A stretch of 63,516 nt of DNA, filler included, from Globobulimina sp. (taxonomy: Eukaryota): NCBI GenBank assembly GCA_003354225.1. It is 43 parts of 43 records of this genome, joined end to end, with 100 filler letters (N's around TTAATTAATTAA, not from the genome) between each part and the next. Parts side by side here need not be neighbours in the genome. Positions count along the whole stretch, not along the records: positions 13,325 to 14,704 come from PIVH01017621.1; 42 more parts are not named here. One strand, 5' to 3'. A program made the translations under genes and the position numbers. The notes under the pieces are model-generated. The model searched no databases, was not told the origin of the DNA, and saw only the letters and a program-made list of their open reading frames with translations. This document shows positions 1 to 63,516 of the stretch, piece after piece (position 1 is the stretch's first letter; each line of letters begins with the position of its first letter).

Positions 1-10
1 CAATATCAAA

Positions 11-1196
11 ATGAATGACAGCATCTCTGAGGTCTTAGAAAATGTTGGATTCTTAACTCCAACCAAAATTACATCCACTTTACAAGGTATACCTAAAAAT
101 AAGATTCGTCCCTTCCAAATTTAACCGCTCCGCAAACCCAAATTAACACCAACACCAGGAACGATTTGGAGAGCAACCGAAAACTCTGAAGAATCTCTGC
201 AATATAAGCAATCCGTTGTGATCAAGTCGACAAAGCAGTACTTACACAAAAACTCAATGTCATCGCACAACGGCGAGACCAATTATGTTCAGGAAGATAT
301 TTTATTGGAACAGACCATCCTAAAATTCCTAACGCAGCAACCAAAATGCCCCAAATCCATAGTGAAATTCCACGATTTTTTCCAAACGTTGAGTGCGTAT
401 TTTTTGTTGCTAAAAACATATAACATTTTATTGTATTATCCGTACAGAACCAACGATTATTTTCTAGTGATGCAAGACGGTGGGAGCGCATTGTTCAGTT
501 TTATCAAAAAAGCGCATAATTTGATTAAGAACGGCCGCATTGAGGTCAATCATTGGAGAGAAGTCACAAAAGTGATATTCAAGCAAATGGTGGAATGCGT
601 GGCGTTTATCCACAGCAAAAACGTCTGTCATTTTGATATCAGTTTGGAAAATTTCCTAATTAACGACGTGAGCGTAGAAATTCGCAAAAGCAAAAAAACG
701 AGAAAGGAGACGGTACGTTTTGTGATCAAAGACATTCAAATCAAGCTCTGTGATTTTGGTATGCTTTTTATATGGAATTTTTTCTATTTTTGTGTTGAAA
801 TTAAACGTACAAAAAAAATGCTGTCCGTCAGGATTGGCTCAGTTATTTACAAAATCGGTGTGTAAAAGCTGCAAATTTTGTGGTAAGGAAAGTTATGCCT
901 CGCCGGAGGTGATAGTGAATAAAAGGAACTTCGATGGCAAAGCAAATGATGTGTGGTGTTTAGGTGTGACACTTTTCATGGTGGCGACGGGAAAAAGTCC
1001 CTTCAATGTCGCGAGCGAAACGGACAAACCTTTTCTATACATTATGGAATACGGCAAATTATTGGATTTGTTGATCGCGTGGGATATCTTAAAATTTATC
1101 GACGAGGATTTGTTCGATTTGATTAGCTCAATATTTCAGTATGAACAGAACCGCATAAATATACAGCGGGTTCAACAACATTCGTATATTAATTAA
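11..1196 (+). CDS. Ser/Thr protein kinase (CAMK-like), 4 exons
   Basis: VVIK, HFDISLEN catalytic loop, DFG split by an intron, YASPE, DVWCLG. GT-AG introns at ~87-158, ~388-447 and ~759-831 join ORFs 218..865 and 750..1196. Confidence 0.9.
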
Positions 1197-1381
1197 GGCG
1201 ATAATTATAAATATATACTTTATATATATTATCCAGTAGCTATAGCAAACTAATATATTCATAATATTTTCTTTTTTGATATATTCGATTGTCAGTGTGA
1301 CAGTGTCTTATTATAGGCTTTATATTTTATATTCTTTTTCTTTTTGCTTTCTTTTTTTTCTTTTTCCTTTTTTTTAATTGT

Positions 1382-1481
1382 NNNNNNNNNNNNNNNNNNN
1401 NNNNNNNNNNNNNNNNNNNNNNNNNTTAATTAATTAANNNNNNNNNNNNNNNNNNNNNNNNNNNNNNNNNNNNNNNNNNNN
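1382..1481. other. Artificial contig linker (representative of ~42 identical linkers)
   Basis: N-run + TTAATTAATTAA (stops in all frames) + N-run, 100 bp, recurring every ~1,480 bp. Confidence 0.99.
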
Positions 1482-2428
1482 GCTAGAGCAAACAAACCAA
1501 CGGTAACCTTCATGTAAAGGGATGCCAAGCTGCCACCATGATGAAGGGTTTCACCTGCTTTTTGAAAAAGGACCTGCCGCAGAGCCCCTCGCACCACCTC
1601 CATCGGGCTGAACAGCATACGCGTCACTAACAAATAGGAACCAGCGATCGTAATTTCGAAATAATATGTCAGCAGCAAAACGGGTAGGCCCGACGATAAA
1701 GCATTAATGACGTTTTGAGATGCGGAATACATGGGGAAATCCCGATAGTATTTTGCCAAATGCCACATGCGAGCCCAACTGATATGCAGCCACTTATCTC
1801 TAACTGCACGAATTACCACCTGCACTAAATTCAGGCTGGCCAGTAGATTACCCAGGATTACAGCACAGATAAGAACAGCTGGTCCTCCTATCGAATAGCC
1901 AAGCAATAGCTTTATGCCATTAGTCGATAAACTTCGAACGACTTGAGAAGTTGAAGTGCTTTTAAACTCCTTGACACGTACACACCATGCCTGACATGCT
2001 TGGTTGAGGCCACCGACAAGAATAGCCACAACCAGCAGTGATAGCATCCAGGTATTTGGGGCTTTTATGAGATCCTGAAGTAAATCAGGCGCCAGAAGGC
2101 AAGCGGCCAAACAGCAAGCAGTTATTAAAGCAGTTGATGTACATGAAAGTGCGAAAAGGTTAATAGCCTCCTCTTTTTCTTTGGGCAGCATGATAGCCTG
2201 GGAATAATCCAGAGTTACCCCAGCGGCAATTACGGTAAAAACTGCGTAAAATGAGCCGAACACACCAAAATCGGAAGGGGAAAAAAGGCGACTGACGATT
2301 GGAGCAACGGCAAAACCAATGATCTGGGCTACGGCCGTACCTGACATCACGACAAGAACATTCTTGGCGAAGGAAGATTTCATCAACAAAGTTAGAGTAT
2401 GCTTTAAATTTAAATTAGATGTCATCAT
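1482..2428 (-). CDS. Bacterial polysaccharide/O-antigen flippase (Wzx, MOP superfamily), 3' truncated
   Basis: N-terminus KNVLVVMSGTAVAQIIGFAVAPIVSRLFSPSDFG, many TM segments, YRDFPMYS motif; intronless, higher GC. Confidence 0.88.
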
Positions 2429-2429
2429 A

Positions 2430-2735
2430 ACGAATTTTTACGGGGCATATCTGAGGTAACCCAGTAAAGGGCCAATCAAGAGAAAAAATGTTTTGAGTTA
2501 GCTTTTCATATTTTGGGATATCAAAATAGTAATCTGCAATACTGTCGCCACTCATCCCAACTCCAAAACACATAAGATTTTTCAGAAAACCTTTTTCCGA
2601 AAACCTTTTTGTTATGAGTTGAGGAATTTTTTCGTGATCATTTACTTGATATGCTTCAACATATGAATCACCCCATATAGCAATTTTTTTCCTATCATCT
2701 TTTGTAATATCTACAATTTCATTAATGCCAAAAGA
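2430..2735 (-). pseudogene. Fragment of SGNH/GDSL-hydrolase-like bacterial protein
   Basis: Manual translation KKIAIWGDSYVEAYQV...FGVGMSGDS (blocks I and II); no intact start, truncated before the flippase. Confidence 0.55.
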
Positions 2736-3059
2736 GAAACAACAGGGTCACATCTTAACGGGTTGTTGCTCAAAGCATAGATCAAATCCGATCTTTGGAA
2801 GTCATTTCTTTGATCTAAACCATGCAATGAGGTCTAATATCAAAATTTGATAAAATTAGTGTNNNNNNNNNNNNNNNNNNNNNNNNNNNNNNNNNNNNNN
2901 NNNNNNTTAATTAATTAANNNNNNNNNNNNNNNNNNNNNNNNNNNNNNNNNNNNNNNNNNNNATTAATAGAAAATTTAATAAATGACTTTAACGAAATTA
3001 AAATAAAAAATCAATGTAAAACAGACAAATTCCATCACCAAACTACAACACTAACATCA

Positions 3060-4343
3060 ATGAATCGTATCAATGATAATATGAATGATAATAAATGCCC
3101 GCAAAGATTAAGTAAATCGTTTTTTAAGCCACAAACTCCAAATAATGTAATAAAAGCTGTGCGTGTATCTCAACATGAAAATGAAAATGAAATTGTAAGC
3201 AATTTTGTGAAATTATTTCAACGTTGTCGGCATGGACCAGGAATGAAATTATTTTATTTATTTGATAAAGATAAAAAGGGACATTTGAACTGCAATGATG
3301 TAGACATAATATTACATGATATCGGATATCAATCATTAAACAAACAAAATAAAGAAAATGTATATAACAAATTGGAGTCATTATGTTCCAATAAAAGTAT
3401 AACATTTATGGATTTACGGAAAATCGATTTACATAATTTAATGCCAAATAATTTAGGAAATGCAACATTTAGAACCAATCAAGAAACGAATAAAATGAAG
3501 ACACATTTAAATGAGAAAGTATATCGTGATGGAAAATTATTTTTTTGTAAGTCAGACCGAGAGAGAGCACAAACAATTGTCGACAAATTAATTTATAGAT
3601 ATAGCAATTTAGAAAAACCTTTATCAAAATTGAAATGTTGGGATATTAATAAAGATGGAAGAATTGAAAAGTATGAAGTGAAAAATATGTTAAATAAAAT
3701 GAATATACAGTTAACTGAGACTGAACTTACTGAGTTTTTTCAAATATTTCATCAAAAGGAGCTTAAAAGTAAAAATAAGGCGGTCGCCCAATTAGAGAAT
3801 GATATCGATACCATATCATATCCAATATTTCTACAAACAATAATGAAACACGATTTTGATATTGCTCCGAATAAACGAGACAGTAAATTATTAACTACGC
3901 CACCAAAAAAAAAGAAAAAATTACCAAACATTGCCGATATTGATAAAGAATCATTAGTTATTCTACAAAGATTAAGAGACAGCGCAGAGAGTAGATTTGA
4001 TTCTAAGCATTTAACAACAAATGTTTTTCGCTATTTAGATACAAATAGCGATTCACTTATAAATCATGATGAATTACGGGAAAAATTAAAATATATTGAC
4101 ACAAAAATGACACACAATGAAGCTGATAAAATAATAAAATTAATGGATCCAACAAATGAGTGAAGAATTAACTTTTCCCAATTTGGCCAAATATTTAACC
4201 GTTCAATGCAAAAACATGTACAATTTCAATTGTTATCACACCCAAAATTGAAAAAAACCGCAAATTTAACAGTGTTTGATATTGATCCAAAATCAACGTA
4301 TTTCGCATCAGACAAAGAAAGATTTGATCGCAGTCCCTTTGTC
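3060..4343 (+). CDS. Multi-EF-hand calcium-binding protein with an in-frame TGA at 4161-4163
   Basis: EF loops DKDKKGHLNCND, DINKDGRIEKYE, DTNSDSLINHDE, DPTNE*RINFSQ. ORF 4206.. is in the same frame. Confidence 0.8.
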
Positions 4344-4445
4344 NNNNNNNNNNNNNNNNNNNNNNNNNNNNNNNNNNNNNNNNNNNNTTAATTAATTAAN
4401 NNNNNNNNNNNNNNNNNNNNNNNNNNNNNNNNNNNNNNNNNNNAT

Positions 4446-5822
4446 ACGGACCCAGAAAATTGGATTTGTCGAAAGAATTATGCGGTGTCGTTGGAGATTC
4501 GGGGCCGATACAAGGAAGCGGCCAAATATTTTCGTCAAGCTTTGAATATAAATCCAAACGACAGGGAAACCAATCAGCGGTATCAGAAGTTGTTGGATCG
4601 GATTCCCAAATTAAAGCAATATGAGAAGCAACTACAACAACAACAACAACAGAAATGTGTGATAAAGCAAACAGCACAAAAACCGAAACCGACTGAAAAG
4701 CCGACGCAAAATCAGCCGCAAGGCAGTAATAAAAAAACGAGACGGCGAGGGAGGAAGAAAAGGAATAATAACAATAATGTGCGGGATCGGATGGGTGATG
4801 AGGAAGAATACAAGAAAGCGTTGGTTTTACTGCAACAAAATGATAATAAATCGGCCATTAATATATTAAAAACGTTGGTGGCGTCGCAACGGAATAGTTT
4901 TAAATTTGGATTGCAATATGCGCGGTGTTTGAGGAATGAGGGTTTATTTCGCGAAGCAATCAAAGAATACAAACGGATATTACATAATAATAAGCACAGT
5001 GATAAGACCGATCGTGGTCAGGCATTGTATGAATTGGGTAAAATCTATGAGAATGAAATGAGTGATTTGCAATTATCGGCAGAATGTTATCGAGAAGCAT
5101 TTGAGTTAAATTGCAGAAACAATTTGTACCGGCAAGCATGTCAAAATTGTGTGAAAAATGTGCAATTATTGGAATTTGGCCGCAATTTCAGCTCGGAGCA
5201 ACGCAAAAAAATGACATTAACGTTTGAATCGGCAAATGAATATATAAAATGTAAGAATTATAACGAAGCGAAGCGATTATTGGAAGACATATTGTTGATT
5301 AATCCCGATTATTTTCTGTATAATGCCAAATATGCACTGGTTTTACACCGATTGAAGCTGTACAAATTGGCAGAGAAATATTTTCAAAAAGCCATTGCCA
5401 CGGATCCAACCAATAGTATTTCGCGCGGTGTCTATGGCGGAATGCTGTTCCAATTAAAAAGATACGACGAAGCGGAGCAAGAATTAAAAGTGTGTTTAGC
5501 CATCAATCCAAATAATTGGATATGTCACCAGGACTATGCCCGATTGTTAGAGTACAAAAATGATTTAAAATCTGCAGCATTTCATTCCAAAAAAGCATTT
5601 GAAATAAATCCATCCGATCATGAATCATATCAACGATACCAATATTTATTGAAAAAAATTGAAAAAGAAAGACCAGCTCAAATAAATAGGAACGATAATG
5701 ATAATAACACACAAATTGTAAGACTACGAGCATCCGAACACAAACAACCAACGTATACAAGCAAAGTGGTTGGCGGTGCCGGTGATAATATATCCGTCCT
5801 ATCGTCCGATTCAATGAATAAT
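4446..5822 (+). CDS. Tetratricopeptide-repeat protein, partial
   Basis: Repeated A..YF..A...NP motifs, poly-Q/N linkers. Confidence 0.88.
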
Positions 5823-6062
5823 GGNNNNNNNNNNNNNNNNNNNNNNNNNNNNNNNNNNNNNNNNNNNNTTAATTAATTAANNNNNNNNNNNNNNNNNNNN
5901 NNNNNNNNNNNNNNNNNNNNNNNNATAGATTCATCACAAACACAACAAAACAACACAAAGCAACAAAAACATTCGAATAAATACGAGATGGTCGAAGGTA
6001 ATTACAATTGAAGCACGTACAGCAAAATCCAAATTAATTTCTAAAGTAAATTGTATGCGCAA

Positions 6063-7305
6063 TTACATCAATCCTCCGCGAGACAAATTGCTTCGAATTA
6101 TAATATTTTGCACGTCCCAGAATACTTTCTGCACATTGTCCCCGTCCGTAGCTGTCGTGACGTGCACAAATATCCTCCTGCTCCCTCTCTCAATATTCAC
6201 ACTGATGTACTGTTCCGTGATAAAATTCAAATAATCAAAATAAATATAATTAAACCACTCCTCTCCACTCACCGCCTTATACAGCCCATTGGCATAACTC
6301 TCCTTATTCCGCATTCTCAACGATGCTTTGGGATAAATAGCGCACCGTTTCTTATACTCCTCCGCCGATACTCGCAACTCACTATGTATGGCAGGCACGT
6401 CCTGCGACTGCGAGAAGGATAAACTGTCATTATGCACCCTTTCAAGCTTATAATTGGCTTTGTTGGTCGCCACAGAAGCAGCAACATTCGAATATATTTT
6501 AGCTTTTTCCTTTTTGTTTTTCGGATAATACGCTGTGTCGTCCACATACTCCTTCTTCCAAATCGCGCCGTTCTTCTCCGCAAAACAGGCACTCAGCGCA
6601 ATGTCGTTGATTATGCATTCCCTGAACAAATCGTCTTTGTTGAGAAACAAAATCATCTCCGTTTTCTTAAACCATTTACTGTTACAAATCTCAGCAAAGA
6701 GCTCCACACTTTCGATCATTGCATTCTTGCTTTCATCCTCAAACAGCACCGCAGCGTAATGGTTCAATGCAGCAACAAAAATGACGGCAGTCACTGCTTC
6801 AAACGAATGGATCCATTTTCTGCGTTCGTTGCGCTGCCCGCCGACGTCTGTGATGGTGAAGGAATAATCTTTCGTTTCATACCAATCGTGCACCAAACCG
6901 GTAGTACGGATGCGGCACTTTAAAATGTCTGCGTTGTTTGGCTGGAAACCCCAAGAAAAAATATCTGATAATTTGTTGAAAAAATCATTCATATTATCCG
7001 GGAATGAAAATTGATAAATGCGCCGTTTGCTGAAAGTGCATTGGATTTGCGATAAATTCCAAATTTTTTTAATGTCACTGCCTAACTCATACAATTTATC
7101 TGTGGTTTTTTGGATTTTGTTCTCCAGGAAGTCGTCGATCGTGTCGTCGTTGTCATTTTTAGTGGCGTATATTTTAACTTGTGCGTCGTTTTCAAAACCG
7201 TCAAATGTTTCTTTTGCAAAGGATACTATGTTTTGTATGGTTAATATGAGCTCTTTTTGAGTGTTGTGTGTTGTTTCTAAGTCAATGAAACAATCTGCGT
7301 TTTCN
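6063..7305 (-). CDS. Heterotrimeric G-protein alpha subunit, 5' truncated
   Basis: RIRTTG, DVGGQRNERRKW, FLNKDD, TTATD motifs. Confidence 0.93.
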
Positions 7306-7479
7306 NNNNNNNNNNNNNNNNNNNNNNNNNNNNNNNNNNNNNNNNNNNTTAATTAATTAANNNNNNNNNNNNNNNNNNNNNNNNNNNNNNNNNNNNNNNN
7401 NNNNGACGTATACAAATGGAAAGTAATGATCTGCCTTCTCAGCTGCCGCGAAAATATGACAGAATTGTTTAAATACTTA

Positions 7480-7692
7480 CTTTCCCTGTAGATTGGTTCA
7501 GAGGGTTCAGTTTTGAGATTTTCAGATTTTTAAAAGTACTCTCAACAGTAACCGTCTCAAATAAAATCCACCCTTATGCATACTCATACAAACTCATACA
7601 AACGTCAAATTGTACGCGTTTAAAATAAAAAAAATCCAAACCATTATACAAAATCTCAAAACCAATCCTTCCAAACCAATCTACAGGGAAAG
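7480..7692. mobile_element. Putative Tc1/mariner-type MITE with TA flanks
   Basis: TA-CTTTCCCTGTAGATTGGTT (7478-7498) and AACCAATCTACAGGGAAAG-TA (7674-7694) are perfect inverted repeats, extending imperfectly to ~45 bp; non-coding interior. Confidence 0.7.
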
Positions 7693-7833
7693 TATATTCA
7701 ACAAATACATAATATAATATTGGATTTCTAGATTTTTTATCATTATGAACGCCTTGTTACTATGTTCCATTAGCCCTATGTTCAAATATGAATCCCAAAA
7801 TATGCGGTTTTTCACAACTGTGCACTATTAATT

Positions 7834-8784
7834 TCAGAATAAAGTATATCCAAAAAGAAATGTGCAAAGCAATACCAACACCATGGCAACAAACACACAA
7901 ACTGTAAAGTATTCACATAAATAAACAACAATATCTCTTTTCATTTTTGCCGTATTATTTCTGTGTGGAAAATAGCTGCCATTGTTCTCCTTTGCTCTTT
8001 GTTCAAGTTCTTTCTCTGTCAATTCAAATTGCAGAAAATCCATCAATTCCAAAAACATTTTATTTTTATCCTTTCGATCCCAATCAATGATCATAAATCG
8101 TTGCATTTGCTTTGTATTCTTGAAATATTCTTTAATTTCTTGGTTTCTTGCATTAAATCCATTGATTGCAAATTCTTTGTCAAAGTCCAATGTTTTAATA
8201 ACATTTGGACCAAAAGTATTAATTAATCCATATCTGAACACCGCTAAATATCTCGATGCGAATGGGATGAAATATCGTAATCGTCGACCAACAAACAATA
8301 AGACCGGCTGCGATATTGTTTTACCTGTTTTTTGCATATAATTTGTAGAATGTTTTTGTTTTTTATGTATATATAAAGTACTCAACAGATTGCATTGTAA
8401 TAGCTTTTATACCATTTATCTGCATCGCGTATTGTTAATAAAACCTTCATTGCCGGATAATATTCGACTAATTCTTTCCAAAATAATATTGACGGCTCAT
8501 CGCTGGTTACATGGAAGGGGCCATGTTTTATAAATAATTCATCCCACTCAACTTTGCCTTTTTTTGCTAACACGTTTTCCCAAAAAGCAATATCTCGTTT
8601 ACGATACCACCATAATGTCCATCCATGATATTTTCTGCCATAACCAATTTCTTCTAATAACGATGTTAATGTTACTGTTCCTGTTCGGCGCCACCCAATC
8701 AGAAACACCTTTCATTGATCGTGGAGTGTGGCTTGAGATACTCTTCGTTTTAACACTGGTATACCAGCCTTTTGTTCTGCCATT
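7834..8784 (-). CDS. P-loop sulfotransferase-family protein with C-terminal TM helix, 2 exons
   Basis: IGWRRTGT PAPS loop, DEP, KVLLTIRDADKWYKS, FPHRN; intron 8325-8386. Confidence 0.85.
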
Positions 8785-8884
8785 NNNNNNNNNNNNNNNN
8801 NNNNNNNNNNNNNNNNNNNNNNNNNNNNTTAATTAATTAANNNNNNNNNNNNNNNNNNNNNNNNNNNNNNNNNNNNNNNNNNNN

Positions 8885-9120
8885 AATTGAGCTAGGTGTC
8901 CATTTTTCTTATTTGTAGCATTTTCCATTTTTGAAAAAGTAAATCTGGAGAGGCGATTTTTAGATTGCTTTAAATCGGTTTCATATGAATTTAATACTAA
9001 ATTGGGTTAAATTCATTAATGTGAAACCGATTCAAAGTTGACAGACTAAAGCGTAAGTGCCATGTATTTAACTTTAAGAGTTATAGCTCACAGAAAAAAG
9101 TTAGTTAGCACTAGTCTAAT
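8885..9120 (-). repeat. Dispersed repeat, copy 1 (ends in the 5' part of a tRNA-like sequence)
   Basis: Reverse complement closely matches 42526-42770; a diverged copy lies at ~52740-52877. Confidence 0.85.
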
Positions 9121-9305
9121 GTACTTTGCTTCTGTACCCATCATTCAATTAAATGGAAGATTTTTACTTTTATTACACTAAAATAACCTGCACTTGCTAG
9201 GCCTATATATTGTCACCGCTATGTATATCCAATAAAGCAGATGTTTATATATCAAATGAAAATAACACATTCATAAAATGAAATGTATAAAGGCATATTG
9301 TGTGT

Positions 9306-9369
9306 GGGGTACTGGCGCAATCGGAAGCGCGTAACGTTAAGGCACCGGGATCGAAACCCGGGTACTCCA
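9306..9369 (+). pseudogene. tRNA-Ala copy lacking the anticodon loop
   Basis: Identical to the minus-strand tRNA-Ala except for a 9-nt deletion between the two AACGTT repeats; T-run downstream. Confidence 0.85.
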
Positions 9370-9445
9370 CTTTATATATAACCTTTTTTTTGCAATTTGC
9401 ATATAAAATGATGTAATAAATAATTAAAAAAAAAAGGATAAGAAG

Positions 9446-9518
9446 TGGAGTACCCGGGTTTCGATCCCGGTGCCTTAACGTTGCGAACGTTACGCGCTTC
9501 CGATTGCGCCAGTACCCC
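9446..9518 (-). tRNA. tRNA-Ala(CGC)
   Basis: GGGGTAC TG GCGC AATCGGAA GCGC G TAACG TT CGC AA CGTTA AGGCA CCGGG ATCGAAA CCCGG GTACTCC A; G3:U70 Ala identity pair; Pol III terminator T-run (A-run at ~9426-9435). Confidence 0.93.
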
Positions 9519-9689
9519 CACACAATATTCCTTTATATATTTCATGTTACGAATGGATTATTTGTATTTGATATATATAAACATCTGCTTTATACATTCA
9601 TGCAATTATGGGATATACATAGAAGTGTACTTGCCATTTGTGTGACTTTTCCGATACTAAAAGTAAAAATCTTTCATTTGTTAAATTGA

Positions 9690-10264
9690 ATGATGGGTAC
9701 AGAAGCAAAGTACGTTGTGAGGGTTATTTGTACCTTTATTACATTTATTTCAAATACATATTTGCTCATTTTTATTCTATCAAAATTAAAAAATGGAACA
9801 AAGAAAATAAATAATATATTTTTATTGTGTTTAATTTATATTATAGCAGCAACAATTGCTACATTATACAATTTTTTCTATCGATTCTTTATTCCACGAT
9901 CTGAGTGTCGCATTTCTGATATTTTTGAAGAATCATTTCTATCATTTGTAAGATCCATATTGTTGTTATTTTACACTGTTATGATATATGAAATATTTGA
10001 AAAACCAGATCATAAATTAATCCGTATGAGCGCTATGAATATAATCTCGGTACGATATTGGAAAGAAATGTTTTTTGCTGCTAAATATCTATTTTTTTGA
10101 TTATTTTTATAATGACCATTCATATGATAGTATTACCAGCAGTTTATATGTTACATATGACAACAAATCCAATTACAACACCATTTGGAGTTTATTGCCA
10201 AAATACATGGTCGACTGAGGATGTTTGCTCTGTTATTTTATATCATGTGGTTGATTTTGCAATT
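9690..10264 (+). CDS. Multi-pass membrane protein (GPCR-like), partial, probable intron near 10050-10100
   Basis: Several hydrophobic helices with spaced Cys; continues in ORF 10097... Confidence 0.5.
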
Positions 10265-10364
10265 NNNNNNNNNNNNNNNNNNNNNNNNNNNNNNNNNNNN
10301 NNNNNNNNTTAATTAATTAANNNNNNNNNNNNNNNNNNNNNNNNNNNNNNNNNNNNNNNNNNNN

Positions 10365-10537
10365 TCACAATCATTATGATCACAGTCTAATTCCACCGCT
10401 TCTCGACAAACAGCACCGCAGTATGCACACAACACATTTAATATACTCTTTTCATCTGCAAATAATTCAACTCTCCAACCTCGGCCTTCAACCTGCAATA
10501 ATGCCTCCAACTCGTTCTCATTCTCTTTCTTATCCAT
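10365..10537 (-). CDS. N-terminus of TRAF-type RING-like zinc-finger protein
   Basis: LCAYCGAVCREAVELDCDH. Confidence 0.6.
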
Positions 10538-10578
10538 ATTCTCTCAATTAAAACGAAGTAATTATCACTTTGCCAGAG

Positions 10579-11744
10579 TTAAGAAGTTTCCGCAACTGTC
10601 GTGATTTGGATTGTACAAAAATGATCGAAAAAACCTACTTTAATTTTTCAAAAAGGCACACTTTGAATTTCATCATTACTTATTTCGGATTTCGCAGTTA
10701 ATAATTTTTTAATTATAACAGAAAACTCTTTGGCTCTCATGTCTGTCCAAACAAATCTATCTTGTAAATACTCGATAATACTTGAATCACCATCTGAATA
10801 TTCATCATAATCATCGATATCATCTAAAATGCCTTGGAAATTTAAATTCATTGTTTGTGAATGTTGCCGGAATTTGACAATGATTTCGTTTGCATTCACA
10901 TAAATACGACTTATTCGCTTCTCTAAAAATTGCCATATATAATCCTCGGATTTTTGTGCAAAGTCCTCACGAAGCACAGATTTATGCTCTCTTTCAATAT
11001 CATTTATTTTGTCTGCAATAATTAGTTTTATTGTTTGGATGAATTCTTTTTGTTCTTCATCGTTCCAATCAAATATACTTTCCATATAATCCATAATACG
11101 CGAATTAGGAACAATATCATCATAATCATCCAAATCATCTAAAATCGCTTGAAAATCTGTACTTAACTTCAAGTTTTTTTTTTAAATGTTGCATGTTTGA
11201 AAATGTAAACAAACATAAAATATAACATAACTGCAGATTCTTTACAATATTGTTGGAAATGATTAAATATATTTTCTTGATATTTTTTGCTTAACTTTTT
11301 TTCAATCAATTTCCAGATCCTCTCATTTAGCCAAGAATTACTCGCAAAATCCTTTCGTAAATGAGTGGTGTGTACAAGTCGTTTAAATGGTGTCTGCAAA
11401 TCGTGTGTATTTATTCTAACATCTTGTACCTGGCACGGCGGCTTATCCACTTCATGCAATTTATCCACCTCTGTTGGTAATAACATATCTTTATTCGCTT
11501 CTAATAACTGCATCATTCGCGTTTGGATAAATCTGGCAAATTCGCGAATCGGTTTGGATGGATAATTGATATTCCATTTAATATGACTCGCCATCAACCG
11601 ATATTCATTACTAATAGCAACATGTCGCGCAGCTAACGCAGCATTGCCGTACGTATACCCAACTGCTGTGATTACCGACGTTGCCGCGGTCAATAATCCA
11701 ACAGTAACATGACACCAATCCGTAGGCATTAAAATGTCTTTGCC
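10579..11744 (-). CDS. Protein with SLATT-like TM region followed by two acidic repeats, spliced, 5' truncated
   Basis: VGLLTAATSVITAV...AARHVAISNEYRLMASHI. A GT-AG intron (~11168-11231) joins to repeats FQAILDDLDDYD / FQGILDDIDDYD. A further probable intron gives a stop near 10579. Confidence 0.55.
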
Positions 11745-12051
11745 NNNNNNNNNNNNNNNNNNNNNNNNNNNNNNNNNNNNNNNNNNNNTTAATTAATTAA
11801 NNNNNNNNNNNNNNNNNNNNNNNNNNNNNNNNNNNNNNNNNNNNAATGGCCTTCAAGAATTTTTACAATTACTGGCCTACGATACCAACATGGGAACCTT
11901 GCTTTTGCCATCGAAGCGATTCAGAGATTACATCAGCAGATGCAGGATGATGATAATAAATCCTATAAATAAGGAAGAGCCATCGAATTGACTTCATTGT
12001 CTGATTTCTTCTTGCTGAAAACCACTACGTCGTCTTCTTCCACTTTCCACT

Positions 12052-12564
12052 ATGGCTCAAACTTCCGTAAGTAGAAGTAATTCATTCATTACATTGTCCC
12101 AAAATATTGTATTGCAGGTTGATATACATTTCAATGTTCAATCCTTAGCTCTTGTTGACTCAAACTTGGACACTAATGTCAGAAGGGCTATCATACGCCA
12201 TGCAGATGATCTATATTTGAAGCATATTCAAAAACTTTGTGAACTGTCTAACGAAAACTTTGGTGGACAGGACATGCTGAAGGTTGTGGAATTTGAAATG
12301 TCGAAAGAGAACCCAAGTCCACCTCTAGACACGTTTCGACAAGTGCTTTTGACCAACAACCGTTTTCATACCATACTGCCAAGAATCCTGTACGATTCTA
12401 TCAAGACAGGTTTAAATGAACCCAGCAAGAAAAAAAGGCGAACCAGAGGCATTACAAAACCCAAAATACACAAATGTCCAGCATGTGAACGCATGTTTGG
12501 CACTTCATGGAATATGAAACGACACATCGCTGTCATTCATTCAAAAACTGAAGCAAAAGAATGA
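12052..12564 (+). CDS. Intronless protein with C-terminal C2H2 zinc finger and basic NLS
   Basis: HKCPACERMFGTSWNMKRHIAVIH; PSKKKRR; TATAAATA at ~11964. Confidence 0.75.
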   Translation: MAQTSVSRSNSFITLSQNIVLQVDIHFNVQSLALVDSNLDTNVRRAIIRHADDLYLKHIQKLCELSNENFGGQDMLKVVEFEMSKENPSPPLDTFRQVLLTNNRFHTILPRILYDSIKTGLNEPSKKKRRTRGITKPKIHKCPACERMFGTSWNMKRHIAVIHSKTEAKE

Positions 12565-12699
12565 TTGAAAGATTTTCTTATCATGATAATTGTAAATATG
12601 ATGATTGGTTGTAGATAATAAATGATATAAATTGAAATTTCGAACTTTCCATTTCATTTACTGCAAAATCCTTAAATTGACTTGTTGTTCCCATCCACT

Positions 12700-13053
12700 A
12701 TGAAAAATATAAATGGTTATTCTATCGCTGCTCGTCTCTGCGAGTATTCTACTCTAGCTGGAACTGGCTTGTCATTTCCAACTTTGTGCAAGGTCTTCGG
12801 ACCAATGTTTTGGGAGAAGCTCTCTACATTGGAGAAACATTACTTCAAAAGAGTTGCCATTCAGTACAAGCTAACGGCTGTAGGTACTGCTGAAAGAACT
12901 GGTACACTGCCAACCAGGGAAGATTATTTGGATGCTATTTTTGGTGAAAGAACACATGAACGCGATCAAGTGTTGGATGAACTTGAAACTGTAGTCATTA
13001 AACTTTATGATATGACATTTGCACAAATTCAATCTGTAATCGATAATTTGTAA
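12700..13053 (+). CDS. Small divergent HMG-box-like protein
   Basis: NGYSIAAR...LCKVFGPMFWEKLSTLEKHYFKRVAIQYK matches HMG-box spacing (NxF..., G..W..LS..EK..Y...A...K). Confidence 0.55.
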   Translation: MKNINGYSIAARLCEYSTLAGTGLSFPTLCKVFGPMFWEKLSTLEKHYFKRVAIQYKLTAVGTAERTGTLPTREDYLDAIFGERTHERDQVLDELETVVIKLYDMTFAQIQSVIDNL

Positions 13054-13482
13054 AAAGTTTGATTTAATTAAACATGTTAAAGTACTTGTAGTGAGTAATA
13101 AATAAAATTTATGTGTAAAATTTCTTGCATTACACTAGCGTTTATAACAGATTGCAAGACTTTAGTTTTTTACAAATGACGAATTACTCTTGAAATGTCC
13201 TTCTGTGTGTGAGTGTATGTGTGTNNNNNNNNNNNNNNNNNNNNNNNNNNNNNNNNNNNNNNNNNNNNTTAATTAATTAANNNNNNNNNNNNNNNNNNNN
13301 NNNNNNNNNNNNNNNNNNNNNNNNCTTGTGTTAGGTCTTGCATTATGATGTCTGGATGTGGTGGTTGTTCATTCATATTGTTTGTTTGGGAATTATTATT
13401 GTTGATTTGAAGGTCGTTGAGTGAGTTATATTCATCAATCTCCATTTTTTCACTAAGCTGGCTGTGATAGTGGTTGGTGTGG

Positions 13483-14703
13483 TTAGTGTTGTTTTCGATA
13501 TTTAGGTTTGGATGATTTTGATGGTATTTTTTTATTTTGTCTAAATGTGTGGTTTAATGGTTTGCTGATGAGGTTGATTTGTATACCTAGTTTTGTGGTG
13601 ATAATTTGTTCAAGGAATTTGATAAATTGGTCTCGCTCTTTTTCAGTTTTCCAGTGTTTTTTTGGGAGCATAATGCCATCAAAGCATAGTACTGCAATTT
13701 GTTTATTTTTCTGAGTTTTGAAAGTTGCATTGACTGCTTGGATTATTATTTGTAGTATGTGAGCTTCGATTCTTGTTAATAGGAGTGATAAAAATGCTCC
13801 TTCTGGTTGAGTATATTTTTTATGAGGGTTTTTTGGTTTATTTTGTGAGTATTTCCATGGTGCAGGGTAATATTTTTTTAATTTTTTGAAGATTTCTGGC
13901 ATTTCGTTTTTGTAGTTTTTTAAGTGTTGAGTGTGGAATTTGAGTTGTTTATATTGTCTGGTTCCTCCATTTGTGATGGAGTTATAAAGTTGTTTAAGAA
14001 TTGCTCTTGATTGTGGTGTAGGTTGCTGTTGACTAAGGTTTGATAAGATATTGTCACGATTATTTATGTATTCTTGAAGTGCTTTACAAGGGATATTATT
14101 TATTCGGCATATATGTTCTAATATTACTGGGTGGCAATTTACTATGTCAATGTCATAATATAAGTTGTCTGCGATTGTACCTCGTATTTTTTTTGAGAAA
14201 TTTTGAAGGCCAAGAGTGTTAGTTTTTTGTGTAAGTTTATTTTTTGTTGGTTGTTTGAATAGCCTTTCTTTTTTACATTTATCTCGTCTGCTATGTTTGT
14301 ATTTTGTTGGTATTCTGTGATGTATATCTGCACTTTCATGGTATGTGAGTAACTGTTTTTTGAGGATTTTTATTTGTTTGGGAGTTTTGTCAAGAATTTG
14401 GCTTAAAGCCTGATTCGGGATTTGGTGTATTTGTAGGAGGTTTTTTGTGTTATATATTTCAAGAAATTCTGTATATTGTTTGTAATGTTTGGTTCCATTT
14501 ATTGTGGGATTAATTAAGTGTTTTAGGTATTTTTTTGTGGGTTTTTTTGCTATATGGATTGTGGGTAGGTTTGTTTTTTGTTGTATTGGTGGAGTTGGTT
14601 TATATGTATATTCTGTATCGTTTATCGTGTCTGTTATTGGGCTATAATCTGGGATCCATTTTGTTTTGAGTTTTTTAAATTCCTGAAAGAAAGGGAGGTG
14701 AGA
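13483..14703 (-). CDS. TV-Pol family (PolA-like) viral/transposon polymerase domain, 5' truncated
   Basis: Manual translation is open from the contig end: LQNFSKKIRGTI, YYDIDIVNCHPVIL (motif A), KQLYNSITNGG (motif B), LSLLLTRIEAHIL, VLCFDGIM (motif C). The ORF track begins only at the first Met (13902). Confidence 0.8.
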   Translation of the reverse strand, partial: SHLPFFQEFKKLKTKWIPDYSPITDTINDTEYTYKPTPPIQQKTNLPTIHIAKKPTKKYLKHLINPTINGTKHYKQYTEFLEIYNTKNLLQIHQIPNQALSQILDKTPKQIKILKKQLLTYHESADIHHRIPTKYKHSRRDKCKKERLFKQPTKNKLTQKTNTLGLQNFSKKIRGTIADNLYYDIDIVNCHPVILEHICRINNIPCKALQEYINNRDNILSNLSQQQPTPQSRAILKQLYNSITNGGTRQYKQLKFHTQHLKNYKNEMPEIFKKLKKYYPAPWKYSQNKPKNPHKKYTQPEGAFLSLLLTRIEAHILQIIIQAVNATFKTQKNKQIAVLCFDGIMLPKKHWKTEKERDQFIKFLEQIITTKLGIQINLISKPLNHTFRQNKKIPSKSSKPKYRKQH

Positions 14704-15049
14704 ANNNNNNNNNNNNNNNNNNNNNNNNNNNNNNNNNNNNNNNNNNNNTTAATTAATTAANNNNNNNNNNNNNNNNNNNNNNNNNNNNNNNNNNNNNNNN
14801 NNNNTAGCATATTACATTGCTGGGTGCAACTCCTAGGCAAGAGAGAGTATCCTTATTTTTTTCATTTTATCAAATGTATCCATAATAATATAATAAATAT
14901 TTTGCTTGCGAGTTATATCAGAGATTGATCTGGATCTGACACGAAATTAATCAGAGATTGAGTCAGTCGAAGCTCTTTCACCAACTCTCGCTTGGGACGA
15001 AACTCTAAAAACATGCTGGAAACTCTCGCTGTAGACAGACAGCCTTAAC

Positions 15050-16039
15050 ATGACTGAGCCAGTACCAAAAACCTTAGGAACCATGTCAACCACACAAAAC
15101 AACCATAAATCCACTGCACCTGCAGCCACCACCGGTGATCCTGACCCTGCAGGTGATTTAACTGATTTTAAGAAAACTGCAGAACCATCCGAGACCGACA
15201 TATTATACAAATATCAACAAGCACACGAACGTCGATTAAAAAATGGGCAAAATAACCAACACAAACCCACCAAACGGCAATATGGCGAACGCAGAGACAG
15301 TATGAGTGGCAGCCACAATCCTTCCTGTTTAAAAGAGTCCTTTTACATTTTATTCACATGGCTTTGTTATTTTATCCATATCACTATTTTTGTAGTACCC
15401 AATGGGTGGTGGAATGGCAAAATCACTGTAAAAGAGTTCTATGCCGATTATGGAATCGATATTGCGCCGGCAAACTGGAACATGGTTCAATTAATGTGCA
15501 TATTGCTGTGGCAGGGCATATTATTGACGTATTTATCATTAATCATTGCGGAACATACCATAAAAATATTTGACAAACGCTTCTATTTTGCCTCTGGTTT
15601 GTCCCATATTGGTGTAGGAATTTGGGACATTTCTACAGAGCATAAGTCATATTTAGGCAGAACTTTGTCATGGTTAGCAACTGCAGTGTGTTTGGTATAT
15701 GCGAATTATATATTATTGAAACATATTTATTGCATCTACGATGTCACAAAGTATGCATTAGCGCCCTTTAGATTAGACTCTATGCCTTCTGAGCATAACG
15801 ATAATGTACAAAACATTGATATCCTTAATACGAGTGATCAGAAGCAAAAATCGGATGAGATTGCCCCTTTGAGTAATAATGAGAGCAGAACTGCGCGATC
15901 GCGTAATATGAATGCTATACTACGCATACAGTCCGGCCAATCGATGAACAATTCGCCGAATTCCATGTCTATGGCCCGTATGTCTCTTATCCTTGCACTT
16001 AGATATCGATATTATGCGCCTTTTGTTTTTCCGCTCTGA
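15050..16039 (+). CDS. Multi-pass membrane protein, unknown function (probably spliced near the 3' end)
   Basis: Long ORF with ~4-5 hydrophobic segments after a disordered N-terminus. Confidence 0.55.
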   Translation: MTEPVPKTLGTMSTTQNNHKSTAPAATTGDPDPAGDLTDFKKTAEPSETDILYKYQQAHERRLKNGQNNQHKPTKRQYGERRDSMSGSHNPSCLKESFYILFTWLCYFIHITIFVVPNGWWNGKITVKEFYADYGIDIAPANWNMVQLMCILLWQGILLTYLSLIIAEHTIKIFDKRFYFASGLSHIGVGIWDISTEHKSYLGRTLSWLATAVCLVYANYILLKHIYCIYDVTKYALAPFRLDSMPSEHNDNVQNIDILNTSDQKQKSDEIAPLSNNESRTARSRNMNAILRIQSGQSMNNSPNSMSMARMSLILALRYRYYAPFVFPL

Positions 16040-16286
16040 GAAATGGTTTTTTTTTTTGAGTCAAAACTTAACGTCGCAGTCATACAGATATTGCATGCAA
16101 ATGTATACAAACTGCACAGTGTTGCAATATCTGGGTAGCACTATATGTAAATATATAGCATCGGCAGCACAAAAGCTTGTGTATNNNNNNNNNNNNNNNN
16201 NNNNNNNNNNNNNNNNNNNNNNNNNNNNTTAATTAATTAANNNNNNNNNNNNNNNNNNNNNNNNNNNNNNNNNNNNNNNNNNNNTT

Positions 16287-16844
16287 GTGATTATTGGCTA
16301 CATCCATAACATCCAACTAATTGTAAACAATAGATTTGAATTTGAATTGTTTGGAGTGATCAATATTCCGCAATGTGTAATTGATATTATTTATACCTAT
16401 TATTCGTTTTATCCAATCTATAATATCATCAATAAAATACAAATATGCACGAATAAGATCTGTGATTTGGAGAACAGGGAACTTCCGCCAAAGGGCCAGA
16501 AATTGGTCCGTGATCACAGGGATTTAATGGCGGAGTGTGGCCAATGCATGAAATGGATCGGCATTGTTGGCGATGAGATTGATGAAATAATTGCAAATAA
16601 TTTGCCCACGCCGTCCTTGTCTGATTCAGAAATTGAAGAATTAGCACATGCGTACACGCGGAGATTAATCGACGACCATCAAACTGTTGATTGTCAAGCT
16701 ACAAATATGCAATATCTGATGGATGATTATTGTGGAAATATTAATGAGTTACAAAAAAATAAATTGTTTGATGATGCATTCATTAAAAACTGGTGTTTTT
16801 ACTGTTTAATATTGTTTGCATTTGCTGTCATTTTGAGTGTTTAG
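16287..16844 (+). CDS. Hypothetical protein with C-terminal hydrophobic anchor, partial
   Basis: 185-aa ORF; IPQCVIDIIYTYY segment; hydrophobic tail. Confidence 0.45.
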   Translation: MIIGYIHNIQLIVNNRFEFELFGVINIPQCVIDIIYTYYSFYPIYNIINKIQICTNKICDLENRELPPKGQKLVRDHRDLMAECGQCMKWIGIVGDEIDEIIANNLPTPSLSDSEIEELAHAYTRRLIDDHQTVDCQATNMQYLMDDYCGNINELQKNKLFDDAFIKNWCFYCLILFAFAVILSV

Positions 16845-17451
16845 TTGACTTATTTCTATGTGTTTCTATCGATACATAATATATCCGATTGTTTCGGATT
16901 AATTTCTTTTCTGCTCTCAATTACCAATACAGTTGCGGAACTATTATAATTTGCTTTGAAATGTTGGATTAAAAGTTAACGTTTCAAAAACCGTTAGTTA
17001 GACATAGTCAATTTATCACAAAAACAAGTTCGTCATGTACTTGTGGAAGCATTTGGTGATAGTAATCTAGAAATGATATTTTTGGATAAATATGTAACAA
17101 ATATATGTTGAATGGCATGTACCATTGCAATGGACAGATCGAGACGATTATTGTTAAAACAACAAATAGCAACTGGAAATTGTACAATATGTTCCAATGC
17201 AAATCAACAAAATAATATTTGTTGCGTGGATATCTTGTGTGCTGCTCATTGTTTATAGAGCCATTTAAATGCATTTGAAAGATTATGTGCCGGCAATTCA
17301 ATTGTTTTAAAAGCGATGCAAATATGTGTTAACACAATAAAATCAGCACCACATAATAACCAATATTAAAGTGCTCGCTTTCTATGTCAAGCTTAGTAAT
17401 TAAGTGCAAGGATATAATAATTATTACAGATTAAAATTAAAAAAAAGAAAA

Positions 17452-17664
17452 TCATATGTATGGAGTTGGCTCATTTGAAGCAATTCCTTCATTCATTTGT
17501 GGTTGATTTTGGATAAGTTTTTGAATTGCTTTATAGACAGCATTCCTTGCACTGATTTTTTTAATTCCCATTGATTGAATATGATAAAATTCAATTTCTG
17601 CTAAGTCTTTGCCAGTATATTGAGACTCAAATATTTCTTTTTTAATACTTTCTTGATACGGCTT
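17452..17664 (-). CDS. C-terminal end of a protein with a SAM-like domain
   Basis: Manual translation ...YTGKDLAEIEFYHIQSMGIKKISARNAVYKAIQKLI...PTPYI*. Confidence 0.5.
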   Translation of the reverse strand, partial: KPYQESIKKEIFESQYTGKDLAEIEFYHIQSMGIKKISARNAVYKAIQKLIQNQPQMNEGIASNEPTPYI

Positions 17665-17764
17665 NNNNNNNNNNNNNNNNNNNNNNNNNNNNNNNNNNNN
17701 NNNNNNNNTTAATTAATTAANNNNNNNNNNNNNNNNNNNNNNNNNNNNNNNNNNNNNNNNNNNN

Positions 17765-18298
17765 CGGTACATTGCTTGGTGTTGTTGTTGGTATATTCGT
17801 TGTTGGTGCTCGTGTGGTGGGTTCGCTTGTTGTTGGAAATATAGTAGTTGGCGTATTTGTGGTTGGTGATGTTGTGGTAGGGGATGGAGTACAGGTTACA
17901 TCCAATTTATATGCACCTGGCGCGGTATATCCATAAACCTCAATATAATAAAAACCTTGATCCAAAGTTATATTCCATGTTTCTTGCAATGAATTTGGTG
18001 GGCAATGACTGCATCCACCATCATCTAGATATGCATCACATTCATCTTGCATGATTTGAGTGGTGTAATCATAGAGCGTTAATTTTGTATTAAAATCATT
18101 TGGAGATGCACATAATGAAAATGTCACGTCTGATTTCGGAGATATCCATGTTCTGAACACATCTGTTTCATACCATGTTGAAAAATTATACGAGACAGAC
18201 TGCCCACAATCAACGTCGACTCCTGGAACGATATCCAATACGGATTTTGCAAGATAGCATTGGCATAACAGAACAACGAATTTGGAGATAGCAACCAT
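17765..18298 (-). CDS. Secreted/surface protein with a beta-sandwich (PPC-like) domain and Pro/Thr mucin-like stalk
   Basis: Signal peptide; DFNTKLTLYD, GFYYIEVYGY..GAYKLDVTC; PTT repeats. Confidence 0.7.
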
Positions 18299-18341
18299 GC
18301 TCGACGAGTTACAGTGAGTAAGTTAATGTTACTTATATACG

Positions 18342-19144
18342 ATGGCATTGCGTCGTTTAAATAAAGAATTGAGAGAGATAACAAGCGACCCTCCAAACTA
18401 TATAACTCTTGCACCAGAAGGTGACGATTTGTTCAAATGGAAAGCTACAATCATAGGACCACAGAAATCACCATATGAGGATGCACTATTTTTTTTGGAC
18501 ATAAAAATTCCACCGGATTATCCGTTTAAACCTCCTAAAATTACATTTGAAACGAAAATATATCACTGCAATGTGAATGACCAAGGAACCATATCCTTGG
18601 ATATATTGCGAGATAACTGGTCACCATCACAGACTCTCAGAAAATTGTTATTAGGAATCCGTGCTTTATTAGAGTTCCCCAATCCCGATGATCCAATGAA
18701 ACCAGACATTGCCAAATTATATAAGACCAATCCAAAACAGCATGATAAAATTGCAAATGAATGGGCAGCTAAGTACGCAGGCGGTGTGCTACAATCTCGT
18801 TTATCATATCCAGTGTATATGATGTTGAATGGATGTTTACTGGATATATTTGGTGGAGCTTCACTTTTAGTGGAACGCATTGTGATCGATTATGGCTTTT
18901 ACTCATATGTAAATTCAACAAAATTGAAGAAATGGAGGGGACATACAGTGTTAAAACAAAATGAATTACAAAGAATTGATGATTGTATGCGATATCATGA
19001 TAATAAACATGATTTTTTTATGATATTTATCCGAGCGTTGGATACTAAAACCATGAAATTAAATGTTTTAGAAGCAATGACAATATCTGATGTAAAATGG
19101 TTAATCGAAAGACATTCAGACATACATTATTTTGATCAAAGATT
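18342..19144 (+). CDS. Ubc4/5-like E2 domain (catalytic Cys replaced by Ser) fused to a ubiquitin-like domain, 3' truncated
   Basis: MALRRLNKEL, PPDYPFKPPKI, HCNVNDQGTISLDIL; C-terminal MIFIRALDTKTMKLNV...TISDVKWLI...QR. Confidence 0.88.
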
Positions 19145-20527
19145 NNNNNNNNNNNNNNNNNNNNNNNNNNNNNNNNNNNNNNNNNNNNTTAATTAATTAA
19201 NNNNNNNNNNNNNNNNNNNNNNNNNNNNNNNNNNNNNNNNNNNNTAATATTCTATGCTCAAAAAATAAGAAAGTTAAATGTAGTTTAAATTCGAATTTTA
19301 GAAAACGGCTTACAGAATCGAATTTTAGCAAAAACACAAAAAAGGCTCTCTGCTTTAGCAAAGAAAGTAACCATCTATTTGTCGCCTTGCGACAAAAAAA
19401 TGTAAATAGCTAAAGCAAACTGTTTAATGCTAGCTGTATGTATATAGGCCAAGGAATCCGACGTCATAGCAAGGGAAAAAATTCCCTTCGGGCATATAAA
19501 AAGGTAGACATGTAGGCTTTGATTCTGATGGTGTAAATCTTATAACCTGTATTTCGAGAGTGAGGCAGCGCGCGTGCAAACATCCAAATGGTAGTTGTCC
19601 ATTGTGATTGTGCAAACATGGAAACTGTTGCTGTGCACTGTAGTTGTGTTAACGATTAAATGGTTGTTGTGTATTGTGATTGTGTAATATTACAAATAAT
19701 TATTATACATGATGATTTCGCAGACGCAAAATACAAAACGATGCGATACATAACATACGTAAAAACTAAAATACATGTGGACATGTATTTTGGTGAGATT
19801 TTTACATGAGATATGACACTTGTGTTGTCCTGTGAACCGCAAAACCCAGCATCCCATTCATTAAGGGGAAATGATTTTGAAATTTTTGCGAAGTCAAAAA
19901 TCCAGGCCCGGCCCATGGGCCGGGCCAGCCCGGGCACGCCTCTAGGGATCACCCCCCAAATAGGCAAATCCGCTCAAGAATTAGTCCAACTCAACGTCCG
20001 AACCACCCCCTCTTGCCGCACAGCAAAAATTTTCGGAAAATGAGGATTTTTCGACAAAATTTCTCTAAATAATCATATAAATTGCTTTATTTTCGATCAA
20101 GAATGGCTCTACGATTCCAAATGCTTAAATGGACTTAAAACCGCACTTAGGCAAAAACGCAAATTTTCGCTGGGATGTGGTGGGGGTCGAGCGATTTTCG
20201 ATAAATAGAGCCCCATAGCATTTTCGACAAGGTAAGGTAGGAAAGCTTAGGCCTTAGTTCGTACACGAATTGGGGAAAATGGAATGGGGGGTACCGGAAT
20301 GGGGGAAAACAGCCGCAAGCGGTCGAGTGATAGGTCGGAGGCACCAAACCCTCATACCACACCTACGCTTCTTTTATAATAAAAGTTAATAGCCTGCCTA
20401 TTCGCCAGCGAGCCCAAACGAGCTTTGAGCTTGATATAATGCCACAGAACTACAAAAAAATTCAGAAACTGTTGCATTTTGGTATTCATTTTTTACTAAA
20501 TATTACATTTGGTCCGTGCTGCTGCCG

Positions 20528-20624
20528 CAGTGCATTGTGATTTTGTATACATAGACTCGATTGTAGTTCATTGTGATTGTGTATACGTATTATTGGTTGT
20601 AGTGCATTGTGATTGTGTATACGT
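20528..20624. repeat. Short tandem repeat (~35-bp unit containing CATTGTGATTGTGTATAC)
   Basis: Three near-identical units at the contig end; the same core also occurs at ~19600 and ~19674. Confidence 0.7.
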
Positions 20625-20724
20625 NNNNNNNNNNNNNNNNNNNNNNNNNNNNNNNNNNNNNNNNNNNNTTAATTAATTAANNNNNNNNNNNNNNNNNNNN
20701 NNNNNNNNNNNNNNNNNNNNNNNN

Positions 20725-21060
20725 AGGGCGGCGAAGAGGTAGGGGATGGCGTTGGGCAGCCGGATTTTCAGGAAAATCTGACGCTGGTTAAGCAACTGGT
20801 GCAGGCCGATGAAAAAACGTATGTCTGGCAAGACTTGCAGGACGGCTATAAAGGCGTATTAATTGGCCAAAATGACCGTGGATTGAAGCAACACTGGCTG
20901 CTGGTTCATTCAGCGCAGGCCGAAAAACGGGAAAGCATCACGCTGGAAAAACGCATTGATAAAGCCCTGAAGAAAGCTGAAAAATCAGCCGCCCAACTCT
21001 CTAGGCAAGCATTTGGCTGTGAGCAGGATGCCTTACGAACAGCCAAAACATTTGAAAACT
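20725..21060 (+). mobile_element. IS1634-family transposase fragment (bacterial)
   Basis: KQHWLLVHSAQAEKRESITLEKRI...AFGCEQDA; abrupt change to AT-rich eukaryotic DNA after ~21060. Confidence 0.8.
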
Positions 21061-21226
21061 CTGCCAAAACGTGTATTTCCAAAACGTGCTATGCACATAA
21101 GAAAAAATATAAAACTATTACGTAATAAAAATACTGTGATATTACAAAAAAAAATGTATATTCCATCCTCGCACACAAGACAGAAAAATCCAGAAACACA
21201 CAAAAAAAATACTGAATAACACTGAA

Positions 21227-22028
21227 TTAAATTTCAACACTAACATTTCCATCATTATTATTTATTTGACCGCAAACAATTTCTTCCTTCGAATTCGGTT
21301 TAGAACATCGACCGCATGTCACCTTATTAATAACTTTTTGCCAATCAATTTCTTCCCCATTATTTCCAGCTGCATTCATAGCGGATATCCATGGAATATC
21401 TTTTCGAGTGTGTTTGAATATTAATATTAAAAGCCACCATCCAATGATAGCTACACCAATATCAACAGCTCGATTTCCAATGGTTTCGCTTTCACCAAAT
21501 CCAAATGTTAACGACTCCATAATCTCCCATCCAACGATAACAAAAAGCATCCACGTCAATGGCAACACGAGTGCTGTAGCGCAGTTATTATAAATATAAA
21601 TATAAATATAAATATACCGAAAAATATAAATATATTAAAATATAAATATACCGAAAAAAGGACCGGCCATAAAATGAATAATGGTCCAAATTCCAAATAA
21701 TTCATTGTCATCATTAAATTGCATATATTTGCCAAGTACTAATTGTTGGATCATTAAAAATAAAGCACTTCCAAGAAAGAGTATGAATGCAATCAGGGAG
21801 ACCCACCACGGATATGTTTTGATTAAATACGGGCCGTATAATAAAATTAAAAATACTGTATTTATCATAAATAATGCTAAAATAAATCCTGATCCAAATG
21901 TAATTCGTGCTGTGTCAAACATAGGCTCGCTCCAAAGGAAGCAAAAACTTAGCATCAATGCTGAAAGCATGACGATTAATGCGGTTCGAAACGCAAATAT
22001 CCACCACGAAACTCCAACTTTCCATTCT
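21227..22028 (-). CDS. Multi-pass membrane protein with H..G / WE..E..D motifs, spliced
   Basis: WTIIHFMAGPFFG | intron ~21591-21650 | GWEIMES...ETIGNRAVDI. Confidence 0.6.
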
Positions 22029-22280
22029 GTTTAGTATAATATGTATACAATGAATATTTACGCACATAAAATAATGAGCTGTGATTAAGTAATTTAAGTT
22101 GCGTNNNNNNNNNNNNNNNNNNNNNNNNNNNNNNNNNNNNNNNNNNNNTTAATTAATTAANNNNNNNNNNNNNNNNNNNNNNNNNNNNNNNNNNNNNNNN
22201 NNNNAACATACATTTCCTTAACATTTCCACTCCTTAAAATTACCATACAATCAAATTATAATTAACAATTATTAATAACA

Positions 22281-23584
22281 ATGAGCAACAATAATAACGA
22301 CAACAACGACGTACCGGCCGCGGTAAGTCCCAATAAATCTCGTAACCGTGCACGTAGACAACGACGTTCTAGGGCTAAACAACAAGCGCGTGCAGACCAA
22401 GAGCAGGAACACCAAAATCAACCCCAACAACAACAACAACAACGTTCACCAAACATTCGTGGGAGAGGATCTCCCAACAATCGCGCAAATTATGTATCAC
22501 ACAGAGAAAGAGGAAGAGGAAGAGCCAGAGCCAGAGGCAGGGGCCGAGGCTTTGGATCATTTGATCGTGGCCGTGGCCGTGGTCGTGGAAGAGGTGTCCG
22601 AGGCCGTGGCCGCAGTGGTTATAGAGGTAGAGGTCGAGGCAGAGGTCGTGGCCGTAGTAGTTATAGAGGCAGAGGTCGAGGTCGCTCCAATAACCAAAAA
22701 GAACCAAGCAAAGAGGCCGAAGTATTAAAATTGACAGACGAAGGCAAAGAAGATGTAAAAATTGATTTGGATGTCGAACACGAAGAGAAAACATCACATT
22801 TAAATACCCAACAATTACAGACCTTATTTTTAGGTGAAAATAAGATTAATGATCATATCCAAGCATTGCATAACAACCGCGATAAATATTTGCAACAATT
22901 ACGCTTGTTTATAAAATATGGCGTCATTACAAAAGTGTCCACCTCTACCAAAGCAAAGATATTATGTGCATTGCTGATACGTAATGAGCGGAGTACGGTG
23001 GAATGGTTAATGTCACACCAACGCTATTATTCTGTTGGCGAAATTGCGAAATGTATACAGTGTCTGGATGCGCCTAGAAAAGGTATACATTTTTTGTATA
23101 TTTCTTTCGCAAAATCGCAAATATACATTTTGTTGGTTGTGTTTTTATAGCAAGGCAATATCGTCGCAAATTGGATAAATTGGTAGCGATGAAAAAGAAA
23201 AATGAGAAAGCGGTCAAAGATAAAACTATCAGTTCTTTAAGAACGAAAATACATAATTTGGAAATTGGTTTGTTTTGAAATGTATTTTTTTTTACTTTTT
23301 GATGTATATTTTGTTATTTGTGATAGATCCACATTGCGGTTCATTTAATGGATCGAAATGCAGATTGTTTAAGAAATGGATAGAATCGGTGCCGAAGGAC
23401 AGATTAGAATTTTTTTTATTGAATTTTGGCACTGCAAATTGGAAATTAATATGTGATTTGATTCACCCATCACCAAAGAAACACTTTCAATGTATAAATA
23501 TCTCAAACATTTATTTTTTGCATAAAGATACACAAATTAATAATATATTGACAAACAGGTAAATATTTCCAGAATCCAGTATTT
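22281..23584 (+). CDS. RG/RGG-repeat protein with a downstream helical (possibly TROVE-like) domain, several introns
   Basis: Extensive RGRG repeats; exons continue to LEFFLLNFGTANWKLICDLIHPSPKKHF. Confidence 0.65.
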
Positions 23585-24297
23585 NNNNNNNNNNNNNNNN
23601 NNNNNNNNNNNNNNNNNNNNNNNNNNNNTTAATTAATTAANNNNNNNNNNNNNNNNNNNNNNNNNNNNNNNNNNNNNNNNNNNNTGAACTCACCCAATGA
23701 ACATTTTTCGAGATACTTTCGTCCCTCCTGTACGCAGCAAGGAATGGGAGAAATGAAAAGTAGTTGTACACATGTCACTACCAGAGTTTCATCGCATTCG
23801 TTTTGTTACAATCAATTAGAAAAGTGCTCGCGGAGCACAAAGGCATAATATGGCTATCCGTTTATATACACGTTAAAAAAGGTTTCAGTTACTTGTTGTT
23901 CAAAATCGGTTACTTGTTGTCCGAGTTATATGTTATAGACGAAAAGCCGAAAATTAGCTCTAATTAGATAGTAATTAGGTCACTTCCGGTCGATTTTGAG
24001 AGATGATTCTGTGTGGAATGAATTCCTCGTATCTGAAAACCTAGGGTATCAGTCTGTTTCCATTTCTATATATCCATGCTTCACTTTTGTTGTTCATCTA
24101 TTTAGTATCCATCCTTTTCCGTGGTTACATATTTTATGGTTATGGTATTTAAAATATCCCAAAGAGAATGAGGTTTATGTGCATATTTGTCATTGTGGAA
24201 TGTGCCTTTCCCCTATAAAAGTATCTCATTCTGTCTCTTCTCTCATTGTTTGTTTGTTTGTTGTCTTAGTTGTTGTACTTGCTGTCCGATCGTTGCA

Positions 24298-24621
24298 ATG
24301 GGAGACAAGAGCGCCTACATGGTTTTGCCCAAAGCGGCTAGTGGTGTGACCGAGTCAAGTGCAGGACGACCGATGGGAAGCGGATCTCCGGCCAAGTCAC
24401 CGACGTTCGCTGGTTCTCGAGTGCCGACTCAAATGATGTCCGAAGACTACTTGGTGCCAAAAGGAGACGGTTCGCACGATCAGATCCAAGAAGAGGGCTA
24501 CTGTTTCAAGAACGCACCACCAGCATCGACCCCTCAACAGACGTTCCAGGCCGCTCCAGCTGCGCCACCACCGTCAGGCGGACAGAAAGACCAGTCGTGC
24601 TACATGCCCTTGCCAAAGTGA
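24298..24621 (+). CDS. Small intronless low-complexity protein (metazoan/nematode-like contig)
   Basis: 107 aa, GC-richer than flanks; terminal motifs KSAYMVLPK and QSCYMPLPK. Confidence 0.6.
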   Translation: MGDKSAYMVLPKAASGVTESSAGRPMGSGSPAKSPTFAGSRVPTQMMSEDYLVPKGDGSHDQIQEEGYCFKNAPPASTPQQTFQAAPAAPPPSGGQKDQSCYMPLPK

Positions 24622-24780
24622 TCGTTTGTGATCGGCGCTTTACTTGTTACTAAATGTACAATTTGTTTCTTGTTCATAAAATAAACTAACAATTGCATTT
24701 TTTTTTGTTTGTTTCATAAACTACCTACCGTTTACGTAAGCAAAATGGCGTAGTGTAGCAAATAATGATAAAATACGTAC

Positions 24781-24890
24781 TTCGAGTACATTTCGTAAAT
24801 CGATTGGCTTTATGGGTGCCAAGGTAGCTTGACTTCCAAGAATAATTAATGGTTTCTCACTTGACATAAGCAAATCAGCCGCTTGTTCAA
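24781..24890 (-). CDS. Exon of acetolactate synthase-like / 2-hydroxyacyl-CoA lyase (ILVBL-like)
   Basis: EQAADLLMSSEKPLIILGSQATLAPIKPIDLRNVLE, flanked by a TTTTCAG acceptor and GTACGT donor. Confidence 0.65.
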
Positions 24891-25164
24891 CTGAAAATGC
24901 ACTAAGTATAAATACATTTATTCCAACGATGTACACTGTACATACATAATGTAGGTGCAGTTGGTCGGTCACCTTGAAAATCTTTTGGCCCCCCACCGCT
25001 GGGGGTAGGATCGACAACTTTGGTGGTGGGATGGTCGTCAAAAAGTATATGCGGCTCTATTTTTNNNNNNNNNNNNNNNNNNNNNNNNNNNNNNNNNNNN
25101 NNNNNNNNTTAATTAATTAANNNNNNNNNNNNNNNNNNNNNNNNNNNNNNNNNNNNNNNNNNNN

Positions 25165-26322
25165 CCCCTCAGCTATAAGGCCTATAATGGAAACCAAAAT
25201 GATGATACAACCCATATTCCAAACTGGAATGAGCTTCGATCTTTAATAAAAAAAGAAGATTTTATATACATAGCAGATTGTAAGTTGTGCAGTAATAAAA
25301 ATTTAGCATACATTGATGAAAACAACGGTTATTTCATTACCATTGTTCCCAAATACCACAAAGATGCAAAGGATTTTGTGGAATATATAAAAACCAATGA
25401 AGTTAAATGGGAAGATGCTTTTGAAGTCCCGCACTCTCGGAAAAAAAGTGAGATTAATGCATATAAAACTTATGATGCCGGCAAAAACAGAAAAGGCTAT
25501 CGCGTAATTTGGGTTCATTCCAGTAGCAAAGCGGAGCAAGACAAAAATAAAAGACTGAAAAAAATTGATAAGGCTCAAAAAGCTCTAAAAAAAATGGTAC
25601 CAAAACTCAATGCCTATCATTTGAAAACGCAGAAAGATATTAAGGCTGCAGTTGATAAGACATGTAAAAATGTTAGTGATTTAATAGATGTAAAAATTAA
25701 TTTGGGAAGGAAGCGGGTCTATAAAAAAATTCCGGCGTCGAAATGGCAACCGGGCGAACCAAGATATAAATACAAATGGTCATTCACTTACGGTCTTGAG
25801 TGGTCATTAAATAAGCAAAACGCTGAAGCGATATCGAAGACAGATGGTTTGTACCCACTAATCACAAACAATCATTCGTTACCTGCCGCTGATATTGTAA
25901 TGATGTATAAGCGTCAGTCATATCTTGAAAAACGGATGTACACAAAGAAAACAATATTGGAAGTCGCGCCAGTTTTTCTTAAGAAAGAAAGACGAATTGA
26001 AGCCGTATTACTTCTATATTTTTTTGCACTCATGGTAGTCTCGCTGATCGAAAGAAATATAAGATTAAACATGGAAAAGGAGAAGCTCGAAAAGCTTCCG
26101 ATTTTACCCCAGGGAATGAATACAAAAAAACCGACATGGAACAATATCCGGTATTTTTATCGGAATGTACACCTATCGCTAATCCTCCAGGACAGGATAC
26201 CAATACAGGCAGATGTTCAGGGATTTAGTGACCTGCATCAAAAAGTATGTGAGCTTATGGAAGTGCCAATCTCATTGTATAGAAAATTACAAGACCAATG
26301 GTGGCTGTTTGGAGTTACATAA
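25165..26322 (+). CDS. IS1634-family DDE transposase, 5' truncated
   Basis: YNGNQND, IADCKL, RVIWVHSS, DGLYPLITN, YKRQSYLEKR, PVFLKKERRIEA. Confidence 0.9.
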   Translation, partial: PLSYKAYNGNQNDDTTHIPNWNELRSLIKKEDFIYIADCKLCSNKNLAYIDENNGYFITIVPKYHKDAKDFVEYIKTNEVKWEDAFEVPHSRKKSEINAYKTYDAGKNRKGYRVIWVHSSSKAEQDKNKRLKKIDKAQKALKKMVPKLNAYHLKTQKDIKAAVDKTCKNVSDLIDVKINLGRKRVYKKIPASKWQPGEPRYKYKWSFTYGLEWSLNKQNAEAISKTDGLYPLITNNHSLPAADIVMMYKRQSYLEKRMYTKKTILEVAPVFLKKERRIEAVLLLYFFALMVVSLIERNIRLNMEKEKLEKLPILPQGMNTKKPTWNNIRYFYRNVHLSLILQDRIPIQADVQGFSDLHQKVCELMEVPISLYRKLQDQWWLFGVT

Positions 26323-26367
26323 CTGATTATTTTGATAATAATGATAAAATACAAAAATAATATAATT

Positions 26368-26387
26368 TCAACCTGCGAAATGTAGGG
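26368..26387. mobile_element. Probable right terminal inverted repeat of the IS1634 element
   Basis: TCAACCTGCGAAATGTAGGG ~45 bp after the stop; resembles IS1634-type ...TGCGAAA...GGG ends. Confidence 0.55.
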
Positions 26388-26644
26388 ATTTAGGCCTATA
26401 TGTAGGTTTGGAAACCGATGTTTTGCTTGTTTTATAGGCTGTTGCCGTGGTCAGACCCTCAACCATGCCTCAACCTATAGGGTGTTGGTCAGACCCTCAA
26501 CCCACTCAACCCCCTCAATGTTGCCATGGGCGACCCTCTTTCCANNNNNNNNNNNNNNNNNNNNNNNNNNNNNNNNNNNNNNNNNNNNTTAATTAATTAA
26601 NNNNNNNNNNNNNNNNNNNNNNNNNNNNNNNNNNNNNNNNNNNN

Positions 26645-28024
26645 ACAAAATTTTCTCTAGAAGTGGAAGACATGTTGATATCTCTGATATGCTAAAGGAT
26701 TATCAAAGTTTATATTCAAAAATTGTGAATAACAGAATAAGATTCTTGTCAGGCAATATACCAAATACAGAGAAGATGTCATGTTTTTCTGATAAAGCAA
26801 GCAGGAAGGAACTACAACATATCCAGAAAGAATTCATTATTGCACCTGCTGACAAAGCAAGCAACAATTTCATTTTCATATGTAAAAAATACTACTTGGA
26901 AATTATGTGCAAAGAACTTGGCGTGAGTATGGACTCCAATGGGCTATGTACTGTAACTGGCAATGATGTTTACAAACCATGTATTATTGATGAAACTATA
27001 CTTATTGACAAACATAAATCCCTCACGGTACAAACTGGACTGATTAAATTTGACAGCGAAGATGAAAACTTGCCAGTTATATTTGCGACACCTAAACTGC
27101 ATAAAAACCCATATAAATTTCGCTTTATCGCAGGGGCGCGTAATTCATCAACTAAACCAATGTCAAAAATATTGCATAGAATTTTAATCCATTTTCAACA
27201 ACATTTTGAAAGATATTGTATCACAGTTAGTAAAAGAAAAGGATTTAACTGTTACTGGTCAATCAAAGGCAGTCTGGAGGCACATAGACGTATAGAACAT
27301 AAAATACAATCAAAAAATTTACATAGCATTTGTACTGCGGATTTTAGTTCATTATATACAATGTTCCCACATGAAATTATTAAAAAACAACTTTTCAAAC
27401 TAATAGATATGCTATTTGGACATGCGAACAAAAGATATGTGGTTATTACATACAATAATGTTTATTATGCTGACCAAGCTAAAGGTAAATATATAGCATG
27501 CTTGGATAAAGATGAGACCAAAATTTTGATAGACAATATTATAGATGAAACATATGTTAAGTTTGCTGGTTTTATCTTCAAACAAATATGTGGCATTCCA
27601 ATGGGTGGTAATGCTAGTCCTCTAATTGCAGATCTTGTATTGAGTATGTTGGAATATGAGTTTCTCACCAATATTAATAACATAAATACTGCTAGAACAA
27701 TGAGTCACACAATGCGATACATAGATGACATACTTTCCATAAACTGTGAAAAATTTTTAGAATATGCAAAATTAATATACCCAAGCTGTCTACCACTTGA
27801 AAACACAGGAAAATCTAAATATGAAAGTTGTTTTTTGGACATTATGGTCAACATATGTCCGGGTAAACACAGAATTGCAGTCTACAATAAAACAGATGAT
27901 TTTAACTTTTTTGTGGTCAGATATGGCTTTGCCCAGAGTAACGTACATACAGCAATGGGATACAAAGTATTCTATACTCAACTAATTAGGATTGCCAGAA
28001 TTTGTAATAACTTTAATGATTTTG
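26645..28024 (+). mobile_element. Penelope-like retroelement reverse transcriptase, both ends truncated
   Basis: PADKASNN, PKLHKNPYKFRFI, ADFSSLYT, GIPMGGNASPLIADL, RYIDD, FLDI, YNKTDDFNF; intact frame. Confidence 0.9.
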
Positions 28025-28462
28025 NNNNNNNNNNNNNNNNNNNNNNNNNNNNNNNNNNNNNNNNNNNNTTAATTAATTAANNNNNNNNNNNNNNNNNNNN
28101 NNNNNNNNNNNNNNNNNNNNNNNNAGTTAAGAGTGTCCACACTCTTCATCATGAGCAAAATCAAGGCCAAATAGGAAAACTCTTTAAATGGCCACAGTCA
28201 TAGTGATCCAATCAACAGATTTTTACGATAAAGCAAAATGCATAATCTGTTCACTTTCCTCACCAATGTTTCTGTTTAAGAAAAAAGCTTGAATTGTTAC
28301 AAGTTGTTTCAATTTTGTGTAATTACGTAATTTAGCAACATTCCCTCATAGAAACGGTAAAAACTATATTATATATATTTAGTGGTTATCTTCGAACTGT
28401 CATTAGTGTCATATGCATGCAGAAATAATTAGAGGTTATATAATTAATATAATACGAATAAT

Positions 28463-28969
28463 TTATGTGGACGGATTTAATTTTATTTCGATTATCTCAT
28501 AATCATTCCGATTTTTATCATAATAAAACTTATCCAATAAAGAATATATATCCTGAGCATAAAAATGTGATGTAACCATTTTCATATCGCTGGTATTTTT
28601 AAAATGCCATTTAACAGTGTATGGTTTCTCTGGATCGCGTATCTTATCTTTAACATATATTAACATTTCATCCAAGGCTTCACTTCTTGAAAGTGCCTCG
28701 GTTTCATGCACTAAAAAAGTGGATTTATGTTTGGGATTCCAAGTCACTAATTTTGTTCTTATTTTTGGCCCTTGCTGGGAATATCGGAAACTTGCATGAC
28801 ATCCACTTCGTCCATTTCGAATTAATTCACTTATCTGATGCTCCAAATCTAAGACGGTTTCATTCTCATTCATATATGACACCGCCGCTTTGTGCTTTTT
28901 GCAACCTATACCATTTGCATAGCCATTCATGCAATTTGATGGTGCTGTCAGTTGTTTCTCTTCAGCCAT
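28463..28969 (-). CDS. Intronless hypothetical protein
   Basis: Complete 168-aa ORF with protein-like composition. Confidence 0.65.
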   Translation of the reverse strand: MAEEKQLTAPSNCMNGYANGIGCKKHKAAVSYMNENETVLDLEHQISELIRNGRSGCHASFRYSQQGPKIRTKLVTWNPKHKSTFLVHETEALSRSEALDEMLIYVKDKIRDPEKPYTVKWHFKNTSDMKMVTSHFYAQDIYSLLDKFYYDKNRNDYEIIEIKLNPST

Positions 28970-29604
28970 TATTGACAGACCCCTAAAAATTAAAAATAAT
29001 TAAAACATTTAAATTAAAAATCCTATTTTCATTCAAATCGTCAGTCAGAAAACAAAATTAAATATCATTGTTCAGTGATTTGAACATCATCACTACATTC
29101 ACCATTATTCATTTTCGCAAACTATTTATTTTAATATAATTTCGGAACTCAAAATATTTTTCATCACAAAAACACGAAACATACGAATGATTTATGCAGT
29201 GGTGGCAAATTGGCAATGTTCCATCCACATCCTTCAGCTTCCATACTTTTAATTTCTTTTCTTCGTTGTTTCCTTAAATTTAATATCGCTTCTTTCTGTT
29301 TTAAAATTGGATCATTAACATTACATTTTGACTGATTGAGTTTGAGTTTAATGTTTCGGATTGATGCGGCTGTTAATGTTGGCAAATCGCAATCATTCTT
29401 AATGCCTTCAAAGGATATATTATCAGTATCATCTTTTTGTAATTTCAATGGTTTCAATGATATTCGTTTTGGTTGACATATATCAAATGGATTTTTATCA
29501 TTAANNNNNNNNNNNNNNNNNNNNNNNNNNNNNNNNNNNNNNNNNNNNTTAATTAATTAANNNNNNNNNNNNNNNNNNNNNNNNNNNNNNNNNNNNNNNN
29601 NNNN

Positions 29605-29723
29605 GTTGCGGAACATCATTGTGGAGGTTTTCGAACTGCGCCTCCAAGCTTTTTCATGTTTAACATTAAATGCTCGACATGGAAAACTTTACCTCTGTAA
29701 TGTCCAAGATGCAGTCATCTTCT
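29605..29723. repeat. 119-bp terminal direct repeat (copy 1; copy 2 at 30866-30984)
   Basis: Exact match between contig start and end. Confidence 0.97.
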
Positions 29724-29889
29724 CGTTCGTCTGAAAGTGAAGGCGAACCGCAAAGTCAGTCATTGGATGATTGCGAATTACAATTGCAATCTCAATCCAA
29801 TGCACAGTCCTCAAACTCCTGTCTAGCTCAAGTATACATATATCCAGAAGATTCAGGTTCAAAGCCTGAGGCGGCCGGCCCCAATATTT

Positions 29890-30030
29890 ATTATGGTATT
29901 TTGTGGTATTTATGGTATTTGTTGTGTTATTTATTGTGGTATTTATTGTATTTGTTGTGGTATTTATTGTGGTATTTTGTAGTATTTATTATATGGTATT
30001 TAGTGTGGTATTTTGTGGTATTTATTATGG
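29890..30030. repeat. Degenerate minisatellite (GGTATTTATTGT-like units)
   Basis: About a dozen imperfect ~9-12 bp units. Confidence 0.8.
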
Positions 30031-30084
30031 TCTCAAACAATTCAGATGAAACTAAAGAAGCAGTGCATGCAAATAATAATAGAT

Positions 30085-30400
30085 ATTGTTTAGCTTCATA
30101 TTATTGTGATATTTGTAAATTTTATGATAACAAACATGGTAAAGAGATATTTCATTGCTTATAATGTGGATTATGTCGTTTAGGAAAGAAATCAAATTAT
30201 ATTCATTGTCAACTTGTGGCTGTTGTTTAAATTATAAATATTTTGCGAAACATGTCCAATCTGTTTTACGTATTTATTTAAATCGCGTGAGTCGGTCACA
30301 TTCTTTATGCCTTGTGGCCATCCGACACATTATGAATGTTTGCTGGAATACGCTAAAGTTTGACTGTAGAAATGCCTCATTTGTAGGACTGCGTGGTATG
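30085..30400 (+). pseudogene. CHY/RING-H2 E3 ligase (RCHY1/Pirh2-like) pseudogene
   Basis: YYCDICKFYDN...IFHCL*CGLCRLG, then in other frames TCGCCL and CPICFTYLFKSRESVTFFMPCGHPTHYECL; stops and deletions. Confidence 0.75.
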
Positions 30401-30604
30401 ACGAGGAATCTGAGAAAAGGAAAAAAAATTGTCAATGTTTGTTATATTTGATATTTTGTTTGTTTGCCATAATAATTATTTTAATTAATTATTTTAAATT
30501 TGTCGTCTTTGAAGTGTTGCGGAACAAGTGTATACTTGCTCGACTATGCGGACCTGCTGTTCAAAAACTGCGCCGCCAAACACTGCAAATTTGAGTGACT
30601 GCGC

Positions 30605-30890
30605 CTCCAAGATGGTTCCGCAAAACATACCAAAAAATCCACATTGTTGATCCGCAAAATATGCGCCTGATGTCAGTGGTAAATGTCTTGAAATTAAGCA
30701 TTAAATGTCTTGAAATTAAGCATTTGACATCATGACTGTCCATGATTTCAGTCCATGATATCAGCGGCAAATGTCTTGAAATTAAACATTTGTGTGTTGT
30801 AAATGTCTTGAAAGTAAGCATTGAATGGCGCATATTTTGCGGTTCAGCAATGTGGTGCTTTTGGTGTTGCGGAACATCATTGTGGAGGTT
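30605..30890. repeat. Foldback/MITE-like inverted repeat with internal tandem repeats
   Basis: CCACATTG.TGA.CCGCAAAATATGCGCC (~30639) versus GGCGCATATTTTGCGG.TCA.CAATGTGG (~30827); AAATGTCTTGAAA x4 inside. Confidence 0.7.
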
Positions 30891-31368
30891 TTCGAACTGC
30901 GCCTCCAAGCTTTTTCATGTTTAACATTAAATGCTCGACATGGAAAACTTTACCTCTGTAATGTCCAAGATGCAGTCATCTTCTNNNNNNNNNNNNNNNN
31001 NNNNNNNNNNNNNNNNNNNNNNNNNNNNTTAATTAATTAANNNNNNNNNNNNNNNNNNNNNNNNNNNNNNNNNNNNNNNNNNNNTACTGAAAAACAAATA
31101 CTTTCTGCTTGTATTTACAATGCACTTCAACATGCATACAATACTCTCACTTAATATGCGTGCATATTTTATTATATATTTTCTTTTGTGTTTTCGTACA
31201 ATCTATTTTTTTTAGTTTGATTTTTTGAATGACATGTGCTGTTTATGTTCAATGATGTGGTTGATTGCTTTTTGACGACGAACATGACTTTTTTATATAA
31301 AATTGGCTTTATTTTTATTCAGTCAGCTTCCTGAACAAAAAGCTTTATTCTACTATACGACCGAGATA

Positions 31369-32208
31369 ATGGCAGACGACCCAAATGATTGGAATAAGCG
31401 ATTAAAAGCGTTGCAAAATAAAGGAAACCCAGACGATATCAAGAAAAGTGATCTAAACAATCGATTAGCGAATTTGCAACAATATCAAAAGAAAGATACT
31501 GATCCAAATGCAACAAACGATGATTTATGGAATCGATTAAATAAATTGGATGAATTAAATGTAAATAATGATATCAATCCGTATCAACCAGCCCTACAAA
31601 ATAAAAACAAAAAAGCAGTTCAAAATTCCAAACTCGCAGAACATAAAACAGACTCATTACTAAATCGTATGGCGGATGAAATAAATTTGGAAAAAACCGT
31701 GCAGAACAATGGTATGCTAATTACATGTAACATTATATAAAAATAAATATAAAACAAAGTAAAGACCTCGATTTTGACATTGACGATGAGTTAGATGACG
31801 TTGACGATGATCCGCAATTATTTGCATTCATGAAAGAGGTTGAAAATGATATTACAAAAAAAAGCACAAAACCACCAAAGATCGATCAAGATTGGGATAA
31901 AATGTTAAAAAATACACAAACAAATGCAAGATTGACAGCAAATGACGAAACATTAATAAATGATGCAATGAACGAAGTGCCTGAAGATATTATAAAAGCG
32001 TCAAAGAAATATGCGGATAAAGAATATAAAGCATATAAAGCAAAACAGAAATTATATGCGAGAATGGGTCAAATGGGCGTAGATCCCGATGATTATTTGG
32101 ATGAAATTATGGGTGATTCGGATGCATCGGATTCTGATGGGAATGATAAAAGAGTCAAAGCATTGATAAATGCAACAACAGATGAGGTTGCTTTAGAGGA
32201 TAAGTTTG
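31369..32208 (+). CDS. Acidic coiled-coil hypothetical protein, one intron, truncated at a chimeric junction
   Basis: Repeated L..RL..L motifs; GT-AG intron ~31712-31764. Confidence 0.55.
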
Positions 32209-32463
32209 GCGCAGTTCGTCCATATTTAAGCCGGCATCTTCAACGGCTTCTTGAAAGGCAACCAATGCCAGCTGTGTAAAGCGGCCCATCCGGTTGGCTT
32301 TTTGCTGCGGAGTAAAAAACTTTTTCGGATCGAATCCGGGAACTTCACCGCCAATACGGCAGGGGAGGTCGGAGGCATCGAATAAGGTAACGGGGCCAAT
32401 GCCGGATTGGCCGGCAAGCAGAGAACTCCAGAAGGCCTCTTTGCCGATGCCGTTCGCCGCGAG
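32209..32463 (-). CDS. Bacterial beta-ketoacyl-ACP synthase (FabF-like) N-terminal fragment
   Basis: Manual translation NGIGKEAFWSSLLAGQSGIGPVTLFDASDLPCRIGGEVPGFDP...RMGRFTQLALVAFQEAVEDAGL; high GC. Confidence 0.85.
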
Positions 32464-32647
32464 NNNNNNNNNNNNNNNNNNNNNNNNNNNNNNNNNNNNN
32501 NNNNNNNTTAATTAATTAANNNNNNNNNNNNNNNNNNNNNNNNNNNNNNNNNNNNNNNNNNNNCGACGGTTTCCGGATCCGGGCTATCGGCGCAAAACGG
32601 GGCGACCGGGGATGTCGAAGGAATCTTCGGGGGCGATAAGCTAACCT

Positions 32648-33942
32648 ATGTCAGAGATTTGCAGTGGAAATGCTATACGCCATTTATTTGAGGTATTTTC
32701 GCAGTTATTCCAATGTAAAATATTTAGGATCTATTTATATGAGCAGATTAATCCATATTTATATGAGATATTTTTACATTCAATGTTTCGATATAATGGA
32801 TTTATAAAAAAGAAAACAAACAATGATAATATCAGCGACTGTGAAAATATCCAATATGGCATATCTGTGTTATTGGATGGTTTGGGTTTAATATTTGATG
32901 CTGATGCATGTTTAGGACGTACTGGATACAACGATGACGATGAAAAATTGCAAAATCAAACAAAAACAATGATTCTGCATTTTGTAAACAATAAAAATAT
33001 TGATACTTATTTGCATTTAATCACACAATATTTGAAAGATGAATATTTAAAATTGAAGCAGTTAAAAAATGGCTATATTTCAAAGGAGCAAAGGAGCAAA
33101 CCATCGATATTTCAGACGAACTGCAATAAAAAAGAAATTGAGTTCGTGTTCAGTCAAATTGTACGTTGCTTAAATGTTTTGGTGCAAGTTTCAGATCCGT
33201 TATATGACAAATTAGTGCACCGCAAATTGTATGAATTTGAAATTAGTGAAGAAATAATATTATTAATGTTATATATTGGCAAAAATCCAGACATTCAACG
33301 TGCAAAAATGCGGAAAATGTTAAAATTAGCAAAATATAAAATATTGACGTATTTGGATCATATGTCAGATAATAAACAATTTGATGGAATGTTTGGTTGT
33401 ATTGGTTTCGATCAAAATGAATTGAATAAAAATATCAATGTTTTGCCATATTTTTGGAAATTTATAATGGATGTCGTCGGTGAACAATATAAAGAAAAGC
33501 AGATAACACCGAAATTAATGGAAGAATTTTCAATGAATAAGTCTCGATGTATTCGTATTGTGTACCGATGGATGAATCGGTGTAATGACTGTAATAATAA
33601 ATCATTTATTTTTGAGTTAATTATAAAACAATATTTTAAAAATAATTTATTGGAATGGTTGTCATATTCTGACCAACAAATAATGGCAAATATGCCGTTG
33701 GTTATCACTCAAATCATAAAATATTCCATTAAACAAAATACGAAAAAGAAATTAATTAAAAAATATTTAAATGTTAAAGTATTGAAAGTTATTTTAAATT
33801 TAATGCGAACAAAACATCGGGTTATTCAATATAACGCTATGTTGCTAATGGCGAATATTATTGATTTTGACCAAGAAATTGCAACTCTTTGCCATGTGAT
33901 TGGGGCTGCTGCCTTGTTACGAGCGTATAAAAAAAATAGATG
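32648..33942 (+). CDS. Helical-repeat (ARM-like) hypothetical protein, partial
   Basis: Long AT-rich ORF; helical pattern at the C-terminus (VIQYNAMLLMANI). Confidence 0.5.
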
Positions 33943-35521
33943 NNNNNNNNNNNNNNNNNNNNNNNNNNNNNNNNNNNNNNNNNNNNTTAATTAATTAANN
34001 NNNNNNNNNNNNNNNNNNNNNNNNNNNNNNNNNNNNNNNNNNTTTTTGCATAATTAAATATACGATATCAATTTGTAAATAATAAACAAATTGCATATAT
34101 CACTTATTAAGTTCTATTTGTTGTACTATCATCTGACCGGGGCAATTGATACGAAATTATTAAACCAATGTATCAATGACAGCTAATTAATTCTCCTGTG
34201 TAGAAGATAATATTTATACAAATATAATTTCATGCATCATTATTTCTTAACTAATATACAATTTGATTGTACGCGAATTGATAAATAAAACAATCCAATA
34301 ATAATTTCACCTAAAAAAAAGCACAAGGATTTCGTTGTTTCAATGAAAGCTGCGACTCTATTAGTCTCTATATAATATACAGCTATTAATTTGGTTAAAT
34401 GAAAACCACAGTTGCGAAAATATGGAGGATTGATTTTTAGAAAATGGCAAGTTTTGGGGGTTTTTTGGTTGAAGTTTTTCCAAAACATTTAAAATATTCA
34501 TAGTGTGAATTTAATCTCAATAATCATCGTCCACGATCTCGTAGTGTTTGTGGAAAGAGCCAAGTAGTGGTTTCACTTTTTTTTCGATGAACTAAGCCTA
34601 TATTGGGCCGGAACTGTAAAATTTTAATTTAATTAAACACACACAAAGATTCACGTTATTACTATCACACAAGGGATTTATTAAATATGTCATGGAAACA
34701 TGAACATATAATAACACATAGATGTTGTATAAGTAACTAAATGATTTATACAGAACAGGCAATCATATTGGAAAAGAAAAGAAAAGGAAAATAGAAAAAG
34801 GGAAATATTCATCATAAAAAACTTGAATATATATATTTAAATAACATAAAAAAAGCCACCAACTAAAATGTTCTTAATAAAACTATTATTTGTAATATAC
34901 TTTTACTTTAAAAATAAGCGTATTTGATGCAATAGTGTCAATTTCTTAACTCACACATATTATCAATAAAAATCATAGATATATTGTAAAAATCATAGGG
35001 CAAAATAAAATAAATGGGTAAATTGGTAAAAAATGGAAATCTATTAATTGTTACTTGGTAGAAATATTATTTATGGGCTGATTTGGATAAATCATACATA
35101 AATTGATGACATTTTATACATACAGATGGTGTACACACATAAATGTACTAATATCTCAATACTTTATATTATTTAACCAATAATAAAATTTTGCATAAAC
35201 TGGATCAAATACAACTTCGTTTGCTTCATTAGCTTTATTATCATCATTATTCACCATATTACTCGACATATTATTTAATGTTCTTTCGATTGAACTTAAT
35301 TTATTTTTTACTGCATTATTATTGCTATCTGATTTATTGGCAATTGCACTTAATGTATTTTTGAGCGTATTCACTGTACTTTCCATTCCATTTAATTTAC
35401 TCTTCAATTGATTGTTATCATNNNNNNNNNNNNNNNNNNNNNNNNNNNNNNNNNNNNNNNNNNNNTTAATTAATTAANNNNNNNNNNNNNNNNNNNNNNN
35501 NNNNNNNNNNNNNNNNNNNNN

Positions 35522-35947
35522 TAATATATACCAGAAAAGCAGCAATCCTTTCAATAATCCTTTCATTATTACTGCTGTAATATTCAATTCCTGTGCTAAT
35601 AATATTACACACGTCAACAAGAACTTTGTTACAATAAAACTTAAAATATCTGTCCGTAATACGCAAGGCTGGTTTAGATTCGTTGTCGTCAGGTAAAAGC
35701 ACAAAAAAATAACCTCAGCTGTCAGATTTCCGAACAATATTATAAGTTTGGAGACAGTCATCAAGTCAAAAGTTGGTCTTTGCCGTACTTTATTTGTGTT
35801 TTGATTGAAACTTTCATAATGTATAATATTAGCCTTATATATGATATACAGGACATTATGTATCATTAATCGACAAACTTCCGTGTATCATACCCGTAAT
35901 GAATCATCGTTTAATGAACTATGTTCATCGATGAATGTTGATGCCAT
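35522..35947 (-). CDS. Hypothetical spliced membrane protein, N-terminal part
   Basis: ATG at 35947, GT-AG intron ~35834-35894, hydrophobic downstream exon. Confidence 0.35.
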
Positions 35948-36049
35948 TGTGCTTGATATATTATATTCAGAGTCGCCATTTGCAAAGGCCATTAATTCGA
36001 GATTGTAATCTGTTAAAGTTTTTTTTTCAAGTCGATAATGACTTGAAAC

Positions 36050-36900
36050 ATGGTATCGTTTGTATTTTATCTAGTTTTTATTGTTTTAATTAACGGTGAG
36101 TATGAATTATATGTAACATCGTATGGAACTTTAAACGAATATTGCACCATTGCGAACCCATGCGGATCATTAGCGATCGCATTGCGTAATATTGAAAATG
36201 ACAATTTCATCAATCAACACATTACCATCCATGTAAATGGTCATTATGATGCGCAATCATTTAATTCAACAATAGATTGTCATTCACAAATACATGGCAA
36301 TATTACCATACTATTTGATAGCAATCATATCAAATCAACACAAGATTGGTTTCCATTTCTAAACCAATGTTACAATCTAAATACACACCGCGCATTATAT
36401 CAACTCTACGGTGAAGGATCCTCGTTAGATTTCCATAATTTAGTTTATCAAAACAACTCGGCGCTATTCATTCAAACTAGCGGTATATATGAAGCTATTG
36501 CAGCGATTAATTGTTATCATTGCATATTTGCAAATTTATATATCGCCCAAAATGACACAAATAATTTTATAACATTGCATCATAGCTCCCGTTTTATCCA
36601 CTGTTCATTCCAAAATATCACAATAAAAGCAACAAATGATGAAGATTCTGTTGCGTTCATTGCTGTTTCTGGTTTGTTTGGTTTTTTCCGTTTTTTCTAA
36701 TTATTGCAATAATTCACTTTGTATTTGTATGTTGAATTAATATTTAGTTCATGTTGACGATTATATGCTTATTATGGATAACTGTACGTTACACAACGTG
36801 GTAACACTTGGCTCGAATACATATTTTATCTCAATACAGCCACATATTATGCACTATATCAGCATCGATATAGGCAATATATTATACATGCCAAATGATT
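36050..36900 (+). CDS. Secreted protein, probable right-handed beta-helix / pectin-lyase-like, partial
   Basis: Signal peptide; LYVTSYG...CTIANPCGSL; C.F.N repeats; intron ~36671-36747. Confidence 0.6.
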
Positions 36901-37235
36901 NNNNNNNNNNNNNNNNNNNNNNNNNNNNNNNNNNNNNNNNNNNNTTAATTAATTAANNNNNNNNNNNNNNNNNNNNNNNNNNNNNNNNNNNNNNNNNNNN
37001 CCAACCAAAATTAAACCTCAAAAGGGTAGAATATGTGCTGAATTTTAATAAATTTATTTCTATTTATTGTTTTGGTCTAATATTTGCATGTTTTAAGTAT
37101 CAAATAATTTTGTTTTTTGTAGTTGATTGCCGTTGTTTACCGGCAACAATCTGAACAACGCTTGCAAGAACATTTTTCATGTTCCAGGATGCGTCGTTTT
37201 TGCAGTTTGAACGAACTGAGAAAAAACTTTACCTG

Positions 37236-37895
37236 ATGTCGCAGCAAACACAAGTCAAATATCTATTATATGGTGCTAACAAGTATGCATATGTTTCATT
37301 AGACTTATTGTCATTAATTTGCTGTGAAATGATTTATAACAGTGTTGGGAAAACATGCATTCTCAGAAAGTTTGCAGGAGAACCGTTTCCCTCAGAATAT
37401 AAGTTAACAGTTGATGAAGAATATAAATGTCGGACATTGCAAATTGAGGAAGGTTTAATTACAATCAACATTTATGAGAATGCCAACAAAGATACGGATG
37501 CCAATGGATGGATATTTGTGTATGATGTATCAAATAAAGAATCCTTTGATAGTTTGAAAAAACTCATTGCCAATAAATTAACAAATAACAATTTACAAAG
37601 TATTATGGTTTTAGCAAATAAGAATGATTCAAAAGACAGAGTTGTTTCATTTGATGATGGCCAGGAATATTGTAATCAAAATAATATCAAATTATTTTAT
37701 GAGATATCCGCTAAAAATGACACTGGAATGTTATCACAAGCGATAATGAGGTTAACTGCAAAAGTAATCAACAAACAATTAAAACAAATTGAAAACCAAA
37801 ACAATGATAAACAACGAAGTATGTTGACAATAAATAACACATTGATTATATGTGGTTTCGTGTGTGTTTTGTTCGGAGTGTATTATTGGCGCTAA
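37236..37895 (+). CDS. Divergent Ras/Rab-like small GTPase with C-terminal TM tail
   Basis: After splicing 37283-37342: GANNVGKT; FVYDVS, ANKND, EISAK; hydrophobic C-terminus. Confidence 0.82.
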   Translation: MSQQTQVKYLLYGANKYAYVSLDLLSLICCEMIYNSVGKTCILRKFAGEPFPSEYKLTVDEEYKCRTLQIEEGLITINIYENANKDTDANGWIFVYDVSNKESFDSLKKLIANKLTNNNLQSIMVLANKNDSKDRVVSFDDGQEYCNQNNIKLFYEISAKNDTGMLSQAIMRLTAKVINKQLKQIENQNNDKQRSMLTINNTLIICGFVCVLFGVYYWR

Positions 37896-38970
37896 TATTT
37901 ACGATAAAAACAGTAAACAGCAAAGTTAAAGTTGATGTTGCGCAGTATACGCCATACAGTTTTTTTTTAAAGTTTTTTCACTAGTTTTCTTTCCTTTGAT
38001 TGTTTCGTTTCTTCACAGAATTCACAGAATTTGTCAAGGATCGGAATAATAATTCATAAAATAAAATGACTACGTTATATGTACATCCCGCAGAGACTTC
38101 ATCAGAACAATATTACGAAAGTACAATATACATATATTTCTGTTCTGTGTTATTGAAATAAATAATAAAAAAAACAAAGCAAATGAACGAGAGCAGGAAA
38201 GAAGCAGTGATCATCATTCTCATTATCGATCGCCACGGCATTTAAATCAAAACCAACATCAACATCAACAGCAATCCAATTATCATCAGTTTACTATGTC
38301 ACCAAACTCTTTATCTTCTGTACAATCAATGCAATCCTCATCGATACCGCCGCCAACATTATTTTTTCCGGTTGATGACNNNNNNNNNNNNNNNNNNNNN
38401 NNNNNNNNNNNNNNNNNNNNNNNTTAATTAATTAANNNNNNNNNNNNNNNNNNNNNNNNNNNNNNNNNNNNNNNNNNNNAGAATCAAGATATTGGAAGTT
38501 GTTAAAGAAATATAACTTAATAAATTATCTATATCATATTATCAATTTTGTTGTGTGAATTTGTTGTTAAACTGTATGTTATGTGATATAGATATACAAT
38601 TTTGTTGTGTGCAAGTTAAACAAGTTAAATTTTAAATAAAACCAAATTAATTTTCCTTTGATGAATTTAATAATGTTTGCTGAACCACGACGATTGAGTG
38701 TAATTTAAATTCCATTGAATAACCACCACTTTGTATCCATTCTTTGCAAACCCATGCAAGACAAAGTTATAACAAACCCAACACAAAGCTATAGCAATAT
38801 ATCGTTGAAAGGTTTCTGTCCTTTGACGGATCGAGTTGAAATGTGATCGAAGTGCACCATTTATCAAACATATATATATGGGTAAACTAATGCAAACTGT
38901 TATTAAAGTAAAAACGAGGAAGAAGTCTGTGAACCCTGATGAGTTAATTCTGAATACTATCGATATCATA

Positions 38971-39858
38971 TCACCAAACCCGAGTCCAATTGTATCTATC
39001 CTCTCTAAAACAATGCTGATCAATGTCTAATTGCTTTCCATTTCGATCAAAGTTTATGCAATGTCTATCATCATCGATTGAAATTGAATTATTCTCAAAG
39101 TAGTGTCGAGCATCAAATATCTCACAGTGAATACTGCTCGAAACCACCCAAATACCGTGGATCCAATTTGATCGATGATGTAAAATATAATGTTTAGCGT
39201 GCATTTGTAATGCGAAACTGGTCAACATCGATAGAAATAAATTATAAAAAGATAAATCATGTTTGAATTTCTGTTTCATTACAATGGGGTTCCCAGAATT
39301 TGGCAATATGTCAAAATCATTAAAGACCCATTTAATATCAGATGTGTCCGTATCCCTCATCACCAGTTTATATTTCATGATAATATGCAAATCCTCAGAT
39401 GTCACTATTACAGTATCAATGGCATCGAATTTATTTCTTAATTGGTGGATTGCCTTCATATGATCTTTAATGCTGTTACAGTGCATTTCGCCTTTCACAG
39501 TATTTGGTTTAATGCATTTATCCGAAGCTCTGACTGGCATTGCAATGGTTTGCTGCGACGAGGTCCAGTTGTATGTCTTCAACGCATTTGACACAATTCC
39601 ATTCACTTTGGATTTAATATTGCTTTGCAATCGGAATAAAAACGAAAATATCAATGCATTAAACTCATCGTAATTTATATCACCGTAATTATTATTTTGT
39701 ATCACTGTTTCGGTCAACTCTCTGTTCATTGATGTTTGCTCAGAAAATATTTGACATGGCCCTCTCAATTCTTTTGAGTAATAAATGACTTTGTACTTTC
39801 TGCTAAATTCAATAAACTTTGATAACGTATTGATGCTGTAATTATATGTCGCTTTGAA
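38971..39858 (-). CDS. GT23/FUT8-like fucosyltransferase-fold protein, C-terminal part
   Basis: SFLFRL, IAMPVRASDKC, VIVTSED, SNW. Confidence 0.6.
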   Translation of the reverse strand, partial: FKATYNYSINTLSKFIEFSRKYKVIYYSKELRGPCQIFSEQTSMNRELTETVIQNNNYGDINYDEFNALIFSFLFRLQSNIKSKVNGIVSNALKTYNWTSSQQTIAMPVRASDKCIKPNTVKGEMHCNSIKDHMKAIHQLRNKFDAIDTVIVTSEDLHIIMKYKLVMRDTDTSDIKWVFNDFDILPNSGNPIVMKQKFKHDLSFYNLFLSMLTSFALQMHAKHYILHHRSNWIHGIWVVSSSIHCEIFDARHYFENNSISIDDDRHCINFDRNGKQLDIDQHCFREDRYNWTRVW

Positions 39859-40192
39859 NNNNNNNNNNNNNNNNNNNNNNNNNNNNNNNNNNNNNNNNNN
39901 NNTTAATTAATTAANNNNNNNNNNNNNNNNNNNNNNNNNNNNNNNNNNNNNNNNNNNNAATAGAATTCAGTGTTTTGTGGAACTAAAGGGACAAAACAAT
40001 AGTTCTATAGACAAACGGAGTCACGAGCAAAGCAACACGTTTCTGAGAACTAAGCGTTTCTCAGATAATCATAATCCATGATTCATAATAGAATTGCATG
40101 ACGTATTATGATCACACAAATTCACATCCTTTTACCTTCACAATCTTACAATTTTTTAGATACAGACAAAGCGCTTTCGCAGAGTAAATACA

Positions 40193-40870
40193 ATGAAAAG
40201 AAAAGTAAGACCATTCAGGAAAAGAAGGTTTTGCGAGATTGAAAGAACAGACTTGTTTAAAAAACTCGAAGTCAACAAAAACAATAAGACCTTCCGTCGA
40301 ACAAAAAAGACAAAAAAGCAAACATCGAGATTTGCTGATTTCGAACAAATAACAAAAGAGGTAAATAGAATTAAAATGAATGATACAGACAACGATAAGC
40401 ACGACAAAGACGAATCGTACGCCCTCGCAAATGAAGCAATTAATGATCGAAATCAAATGATGAAAAATGCGATATTGAAAAGGCGAGAAAAATGTTTATT
40501 ACGTTTAGGTTGCAAAGATGATAATGATTTGCATGAATTAGCCGAAAAAGAAGAAGAGAAATTGAAAAATGCGAGCGATGATTTAAAAACCATTGCAAAA
40601 CGAAATAAAATGAAAAAGATGGAGGAAGAATTGGATTACGACCAATTAATCACAAAATTGGCACAAGATAATGACACAAAAGGTTTAGTATATGCCTGTG
40701 CTAAACACGCCGATAAAAAGGCAAAAGAAGCAATGGAAGAGATACGAGAATGCGATGCAATGTACCGAGATATTAATAAAGTGAACGAAGCGCATACGGC
40801 GTTACGGAAGAATTTAGAGAATGAATCATTAAAAGCAGCGCAAGCGAATGAGAAAAAGAACAAAGTATGA
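40193..40870 (+). CDS. Charged coiled-coil hypothetical protein
   Basis: Complete 225-aa intronless ORF. Confidence 0.5.
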   Translation: MKRKVRPFRKRRFCEIERTDLFKKLEVNKNNKTFRRTKKTKKQTSRFADFEQITKEVNRIKMNDTDNDKHDKDESYALANEAINDRNQMMKNAILKRREKCLLRLGCKDDNDLHELAEKEEEKLKNASDDLKTIAKRNKMKKMEEELDYDQLITKLAQDNDTKGLVYACAKHADKKAKEAMEEIRECDAMYRDINKVNEAHTALRKNLENESLKAAQANEKKNKV

Positions 40871-41723
40871 TTCTACATTTTATAGTTCGTCAGAAACGTT
40901 TCTGACACAAAAAACTTGCACTTGGCAGCTACTTAAGTTTTTTTTCAACTTTTGTCTGTGCGAAATTCCGCAAATTGTCTATTTTGATACGTCAGAGAGA
41001 CGGATTTAGACAATTATAACAAAAAATGTCTGATCAAACGGAATTTCAGGAAAAATGTAACAGAAAAATCTGGAATTTTCACCAGATTTTACTGAGGATG
41101 GATCAGTAGCAATTGAGGCAGATATAAGCCGAATGTATGAATTATTATACATAGTTCGATGGGGCTGAGATGAAAGAGATCGTTGGCTACGCAACAAAGG
41201 TTGCAATGGAGGCGCAAAAGGGAGCGCATATTCAGAGAAGAGAAACAATGCCAATTGACGGCATAAGAGAGGATTTTGAGCAATTGCAAGAAAAGAATAT
41301 TACAAAGTTGCTTGAAGCCCACAAAGAAAAGATTTTGNNNNNNNNNNNNNNNNNNNNNNNNNNNNNNNNNNNNNNNNNNNNTTAATTAATTAANNNNNNN
41401 NNNNNNNNNNNNNNNNNNNNNNNNNNNNNNNNNNNNNATTACGTAAATCATGGCTTGGTTTTCAATGTGGACTCCTTGAAAATCGTGGTGGAGCAAACCA
41501 AGGATCGCATACTGCCTCCACCGCGCAGAGACCACACTTTATGCAAAATGGGTGCCTGCTTATTGTTATTTGGTGCTTGCTTATCCATATTTTTTTATGA
41601 TAAGTATAAATAAATGAATGCATTGCATCGACACATGTAAAGCCTGAAAGATAATTTTATAAAAAAAAATAATAATATAAAATTAATTAATTATGGTTAA
41701 ATGGTACACATTTTGCTAATATA

Positions 41724-42281
41724 TTACAAATTAATATGTGGGAACACATCTGCTTTTACACGTTTTTCGTTTTCTAAATCAATTCCTAGGAATTCTCCAA
41801 TATCATTCCATATAAGCTCATGATCATTATTCTGAAATAAATCTACAATCAATAAATTATCCGATATTTCATTCTCATGAAAATAATCAATTACTTTAGT
41901 TTGATATGACAATGGATCAGTTTTTAAATTAATTTTATGATTTAACTTCGTTTCTATTTTATTTACTGATTTTTTCCATGAATCTGGACACGATCTATGA
42001 GTTAAAATAAATTTTGTGTCAGTACATTCGTTTAATTTGTTACCTACAAATTGTTCAATATTTTTGTAAGCATCATTTTCAACAAAAAACCTATAATTTA
42101 TCATATTGTTTTCGTAATTATGCTGACACGCATTCCATTGTTGTTTTTTGTCATGTAATACACAATAATTTGAACCATTTATACCTAGTTTATTTAATGC
42201 AAATGCTAAGGAATTTGTGCCTGTCCGTGGTAATCCTATCCCATAAATATTTACGTTTTTTGTCCCAAATCGTCTTAGCAT
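41724..42281 (-). CDS. Small P-loop sulfotransferase-family protein
   Basis: IGLPRTGTNSL, KFILTHR..DSWKKS, FPHIN. Confidence 0.85.
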   Translation of the reverse strand: MLRRFGTKNVNIYGIGLPRTGTNSLAFALNKLGINGSNYCVLHDKKQQWNACQHNYENNMINYRFFVENDAYKNIEQFVGNKLNECTDTKFILTHRSCPDSWKKSVNKIETKLNHKINLKTDPLSYQTKVIDYFHENEISDNLLIVDLFQNNDHELIWNDIGEFLGIDLENEKRVKADVFPHINL

Positions 42282-42369
42282 TTTGAGTGGATTTGGAAAA
42301 CAATTATGAGAATTTAATCTGAGAGTACCGTACCTAGTTGACTATTTAACTTTTCCCAGGTTGAGATAT

Positions 42370-42428
42370 AATTATAGATCATAATCGAGAATTAATAGAT
42401 CATAATCGCGAATTATAGATCGTAATCG
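42370..42428. repeat. Tandem repeat, ~20-bp unit x3
   Basis: AATTATAGATC(A/G)TAATCG repeated. Confidence 0.8.
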
Positions 42429-42525
42429 TGTCATGCAGCGGTGAATTTTTTTTGAGTTAATTAAGTATTTTTTCAAAATTTAGATAACTGTTCATTTAAA
42501 TTAATAATTATAATAGTGTGTTCTC

Positions 42526-42753
42526 ATTAGACTCCTGCCAACTAACTTTTTTTTTCGACACATAACTTAAAACTTCGATTACATATGGCACTTACGCTTT
42601 AGTTTGCCAACTTTAAATCGGTTTCCCATCACCCATTAATGAATTTAACCCAATTTAGTATTAAATTCATATGAAACCGATTTAAAGCAATCTAAAAATC
42701 GCATCTCCAGATTTACTTTTTCAAAAATGGAAAATGCTACAAATAAGAAAAAT
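42526..42753 (+). repeat. Dispersed repeat, copy 2
   Basis: Matches the reverse complement of 8885-9120. Confidence 0.85.
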
Positions 42754-42816
42754 GGACACCTAGCTCAATTGGCAGAGCATTGGTTTGAATGGAAAGCAAA
42801 CCAAATGGATGTAGGT
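42754..42816 (+). tRNA. tRNA-like gene (Phe GAA-like, with an insertion in the anticodon loop), truncated by the contig end
   Basis: GGACACC TA GCTC AATTGGCA GAGC A TTGGT TTGAA[tggaaagc]AA ACCAA ... GTAGGT. Confidence 0.55.
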
Positions 42817-42916
42817 NNNNNNNNNNNNNNNNNNNNNNNNNNNNNNNNNNNNNNNNNNNNTTAATTAATTAANNNNNNNNNNNNNNNNNNNNNNNNNNNN
42901 NNNNNNNNNNNNNNNN

Positions 42917-43600
42917 CTTCCTCCATCATTGGTAAATAAGGATAAGAATAATGTCTCAGTGAATGCGTCCTATCATGCATCGGTTGAATTTATTCAACGT
43001 TCAGGACTCGTCTGCAAACTGCCAATGAAAACCATCAACACCGCAATTATGATATTTTTACGATATTTTGCATCGTGTAATATTTGCATAGCGGATGAAA
43101 ATTCAGAATATTCAATAAATGACATCTGTCGTTGTGCGTTATTCTCCGCATCAAAAATTGAGGAAACGCCATGTCGTTTGCGGGATATTATGAATGCAAC
43201 CTTTAAAATAACATTCCCTGAGCAACCATTACCAAATCCAAACACTACCGATTGGCACAAATGGAAAGACAATTTGATTAAGTTAGAATCCATAATATTA
43301 AACGAAATCAATTTCGAATTCAATGCCGTCCATCCACACCAATTCGTATTGCATCAATGCAATGAATTGAAAACCTCGATAAATATTGCTAAGTTAGCAT
43401 GGTCGGTCTGCAATGATTGTATGTATAACAGAAATATTATGTTATCATATAAACCACATCAGATATCTGCATCCGCCATTTACATTGCTGCGGAATTCTT
43501 GTCGCATACTAAAATAATGGACAACGAAGACTCTGCAAATACCAATAATAATAATAATATCAATTATGTGGATGGCTATGATGGGCTGGATTTGTGGACT
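42917..43600 (+). CDS. Transcriptional cyclin (cyclin K/L/Q-like), partial
   Basis: ALFSASKIEETPCRLRDI, LESIILNEINFEF..HPH, AW..CND, PHQISASAIY. Confidence 0.85.
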
Positions 43601-45874
43601 GCGAACCGCTATATACGACGTATAAAAAGAGGGCCAACGGAGTCAGCAAACATTGCATTGATTATATATTTTGTGAGGTCCTCTCCTAGCTCATATTTTT
43701 TGTGATGATAGCTCAATGAGAGCATCTTGTTAAATTCAAGAAGATTTGGGTCCAAATCCCAATCATCACATTTTTATATTTTGTTCCTATCTTATTCCAA
43801 TCCAATCCAATCTGACACATATTTTGGTTGGTTCACTCTTGTTATCTTCTTCAATTTTTTATGCGAGCGAAGCGAGCCAGGCACGAGCACGGAGTGCGAG
43901 TGTCCGTCAGATGACAAAAACGAGTCTTTTTATCAACAAGTTCTAATAAAGTAACTAAAAGTTTTTTATAAATACAGTTTACTTTAGAGTGCTTTGGGGG
44001 GTCTATTTAGAGTGCTTTTCTGACGACATTATGAATGTCAAGAGCGACAACAGGAGAGTGATTTGCCCAGAACTGGCTGAGAATCAAAATGACTTTTTCG
44101 TTCGTTCGTTTTTTTTTGTTCTTTGTTTTTTTTAAAATGGATCCAATTTAAAAGCTCCAACAAATACAAATTGTTTTATTCATTATAAATACTCCATGCT
44201 CGACCTTCCCATGGATTAACGGGTTGTAATAATACAATTCTTTCCAAAACAAAAACTTTTTACCTCTTCTCTCTCAAATGTTTAATTTCAGTCACNNNNN
44301 NNNNNNNNNNNNNNNNNNNNNNNNNNNNNNNNNNNNNNNTTAATTAATTAANNNNNNNNNNNNNNNNNNNNNNNNNNNNNNNNNNNNNNNNNNNNTAAAT
44401 ATCTTTCTTCATCATCAGGAGTTTTTAGGGGGTTGTTTCAAAGACTTGTGATTAAGAATATTTCCTATAGAAATGATCCTGTACAAGTATTTCCTTAAAG
44501 AATAATATTTTATCTGCAGCTAACTTCACTTTCATCCATTACATTCCCATCAAATATCTATAAATTGCGAGCAAATCCATTCCATTTATGGTACATATTG
44601 CACATCCAATTTACATCGATCCAATTAATAGCACAACTAGTACTCATATGCAATATACAATGTGTTTCAGTGTTGAGTGTGTCATGACTGCCATGCTCAC
44701 ATCAATTTAATGTTTGACTGTTTTGTTTTTGAGTAAAAAATAAATGATTAGACACACAAATTTACACGGATTGGCTATTTATAATTAATTTTATAATATG
44801 GAATATGGATAAATGTCGGATAATGTCGGATCATGTCCGTCTATGGATCTGCAAGTTGTTGATGCAAAAAAAATAAAATGAATTTTGTGTTGACTCAGAT
44901 AGGATTTAAACCTATATCTATGTGGATTACACCAACAAGATTTGATTCTGTATTATATTTAAGATATTGGTAAACAAATAGTTTTAGCTTTTTGTTAATT
45001 GCAAATCATTAAGAAGAGGTTGGCTACGTTGGGGGGACACAGCCGAAGCTGCAGACACACGCTCTATCAAATATTATATTATATTATATTATATTGAGCT
45101 ACTGAGTCTTGTATCTATTTATTTCATTTCTATTGCTTGTCCATCACAGAATTATTGATAAGCTATATATGTTGCTATTGGATGGCACACAAATATTTAT
45201 GGTGTGCTACATTCTCAGATGGATTGCATTCGGATATATATATTTTAAATCAAATCAAAGCAAATCAAAGCAAAATATGTATTGTTCATTGTCCATTGTC
45301 CATTATTTGATGCATCGAGTTAGAGAGTCAGTGTTTGATTGTGTTGATTGTCGCAATTATAATGAGAATGAGATTACATTGCTCAAACAATTCTGATCGA
45401 TATCGATATTAATTAAATATTTGATTTGATTCATTATAAAAATGTATTCTAAATTGCATATGATATCGATCTGAATAATTCTGATTGGTATTAAAATGAT
45501 TGTTATTGTTTACTATGAATGCGTACGTTGGGTAACAACAATAAAATCATCGATATTAAAAGGAATTATATGTTTAAGTGGCTCCATTGTTCATTGTTAA
45601 ATACAGTATCGATCGACTCGCAAACTTTGCAATTGAGTTGCCATGCTGTACTGACTGATGCATGATGTTTTCTTGTGACTGACTGCATTTTGTTCAACAT
45701 TTTTAATTTAAACAAAATGAATTAAACCATAAGCATTTTGCAGTAAATTGAATCATGTATAAATATACGGCAATNNNNNNNNNNNNNNNNNNNNNNNNNN
45801 NNNNNNNNNNNNNNNNNNTTAATTAATTAANNNNNNNNNNNNNNNNNNNNNNNNNNNNNNNNNNNNNNNNNNNN

Positions 45875-47253
45875 TCCGCAAAACGACATCCAAGCACAGT
45901 CGCGCTGCCACAGAATCGGACAGAATAAAAAGGTATAAACTGCATATATATAATATTGTAATTTGATATGCGTAGTGTCACATTTTTGCAGGTGACCGTG
46001 TACCGATTGATCGCGAGGGATACGTACGAAGTGTATTTGTTTGAGAAGGCGGTGAAAAAGCTGTTGTTGGACGATCTAATAATGGCCGCGAGCACGGTGG
46101 GTGACGGCGACATGGATGCTGATGACAATAAGCACGAATTGGAGGATATTTTAAAAAAAGCAGCGTCGCGATATTGCAACCCGTTGTATGATAAGGAGAA
46201 TGAGGAGAAAATGCAGAAATTCTATCAAGACGACATCGAGACGATATTGCACGAAAACACAGTGAAGGTCGACGACATTGAGGCGAATCAAAGCATATTG
46301 CACCATAACCACAGTGCGCTGAGTAAGGCGATGTTTGTGCCGAATAAGAAAGATGGCCACGGCGACCACATTGAGATTAAGATCGACGATCCGGATTTTT
46401 GGAGCAAGTTAGGCTTCGAACGAGAGAAACAAGCACAGAACGAGGCGTATCAATCGGTGGTTGTCTCCAAGAGCCATGCGGATGGAAACGAGGTCGGATT
46501 AAGTAAGCGGCGACGGAAAAGAACCTCGAAGTTTAACCAGAATATCTGGGAAGATTTGGGTTCGGATTTTGAAGATTTCACCGATTCCGATGCCGAGAAT
46601 AAGAAGAATAAAAACGGCAATAAGTCCGACAGTGATTACGACGGAGAGGAAGATGCCAAGAATCAACGCAGCGAAGATGACGACGATGAGACCGAATCGG
46701 ATCACGTGATGATGGCGAACCATGTGACGCATTCGAATGTGAATAACAATATAATATACACACCGAATCCGTCGTATTTAGGCAAAACTGGGCCTGCCAC
46801 CACGCAGATGCAGATCCATACACTTACTCAGATGGCAAATTCCGGCAACAACAGCACGAGCATCGAGATTATAAACATCGTCGACGACGACGACGATGTA
46901 CAGATCGTGCACAACGACGACGAGAAAGAGCGGAAAAGGAAGAAGAAAAAGAAAAAACATAAGAAAAAAAGACACAAAAAGAAGCATAAGGATAAGGGCA
47001 AAAAGGCGAAGGGGAATAGCAAGAATAAGGAGGTGATCGATGTGAATGGCGATAGCTTCAATCCATTGTCAGACAGCTTCAATGCGGTGGATTACTTAAA
47101 GCATCGCACGCCGTTATATCAGGTGAACACCATCAACATCGACAATATCTATGAACGCAAAGGCGAGCTCAGCACCGCGCACTTTGTAGTGGGCGATTGG
47201 AAGTTCCGTGTCTTAGTCTATCCGTTCCGCATCGACAACCCTTCGTATTCGCT
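45875..47253 (+). CDS. SNF2/CHD-family helicase C-terminal region followed by a MATH-like domain
   Basis: PQNDIQAQSRCHRIGQNKK | intron 45933-45991 | VTVYRLI, DDIETIL, DDPDFW; terminal STAHFVVGDWKFRVLVYP. Confidence 0.85.
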
Positions 47254-47353
47254 NNNNNNNNNNNNNNNNNNNNNNNNNNNNNNNNNNNNNNNNNNNNTTA
47301 ATTAATTAANNNNNNNNNNNNNNNNNNNNNNNNNNNNNNNNNNNNNNNNNNNN

Positions 47354-47958
47354 ATTGGCGGTGGTCAATGGGGGATTGCTGTGGAACCCGTCCATATGAT
47401 AGCAGTTACGACAATAACTGGCGGCGATGGGAGTTATAGATATAAAATGGCGGACGTAACAACATTATGCGGCGCGACTGGAAGTGCGCATTTGAACACC
47501 GGATACACAGTGTGGCAAATTTATAATCCGTATGGGAATGTTGGCGATGGCAATTGTACGGATTCAAAGTATGATGGATATGTTGACATTGCTGTGGAGC
47601 ATTCGTGTGAAAGAGATGTAAATGGTGATAGGATGAAGAATGCGTCAGAAACTGCATCAGATAATGTTCATAAACCGCCCATTGATGCGGAGAGATATGC
47701 GAATCGAGCAAGTAATGCGGGACTATTTGTTGGACCAGTTACGATTTCCGGAAATATGGTATTTATTCCTTCGTATTCTGGAGTCCAGAATCTGGACATG
47801 TATTTATTCATAGTCTATTGACTGGAATACATATTCATACTTTGTCCTGTCCTCAACAATATGATGTGATAAAAGGTGGAGTGTCTATTGTTGAAGATCG
47901 TGTTCTTTTTTATTGTGGAACTGGCAATGTCATATCTATGGAGCTATCTGCTGTGTAA
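47354..47958 (+). pseudogene. PQQ-type beta-propeller protein C-terminus with a frameshifting 14-nt insertion
   Basis: GGGQWGIA, LNTGYTVWQ, GPVTISGNMVFIPSYSG; the frame resumes as HVFIHSLLTG...GGVSIVEDRVLF after 47796. Confidence 0.6.
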
Positions 47959-48230
47959 AGATTCTTGTTGACTGTAAACGTATTGTTTTGATTTATAATT
48001 TAAATTAATAATAAATAATAGTATACACATCCGATCGGAATAACAAGAATCTTGCAATTATAGCAGCCAAAACTTTTAGCATATACAAAAAATGGCAGGC
48101 ACCACTAGAAATAGCTGAGCCACCACCATTCCACATTTCATATTGTTTAATATATATCCTGTACTGCATGAAACTGCTCTTAGGCTCCAATTTGTGGTCT
48201 GTATATGATTGCAACCAACCACAGCCGACA

Positions 48231-48732
48231 ATGTCCGACACAGACAAGAAGCGGCGAACGCGCTGTCAACAACAAATCAATGCCATAAACAGTGACAAAA
48301 AACGGAAAATAAGGGCTGGGGAGATATTGATTGCCATAGCCGGCGATGGCTCAGTGAGTGGACAATTGGGTGTCGGTAACGGCTCCGTGACGCGAATACG
48401 TAACAATATATCACCGTTTCCCTTTATAATGTCGTCGCTATTACCAAGGAAGAAAGATATTGTGATGACTGTCACGGGTATCATGAGCACAGCGGTGGTG
48501 ACTGCAGATAATGAGATTTATGTTTGGGGATTGAATGATAAGTCAGAATTGACCATAAACCCTAAGAATATCCATGAGGTGGATGTAGGCGATGACGATG
48601 ATCAGTTATCACCGAGTGTGGCCTGGCCGCGTTTGTATCAATATTACTATGATAAAATAACGCAGATTTATACTGAGCACAATCCCGAGAAATTGGAGGA
48701 GAAGAAAGGCGATGTGATTGTATTTGTGGATC
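48231..48732 (+). CDS. RCC1-repeat protein, N-terminal part
   Basis: GDGSVSGQLGVG; STAVVTADNEIYVWGLNDKSEL. Confidence 0.75.
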
Positions 48733-48832
48733 NNNNNNNNNNNNNNNNNNNNNNNNNNNNNNNNNNNNNNNNNNNNTTAATTAATTAANNNNNNNNNNNN
48801 NNNNNNNNNNNNNNNNNNNNNNNNNNNNNNNN

Positions 48833-48951
48833 AATATTAAAGCAGATGGATATTGTCACAACACAAAAACACAAAAATCATAATCACAACAACCAAATAT
48901 AAACTCATACCATCCTGCACAAGCATTGGCGTTCCAGCCGTAAAATACAAC
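48833..48951. repeat. 119-bp terminal direct repeat (copy 1; copy 2 at 50093-50211)
   Basis: Exact match between contig start and end. Confidence 0.97.
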
Positions 48952-49479
48952 AAAGCAACCACATAAACATTTTGTGTCAATGCTGCAGACGTAAAATGCA
49001 GTATATCCGTTCTTCATTTTTCATTGCTCTCCTGACTCTGTGGGCCGCACGGCTGTAAAATCAAGTTATTCCCTCCATGCGTAGTATTGACTACCAACAT
49101 GTTTTGTAGGATTATATACATAGGATTGAGTACCGCTGCTTGTCGCCTTTGCAGTGCTCAGCGAAGCGCCACTTCCATCCATATAATATGCACATTTGCA
49201 TATTGTGGCAGACCTAAACTTTGCACACAACAATTCCCTCCAGACCCCGCCAAACCAGATCCTAACATATGATATAAAACAAATCATTCCATGGCACAAA
49301 GTCCTGCGGCACAAACAATTTATTTGCCTTTGCTGCATCAAATGCGCCCTAAACAATGCAGGACCATAAGTGGAGGATATAATACTTGCGCCATAACTCG
49401 AAGTTGGCCATTTTATAGCACCTCCACCACAATGCCCACCAGGATTCACCATCAACAGTTGTTTGTTTGTGTGCGGCTG

Positions 49480-49980
49480 ATCTGTCAATTTAGCAAAACC
49501 AAAACTATCCAAATTATCCGATAAGTGATCAAATCCGTTGTTTTTAATATAACGCCAACATTCCGCATCATATTCCATGTGATCACAACCTGTGCGGCTT
49601 CCATTCCATTGTTGCTTGCAAAAGGTGGGATGGTTTAGCACTGGATTCACAATTTGTTGTCCATCATTTTTAGCTAAATGTTGTCCACCCAACCGCGGTA
49701 CTTGAATGCAACGGATCGCTCCAATCACGGACCACACTCAAAGGGACATGTTTTTGTTTGTGCCATATCAATGCAGTCAACTGCGACACATTAAACTGTG
49801 CCACGCCCAACGCGCGAATCCTCTTTTTCTCATATAAATATTCCAGAGCTCGCCAGGTATCCAACCAATTGCCTTCGCACTCCGCCACAGCCAAACAGTG
49901 AGGATGTTCAATCACAACCAAATCAATGTAATTCGTGTCTAATGTACGGAGCTGACACAGAAAATTGTGAATTGCGGCAT
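49480..49980 (-). pseudogene. Aldo-keto reductase pseudogene with deletions
   Basis: LDTNYIDLVVIEHP, TWRALEYLYEKKRIRALGVAQF; then frameshifted LGGQ...NPVLNHPT and HLSDNLDSFGF. Confidence 0.75.
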
Positions 49981-51408
49981 TATATCCATGCGCAAAGGCG
50001 GCGATTTAAGTCGATACCCCAATGGTGGCTCGACCATACATTGCATGCTTTGGTAAAAAATAAAACAGTTTTATTGGCGTTTTTTTTGATAAAATATTAA
50101 AGCAGATGGATATTGTCACAACACAAAAACACAAAAATCATAATCACAACAACCAAATATAAACTCATACCATCCTGCACAAGCATTGGCGTTCCAGCCG
50201 TAAAATACAACNNNNNNNNNNNNNNNNNNNNNNNNNNNNNNNNNNNNNNNNNNNNTTAATTAATTAANNNNNNNNNNNNNNNNNNNNNNNNNNNNNNNNN
50301 NNNNNNNNNNNCTACAGTAAACTCTGTTTGTGGTATCATAGTTTGGCAGAAAAACTATTCTATGAAAAAGTAAAATATCATATTTGGCAAGTTTTGAAAT
50401 GAGCAGGCAAAGAAAACAGCTGAGCAGGCCATCCGATTGTGAATACATATTTGGTGGAGTATACATATAATGTTAAGTATTTTGTAGTAATCAAATTGTG
50501 AAAGAATAGCAGAGCATCAATGAATAGTCAGAAAACTATGAACAACACAAACAAAATTAAATAATTGGCGCTTTTAGTAAAATCATTTGCAGTCCAAAAA
50601 TAAAGGATTGTTGCAGCAACAAATAGCAGAAGGAGCAGCAATAAATAATGAGCAACCAGCAGGGTTGGAACATGCAAGCCCTACAACATGACTTCGGAAA
50701 ACTACTGTATAAATATTATGACAAAAAGAGTATTAGAAAAAAAATCTAAATCCAAATATTGAAGTAGATTTTTGTTAGTAAATAAAAAGCAAATCTTATT
50801 TTAAATTTGTAAATAAATAAAGAACTTACCATTGGCAAAGTCTGCTGAACACTAACCAAATGCACTATTAAAAGATTAAAATAGTTGGCAGCATTGCAAG
50901 TCTTAAAAATATTTTATGGTTGGAAACTAACTTGTTTTCAAAGGCATTAAAATATAACAGTGCATCGTCTCTACTTCTAGGGCATTAGAACAAGTTAAAT
51001 TTCTAAAACATTTACAGAGAAAACAAAAAATTCAACAGTTGAGATGAAGGCATCAACAAATCCTGTTGCCTACTCTAAAAAAGGCCATGCATGGTCAACG
51101 ACAACTAACCTAGTCCATTGAAAACATAGGGATATTACAAAATCATTCAGTTATGGCCCAGATACAGGCATCAAAAACCAGGGCAATAAGGCAACAACAA
51201 ATAACAATGCCTATGAAAAAGATAGGAAAATTACAAAATTACTTCATGGCTGAGACCTCTGGCATCATAAAGAAACAATGCCTATTTGTATAAATATACA
51301 GCAGATATCAACAGACATTCATTCTGTCTCTAATCTGTGCTGCTGACTTACCGACCATCTAAGAATTGCTCCTATTTTATAATGTGTGTTTGTGTGTTTA
51401 TGTGAAAT

Positions 51409-51690
51409 ATGGACTCTCCTTATCAATGTGACAAGTGTGGAAAACGGTTTGCAAAGGTGAGTGATGACCAAATCATTGTAATCATCTGCTGACTCCCCAT
51501 TTAAATTTTAATAGGTATGTATTTTGTCAAAACAGCATTCAATTTTTATTAACAACATGCTGATTTGATGGGCTTCAATTGTTACCATTTAGGAAAGCGA
51601 TATGCAGAAGCATGGTGACAAAGGATCATGTGTACAAGAACGAGTCGAGTGGCAGTGTTGGACCATTCACAGAACCATCATTGGCAGAAT
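51409..51690 (+). CDS. Zinc-finger-like exons (metazoan-like contig)
   Basis: PYQCDKCGKRFAK | GTGAGT intron | ESDMQKH. Confidence 0.4.
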
Positions 51691-51791
51691 NNNNNNNNNN
51701 NNNNNNNNNNNNNNNNNNNNNNNNNNNNNNNNNNTTAATTAATTAANNNNNNNNNNNNNNNNNNNNNNNNNNNNNNNNNNNNNNNNNNNNA

Positions 51792-52629
51792 AGAACAGAG
51801 CCACCCTCATCATTTTATTGTGGTTTATCTCTGGTTTTAACTCTTTCCGCATTTGCCATATTTTTAAGTGGACCCTGTTCCACAACAAAAGATATTGAAA
51901 TTGCAATTAGATTTGCTAAACGCGATGGTATCATTATGCAATTAACAAATAATGGGTTATTAGCTGGATTTCAAATTTTTCAGATGAAAATGAGAGATTA
52001 TTTATGCTTACAATGAGGAGATTAAAAATTGAGTCAATAGTAATAATTGAGACAGCTAAAAATTATAAAGAGTTTTTCCATGCATTTTATTTATTAGATC
52101 ATATGATATCTGGTGTATGGACAGTGAGGACAGATAAAACAGTTAATATTTCACCATCAGATATTTTAATATTAAATGCCTTAATAAATAATAAATTAAA
52201 TCAAGAAAAAGAGAAACAAGATATTGATCCATATATTCTTGATTCATTTCATTTATTTGTAAATAAAAAAACAGAATTAGTGATTGATATTTTAAGGAAT
52301 TAAGTGATTTACTTATTTATAGAGAGAATAATTCATATTTAAATGTAATAAATCCGAAAATATTTCCCATATTTGCAAATATCAATAAAATTGTTATTTA
52401 TGCAACACAATATAGATTTAGTTTATTATCATTTTTATCGTCGATTGAATCATGCAAATCATCCATTAAATATATTATTAAAGCAAGGAGAGGAATAGAA
52501 GATCAATCATGGTTAGGTGAGATTTTTAATGAATCAATAAAACAAAGATTTAATGTTAAAAAATGGAATATAAATTTATCAAAAGATGTTGGTTCTGATT
52601 ATTTGATAATTATGCAATCATTGCAATGA
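51792..52629 (+). pseudogene. ADP-ribosyltransferase-like domain protein, frameshifted
   Basis: FYCG...GPCSTTKDIEIAIRFA...GIIMQL / SWISNFSDENERLF; frame changes near 51960 and 52300. Confidence 0.55.
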
Positions 52630-52739
52630 TTTAATTTTTTTGATAACCAGTTTTTGCATGTTTTTTGTGATTGGTTGTTAACGTTTAATTTTACTAATGA
52701 AATGAAAGTTTTGCCTTCCACATTCCACAACATTATACT

Positions 52740-52877
52740 CTAACTAACTATTTTCTAAGAGGCATAACTTAAAATTTCAGTTTAATGTCACCTACACTTT
52801 AGATCGACGACTTGAATGTAACCCAATTTAGTGTTTTATTCATATGAAATCTATTTAAAGAAATCTAAAATTGCCTC
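52740..52877 (+). repeat. Dispersed repeat, diverged copy 3
   Basis: CATAACTTAAAA...TAACCCAATTT...TTCATATGAAA...ATTTAAAG.AATCTAAAA shared with 42561-42705. Confidence 0.7.
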
Positions 52878-53501
52878 ATCAAGAATAGGAAATTAATTAT
52901 TGGATTGTTATGTTGGGTTGGGGCTTGACTGTCATTTCTTAATGTTTTTGCTTGCTTGGTATTTCTTACTTTTATCTCGGTCGATTTATTTATATTTTGT
53001 AGGAATTCATCCCTTCTTAGCTTGTTCGATTTTTTTATTAAATTCATCAATTTTTTCTCGTTCCTTTACCATCACATCATATGGTGTAGTGCTGTCCGGT
53101 GTAGTGCTGTCCGCTATCTCCAGTATACAATTAAAGGCTGAATTTGTGTATACAGTCTCGTTTGTATATNNNNNNNNNNNNNNNNNNNNNNNNNNNNNNN
53201 NNNNNNNNNNNNNTTAATTAATTAANNNNNNNNNNNNNNNNNNNNNNNNNNNNNNNNNNNNNNNNNNNNACTGTCGATCGGCATAATTTCTAAAATTGCA
53301 GAATTTCTTGGCATAATTGCATAATTTCTAAAAATAAAATACAATTGCAGCTGCAATGGAATATATTAAGACTTTATTCTATGTATTCAGTGACAAATAT
53401 GTAGCTCGCAATATTTTAAAACAACAAAAAAATAACAAACAAGCAAACAAACAAAAAAATTAATAACAAACAAGCAAACAAACAAAAAAGTAATAATAAT
53501 A

Positions 53502-54648
53502 TTAAACGGCAACAGTTTCGTCATTTGGTTTCTTTTCATGGTCACTCATATTTTGATTCATTTCAATTTCTTCTTCAATTTCTTTTTTGCAACATTTAAA
53601 AAGCTCAAAGCAGGCACACGAAATGGCGATAATTCCATATTTGACCAATAAACAACAAATACAACAAAGACAACAAATAAAGACAACGCCGGCAATGACG
53701 CCAATTAATACATATTCCCAATAAGACCGGATGCGATCATATAAACAGCCACTATCATTATATTGTGATTTAATTACGGATTTATACCATTTCTTGACGG
53801 CCTCCTCCATTTCCTCAAATTTGGCTGAATTACTTTGCGATAAATCATTTTCTTCAAAGGGATCGTCATTTAAATTATACAAAGCTGGCTCACATTCATC
53901 ATCCTGACAAGAATTCGAATTGGAAACATATTTCCATTCATTATCAACATATCCCAACGCTCCGGAATATGTAAAAGGGATCGGTTTCGACCTCTGCATA
54001 TTTTCTCCTCCACTTTGTAATACGTTTAATATGCTCTGACCATCCAATTCCCAGTCAGCTGTATCCGATTCAACCTGTAATATATCCAAAAGAGTGGGCA
54101 ACAAATCATGCGTCACAATGGGGAAATCGCTAAAAAACGAGTCATTTGGAATGATTGCTGGCCATTCAATAATGGTCGGAACCCGAATACCGCCTTCGTA
54201 CATATCATTTTTCTCGCCACGTAAACCATTTGTACTGCCTGGAAGACCCCAATCCAATCCATACTGCGGGCCATTATCCGATGTAAAATATAACAATGTA
54301 TCGTCAGAAATATTATAATCGACTAATAATTGCCGAATCCGGCCAATCTGCAAATCAATATCCGCGATTTGTGCATAATAATCCAATTCTAATGAGCTGA
54401 AATTTTTATATCCGAAATATGGACTCGAATCCCCACAAATCGTACCATTTAAACATAACTCGCGCTGTAAGTCGGTCGAAATGATGGGTTCGTGAGGTGC
54501 GTGCAACCACAACATGACTAACATTGGTTGGTCCAAATCAATGTCATTCAAATATTCTTCAAATTTTGTAATCAAAAAATGCGAATCATCCGCATTTAGA
54601 GCGTCGTTGTTATATTGGCCATCCACTAAATAGGAGATATTTTTCACA
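53502..54648 (-). CDS. Arylsulfatase-family protein with C-terminal TM helix, 5' truncated
   Basis: WLHAPHEP, FTSDNGP, YEGGIRVP, DLLPT, LYNLNDDPFE; TM then Cys-rich tail. Confidence 0.92.
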
Positions 54649-55035
54649 NNNNNNNNNNNNNNNNNNNNNNNNNNNNNNNNNNNNNNNNNNNNTTAATTAA
54701 TTAANNNNNNNNNNNNNNNNNNNNNNNNNNNNNNNNNNNNNNNNNNNNTTATTATATTTGAAGCTAGCAAATAAAGGTGAAGAAGAAGATGATGGTTCCA
54801 CTGATTATTCTCATTCTGGTTTTTCATGTTGGAATTGGATGATGTGATGGTATCATCACAAGACTTTTGGAATCTATATTGGAGCACATCAGTTGGATCA
54901 GAAACTAAATTCGGAATATTATGAGGATAAACACACGGAATTTTAGTAAACAGTTTTTTTTTGTCATTAGCTTCTCCATTATGCGCCAGGTTTGTTGATG
55001 CTTTTATTCAGCATGAAAGAAAGCAAATATATGTT

Positions 55036-55945
55036 ATGTCCGTTCAGTATTTTCGACACAGCAAACGATATTTTGCTACATCGGAAGCCCAATTGAAAAG
55101 AACAAAATTATGTGATTTCCACAAAGCAAATGGTGGCAAATTGGTTGATTTCGCAGGATTTTATATGCCAATGCAATATAGCAATATGTCAATACAAGAC
55201 TCAACATTACACACAAGAAAAAATGCATCCATTTTTGATGTATCTCATATGGGACAATTAAGGTATTGTCCATTCATTTTGTGAATTTTTTTGTAACAGC
55301 TTTTCTTTGCAAAGATTTTACGGTAAAGATCGTATTGAATTCCTTGAACATCTTTTAGTGGGAAGTGTGCAACCATTAAAATCCAACCAAGTCAAATATT
55401 CATTGATGTGCAATGCGAATGGTGGCATTATCGATGATTTAGTATTTGCTAATTTAGATAATGATAATTATCATTATATGGTGATAAATGCAGGCAGAAT
55501 CAATGAAGATTTATCCCATATCGATGATGAATTAATTTCATTTGAATGGCAAGGAAAAGACTGTAAATATGAATTTATTGATACTGATTCTTTGATTGCT
55601 TTTCAAGGCCCCACAGCTGTTCAGACAATGAGCCGTTTACATCCTGCCTTTGATTTTAACGAATTGAAATTCTTTTATTTGACGCAAATGGAAGTACAAG
55701 GAATTCCTGTTCAAGTATCAAGGACTGGTTATACCGGCGAGGATGGCTTCGAAGTTATGTTTCTGATGTTATTTTTGTTGCTTTGTTACTGTTTTTGTAT
55801 TTGTCAAACACAGATTGCAGTGAATAATGATAAGGTACAGGAATTTGTAGAGATGTTATTGAATGAGAATGGTGTGGCATTGGCAGGGTTGGGAGCCAGA
55901 GATTCATTGAGATTGGAGGCAGGACTTTGTTTATACGGTAATGAC
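55036..55945 (+). CDS. AMT: Aminomethyltransferase (glycine cleavage T protein), spliced, C-terminus missing
   Basis: [55 protein letters not shown]; two introns. Confidence 0.93.
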
Positions 55946-56373
55946 AAGATTAGAATTAGCGAAATTACATACGGAAATAGATAAAATTGACAAAAATGCA
56001 TTTATTGTGATGCATAGTATAAAAGATGTAAAAGGAGGGATGATAAAAAAACGATCAATTAAATAGGCTCAAGTCAAGTTAAGGGTAGGAAACGTGTCAG
56101 GAAATCGTAAATCTAATTGAAGGCAANNNNNNNNNNNNNNNNNNNNNNNNNNNNNNNNNNNNNNNNNNNNTTAATTAATTAANNNNNNNNNNNNNNNNNN
56201 NNNNNNNNNNNNNNNNNNNNNNNNNNCATGGCGTATGTGCTGTTTTGGATTTGTTATCATGTATTTGTATGTTAATAATTAATTGAATGGATACTGAACT
56301 GGGGTGTGCGACATTTGATGTATTTAATATAAAGTTTTACTTTACTAACTTAAGCATCAAAACTTGGCACATC

Positions 56374-57236
56374 ATGTCACGTAATATGCAATATGATCGT
56401 AACATTACCATATTCTCACCCGAAGGCAAATTATACCAAATCGAGTATTCCTTCAAAGCAATTCGATTGCCCGGTGATACAACCATTGGAGTGCGTGGTC
56501 GTGACACAGTTTGCTTGATCACCACCAAAAAAGTGCCAGATAAATTGGTGGATCCCGCCTCCGTCTCTCGAATGTACCGCATCACTCCGTCCATTGGTTG
56601 CTGTGCCACTGGCCGTTTACCCGACGCTCGTGCCTTATTATATAAATCGCGTCAAATTGCTGCGGAGTTTCAATTTGATAATGGCTATGAAATACCGGTC
56701 CGTCATTTAGCGAACGAGCTTGCAAATTACAATCAATTATTCACGCAACATGCATATAAACGCGTTCCCGGCGTCTCCTTATTGTATTGCTCTATCGATG
56801 ACGAAATAGGGCCAAGTTTGGTTATCCTTGCACTCCCTTTGCATCATCGCATAATCGCATACTTAATATGTTTACAGGATTATATATGGTGGATCCCGCC
56901 GGATCGTGTTATGGATATCATGCGGTGTCGACTGGTACGAAGGAGCAGGAAGGAATGAGCACATTGGAAAAGATGATGAAAGAGAAGGGCCAGGAACAGA
57001 AAGAGAAGGAGAAAGAGCAGAAAACGGATGAGCGGGAAACAAAGAGTGTCATTTTGGATTTAAATGAGAGTGAGACCGTTGAGTTTGCAATTGAAGCATT
57101 ACAGAAAGTGTTAGGAGTGGATTTCAAATCGAATCAAGTGGAAGTTGCGATTTGTACACAGGAAAATAAAAAATTTAGATCTTTGGAGGAGAAAGAGATT
57201 GATCGATATTTGACTGCTATATCGGAGAAGGACTAA
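56374..57236 (+). CDS. PSMA6: 20S proteasome subunit alpha-1 (PSMA6)
   Basis: YDRNITIFSPEGKLYQIEY, KKVPDKL, NGYEIP, DPAG; intron 56816-56877. Confidence 0.92.
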
Positions 57237-57728
57237 TTGTTGCTGTGAATATGTAGGTTTTTATTCGGAGGTCATAGTAAAAGCGTTTTAATATGACAAT
57301 TTGATTTTTTTTTTGCACTTGATTGACTTGAATATCAATATGATGACAAAATCTCGATGCGTGTTTAAGAAAAACGTTTTAGTGGTCTAGTCATCCAAAA
57401 TAAAGCAATTATCCGCAGTTCCGCATCTGAAGTTGCATTGTTAGACATTATCGTGTCTTGTTGAATAAAAATCCATAAAAAGTGAATTTGCTTTCTTCAA
57501 TTAAATGCACAGTACCTTTTTGATTTTCAGTCAGTACAAAGTTTTCATTCATCATCAAAACTCAAAGTCTTATACTTAAACCATGCCTCGTAACACTTTC
57601 ACAGNNNNNNNNNNNNNNNNNNNNNNNNNNNNNNNNNNNNNNNNNNNNTTAATTAATTAANNNNNNNNNNNNNNNNNNNNNNNNNNNNNNNNNNNNNNNN
57701 NNNNAAAAAAAAAAAAAAAAAAAAAACC

Positions 57729-57765
<37 letters not shown>

Positions 57766-58248
57766 ATTTTTAAGAAACAAACAAAAAATAAAAGTTAAAC
57801 AAGCACAAAAAAACACAAAAAAATGTATTCACGCAAAGAAGTAATTCCATCTGTGTGAATAGACTGTGAATAGTGTATATAAAATGGGAAAAAATATTAA
57901 AAATATGATCGATTATCTAATTACTTTTTTTATGTATTTATCTAAACAATGCAGCTTATTATTACATTATCACATTACTTGTTATCTATACACATAATTT
58001 CACCTTACATGTACACAGCACCTCTTTCCTTAAAATTTCCATCAAATAATATTAAAAATAATAAATAACTGATCGCATAGAACAATAAAGAAGTAAATAA
58101 AAGAGAAGAAAAAAGAAATATATGCAAATGCAATAACAAAATAATAAAACACAGGCGATTACAATTACAATAATGATACACTCACAACATATAATAATAT
58201 AATCTCAAACAATCACAAACCACAAAGTAAAAAACAAAAATAAATTAA

Positions 58249-59082
58249 TTAAAATTCTGTCATAAAATCCTCAGTCATAATATATCGTGGACGTGACGGC
58301 TGTGCGGGTGATGTCGGAGGCGGTGAGCTAGGTCCTCTACTATTTACAATTGGGAGTTCGATCTCAATCCGGATCAATTCCTCTTCACTCTGACTCTCTC
58401 TCTGGCGGTTCATCGCTTTCTTCACTTCTTCATAGCACACAAAAACTGCAGCATGCTGTGGCGTACATCGCTATATATTAATAATTGTGTACAGACAGTG
58501 CAAGGATATGGCATTTAACATAGAAGATAGGAGATATAAAACAAACCAGTAACGTAGCAGCCAATCCCTTATACATTCCCCGAAAGCCTCCCCCTTCGGT
58601 GGCCATATGATACAACACAGCTTTTGGTAACGGCAATGAATCATATTTGTACTGCCGGGTTTGGTACAATGTCTTTATATGGTCAATGGGGTAGACGGCT
58701 GCCCAAGAAATCATCCCCGCGATGCCTCCACCGATAAAGGGTACTAATTTAGTGGCGCGATAGGGGTCGAAGTTGTTAATGATGAGCTCGTAGAGCGGGA
58801 AATAAATGGCAAAGGCCGGCGCATCGCGCAACATTGTCACGTTTAATCCGCGATAGATACCACGCGCCAATCCATAACGAGAGTGGATGTTAACAGCTTC
58901 GGTGAATTCTTGCTTGATGTTTGCGGTGTCGCTGGACGTGTTTTGTTGGACTAAAATCTTAAACAATTCGGTGGGTGACGTGATGAGCGAAGTGATGGTC
59001 CCGGCCAGACCCCCCGATATAGCTAAGTCTGTGTACGTGGATGCTAGGTCTTGGTCGTAAGGGAGGCGGTAATAATTGCCTT
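58249..59082 (-). CDS. Mitochondrial carrier (SLC25; carnitine/basic amino-acid carrier-like), partial
   Basis: PTELFK, RDAPAFAIYF, YPIDHIKT, YKGL..TL; intron ~58470-58546. Confidence 0.88.
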
Positions 59083-59182
59083 NNNNNNNNNNNNNNNNNN
59101 NNNNNNNNNNNNNNNNNNNNNNNNNNTTAATTAATTAANNNNNNNNNNNNNNNNNNNNNNNNNNNNNNNNNNNNNNNNNNNN

Positions 59183-60505
<1,323 letters not shown>

Positions 60506-61107
60506 ACTCAAGCATCAAAATTGACATAACTGTATATTTTTTTTTTATATTTATGTTATCNNNNNNNNNNNNNNNNNNNNNNNNNNNNNNNNNNNNNNNN
60601 NNNNTTAATTAATTAANNNNNNNNNNNNNNNNNNNNNNNNNNNNNNNNNNNNNNNNNNNNAGGCAATAGAGTGAGGACTATTTATTAATCCACGCTGCTG
60701 GCAAGCAATCCTCTTAGACATAAGTAGACTTGAAATGTAACGGTCTCGAAAAAAACTTAGTTGAGCATAGTCTAATGCAACAACACAAAAAGCAAGCAAA
60801 ATGGCGAAACAGTTAGTGTGGTCAAGCCTAACTTTTATAGTAGTCAAATAAAAGTTTTTTATATGCGTTTTTTGCAATAAAATACTATAATGGATGGTCT
60901 CTCTCAACCAAAATATCGTAAGAATTATAGAATTCGCCAACTTGCTAGTCTGAAATGTAAGATAATAAAATTAAAATTAAAATATAGCTAAAATTAATAT
61001 AAAGAAACCAATTATACACTTATAATTATTCAGATACTTTACAAAAAAACATAAAAAATAACAAAAGAAAAAAACAAATTAAAAGAATACAATTAATTAT
61101 GGATAGT

Positions 61108-62038
61108 TCAAACAATAAATACAGCATCGTCCTCATCAAATATTGTCACAGTGCTATCAGTCACAGATAATTCCATCATCCCTTCACTCGATTCACTCAA
61201 ATCAACCCCCGGCGTAGGTGCAGCGTACGCAGTATGTTCAAATAATGTGGGCAAAGTAGCAAAACCGGCATTCCTTTTACCAGCTTTCCTCAAATTATGT
61301 TTCTTAAAAAGTAACTGTTTCTGCGCCATTCCGCTGTCCAGAACTAATCCGGGCGCAATTTTATCAAACATTTGTTGTATACTTTGCGAGTTCACCGCCG
61401 TTGTCCGGATTATTCGCAGCGGGCTCTTTAACTCAACACGAGACTCTTTAAAAACATTCAAGAACTTAGCCGCAATGAATCGGACCACATGGTCTGGATC
61501 GGTCGCAATCAAATCCTCAGGAAAATCATCAAAAGCCACAGTAATTGGCACCTTTTTGATTTTCTCCTTAAATTTGTCGTATTTGTTAAACAATAAAATA
61601 AAAGATTTGCCGACACATAAATGCCTCTCAGTATTTACCAGATTTATAATTCGCGAAAACATATTTACGGACTCAACCAACCGATTTGTGCTATTATCTT
61701 CATATAAAAGCATATTATATTCAGAGATGGCCACCACATAAATAATTGTATTCAAATCAGGATCTAACAACAATTTGTTCTGCAAAAACTTGCGCCGTTC
61801 ACTGCGCGCCCCGCCGACGTCCGGTATTTCAAACGTAAATTCGCCCAAATTCTCCACAGTTTTCTTGAATGTGGTGGCTGAATAACCGATGGTCGGACTA
61901 TAAAATCTGACGCGATCTGCAAACGACGGCTCGTATCCATCCAACGCAATGTCGTCCATTTTATCAAAGAAATAATCAATATTCTCACACACAGAAAGTC
62001 CAAAATCATCCCGTTTCTGCAATGTCTGCCGAATAGCA
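61108..62038 (-). CDS. Divergent G-protein alpha subunit, 5' truncated
   Basis: DVGGARSERRK, LYEDNSTNRL.ES, FNKYD, TTAVN. Confidence 0.88.
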
Positions 62039-62393
62039 NNNNNNNNNNNNNNNNNNNNNNNNNNNNNNNNNNNNNNNNNNNNTTAATTAATTAANNNNNN
62101 NNNNNNNNNNNNNNNNNNNNNNNNNNNNNNNNNNNNNNTGACATACTGTATCTGTCATTTTTACAAAATATAATAAGTCTTCCAATGGAACTGGAAATAA
62201 GTACTCGGATATACTTTCCCACATTGAACACTTTGGTGAAATGCACTATTAAACGTTTTAATCACATATAAAATACATACACAATTAAAAAGTAAAATGA
62301 CAATTTATTAAATAATGGTGTATTACCGACTAAGAACAAAATAAAGTAAAAAAAGTTACAAATTTTTACTTTGCAGAGAAAATGGTTCATACA

Positions 62394-62960
62394 TTACATT
62401 AACATGTTAAATATGATGATGATAGCAGAAGCGCCGAATGTGGCTGAAAGAAGGTGACCATCATTGTGAAGCGTTATCAATGTTTCACACGCCTTTGGGA
62501 ACCCTGTACCTGTTGCGTTTTTAAGGCTTTTTAAACCCACATTGATTAACCACTCCACATTTAACTCTGCAAGCTTTTTGTTGCCGCATTTCGCTTCATT
62601 TGCTTTTTTGTAGCATGTTCCTATGCATTTGCCTTGCCTACAAAAGTCATGAAGAATAAATACTCTAGATAAATGTAACATATTTTTAATTTACTGGCAT
62701 AGTTCTTTTAAAGTTGAGTGGCCAACTTTTACATTGCATTTGGATAAACATGTATCCCTGGCCTTATCCATGGCATCCATACAAATTCTTTGTTCTTTAT
62801 AGTCTAAATTAAATCTTTGTTTATGTATACAATTTGTAAGCTAGTAAAATCATAAAACAAAACCTTCTTCCTTCTCTGTGCAGAAGTAGCTAAGCATATC
62901 CAATGGCTTTGTTATGGATGTGGAAATGGATCCACATTTTGTGGTACATGCCACAGCTTC
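62394..62960 (-). CDS. Exons of a Cys-rich secreted/GPI-type protein (metazoan-like)
   Basis: Segments AVACTTKC...LSYFC, CMDAMDKARDTCLSKCN, CIGTCYKKANEAKC separated by GT-AG introns; hydrophobic tail. Confidence 0.4.
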
Positions 62961-63516
62961 TTTTTGCGAGCTAAAATCTTGTATACTATACTGGATTCTG
63001 CTGATATGGTTTCAAAAGTGCATTTGAGGTTTTTGACAAAAGTTGAGTTTCACAAAAAAGTTGAAATGGTTAAGCAGATCAACAAGAGGGGAAAGCTGCT
63101 GATTAGTTTTGCGTGTGCTAATTACCTAGCACATACAAAAAATCTACTATAGGGTTGGCCATATTTCGAGGCCACTAAATCTGGGACAAAACCCTCGAAA
63201 TTTGCCTTTGTGAAATGCTGCGAAATTTATAAATACCACAAAACACTGCGAAAATTGACGTTTTTGGAAACATTTCAAATTTAGTGACGCTATGGGAAAA
63301 CCTCCAATACTATAATATACATGAATGTATGTAACATAAAAACCTTACTTGCAAACAGCAATGAGAGAATCGCTGTTCAGGAACATTTCCATCATTGGCA
63401 CTTTGATGGATGTACCACTCACCGGATTACTAACTCCATGTTTCTGTTTGAAAGTGATCAAACAGTTCAGGGAACACATATTCCGACTGTCCGAACTTGT
63501 ACTAAAGTTAAATATA

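Follow-up and report, generated by a model that had tools for sequence, protein, structure and literature searches.

A strand-skewed contig of a Globobulimina sp. assembly probably carries part of a TV-Pol replicase gene of the virophage or polinton-like-virus kind

Introduction

What kind of gene fills a 1380-bp contig with extreme strand asymmetry, to what kind of genetic element does it belong, and could its product still copy DNA? These questions are raised by PIVH01017621.1, a contig of the Globobulimina sp. assembly GCA_003354225.1. The contig was analysed as part of a window, the whole stretch of 63,516 nucleotides under study, which consists of 43 contigs of 1378-1381 bp with 42 spacers (N...TTAATTAATTAA...N) between them and is not one stretch of a genome. 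A first-pass annotation of this DNA had proposed a hidden gene for a TV-Pol, a polymerase related to PolA, belonging to a virus or self-replicating element.

According to the available part of Iyer et al. (2008, PMC2579912), TV-Pol has a thumb built from two antiparallel helices and a hairpin whose Arg is conserved without exception, the palm is an RRM-like module with two conserved metal-binding Asp residues, and the fingers are inserted after the first palm strand and contain a conserved Asp and an RxxxK motif; the founding member is Sputnik V13, which has a C-terminal D5 helicase. Fusions of Pol A and SF3 helicase ('TV-Pol' fusions) are described, in the accessible text of a preprint (bioRxiv 10.64898/2026.06.19.733378), as typical and often exchanged replication genes of polinton-like viruses (PLVs) and virophages, and the same text reports tens to thousands of PLV integrations in protist genomes.

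Results

Open reading frames of the contig

The contig and its frames are located in the window as follows.

13325..14704, strand not assigned: whole contig, 1380 bp, with a spacer at each side and extreme strand asymmetry
13483..14703, minus strand: 5'-truncated ORF of 406 codons plus TAA (13483-13485), with the TV-Pol (family-A-like polymerase) domain
13326..13553, minus strand: second open frame (..MEIDEYNSLND..), 76 codons, running to the contig end
13483..13553, minus strand: overlap of the two frames, with the frame break of the window copy inside

The long stop-free minus-strand frame from the contig edge, described in the first-pass annotation, was recovered as 406 codons and a TAA at 13483-14703, with no stop before the edge, where the frame stays open. 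Its only Met residues are 268, which is position 13902 and was correctly given as the end of the Met-free part, and 345, so that an ATG-based ORF track displays just the last third of the gene. When the contig was shuffled 1000 times, the longest stop-free run was 197 codons at most and 84 on average, and the observed frame is therefore not due to chance. The contig matched the TV-Pol family profile in a single piece (E 1.3e-96), which gives no sign of introns and agrees with the intron-free gene reported before. The second frame beginning MEIDEYNSLND was also present as claimed, from 13553 to the contig end, overlapping the first over 13483-13553; the contig ends 158 nt past the stop of the first frame. 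The amino-acid make-up of the 406-residue protein is strongly distorted (K 15%, G 2%, V 1%). The 1380-bp contig shows neither a host junction nor a gene for capsid, packaging, or integrase functions, and neither the TV-Pol family profile nor a virophage major capsid protein (MCP) profile matched the other contigs of the window.

Ten ORFs of the other window contigs were searched against Pfam and gave sulfatase, sulfotransferase and weak RT matches, none of them lineage-specific, and a G-alpha ORF of the window matched generic eukaryotic G-alpha clusters only (Atlas search).

Predicted fold and conserved residues

An AlphaFold2 model of the 406-residue protein was built with an 81-row family alignment (mean pLDDT 77.6, pTM 0.77); pLDDT was 90-98 over most of residues 170-390 and below 50 over residues 1-44, 127-140, 152-162, and 401-406. 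The best 50 Foldseek matches in the PDB were all family A DNA polymerases (Bst, Klenow, T7, Pol theta, and apicoplast polymerase), as were the best 50 VIA-align rows, which reached Z of 10.4-14.2 in alignments of 258-295 residues within the model range 65-386. The top match in BFVD was the Zamilon virophage DNA replication protein V6BPG7 (E 1.3e-12, TM 0.56 on the query), and proteins of Catovirus and Pyramimonas orientalis virus and a Qinghai Lake virophage helicase/primase/polymerase were also among the top matches. The PolA relationship first proposed from motifs thus reappeared as a family A polymerase fold, with Sputnik V13-type virophage replication proteins as the best viral structural matches. 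These structural matches rest on a predicted model, but the part aligned is the confident part of that model. Residues 1-64 are predicted to be disordered and had no match; since the ORF is cut at the contig edge, more N-terminal sequence exists. No 3'-5' exonuclease domain was recognisable within the visible 406 codons.

Residue conservation was counted over the 81 aligned family rows and placed on the following features.

14314..14511, minus strand: helical N-terminal module, residues 65-130, on the thumb side in alignments to family A polymerases (pLDDT 66-89)
14203..14277, minus strand: hairpin region, residues 143-167, which ends in invariant Q167 (low model confidence over 152-162)
14128..14160, minus strand: YYDIDIVNCHP, first palm strand, with D184 (81/81) and D186 (80/81)
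13963..14007, minus strand: RAILKQLYNSITNGG, fingers helix with RxxxK, R233 (R in 60/81) and K237 (K in 81/81)
13666..13692, minus strand: VLCFDGIML, second palm hairpin, with D342 (D in 79/81)

The three motifs on which the TV-Pol assignment had originally been made were found in the stated order, YYDIDIVNCHP at 14128-14160, KQLYNSITNGG within 13963-14007, and VLCFDG within 13666-13692. YYDIDIVNCHP and VLCFDGIML are taken here to be motifs A and C of family A polymerases, and the conserved motifs presumably correspond to motifs A, B, and C of Klenow. The architecture of TV-Pol was largely recognised in the model. For the thumb, helices 97-104 and 108-130 precede the hairpin, and the family A alignments start at model residues 65-77. 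For the palm, D184 and D186 lie on strand 182-187 and D342 on hairpin 338-347, all with pLDDT of 93-98. For the fingers, a helical insert was found at 190-330, containing R233-A-I-L-K237 and D217, a position with D in 45 of the 81 rows and E in 32.

The hairpin differs from the rest of the family, in that its G-R is K-L in the query, namely K156 (G in 75/81) and L157 (R in 78/81), the choice of this column as the Arg meant by Iyer et al. (2008) being our own reading. A second conserved Arg, R174, is kept (80/81), and R147 lies on the strand before the hairpin. Because the hairpin Arg is Leu and the model has low confidence there, catalytic competence is not certain.

Sequence relatives and the loci that encode them

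Searches with the ORF protein gave sub-threshold chance matches only in Pfam and no match in PHROGs or among PDB sequences, and tblastn against a phage collection gave no match. An HMMER search with the full translation, a check that the first-pass annotation had suggested, was positive: exhaustive phmmer against 1.84 billion cluster representatives (about 15 billion proteins) found 3130 relatives at E<=1e-3, 1091 of them at E<=1e-10, with a best value of 2.2e-30. Identity was 28-43% among the best 150 of the 3130 matches. The matches span query residues of about 160-395, and most of the matched proteins have 720-1100 residues and are matched near the N-terminus. In a word-indexed search, two distant matches (29% and 26% identity) were obtained at lengths similar to the query, and neither its own cluster nor the X1 variants described below were recovered. 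These relatives, the predicted family A fold, and the conserved catalytic Asp residues and RxxxK support the assignment to TV-Pol.

The frequent fusion of such polymerases to a D5/SF3 helicase, which had been brought forward as known, also holds for the relatives of this gene. The word-indexed search yielded 56 longer relatives, and 42 of these have C-terminal D5-type SF3 helicase domains (PF19263 (DUF5906), PF08706 (D5_N), or PF05272 (VirE)); the rest comprise three with PF02399, one with a PolB domain, one with PIF1-type helicase domains, and nine without a Pfam record. The C-terminal part of the 81-member family profile matched solved D5-type primase-helicases (6k9c at 1.6e-34; 8apl, poxvirus D5/E5, at 4e-15), and its N-terminal part had no match in the same structure-sequence search. 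The second frame of the contig (13326-13553) gave no alignment with the family profile (probability 0.1), as is expected of a variable linker, yet this is no proof that it is one.

Relatives are encoded at 28 IMG/VR loci, on contigs of 4-27 kb, with the closest loci on contigs of 12-27 kb, and 4 of the 28 come from giant-virus bins. The best locus (L001) encodes a Sputnik-type MCP (PF21915 at 1.6e-31, PF22031 at 8.4e-33) 4.5 kb upstream of the gene for an 827-residue TV-Pol-DUF5906 protein, together with a D12 adenine methyltransferase. By an iterated HMM search of the stored flanks with the L001 capsid, a Sputnik-type MCP was found at 9 of the 28 loci. At the second-best locus (L002) the replicase is the only Pfam match, and this locus may therefore be a PLV whose capsid protein falls outside Pfam; among the 28 loci, no PLV capsid module was recognised. 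These relatives, on virophage-sized viral contigs and in nine cases beside a Sputnik-type capsid gene, lend support to the reading of the gene as part of a virus or self-replicating element.

From this evidence, the contig is probably (probability about 0.8) part of a replicase gene from a small dsDNA virus of eukaryotes, or from a mobile element, of the virophage/polinton-like-virus kind. Against this reading stand the helicase half, which is not on the contig, the second frame, which lacks a family-profile match, the Leu in place of the hairpin Arg, the frame break of the window copy, the lack of visible capsid, packaging, and integrase genes, the tree described next, which gives no supported clade, and the four related loci from giant-virus bins.

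In a FastTree phylogeny of 87 domain sequences, the query, whose amino-acid make-up is aberrant, formed a long branch and joined no supported clade, and sequences labelled as virophage, giant-virus bin, or other were not clustered. Its position near L025, a locus from a giant-virus bin, is likewise on long branches. That the gene comes instead from the genome of a giant virus (Nucleocytoviricota) could be argued from this position, from the Catovirus and Pyramimonas orientalis virus proteins among the structural matches, and from the 4 of 28 loci in giant-virus metagenome bins. Such bins, however, often contain virophage or PLV contigs, and the virophage capsid genes at 9 of the 28 loci and the 12-27 kb contigs of the closest loci make a giant-virus origin improbable.

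Sequence variants in a public run and the frame break

In the public run X1, 29% of the sampled words of the contig were present, and 22 contig pieces were recovered over all 30 bins, 5 at >=99%, 15 at 95-99%, and 2 at 90-95% identity. Pieces at 90-99% identity mean that the sample holds several diverged variants, and one piece of 938 nt extends 290 nt past position 14704. Two other runs of the same sample, X2 and X3, gave no cover, though lack of cover is no proof of absence.

Forty differences between the contig and the X1 variants were listed, 39 of which fall in the ORF, and these are 26 synonymous and 13 non-synonymous changes and no stops, a count that leaves out 8 further differences beyond the 40 listed. 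Random placement of the same base changes gave 10.3 +/- 2.7 synonymous changes, and 26 were reached in none of 2000 simulations. The protein is therefore under purifying selection, and at least one sequenced sample contains several 90-99% identical variants of the element that have diverged under selection on the protein.

One X1 variant has a length difference, not a multiple of three, within the overlap 13483-13553, so that the relation of the two frames differs in that copy, and the window copy is either truly frameshifted or misassembled. In the window copy, the frame break lies 21 codons before the stop of the first frame. This variant favours the earlier suggestion that the protein continues by frameshift, and the second frame (13326-13553) is probably the continuation of the TV-Pol protein towards the missing helicase half. 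Its identification as a linker or as the start of the helicase draws on this one X1 variant.

The variants also bear on whether the gene is a decaying or catalytically dead relic that replicates nothing. The frame break ahead of the expected helicase half, the loss of the hairpin G-R, and the distorted amino-acid make-up (K 15%, G 2%, V 1%) could all be signs of decay, but 406 stop-free codons against no more than 197 in shuffled contigs, 26 synonymous against 13 non-synonymous changes with no stop among the variants, and the retention of all metal- and nucleotide-binding residues render a relic rather unlikely.

Two explanations were considered for where the contig resides. The contig may represent one member of an endogenous virophage/PLV family that has multiple nuclear copies in the main AT-rich eukaryote of the window, for which the chance is put a little short of even. 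The 22 X1 pieces at 90-99% identity resemble a repeat family that fragments in short-read assemblies, the window copy is frameshifted relative to an X1 variant, and PLV integrations by the tens to thousands are reported for protists in the preprint text cited above (bioRxiv 10.64898/2026.06.19.733378). On the other side, there is no host sequence beside the gene on the contig, its composition differs from all 42 other contigs, and the synonymous excess fits a replicating population equally well as recently active copies.

The other explanation, that the contig derives from a virus, either free or episomal (a virophage, a PLV, or the helper system of these), that was co-sequenced and lies outside the organism's genome, is a substantial possibility, if below even odds. 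The codon use of the gene stands apart from that of other contigs (C/(C+T) of 0.51 against 0.31 and G/(A+G) of 0.06 against 0.37), purifying selection acts on the X1 variants, the relatives all derive from metagenomes and viral contigs, and at least some other window contigs look, by eye, as if they did not belong to the main organism. Nothing counts directly against this explanation; among virions a frameshifted copy would be less expected, though it may be an assembly error.

Strand asymmetry

The strong A/C skew of the coding strand that the first-pass annotation had pointed out is real, and none of the 42 other contigs of the window comes near it. The plus strand of the contig contains G at 0.236, T at 0.475, C at 0.084, and A at 0.205, corresponding to A 0.48, C 0.23, G 0.08, and T 0.21 in the coding strand (A+C 71%); the GC skew of 0.47 and AT skew of -0.40 are approached by no other of the 43 contigs. 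By codon position, G makes up 12.5% of first, 8.6% of second, and 3.4% of third positions. At two-fold degenerate sites the following values were obtained.

TV-Pol gene of the contig: C/(C+T) at NNY 0.51, G/(A+G) at NNR 0.06
Nine other window ORFs, pooled: C/(C+T) 0.31, G/(A+G) 0.37
Five of six related viral genes examined: C/(C+T) 0.10-0.25, G/(A+G) 0.10-0.33
L027, the sixth related gene examined: C/(C+T) 0.57, G/(A+G) 0.23

The related gene L027 thus has the same two-fold-site pattern in a milder form, the bias at synonymous sites is absent from 27 of the 28 relatives, and none of the 28 related IMG/VR loci has a base make-up like that of the query.

Compared with its relatives, the gene has a coding strand that has been depleted of G and T and enriched in A and C; read on the opposite strand, the shift amounts to C-to-T and A-to-G changes, both of which are deamination products. 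Such a pattern is that of a strand which spends time single-stranded, as in animal mitochondrial DNA, whose heavy strand accumulates C-to-U and A-to-hypoxanthine deamination. A new TV-Pol lineage whose replication keeps one strand single-stranded for long could accordingly underlie the skew, although this is put forward as an unlikely account. The exposure could come about by strictly unidirectional strand displacement or in a single-stranded genome stage, and by analogy the exposed strand could gather C-to-U and A-to-hypoxanthine deamination. A title-level literature search found no report of a strand bias of this kind in virophages or PLVs.

At third positions, selection on translation in favour of C-ending NNY and A-ending NNR codons may play a part; because G is also low at first (12.5%) and second (8.6%) positions, it is no full explanation. 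Three further processes were considered and rejected. If transcription-coupled deamination acted on the non-template strand, the coding strand should be T/G-rich, and the reverse was observed; bisulfite-like conversion changes C to T only, and G would not rise; and with hypermutation or RIP-like decay stops are expected, of which there are none in 406 codons.

The likeness of the strand bias to animal mitochondrial DNA also suggests that the contig might come from an organelle or a plasmid-like element. The skew, with a G+T-rich strand at synonymous sites too, runs in the direction expected after long single-stranded exposure, and TV-Pol and D5 genes are recorded from the plastid genome of the alga Nephroselmis in the available part of Iyer et al. 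(2008, PMC2579912). Yet each of the three Trp residues is encoded by TGG and none by TGA in a gene that otherwise avoids G, which speaks against a mitochondrial code with TGA as Trp, and the relatives are viral; an organellar origin is accordingly considered highly improbable.

Discussion

As a replicase-gene fragment of a virophage- or PLV-like element, the visible 406 codons would represent the TV-Pol domain, a minimal polymerase of the family A type made up of thumb, palm, and fingers, and the D5-like SF3 helicase half would lie beyond the contig end and, in the window copy, behind the frame break. In the mechanism proposed here, the helicase half, as a hexamer, would open and unwind the DNA of the element, and the TV-Pol half would synthesise DNA on the opened template and probably primers too, with D184/D186 and D342 predicted to hold the metals and R233/K237 the incoming nucleotide.

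The only TV-Pol with biochemistry, going by the available text of PMC7581432, is CCPol-MP of SCCmec, and that text describes CCPol as a family A polymerase that is active, depends on a small partner protein for de novo priming, and needs two catalytic Asp residues. By analogy, polymerase activity of the TV-Pol of the contig is a reasonable inference and primase activity a weaker one, and the missing hairpin Arg adds to the doubt.

Among known systems, the replication proteins of Sputnik (V13) and Zamilon (Lavidaviridae), which combine TV-Pol with a D5-like SF3 helicase, appear from the model to have the same polymerase fold and the same order of motifs as the query, and the sequence relatives of the query share the C-terminal helicase and adjoin Sputnik-type capsid genes. 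The query differs from them in its lack of the hairpin Arg, in a helicase half that is not visible, in an extreme strand skew unlike that of all 28 loci, and in an identity of about 20% to Zamilon V6BPG7 in the structural alignment. The TVpol-helicase (Pol A-SF3) genes of PLVs are a second point of comparison, and the 19 of 28 related loci without a Sputnik-type MCP may be such genes. In the staphylococcal SCCmec system CCPol-MP/Cch2, CCPol has been assigned to TV-Pol and acts together with a helicase; this system differs in being bacterial, in requiring a separate small protein (MP) for priming, and in having the helicase as a separate gene (PMC7581432, available part).

With family A polymerases (Klenow, Bst, Taq, T7, Pol theta, and the apicoplast polymerase), the query shares thumb, palm, and fingers over about 260-295 residues, and also the acidic positions in motifs A and C and the R/K in the fingers helix, as far as the assumed correspondence to Klenow holds. 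Identity is 9-15% in the best 50 VIA-align rows, and the query is about half the size, with no 3'-5' exonuclease seen. Fusions of AEP primase and D5 helicase (the prim-pol type of viruses and plasmids) have their primase at the same place before a D5-like helicase and in the same presumed role, according to the available part of PMC2579912; their fold is unrelated, and no AEP was found among the best 50 Foldseek matches or the best 50 VIA-align rows.

The gene is an isolated member of a TV-Pol kind that is already known, and the isolation of its lineage is seen in identities of no more than 43% among the best 150 matches listed. TV-Pol-helicase replicases are a known hallmark of virophages and PLVs, elements whose abundance in protist genomes is already on record, so that the gene mainly flags the presence of such an element, integrated or infecting, in the sample. 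The strand bias is the one unusual trait of an otherwise ordinary gene of the virophage/PLV type. If long single-strand exposure were its true cause, the mode of replication would be new for virophages and PLVs, as far as the titles retrieved in the literature search go, and a bias that reflects the mode of replication would provide a handle, from sequence only, on how such elements copy their DNA.

Contigs of the window

The window (1-63516) is composed of 43 unrelated contigs, each 1378-1381 bp in length and sorted by size, with spacers of approximately 100 bases between them. Because the contigs are unrelated and were joined through spacers, gene adjacency across a spacer carries no meaning for synteny. 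The following features were recorded:

1482-2437 (-), ORF for a multi-pass membrane protein, judged by eye to be bacterial in look
25165-26319 (+), ORF for a transposase-like protein, likewise bacterial in look by eye
26647-28023 (+), ORF spanning its whole contig, matched weakly by the reverse-transcriptase family RVT_1 (E 1.7e-4, under the Pfam cut-off)
59139-60505 (+), S-adenosylhomocysteine-hydrolase-like gene, named by eye from its translation

The contig-spanning ORF probably represents a retroelement of the AT-rich eukaryote that supplies most of the contigs, here called the main organism. The transposase-like ORF gave no match in a Pfam search, and sequences of more than one organism may be present in the assembly. 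The S-adenosylhomocysteine-hydrolase-like gene lies in two frames separated by approximately 50 nt, an arrangement suggesting that the main organism has short introns.

Related viral loci and proteins

Four IMG/VR loci encoding relatives of the query TV-Pol contained the following:

L001:7868-8605, D12-class N6-adenine DNA methyltransferase gene (PF02086, E 2e-23)
L004:3459-6854, two tandem Sputnik-type major capsid ORFs
L011:2452-5824, two tandem Sputnik-type major capsid ORFs
L027:7118-10036, TV-Pol gene

L004 and L011 are virophage-like, and in L001, the closest virophage-like locus, the capsid gene lies to one side of the methyltransferase gene and the replicase to the other. L027 bears a virophage MCP, and its TV-Pol gene, alone among six related genes examined, exhibited an asymmetry at synonymous sites like that of the query gene, but milder (C/(C+T), 0.57; G/(A+G), 0.23; four-fold G, 0.08).

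Among the relatives of the query protein, the TV-Pol domain was accompanied by a PolB domain in P0023 (1506 aa) and by PIF1-type SF1 helicase domains in P0028 (1553 aa). In the family alignment, P0095 carries Asn in the columns of both R174 and D186, and on account of these replacements it may be an inactivated member of the family.
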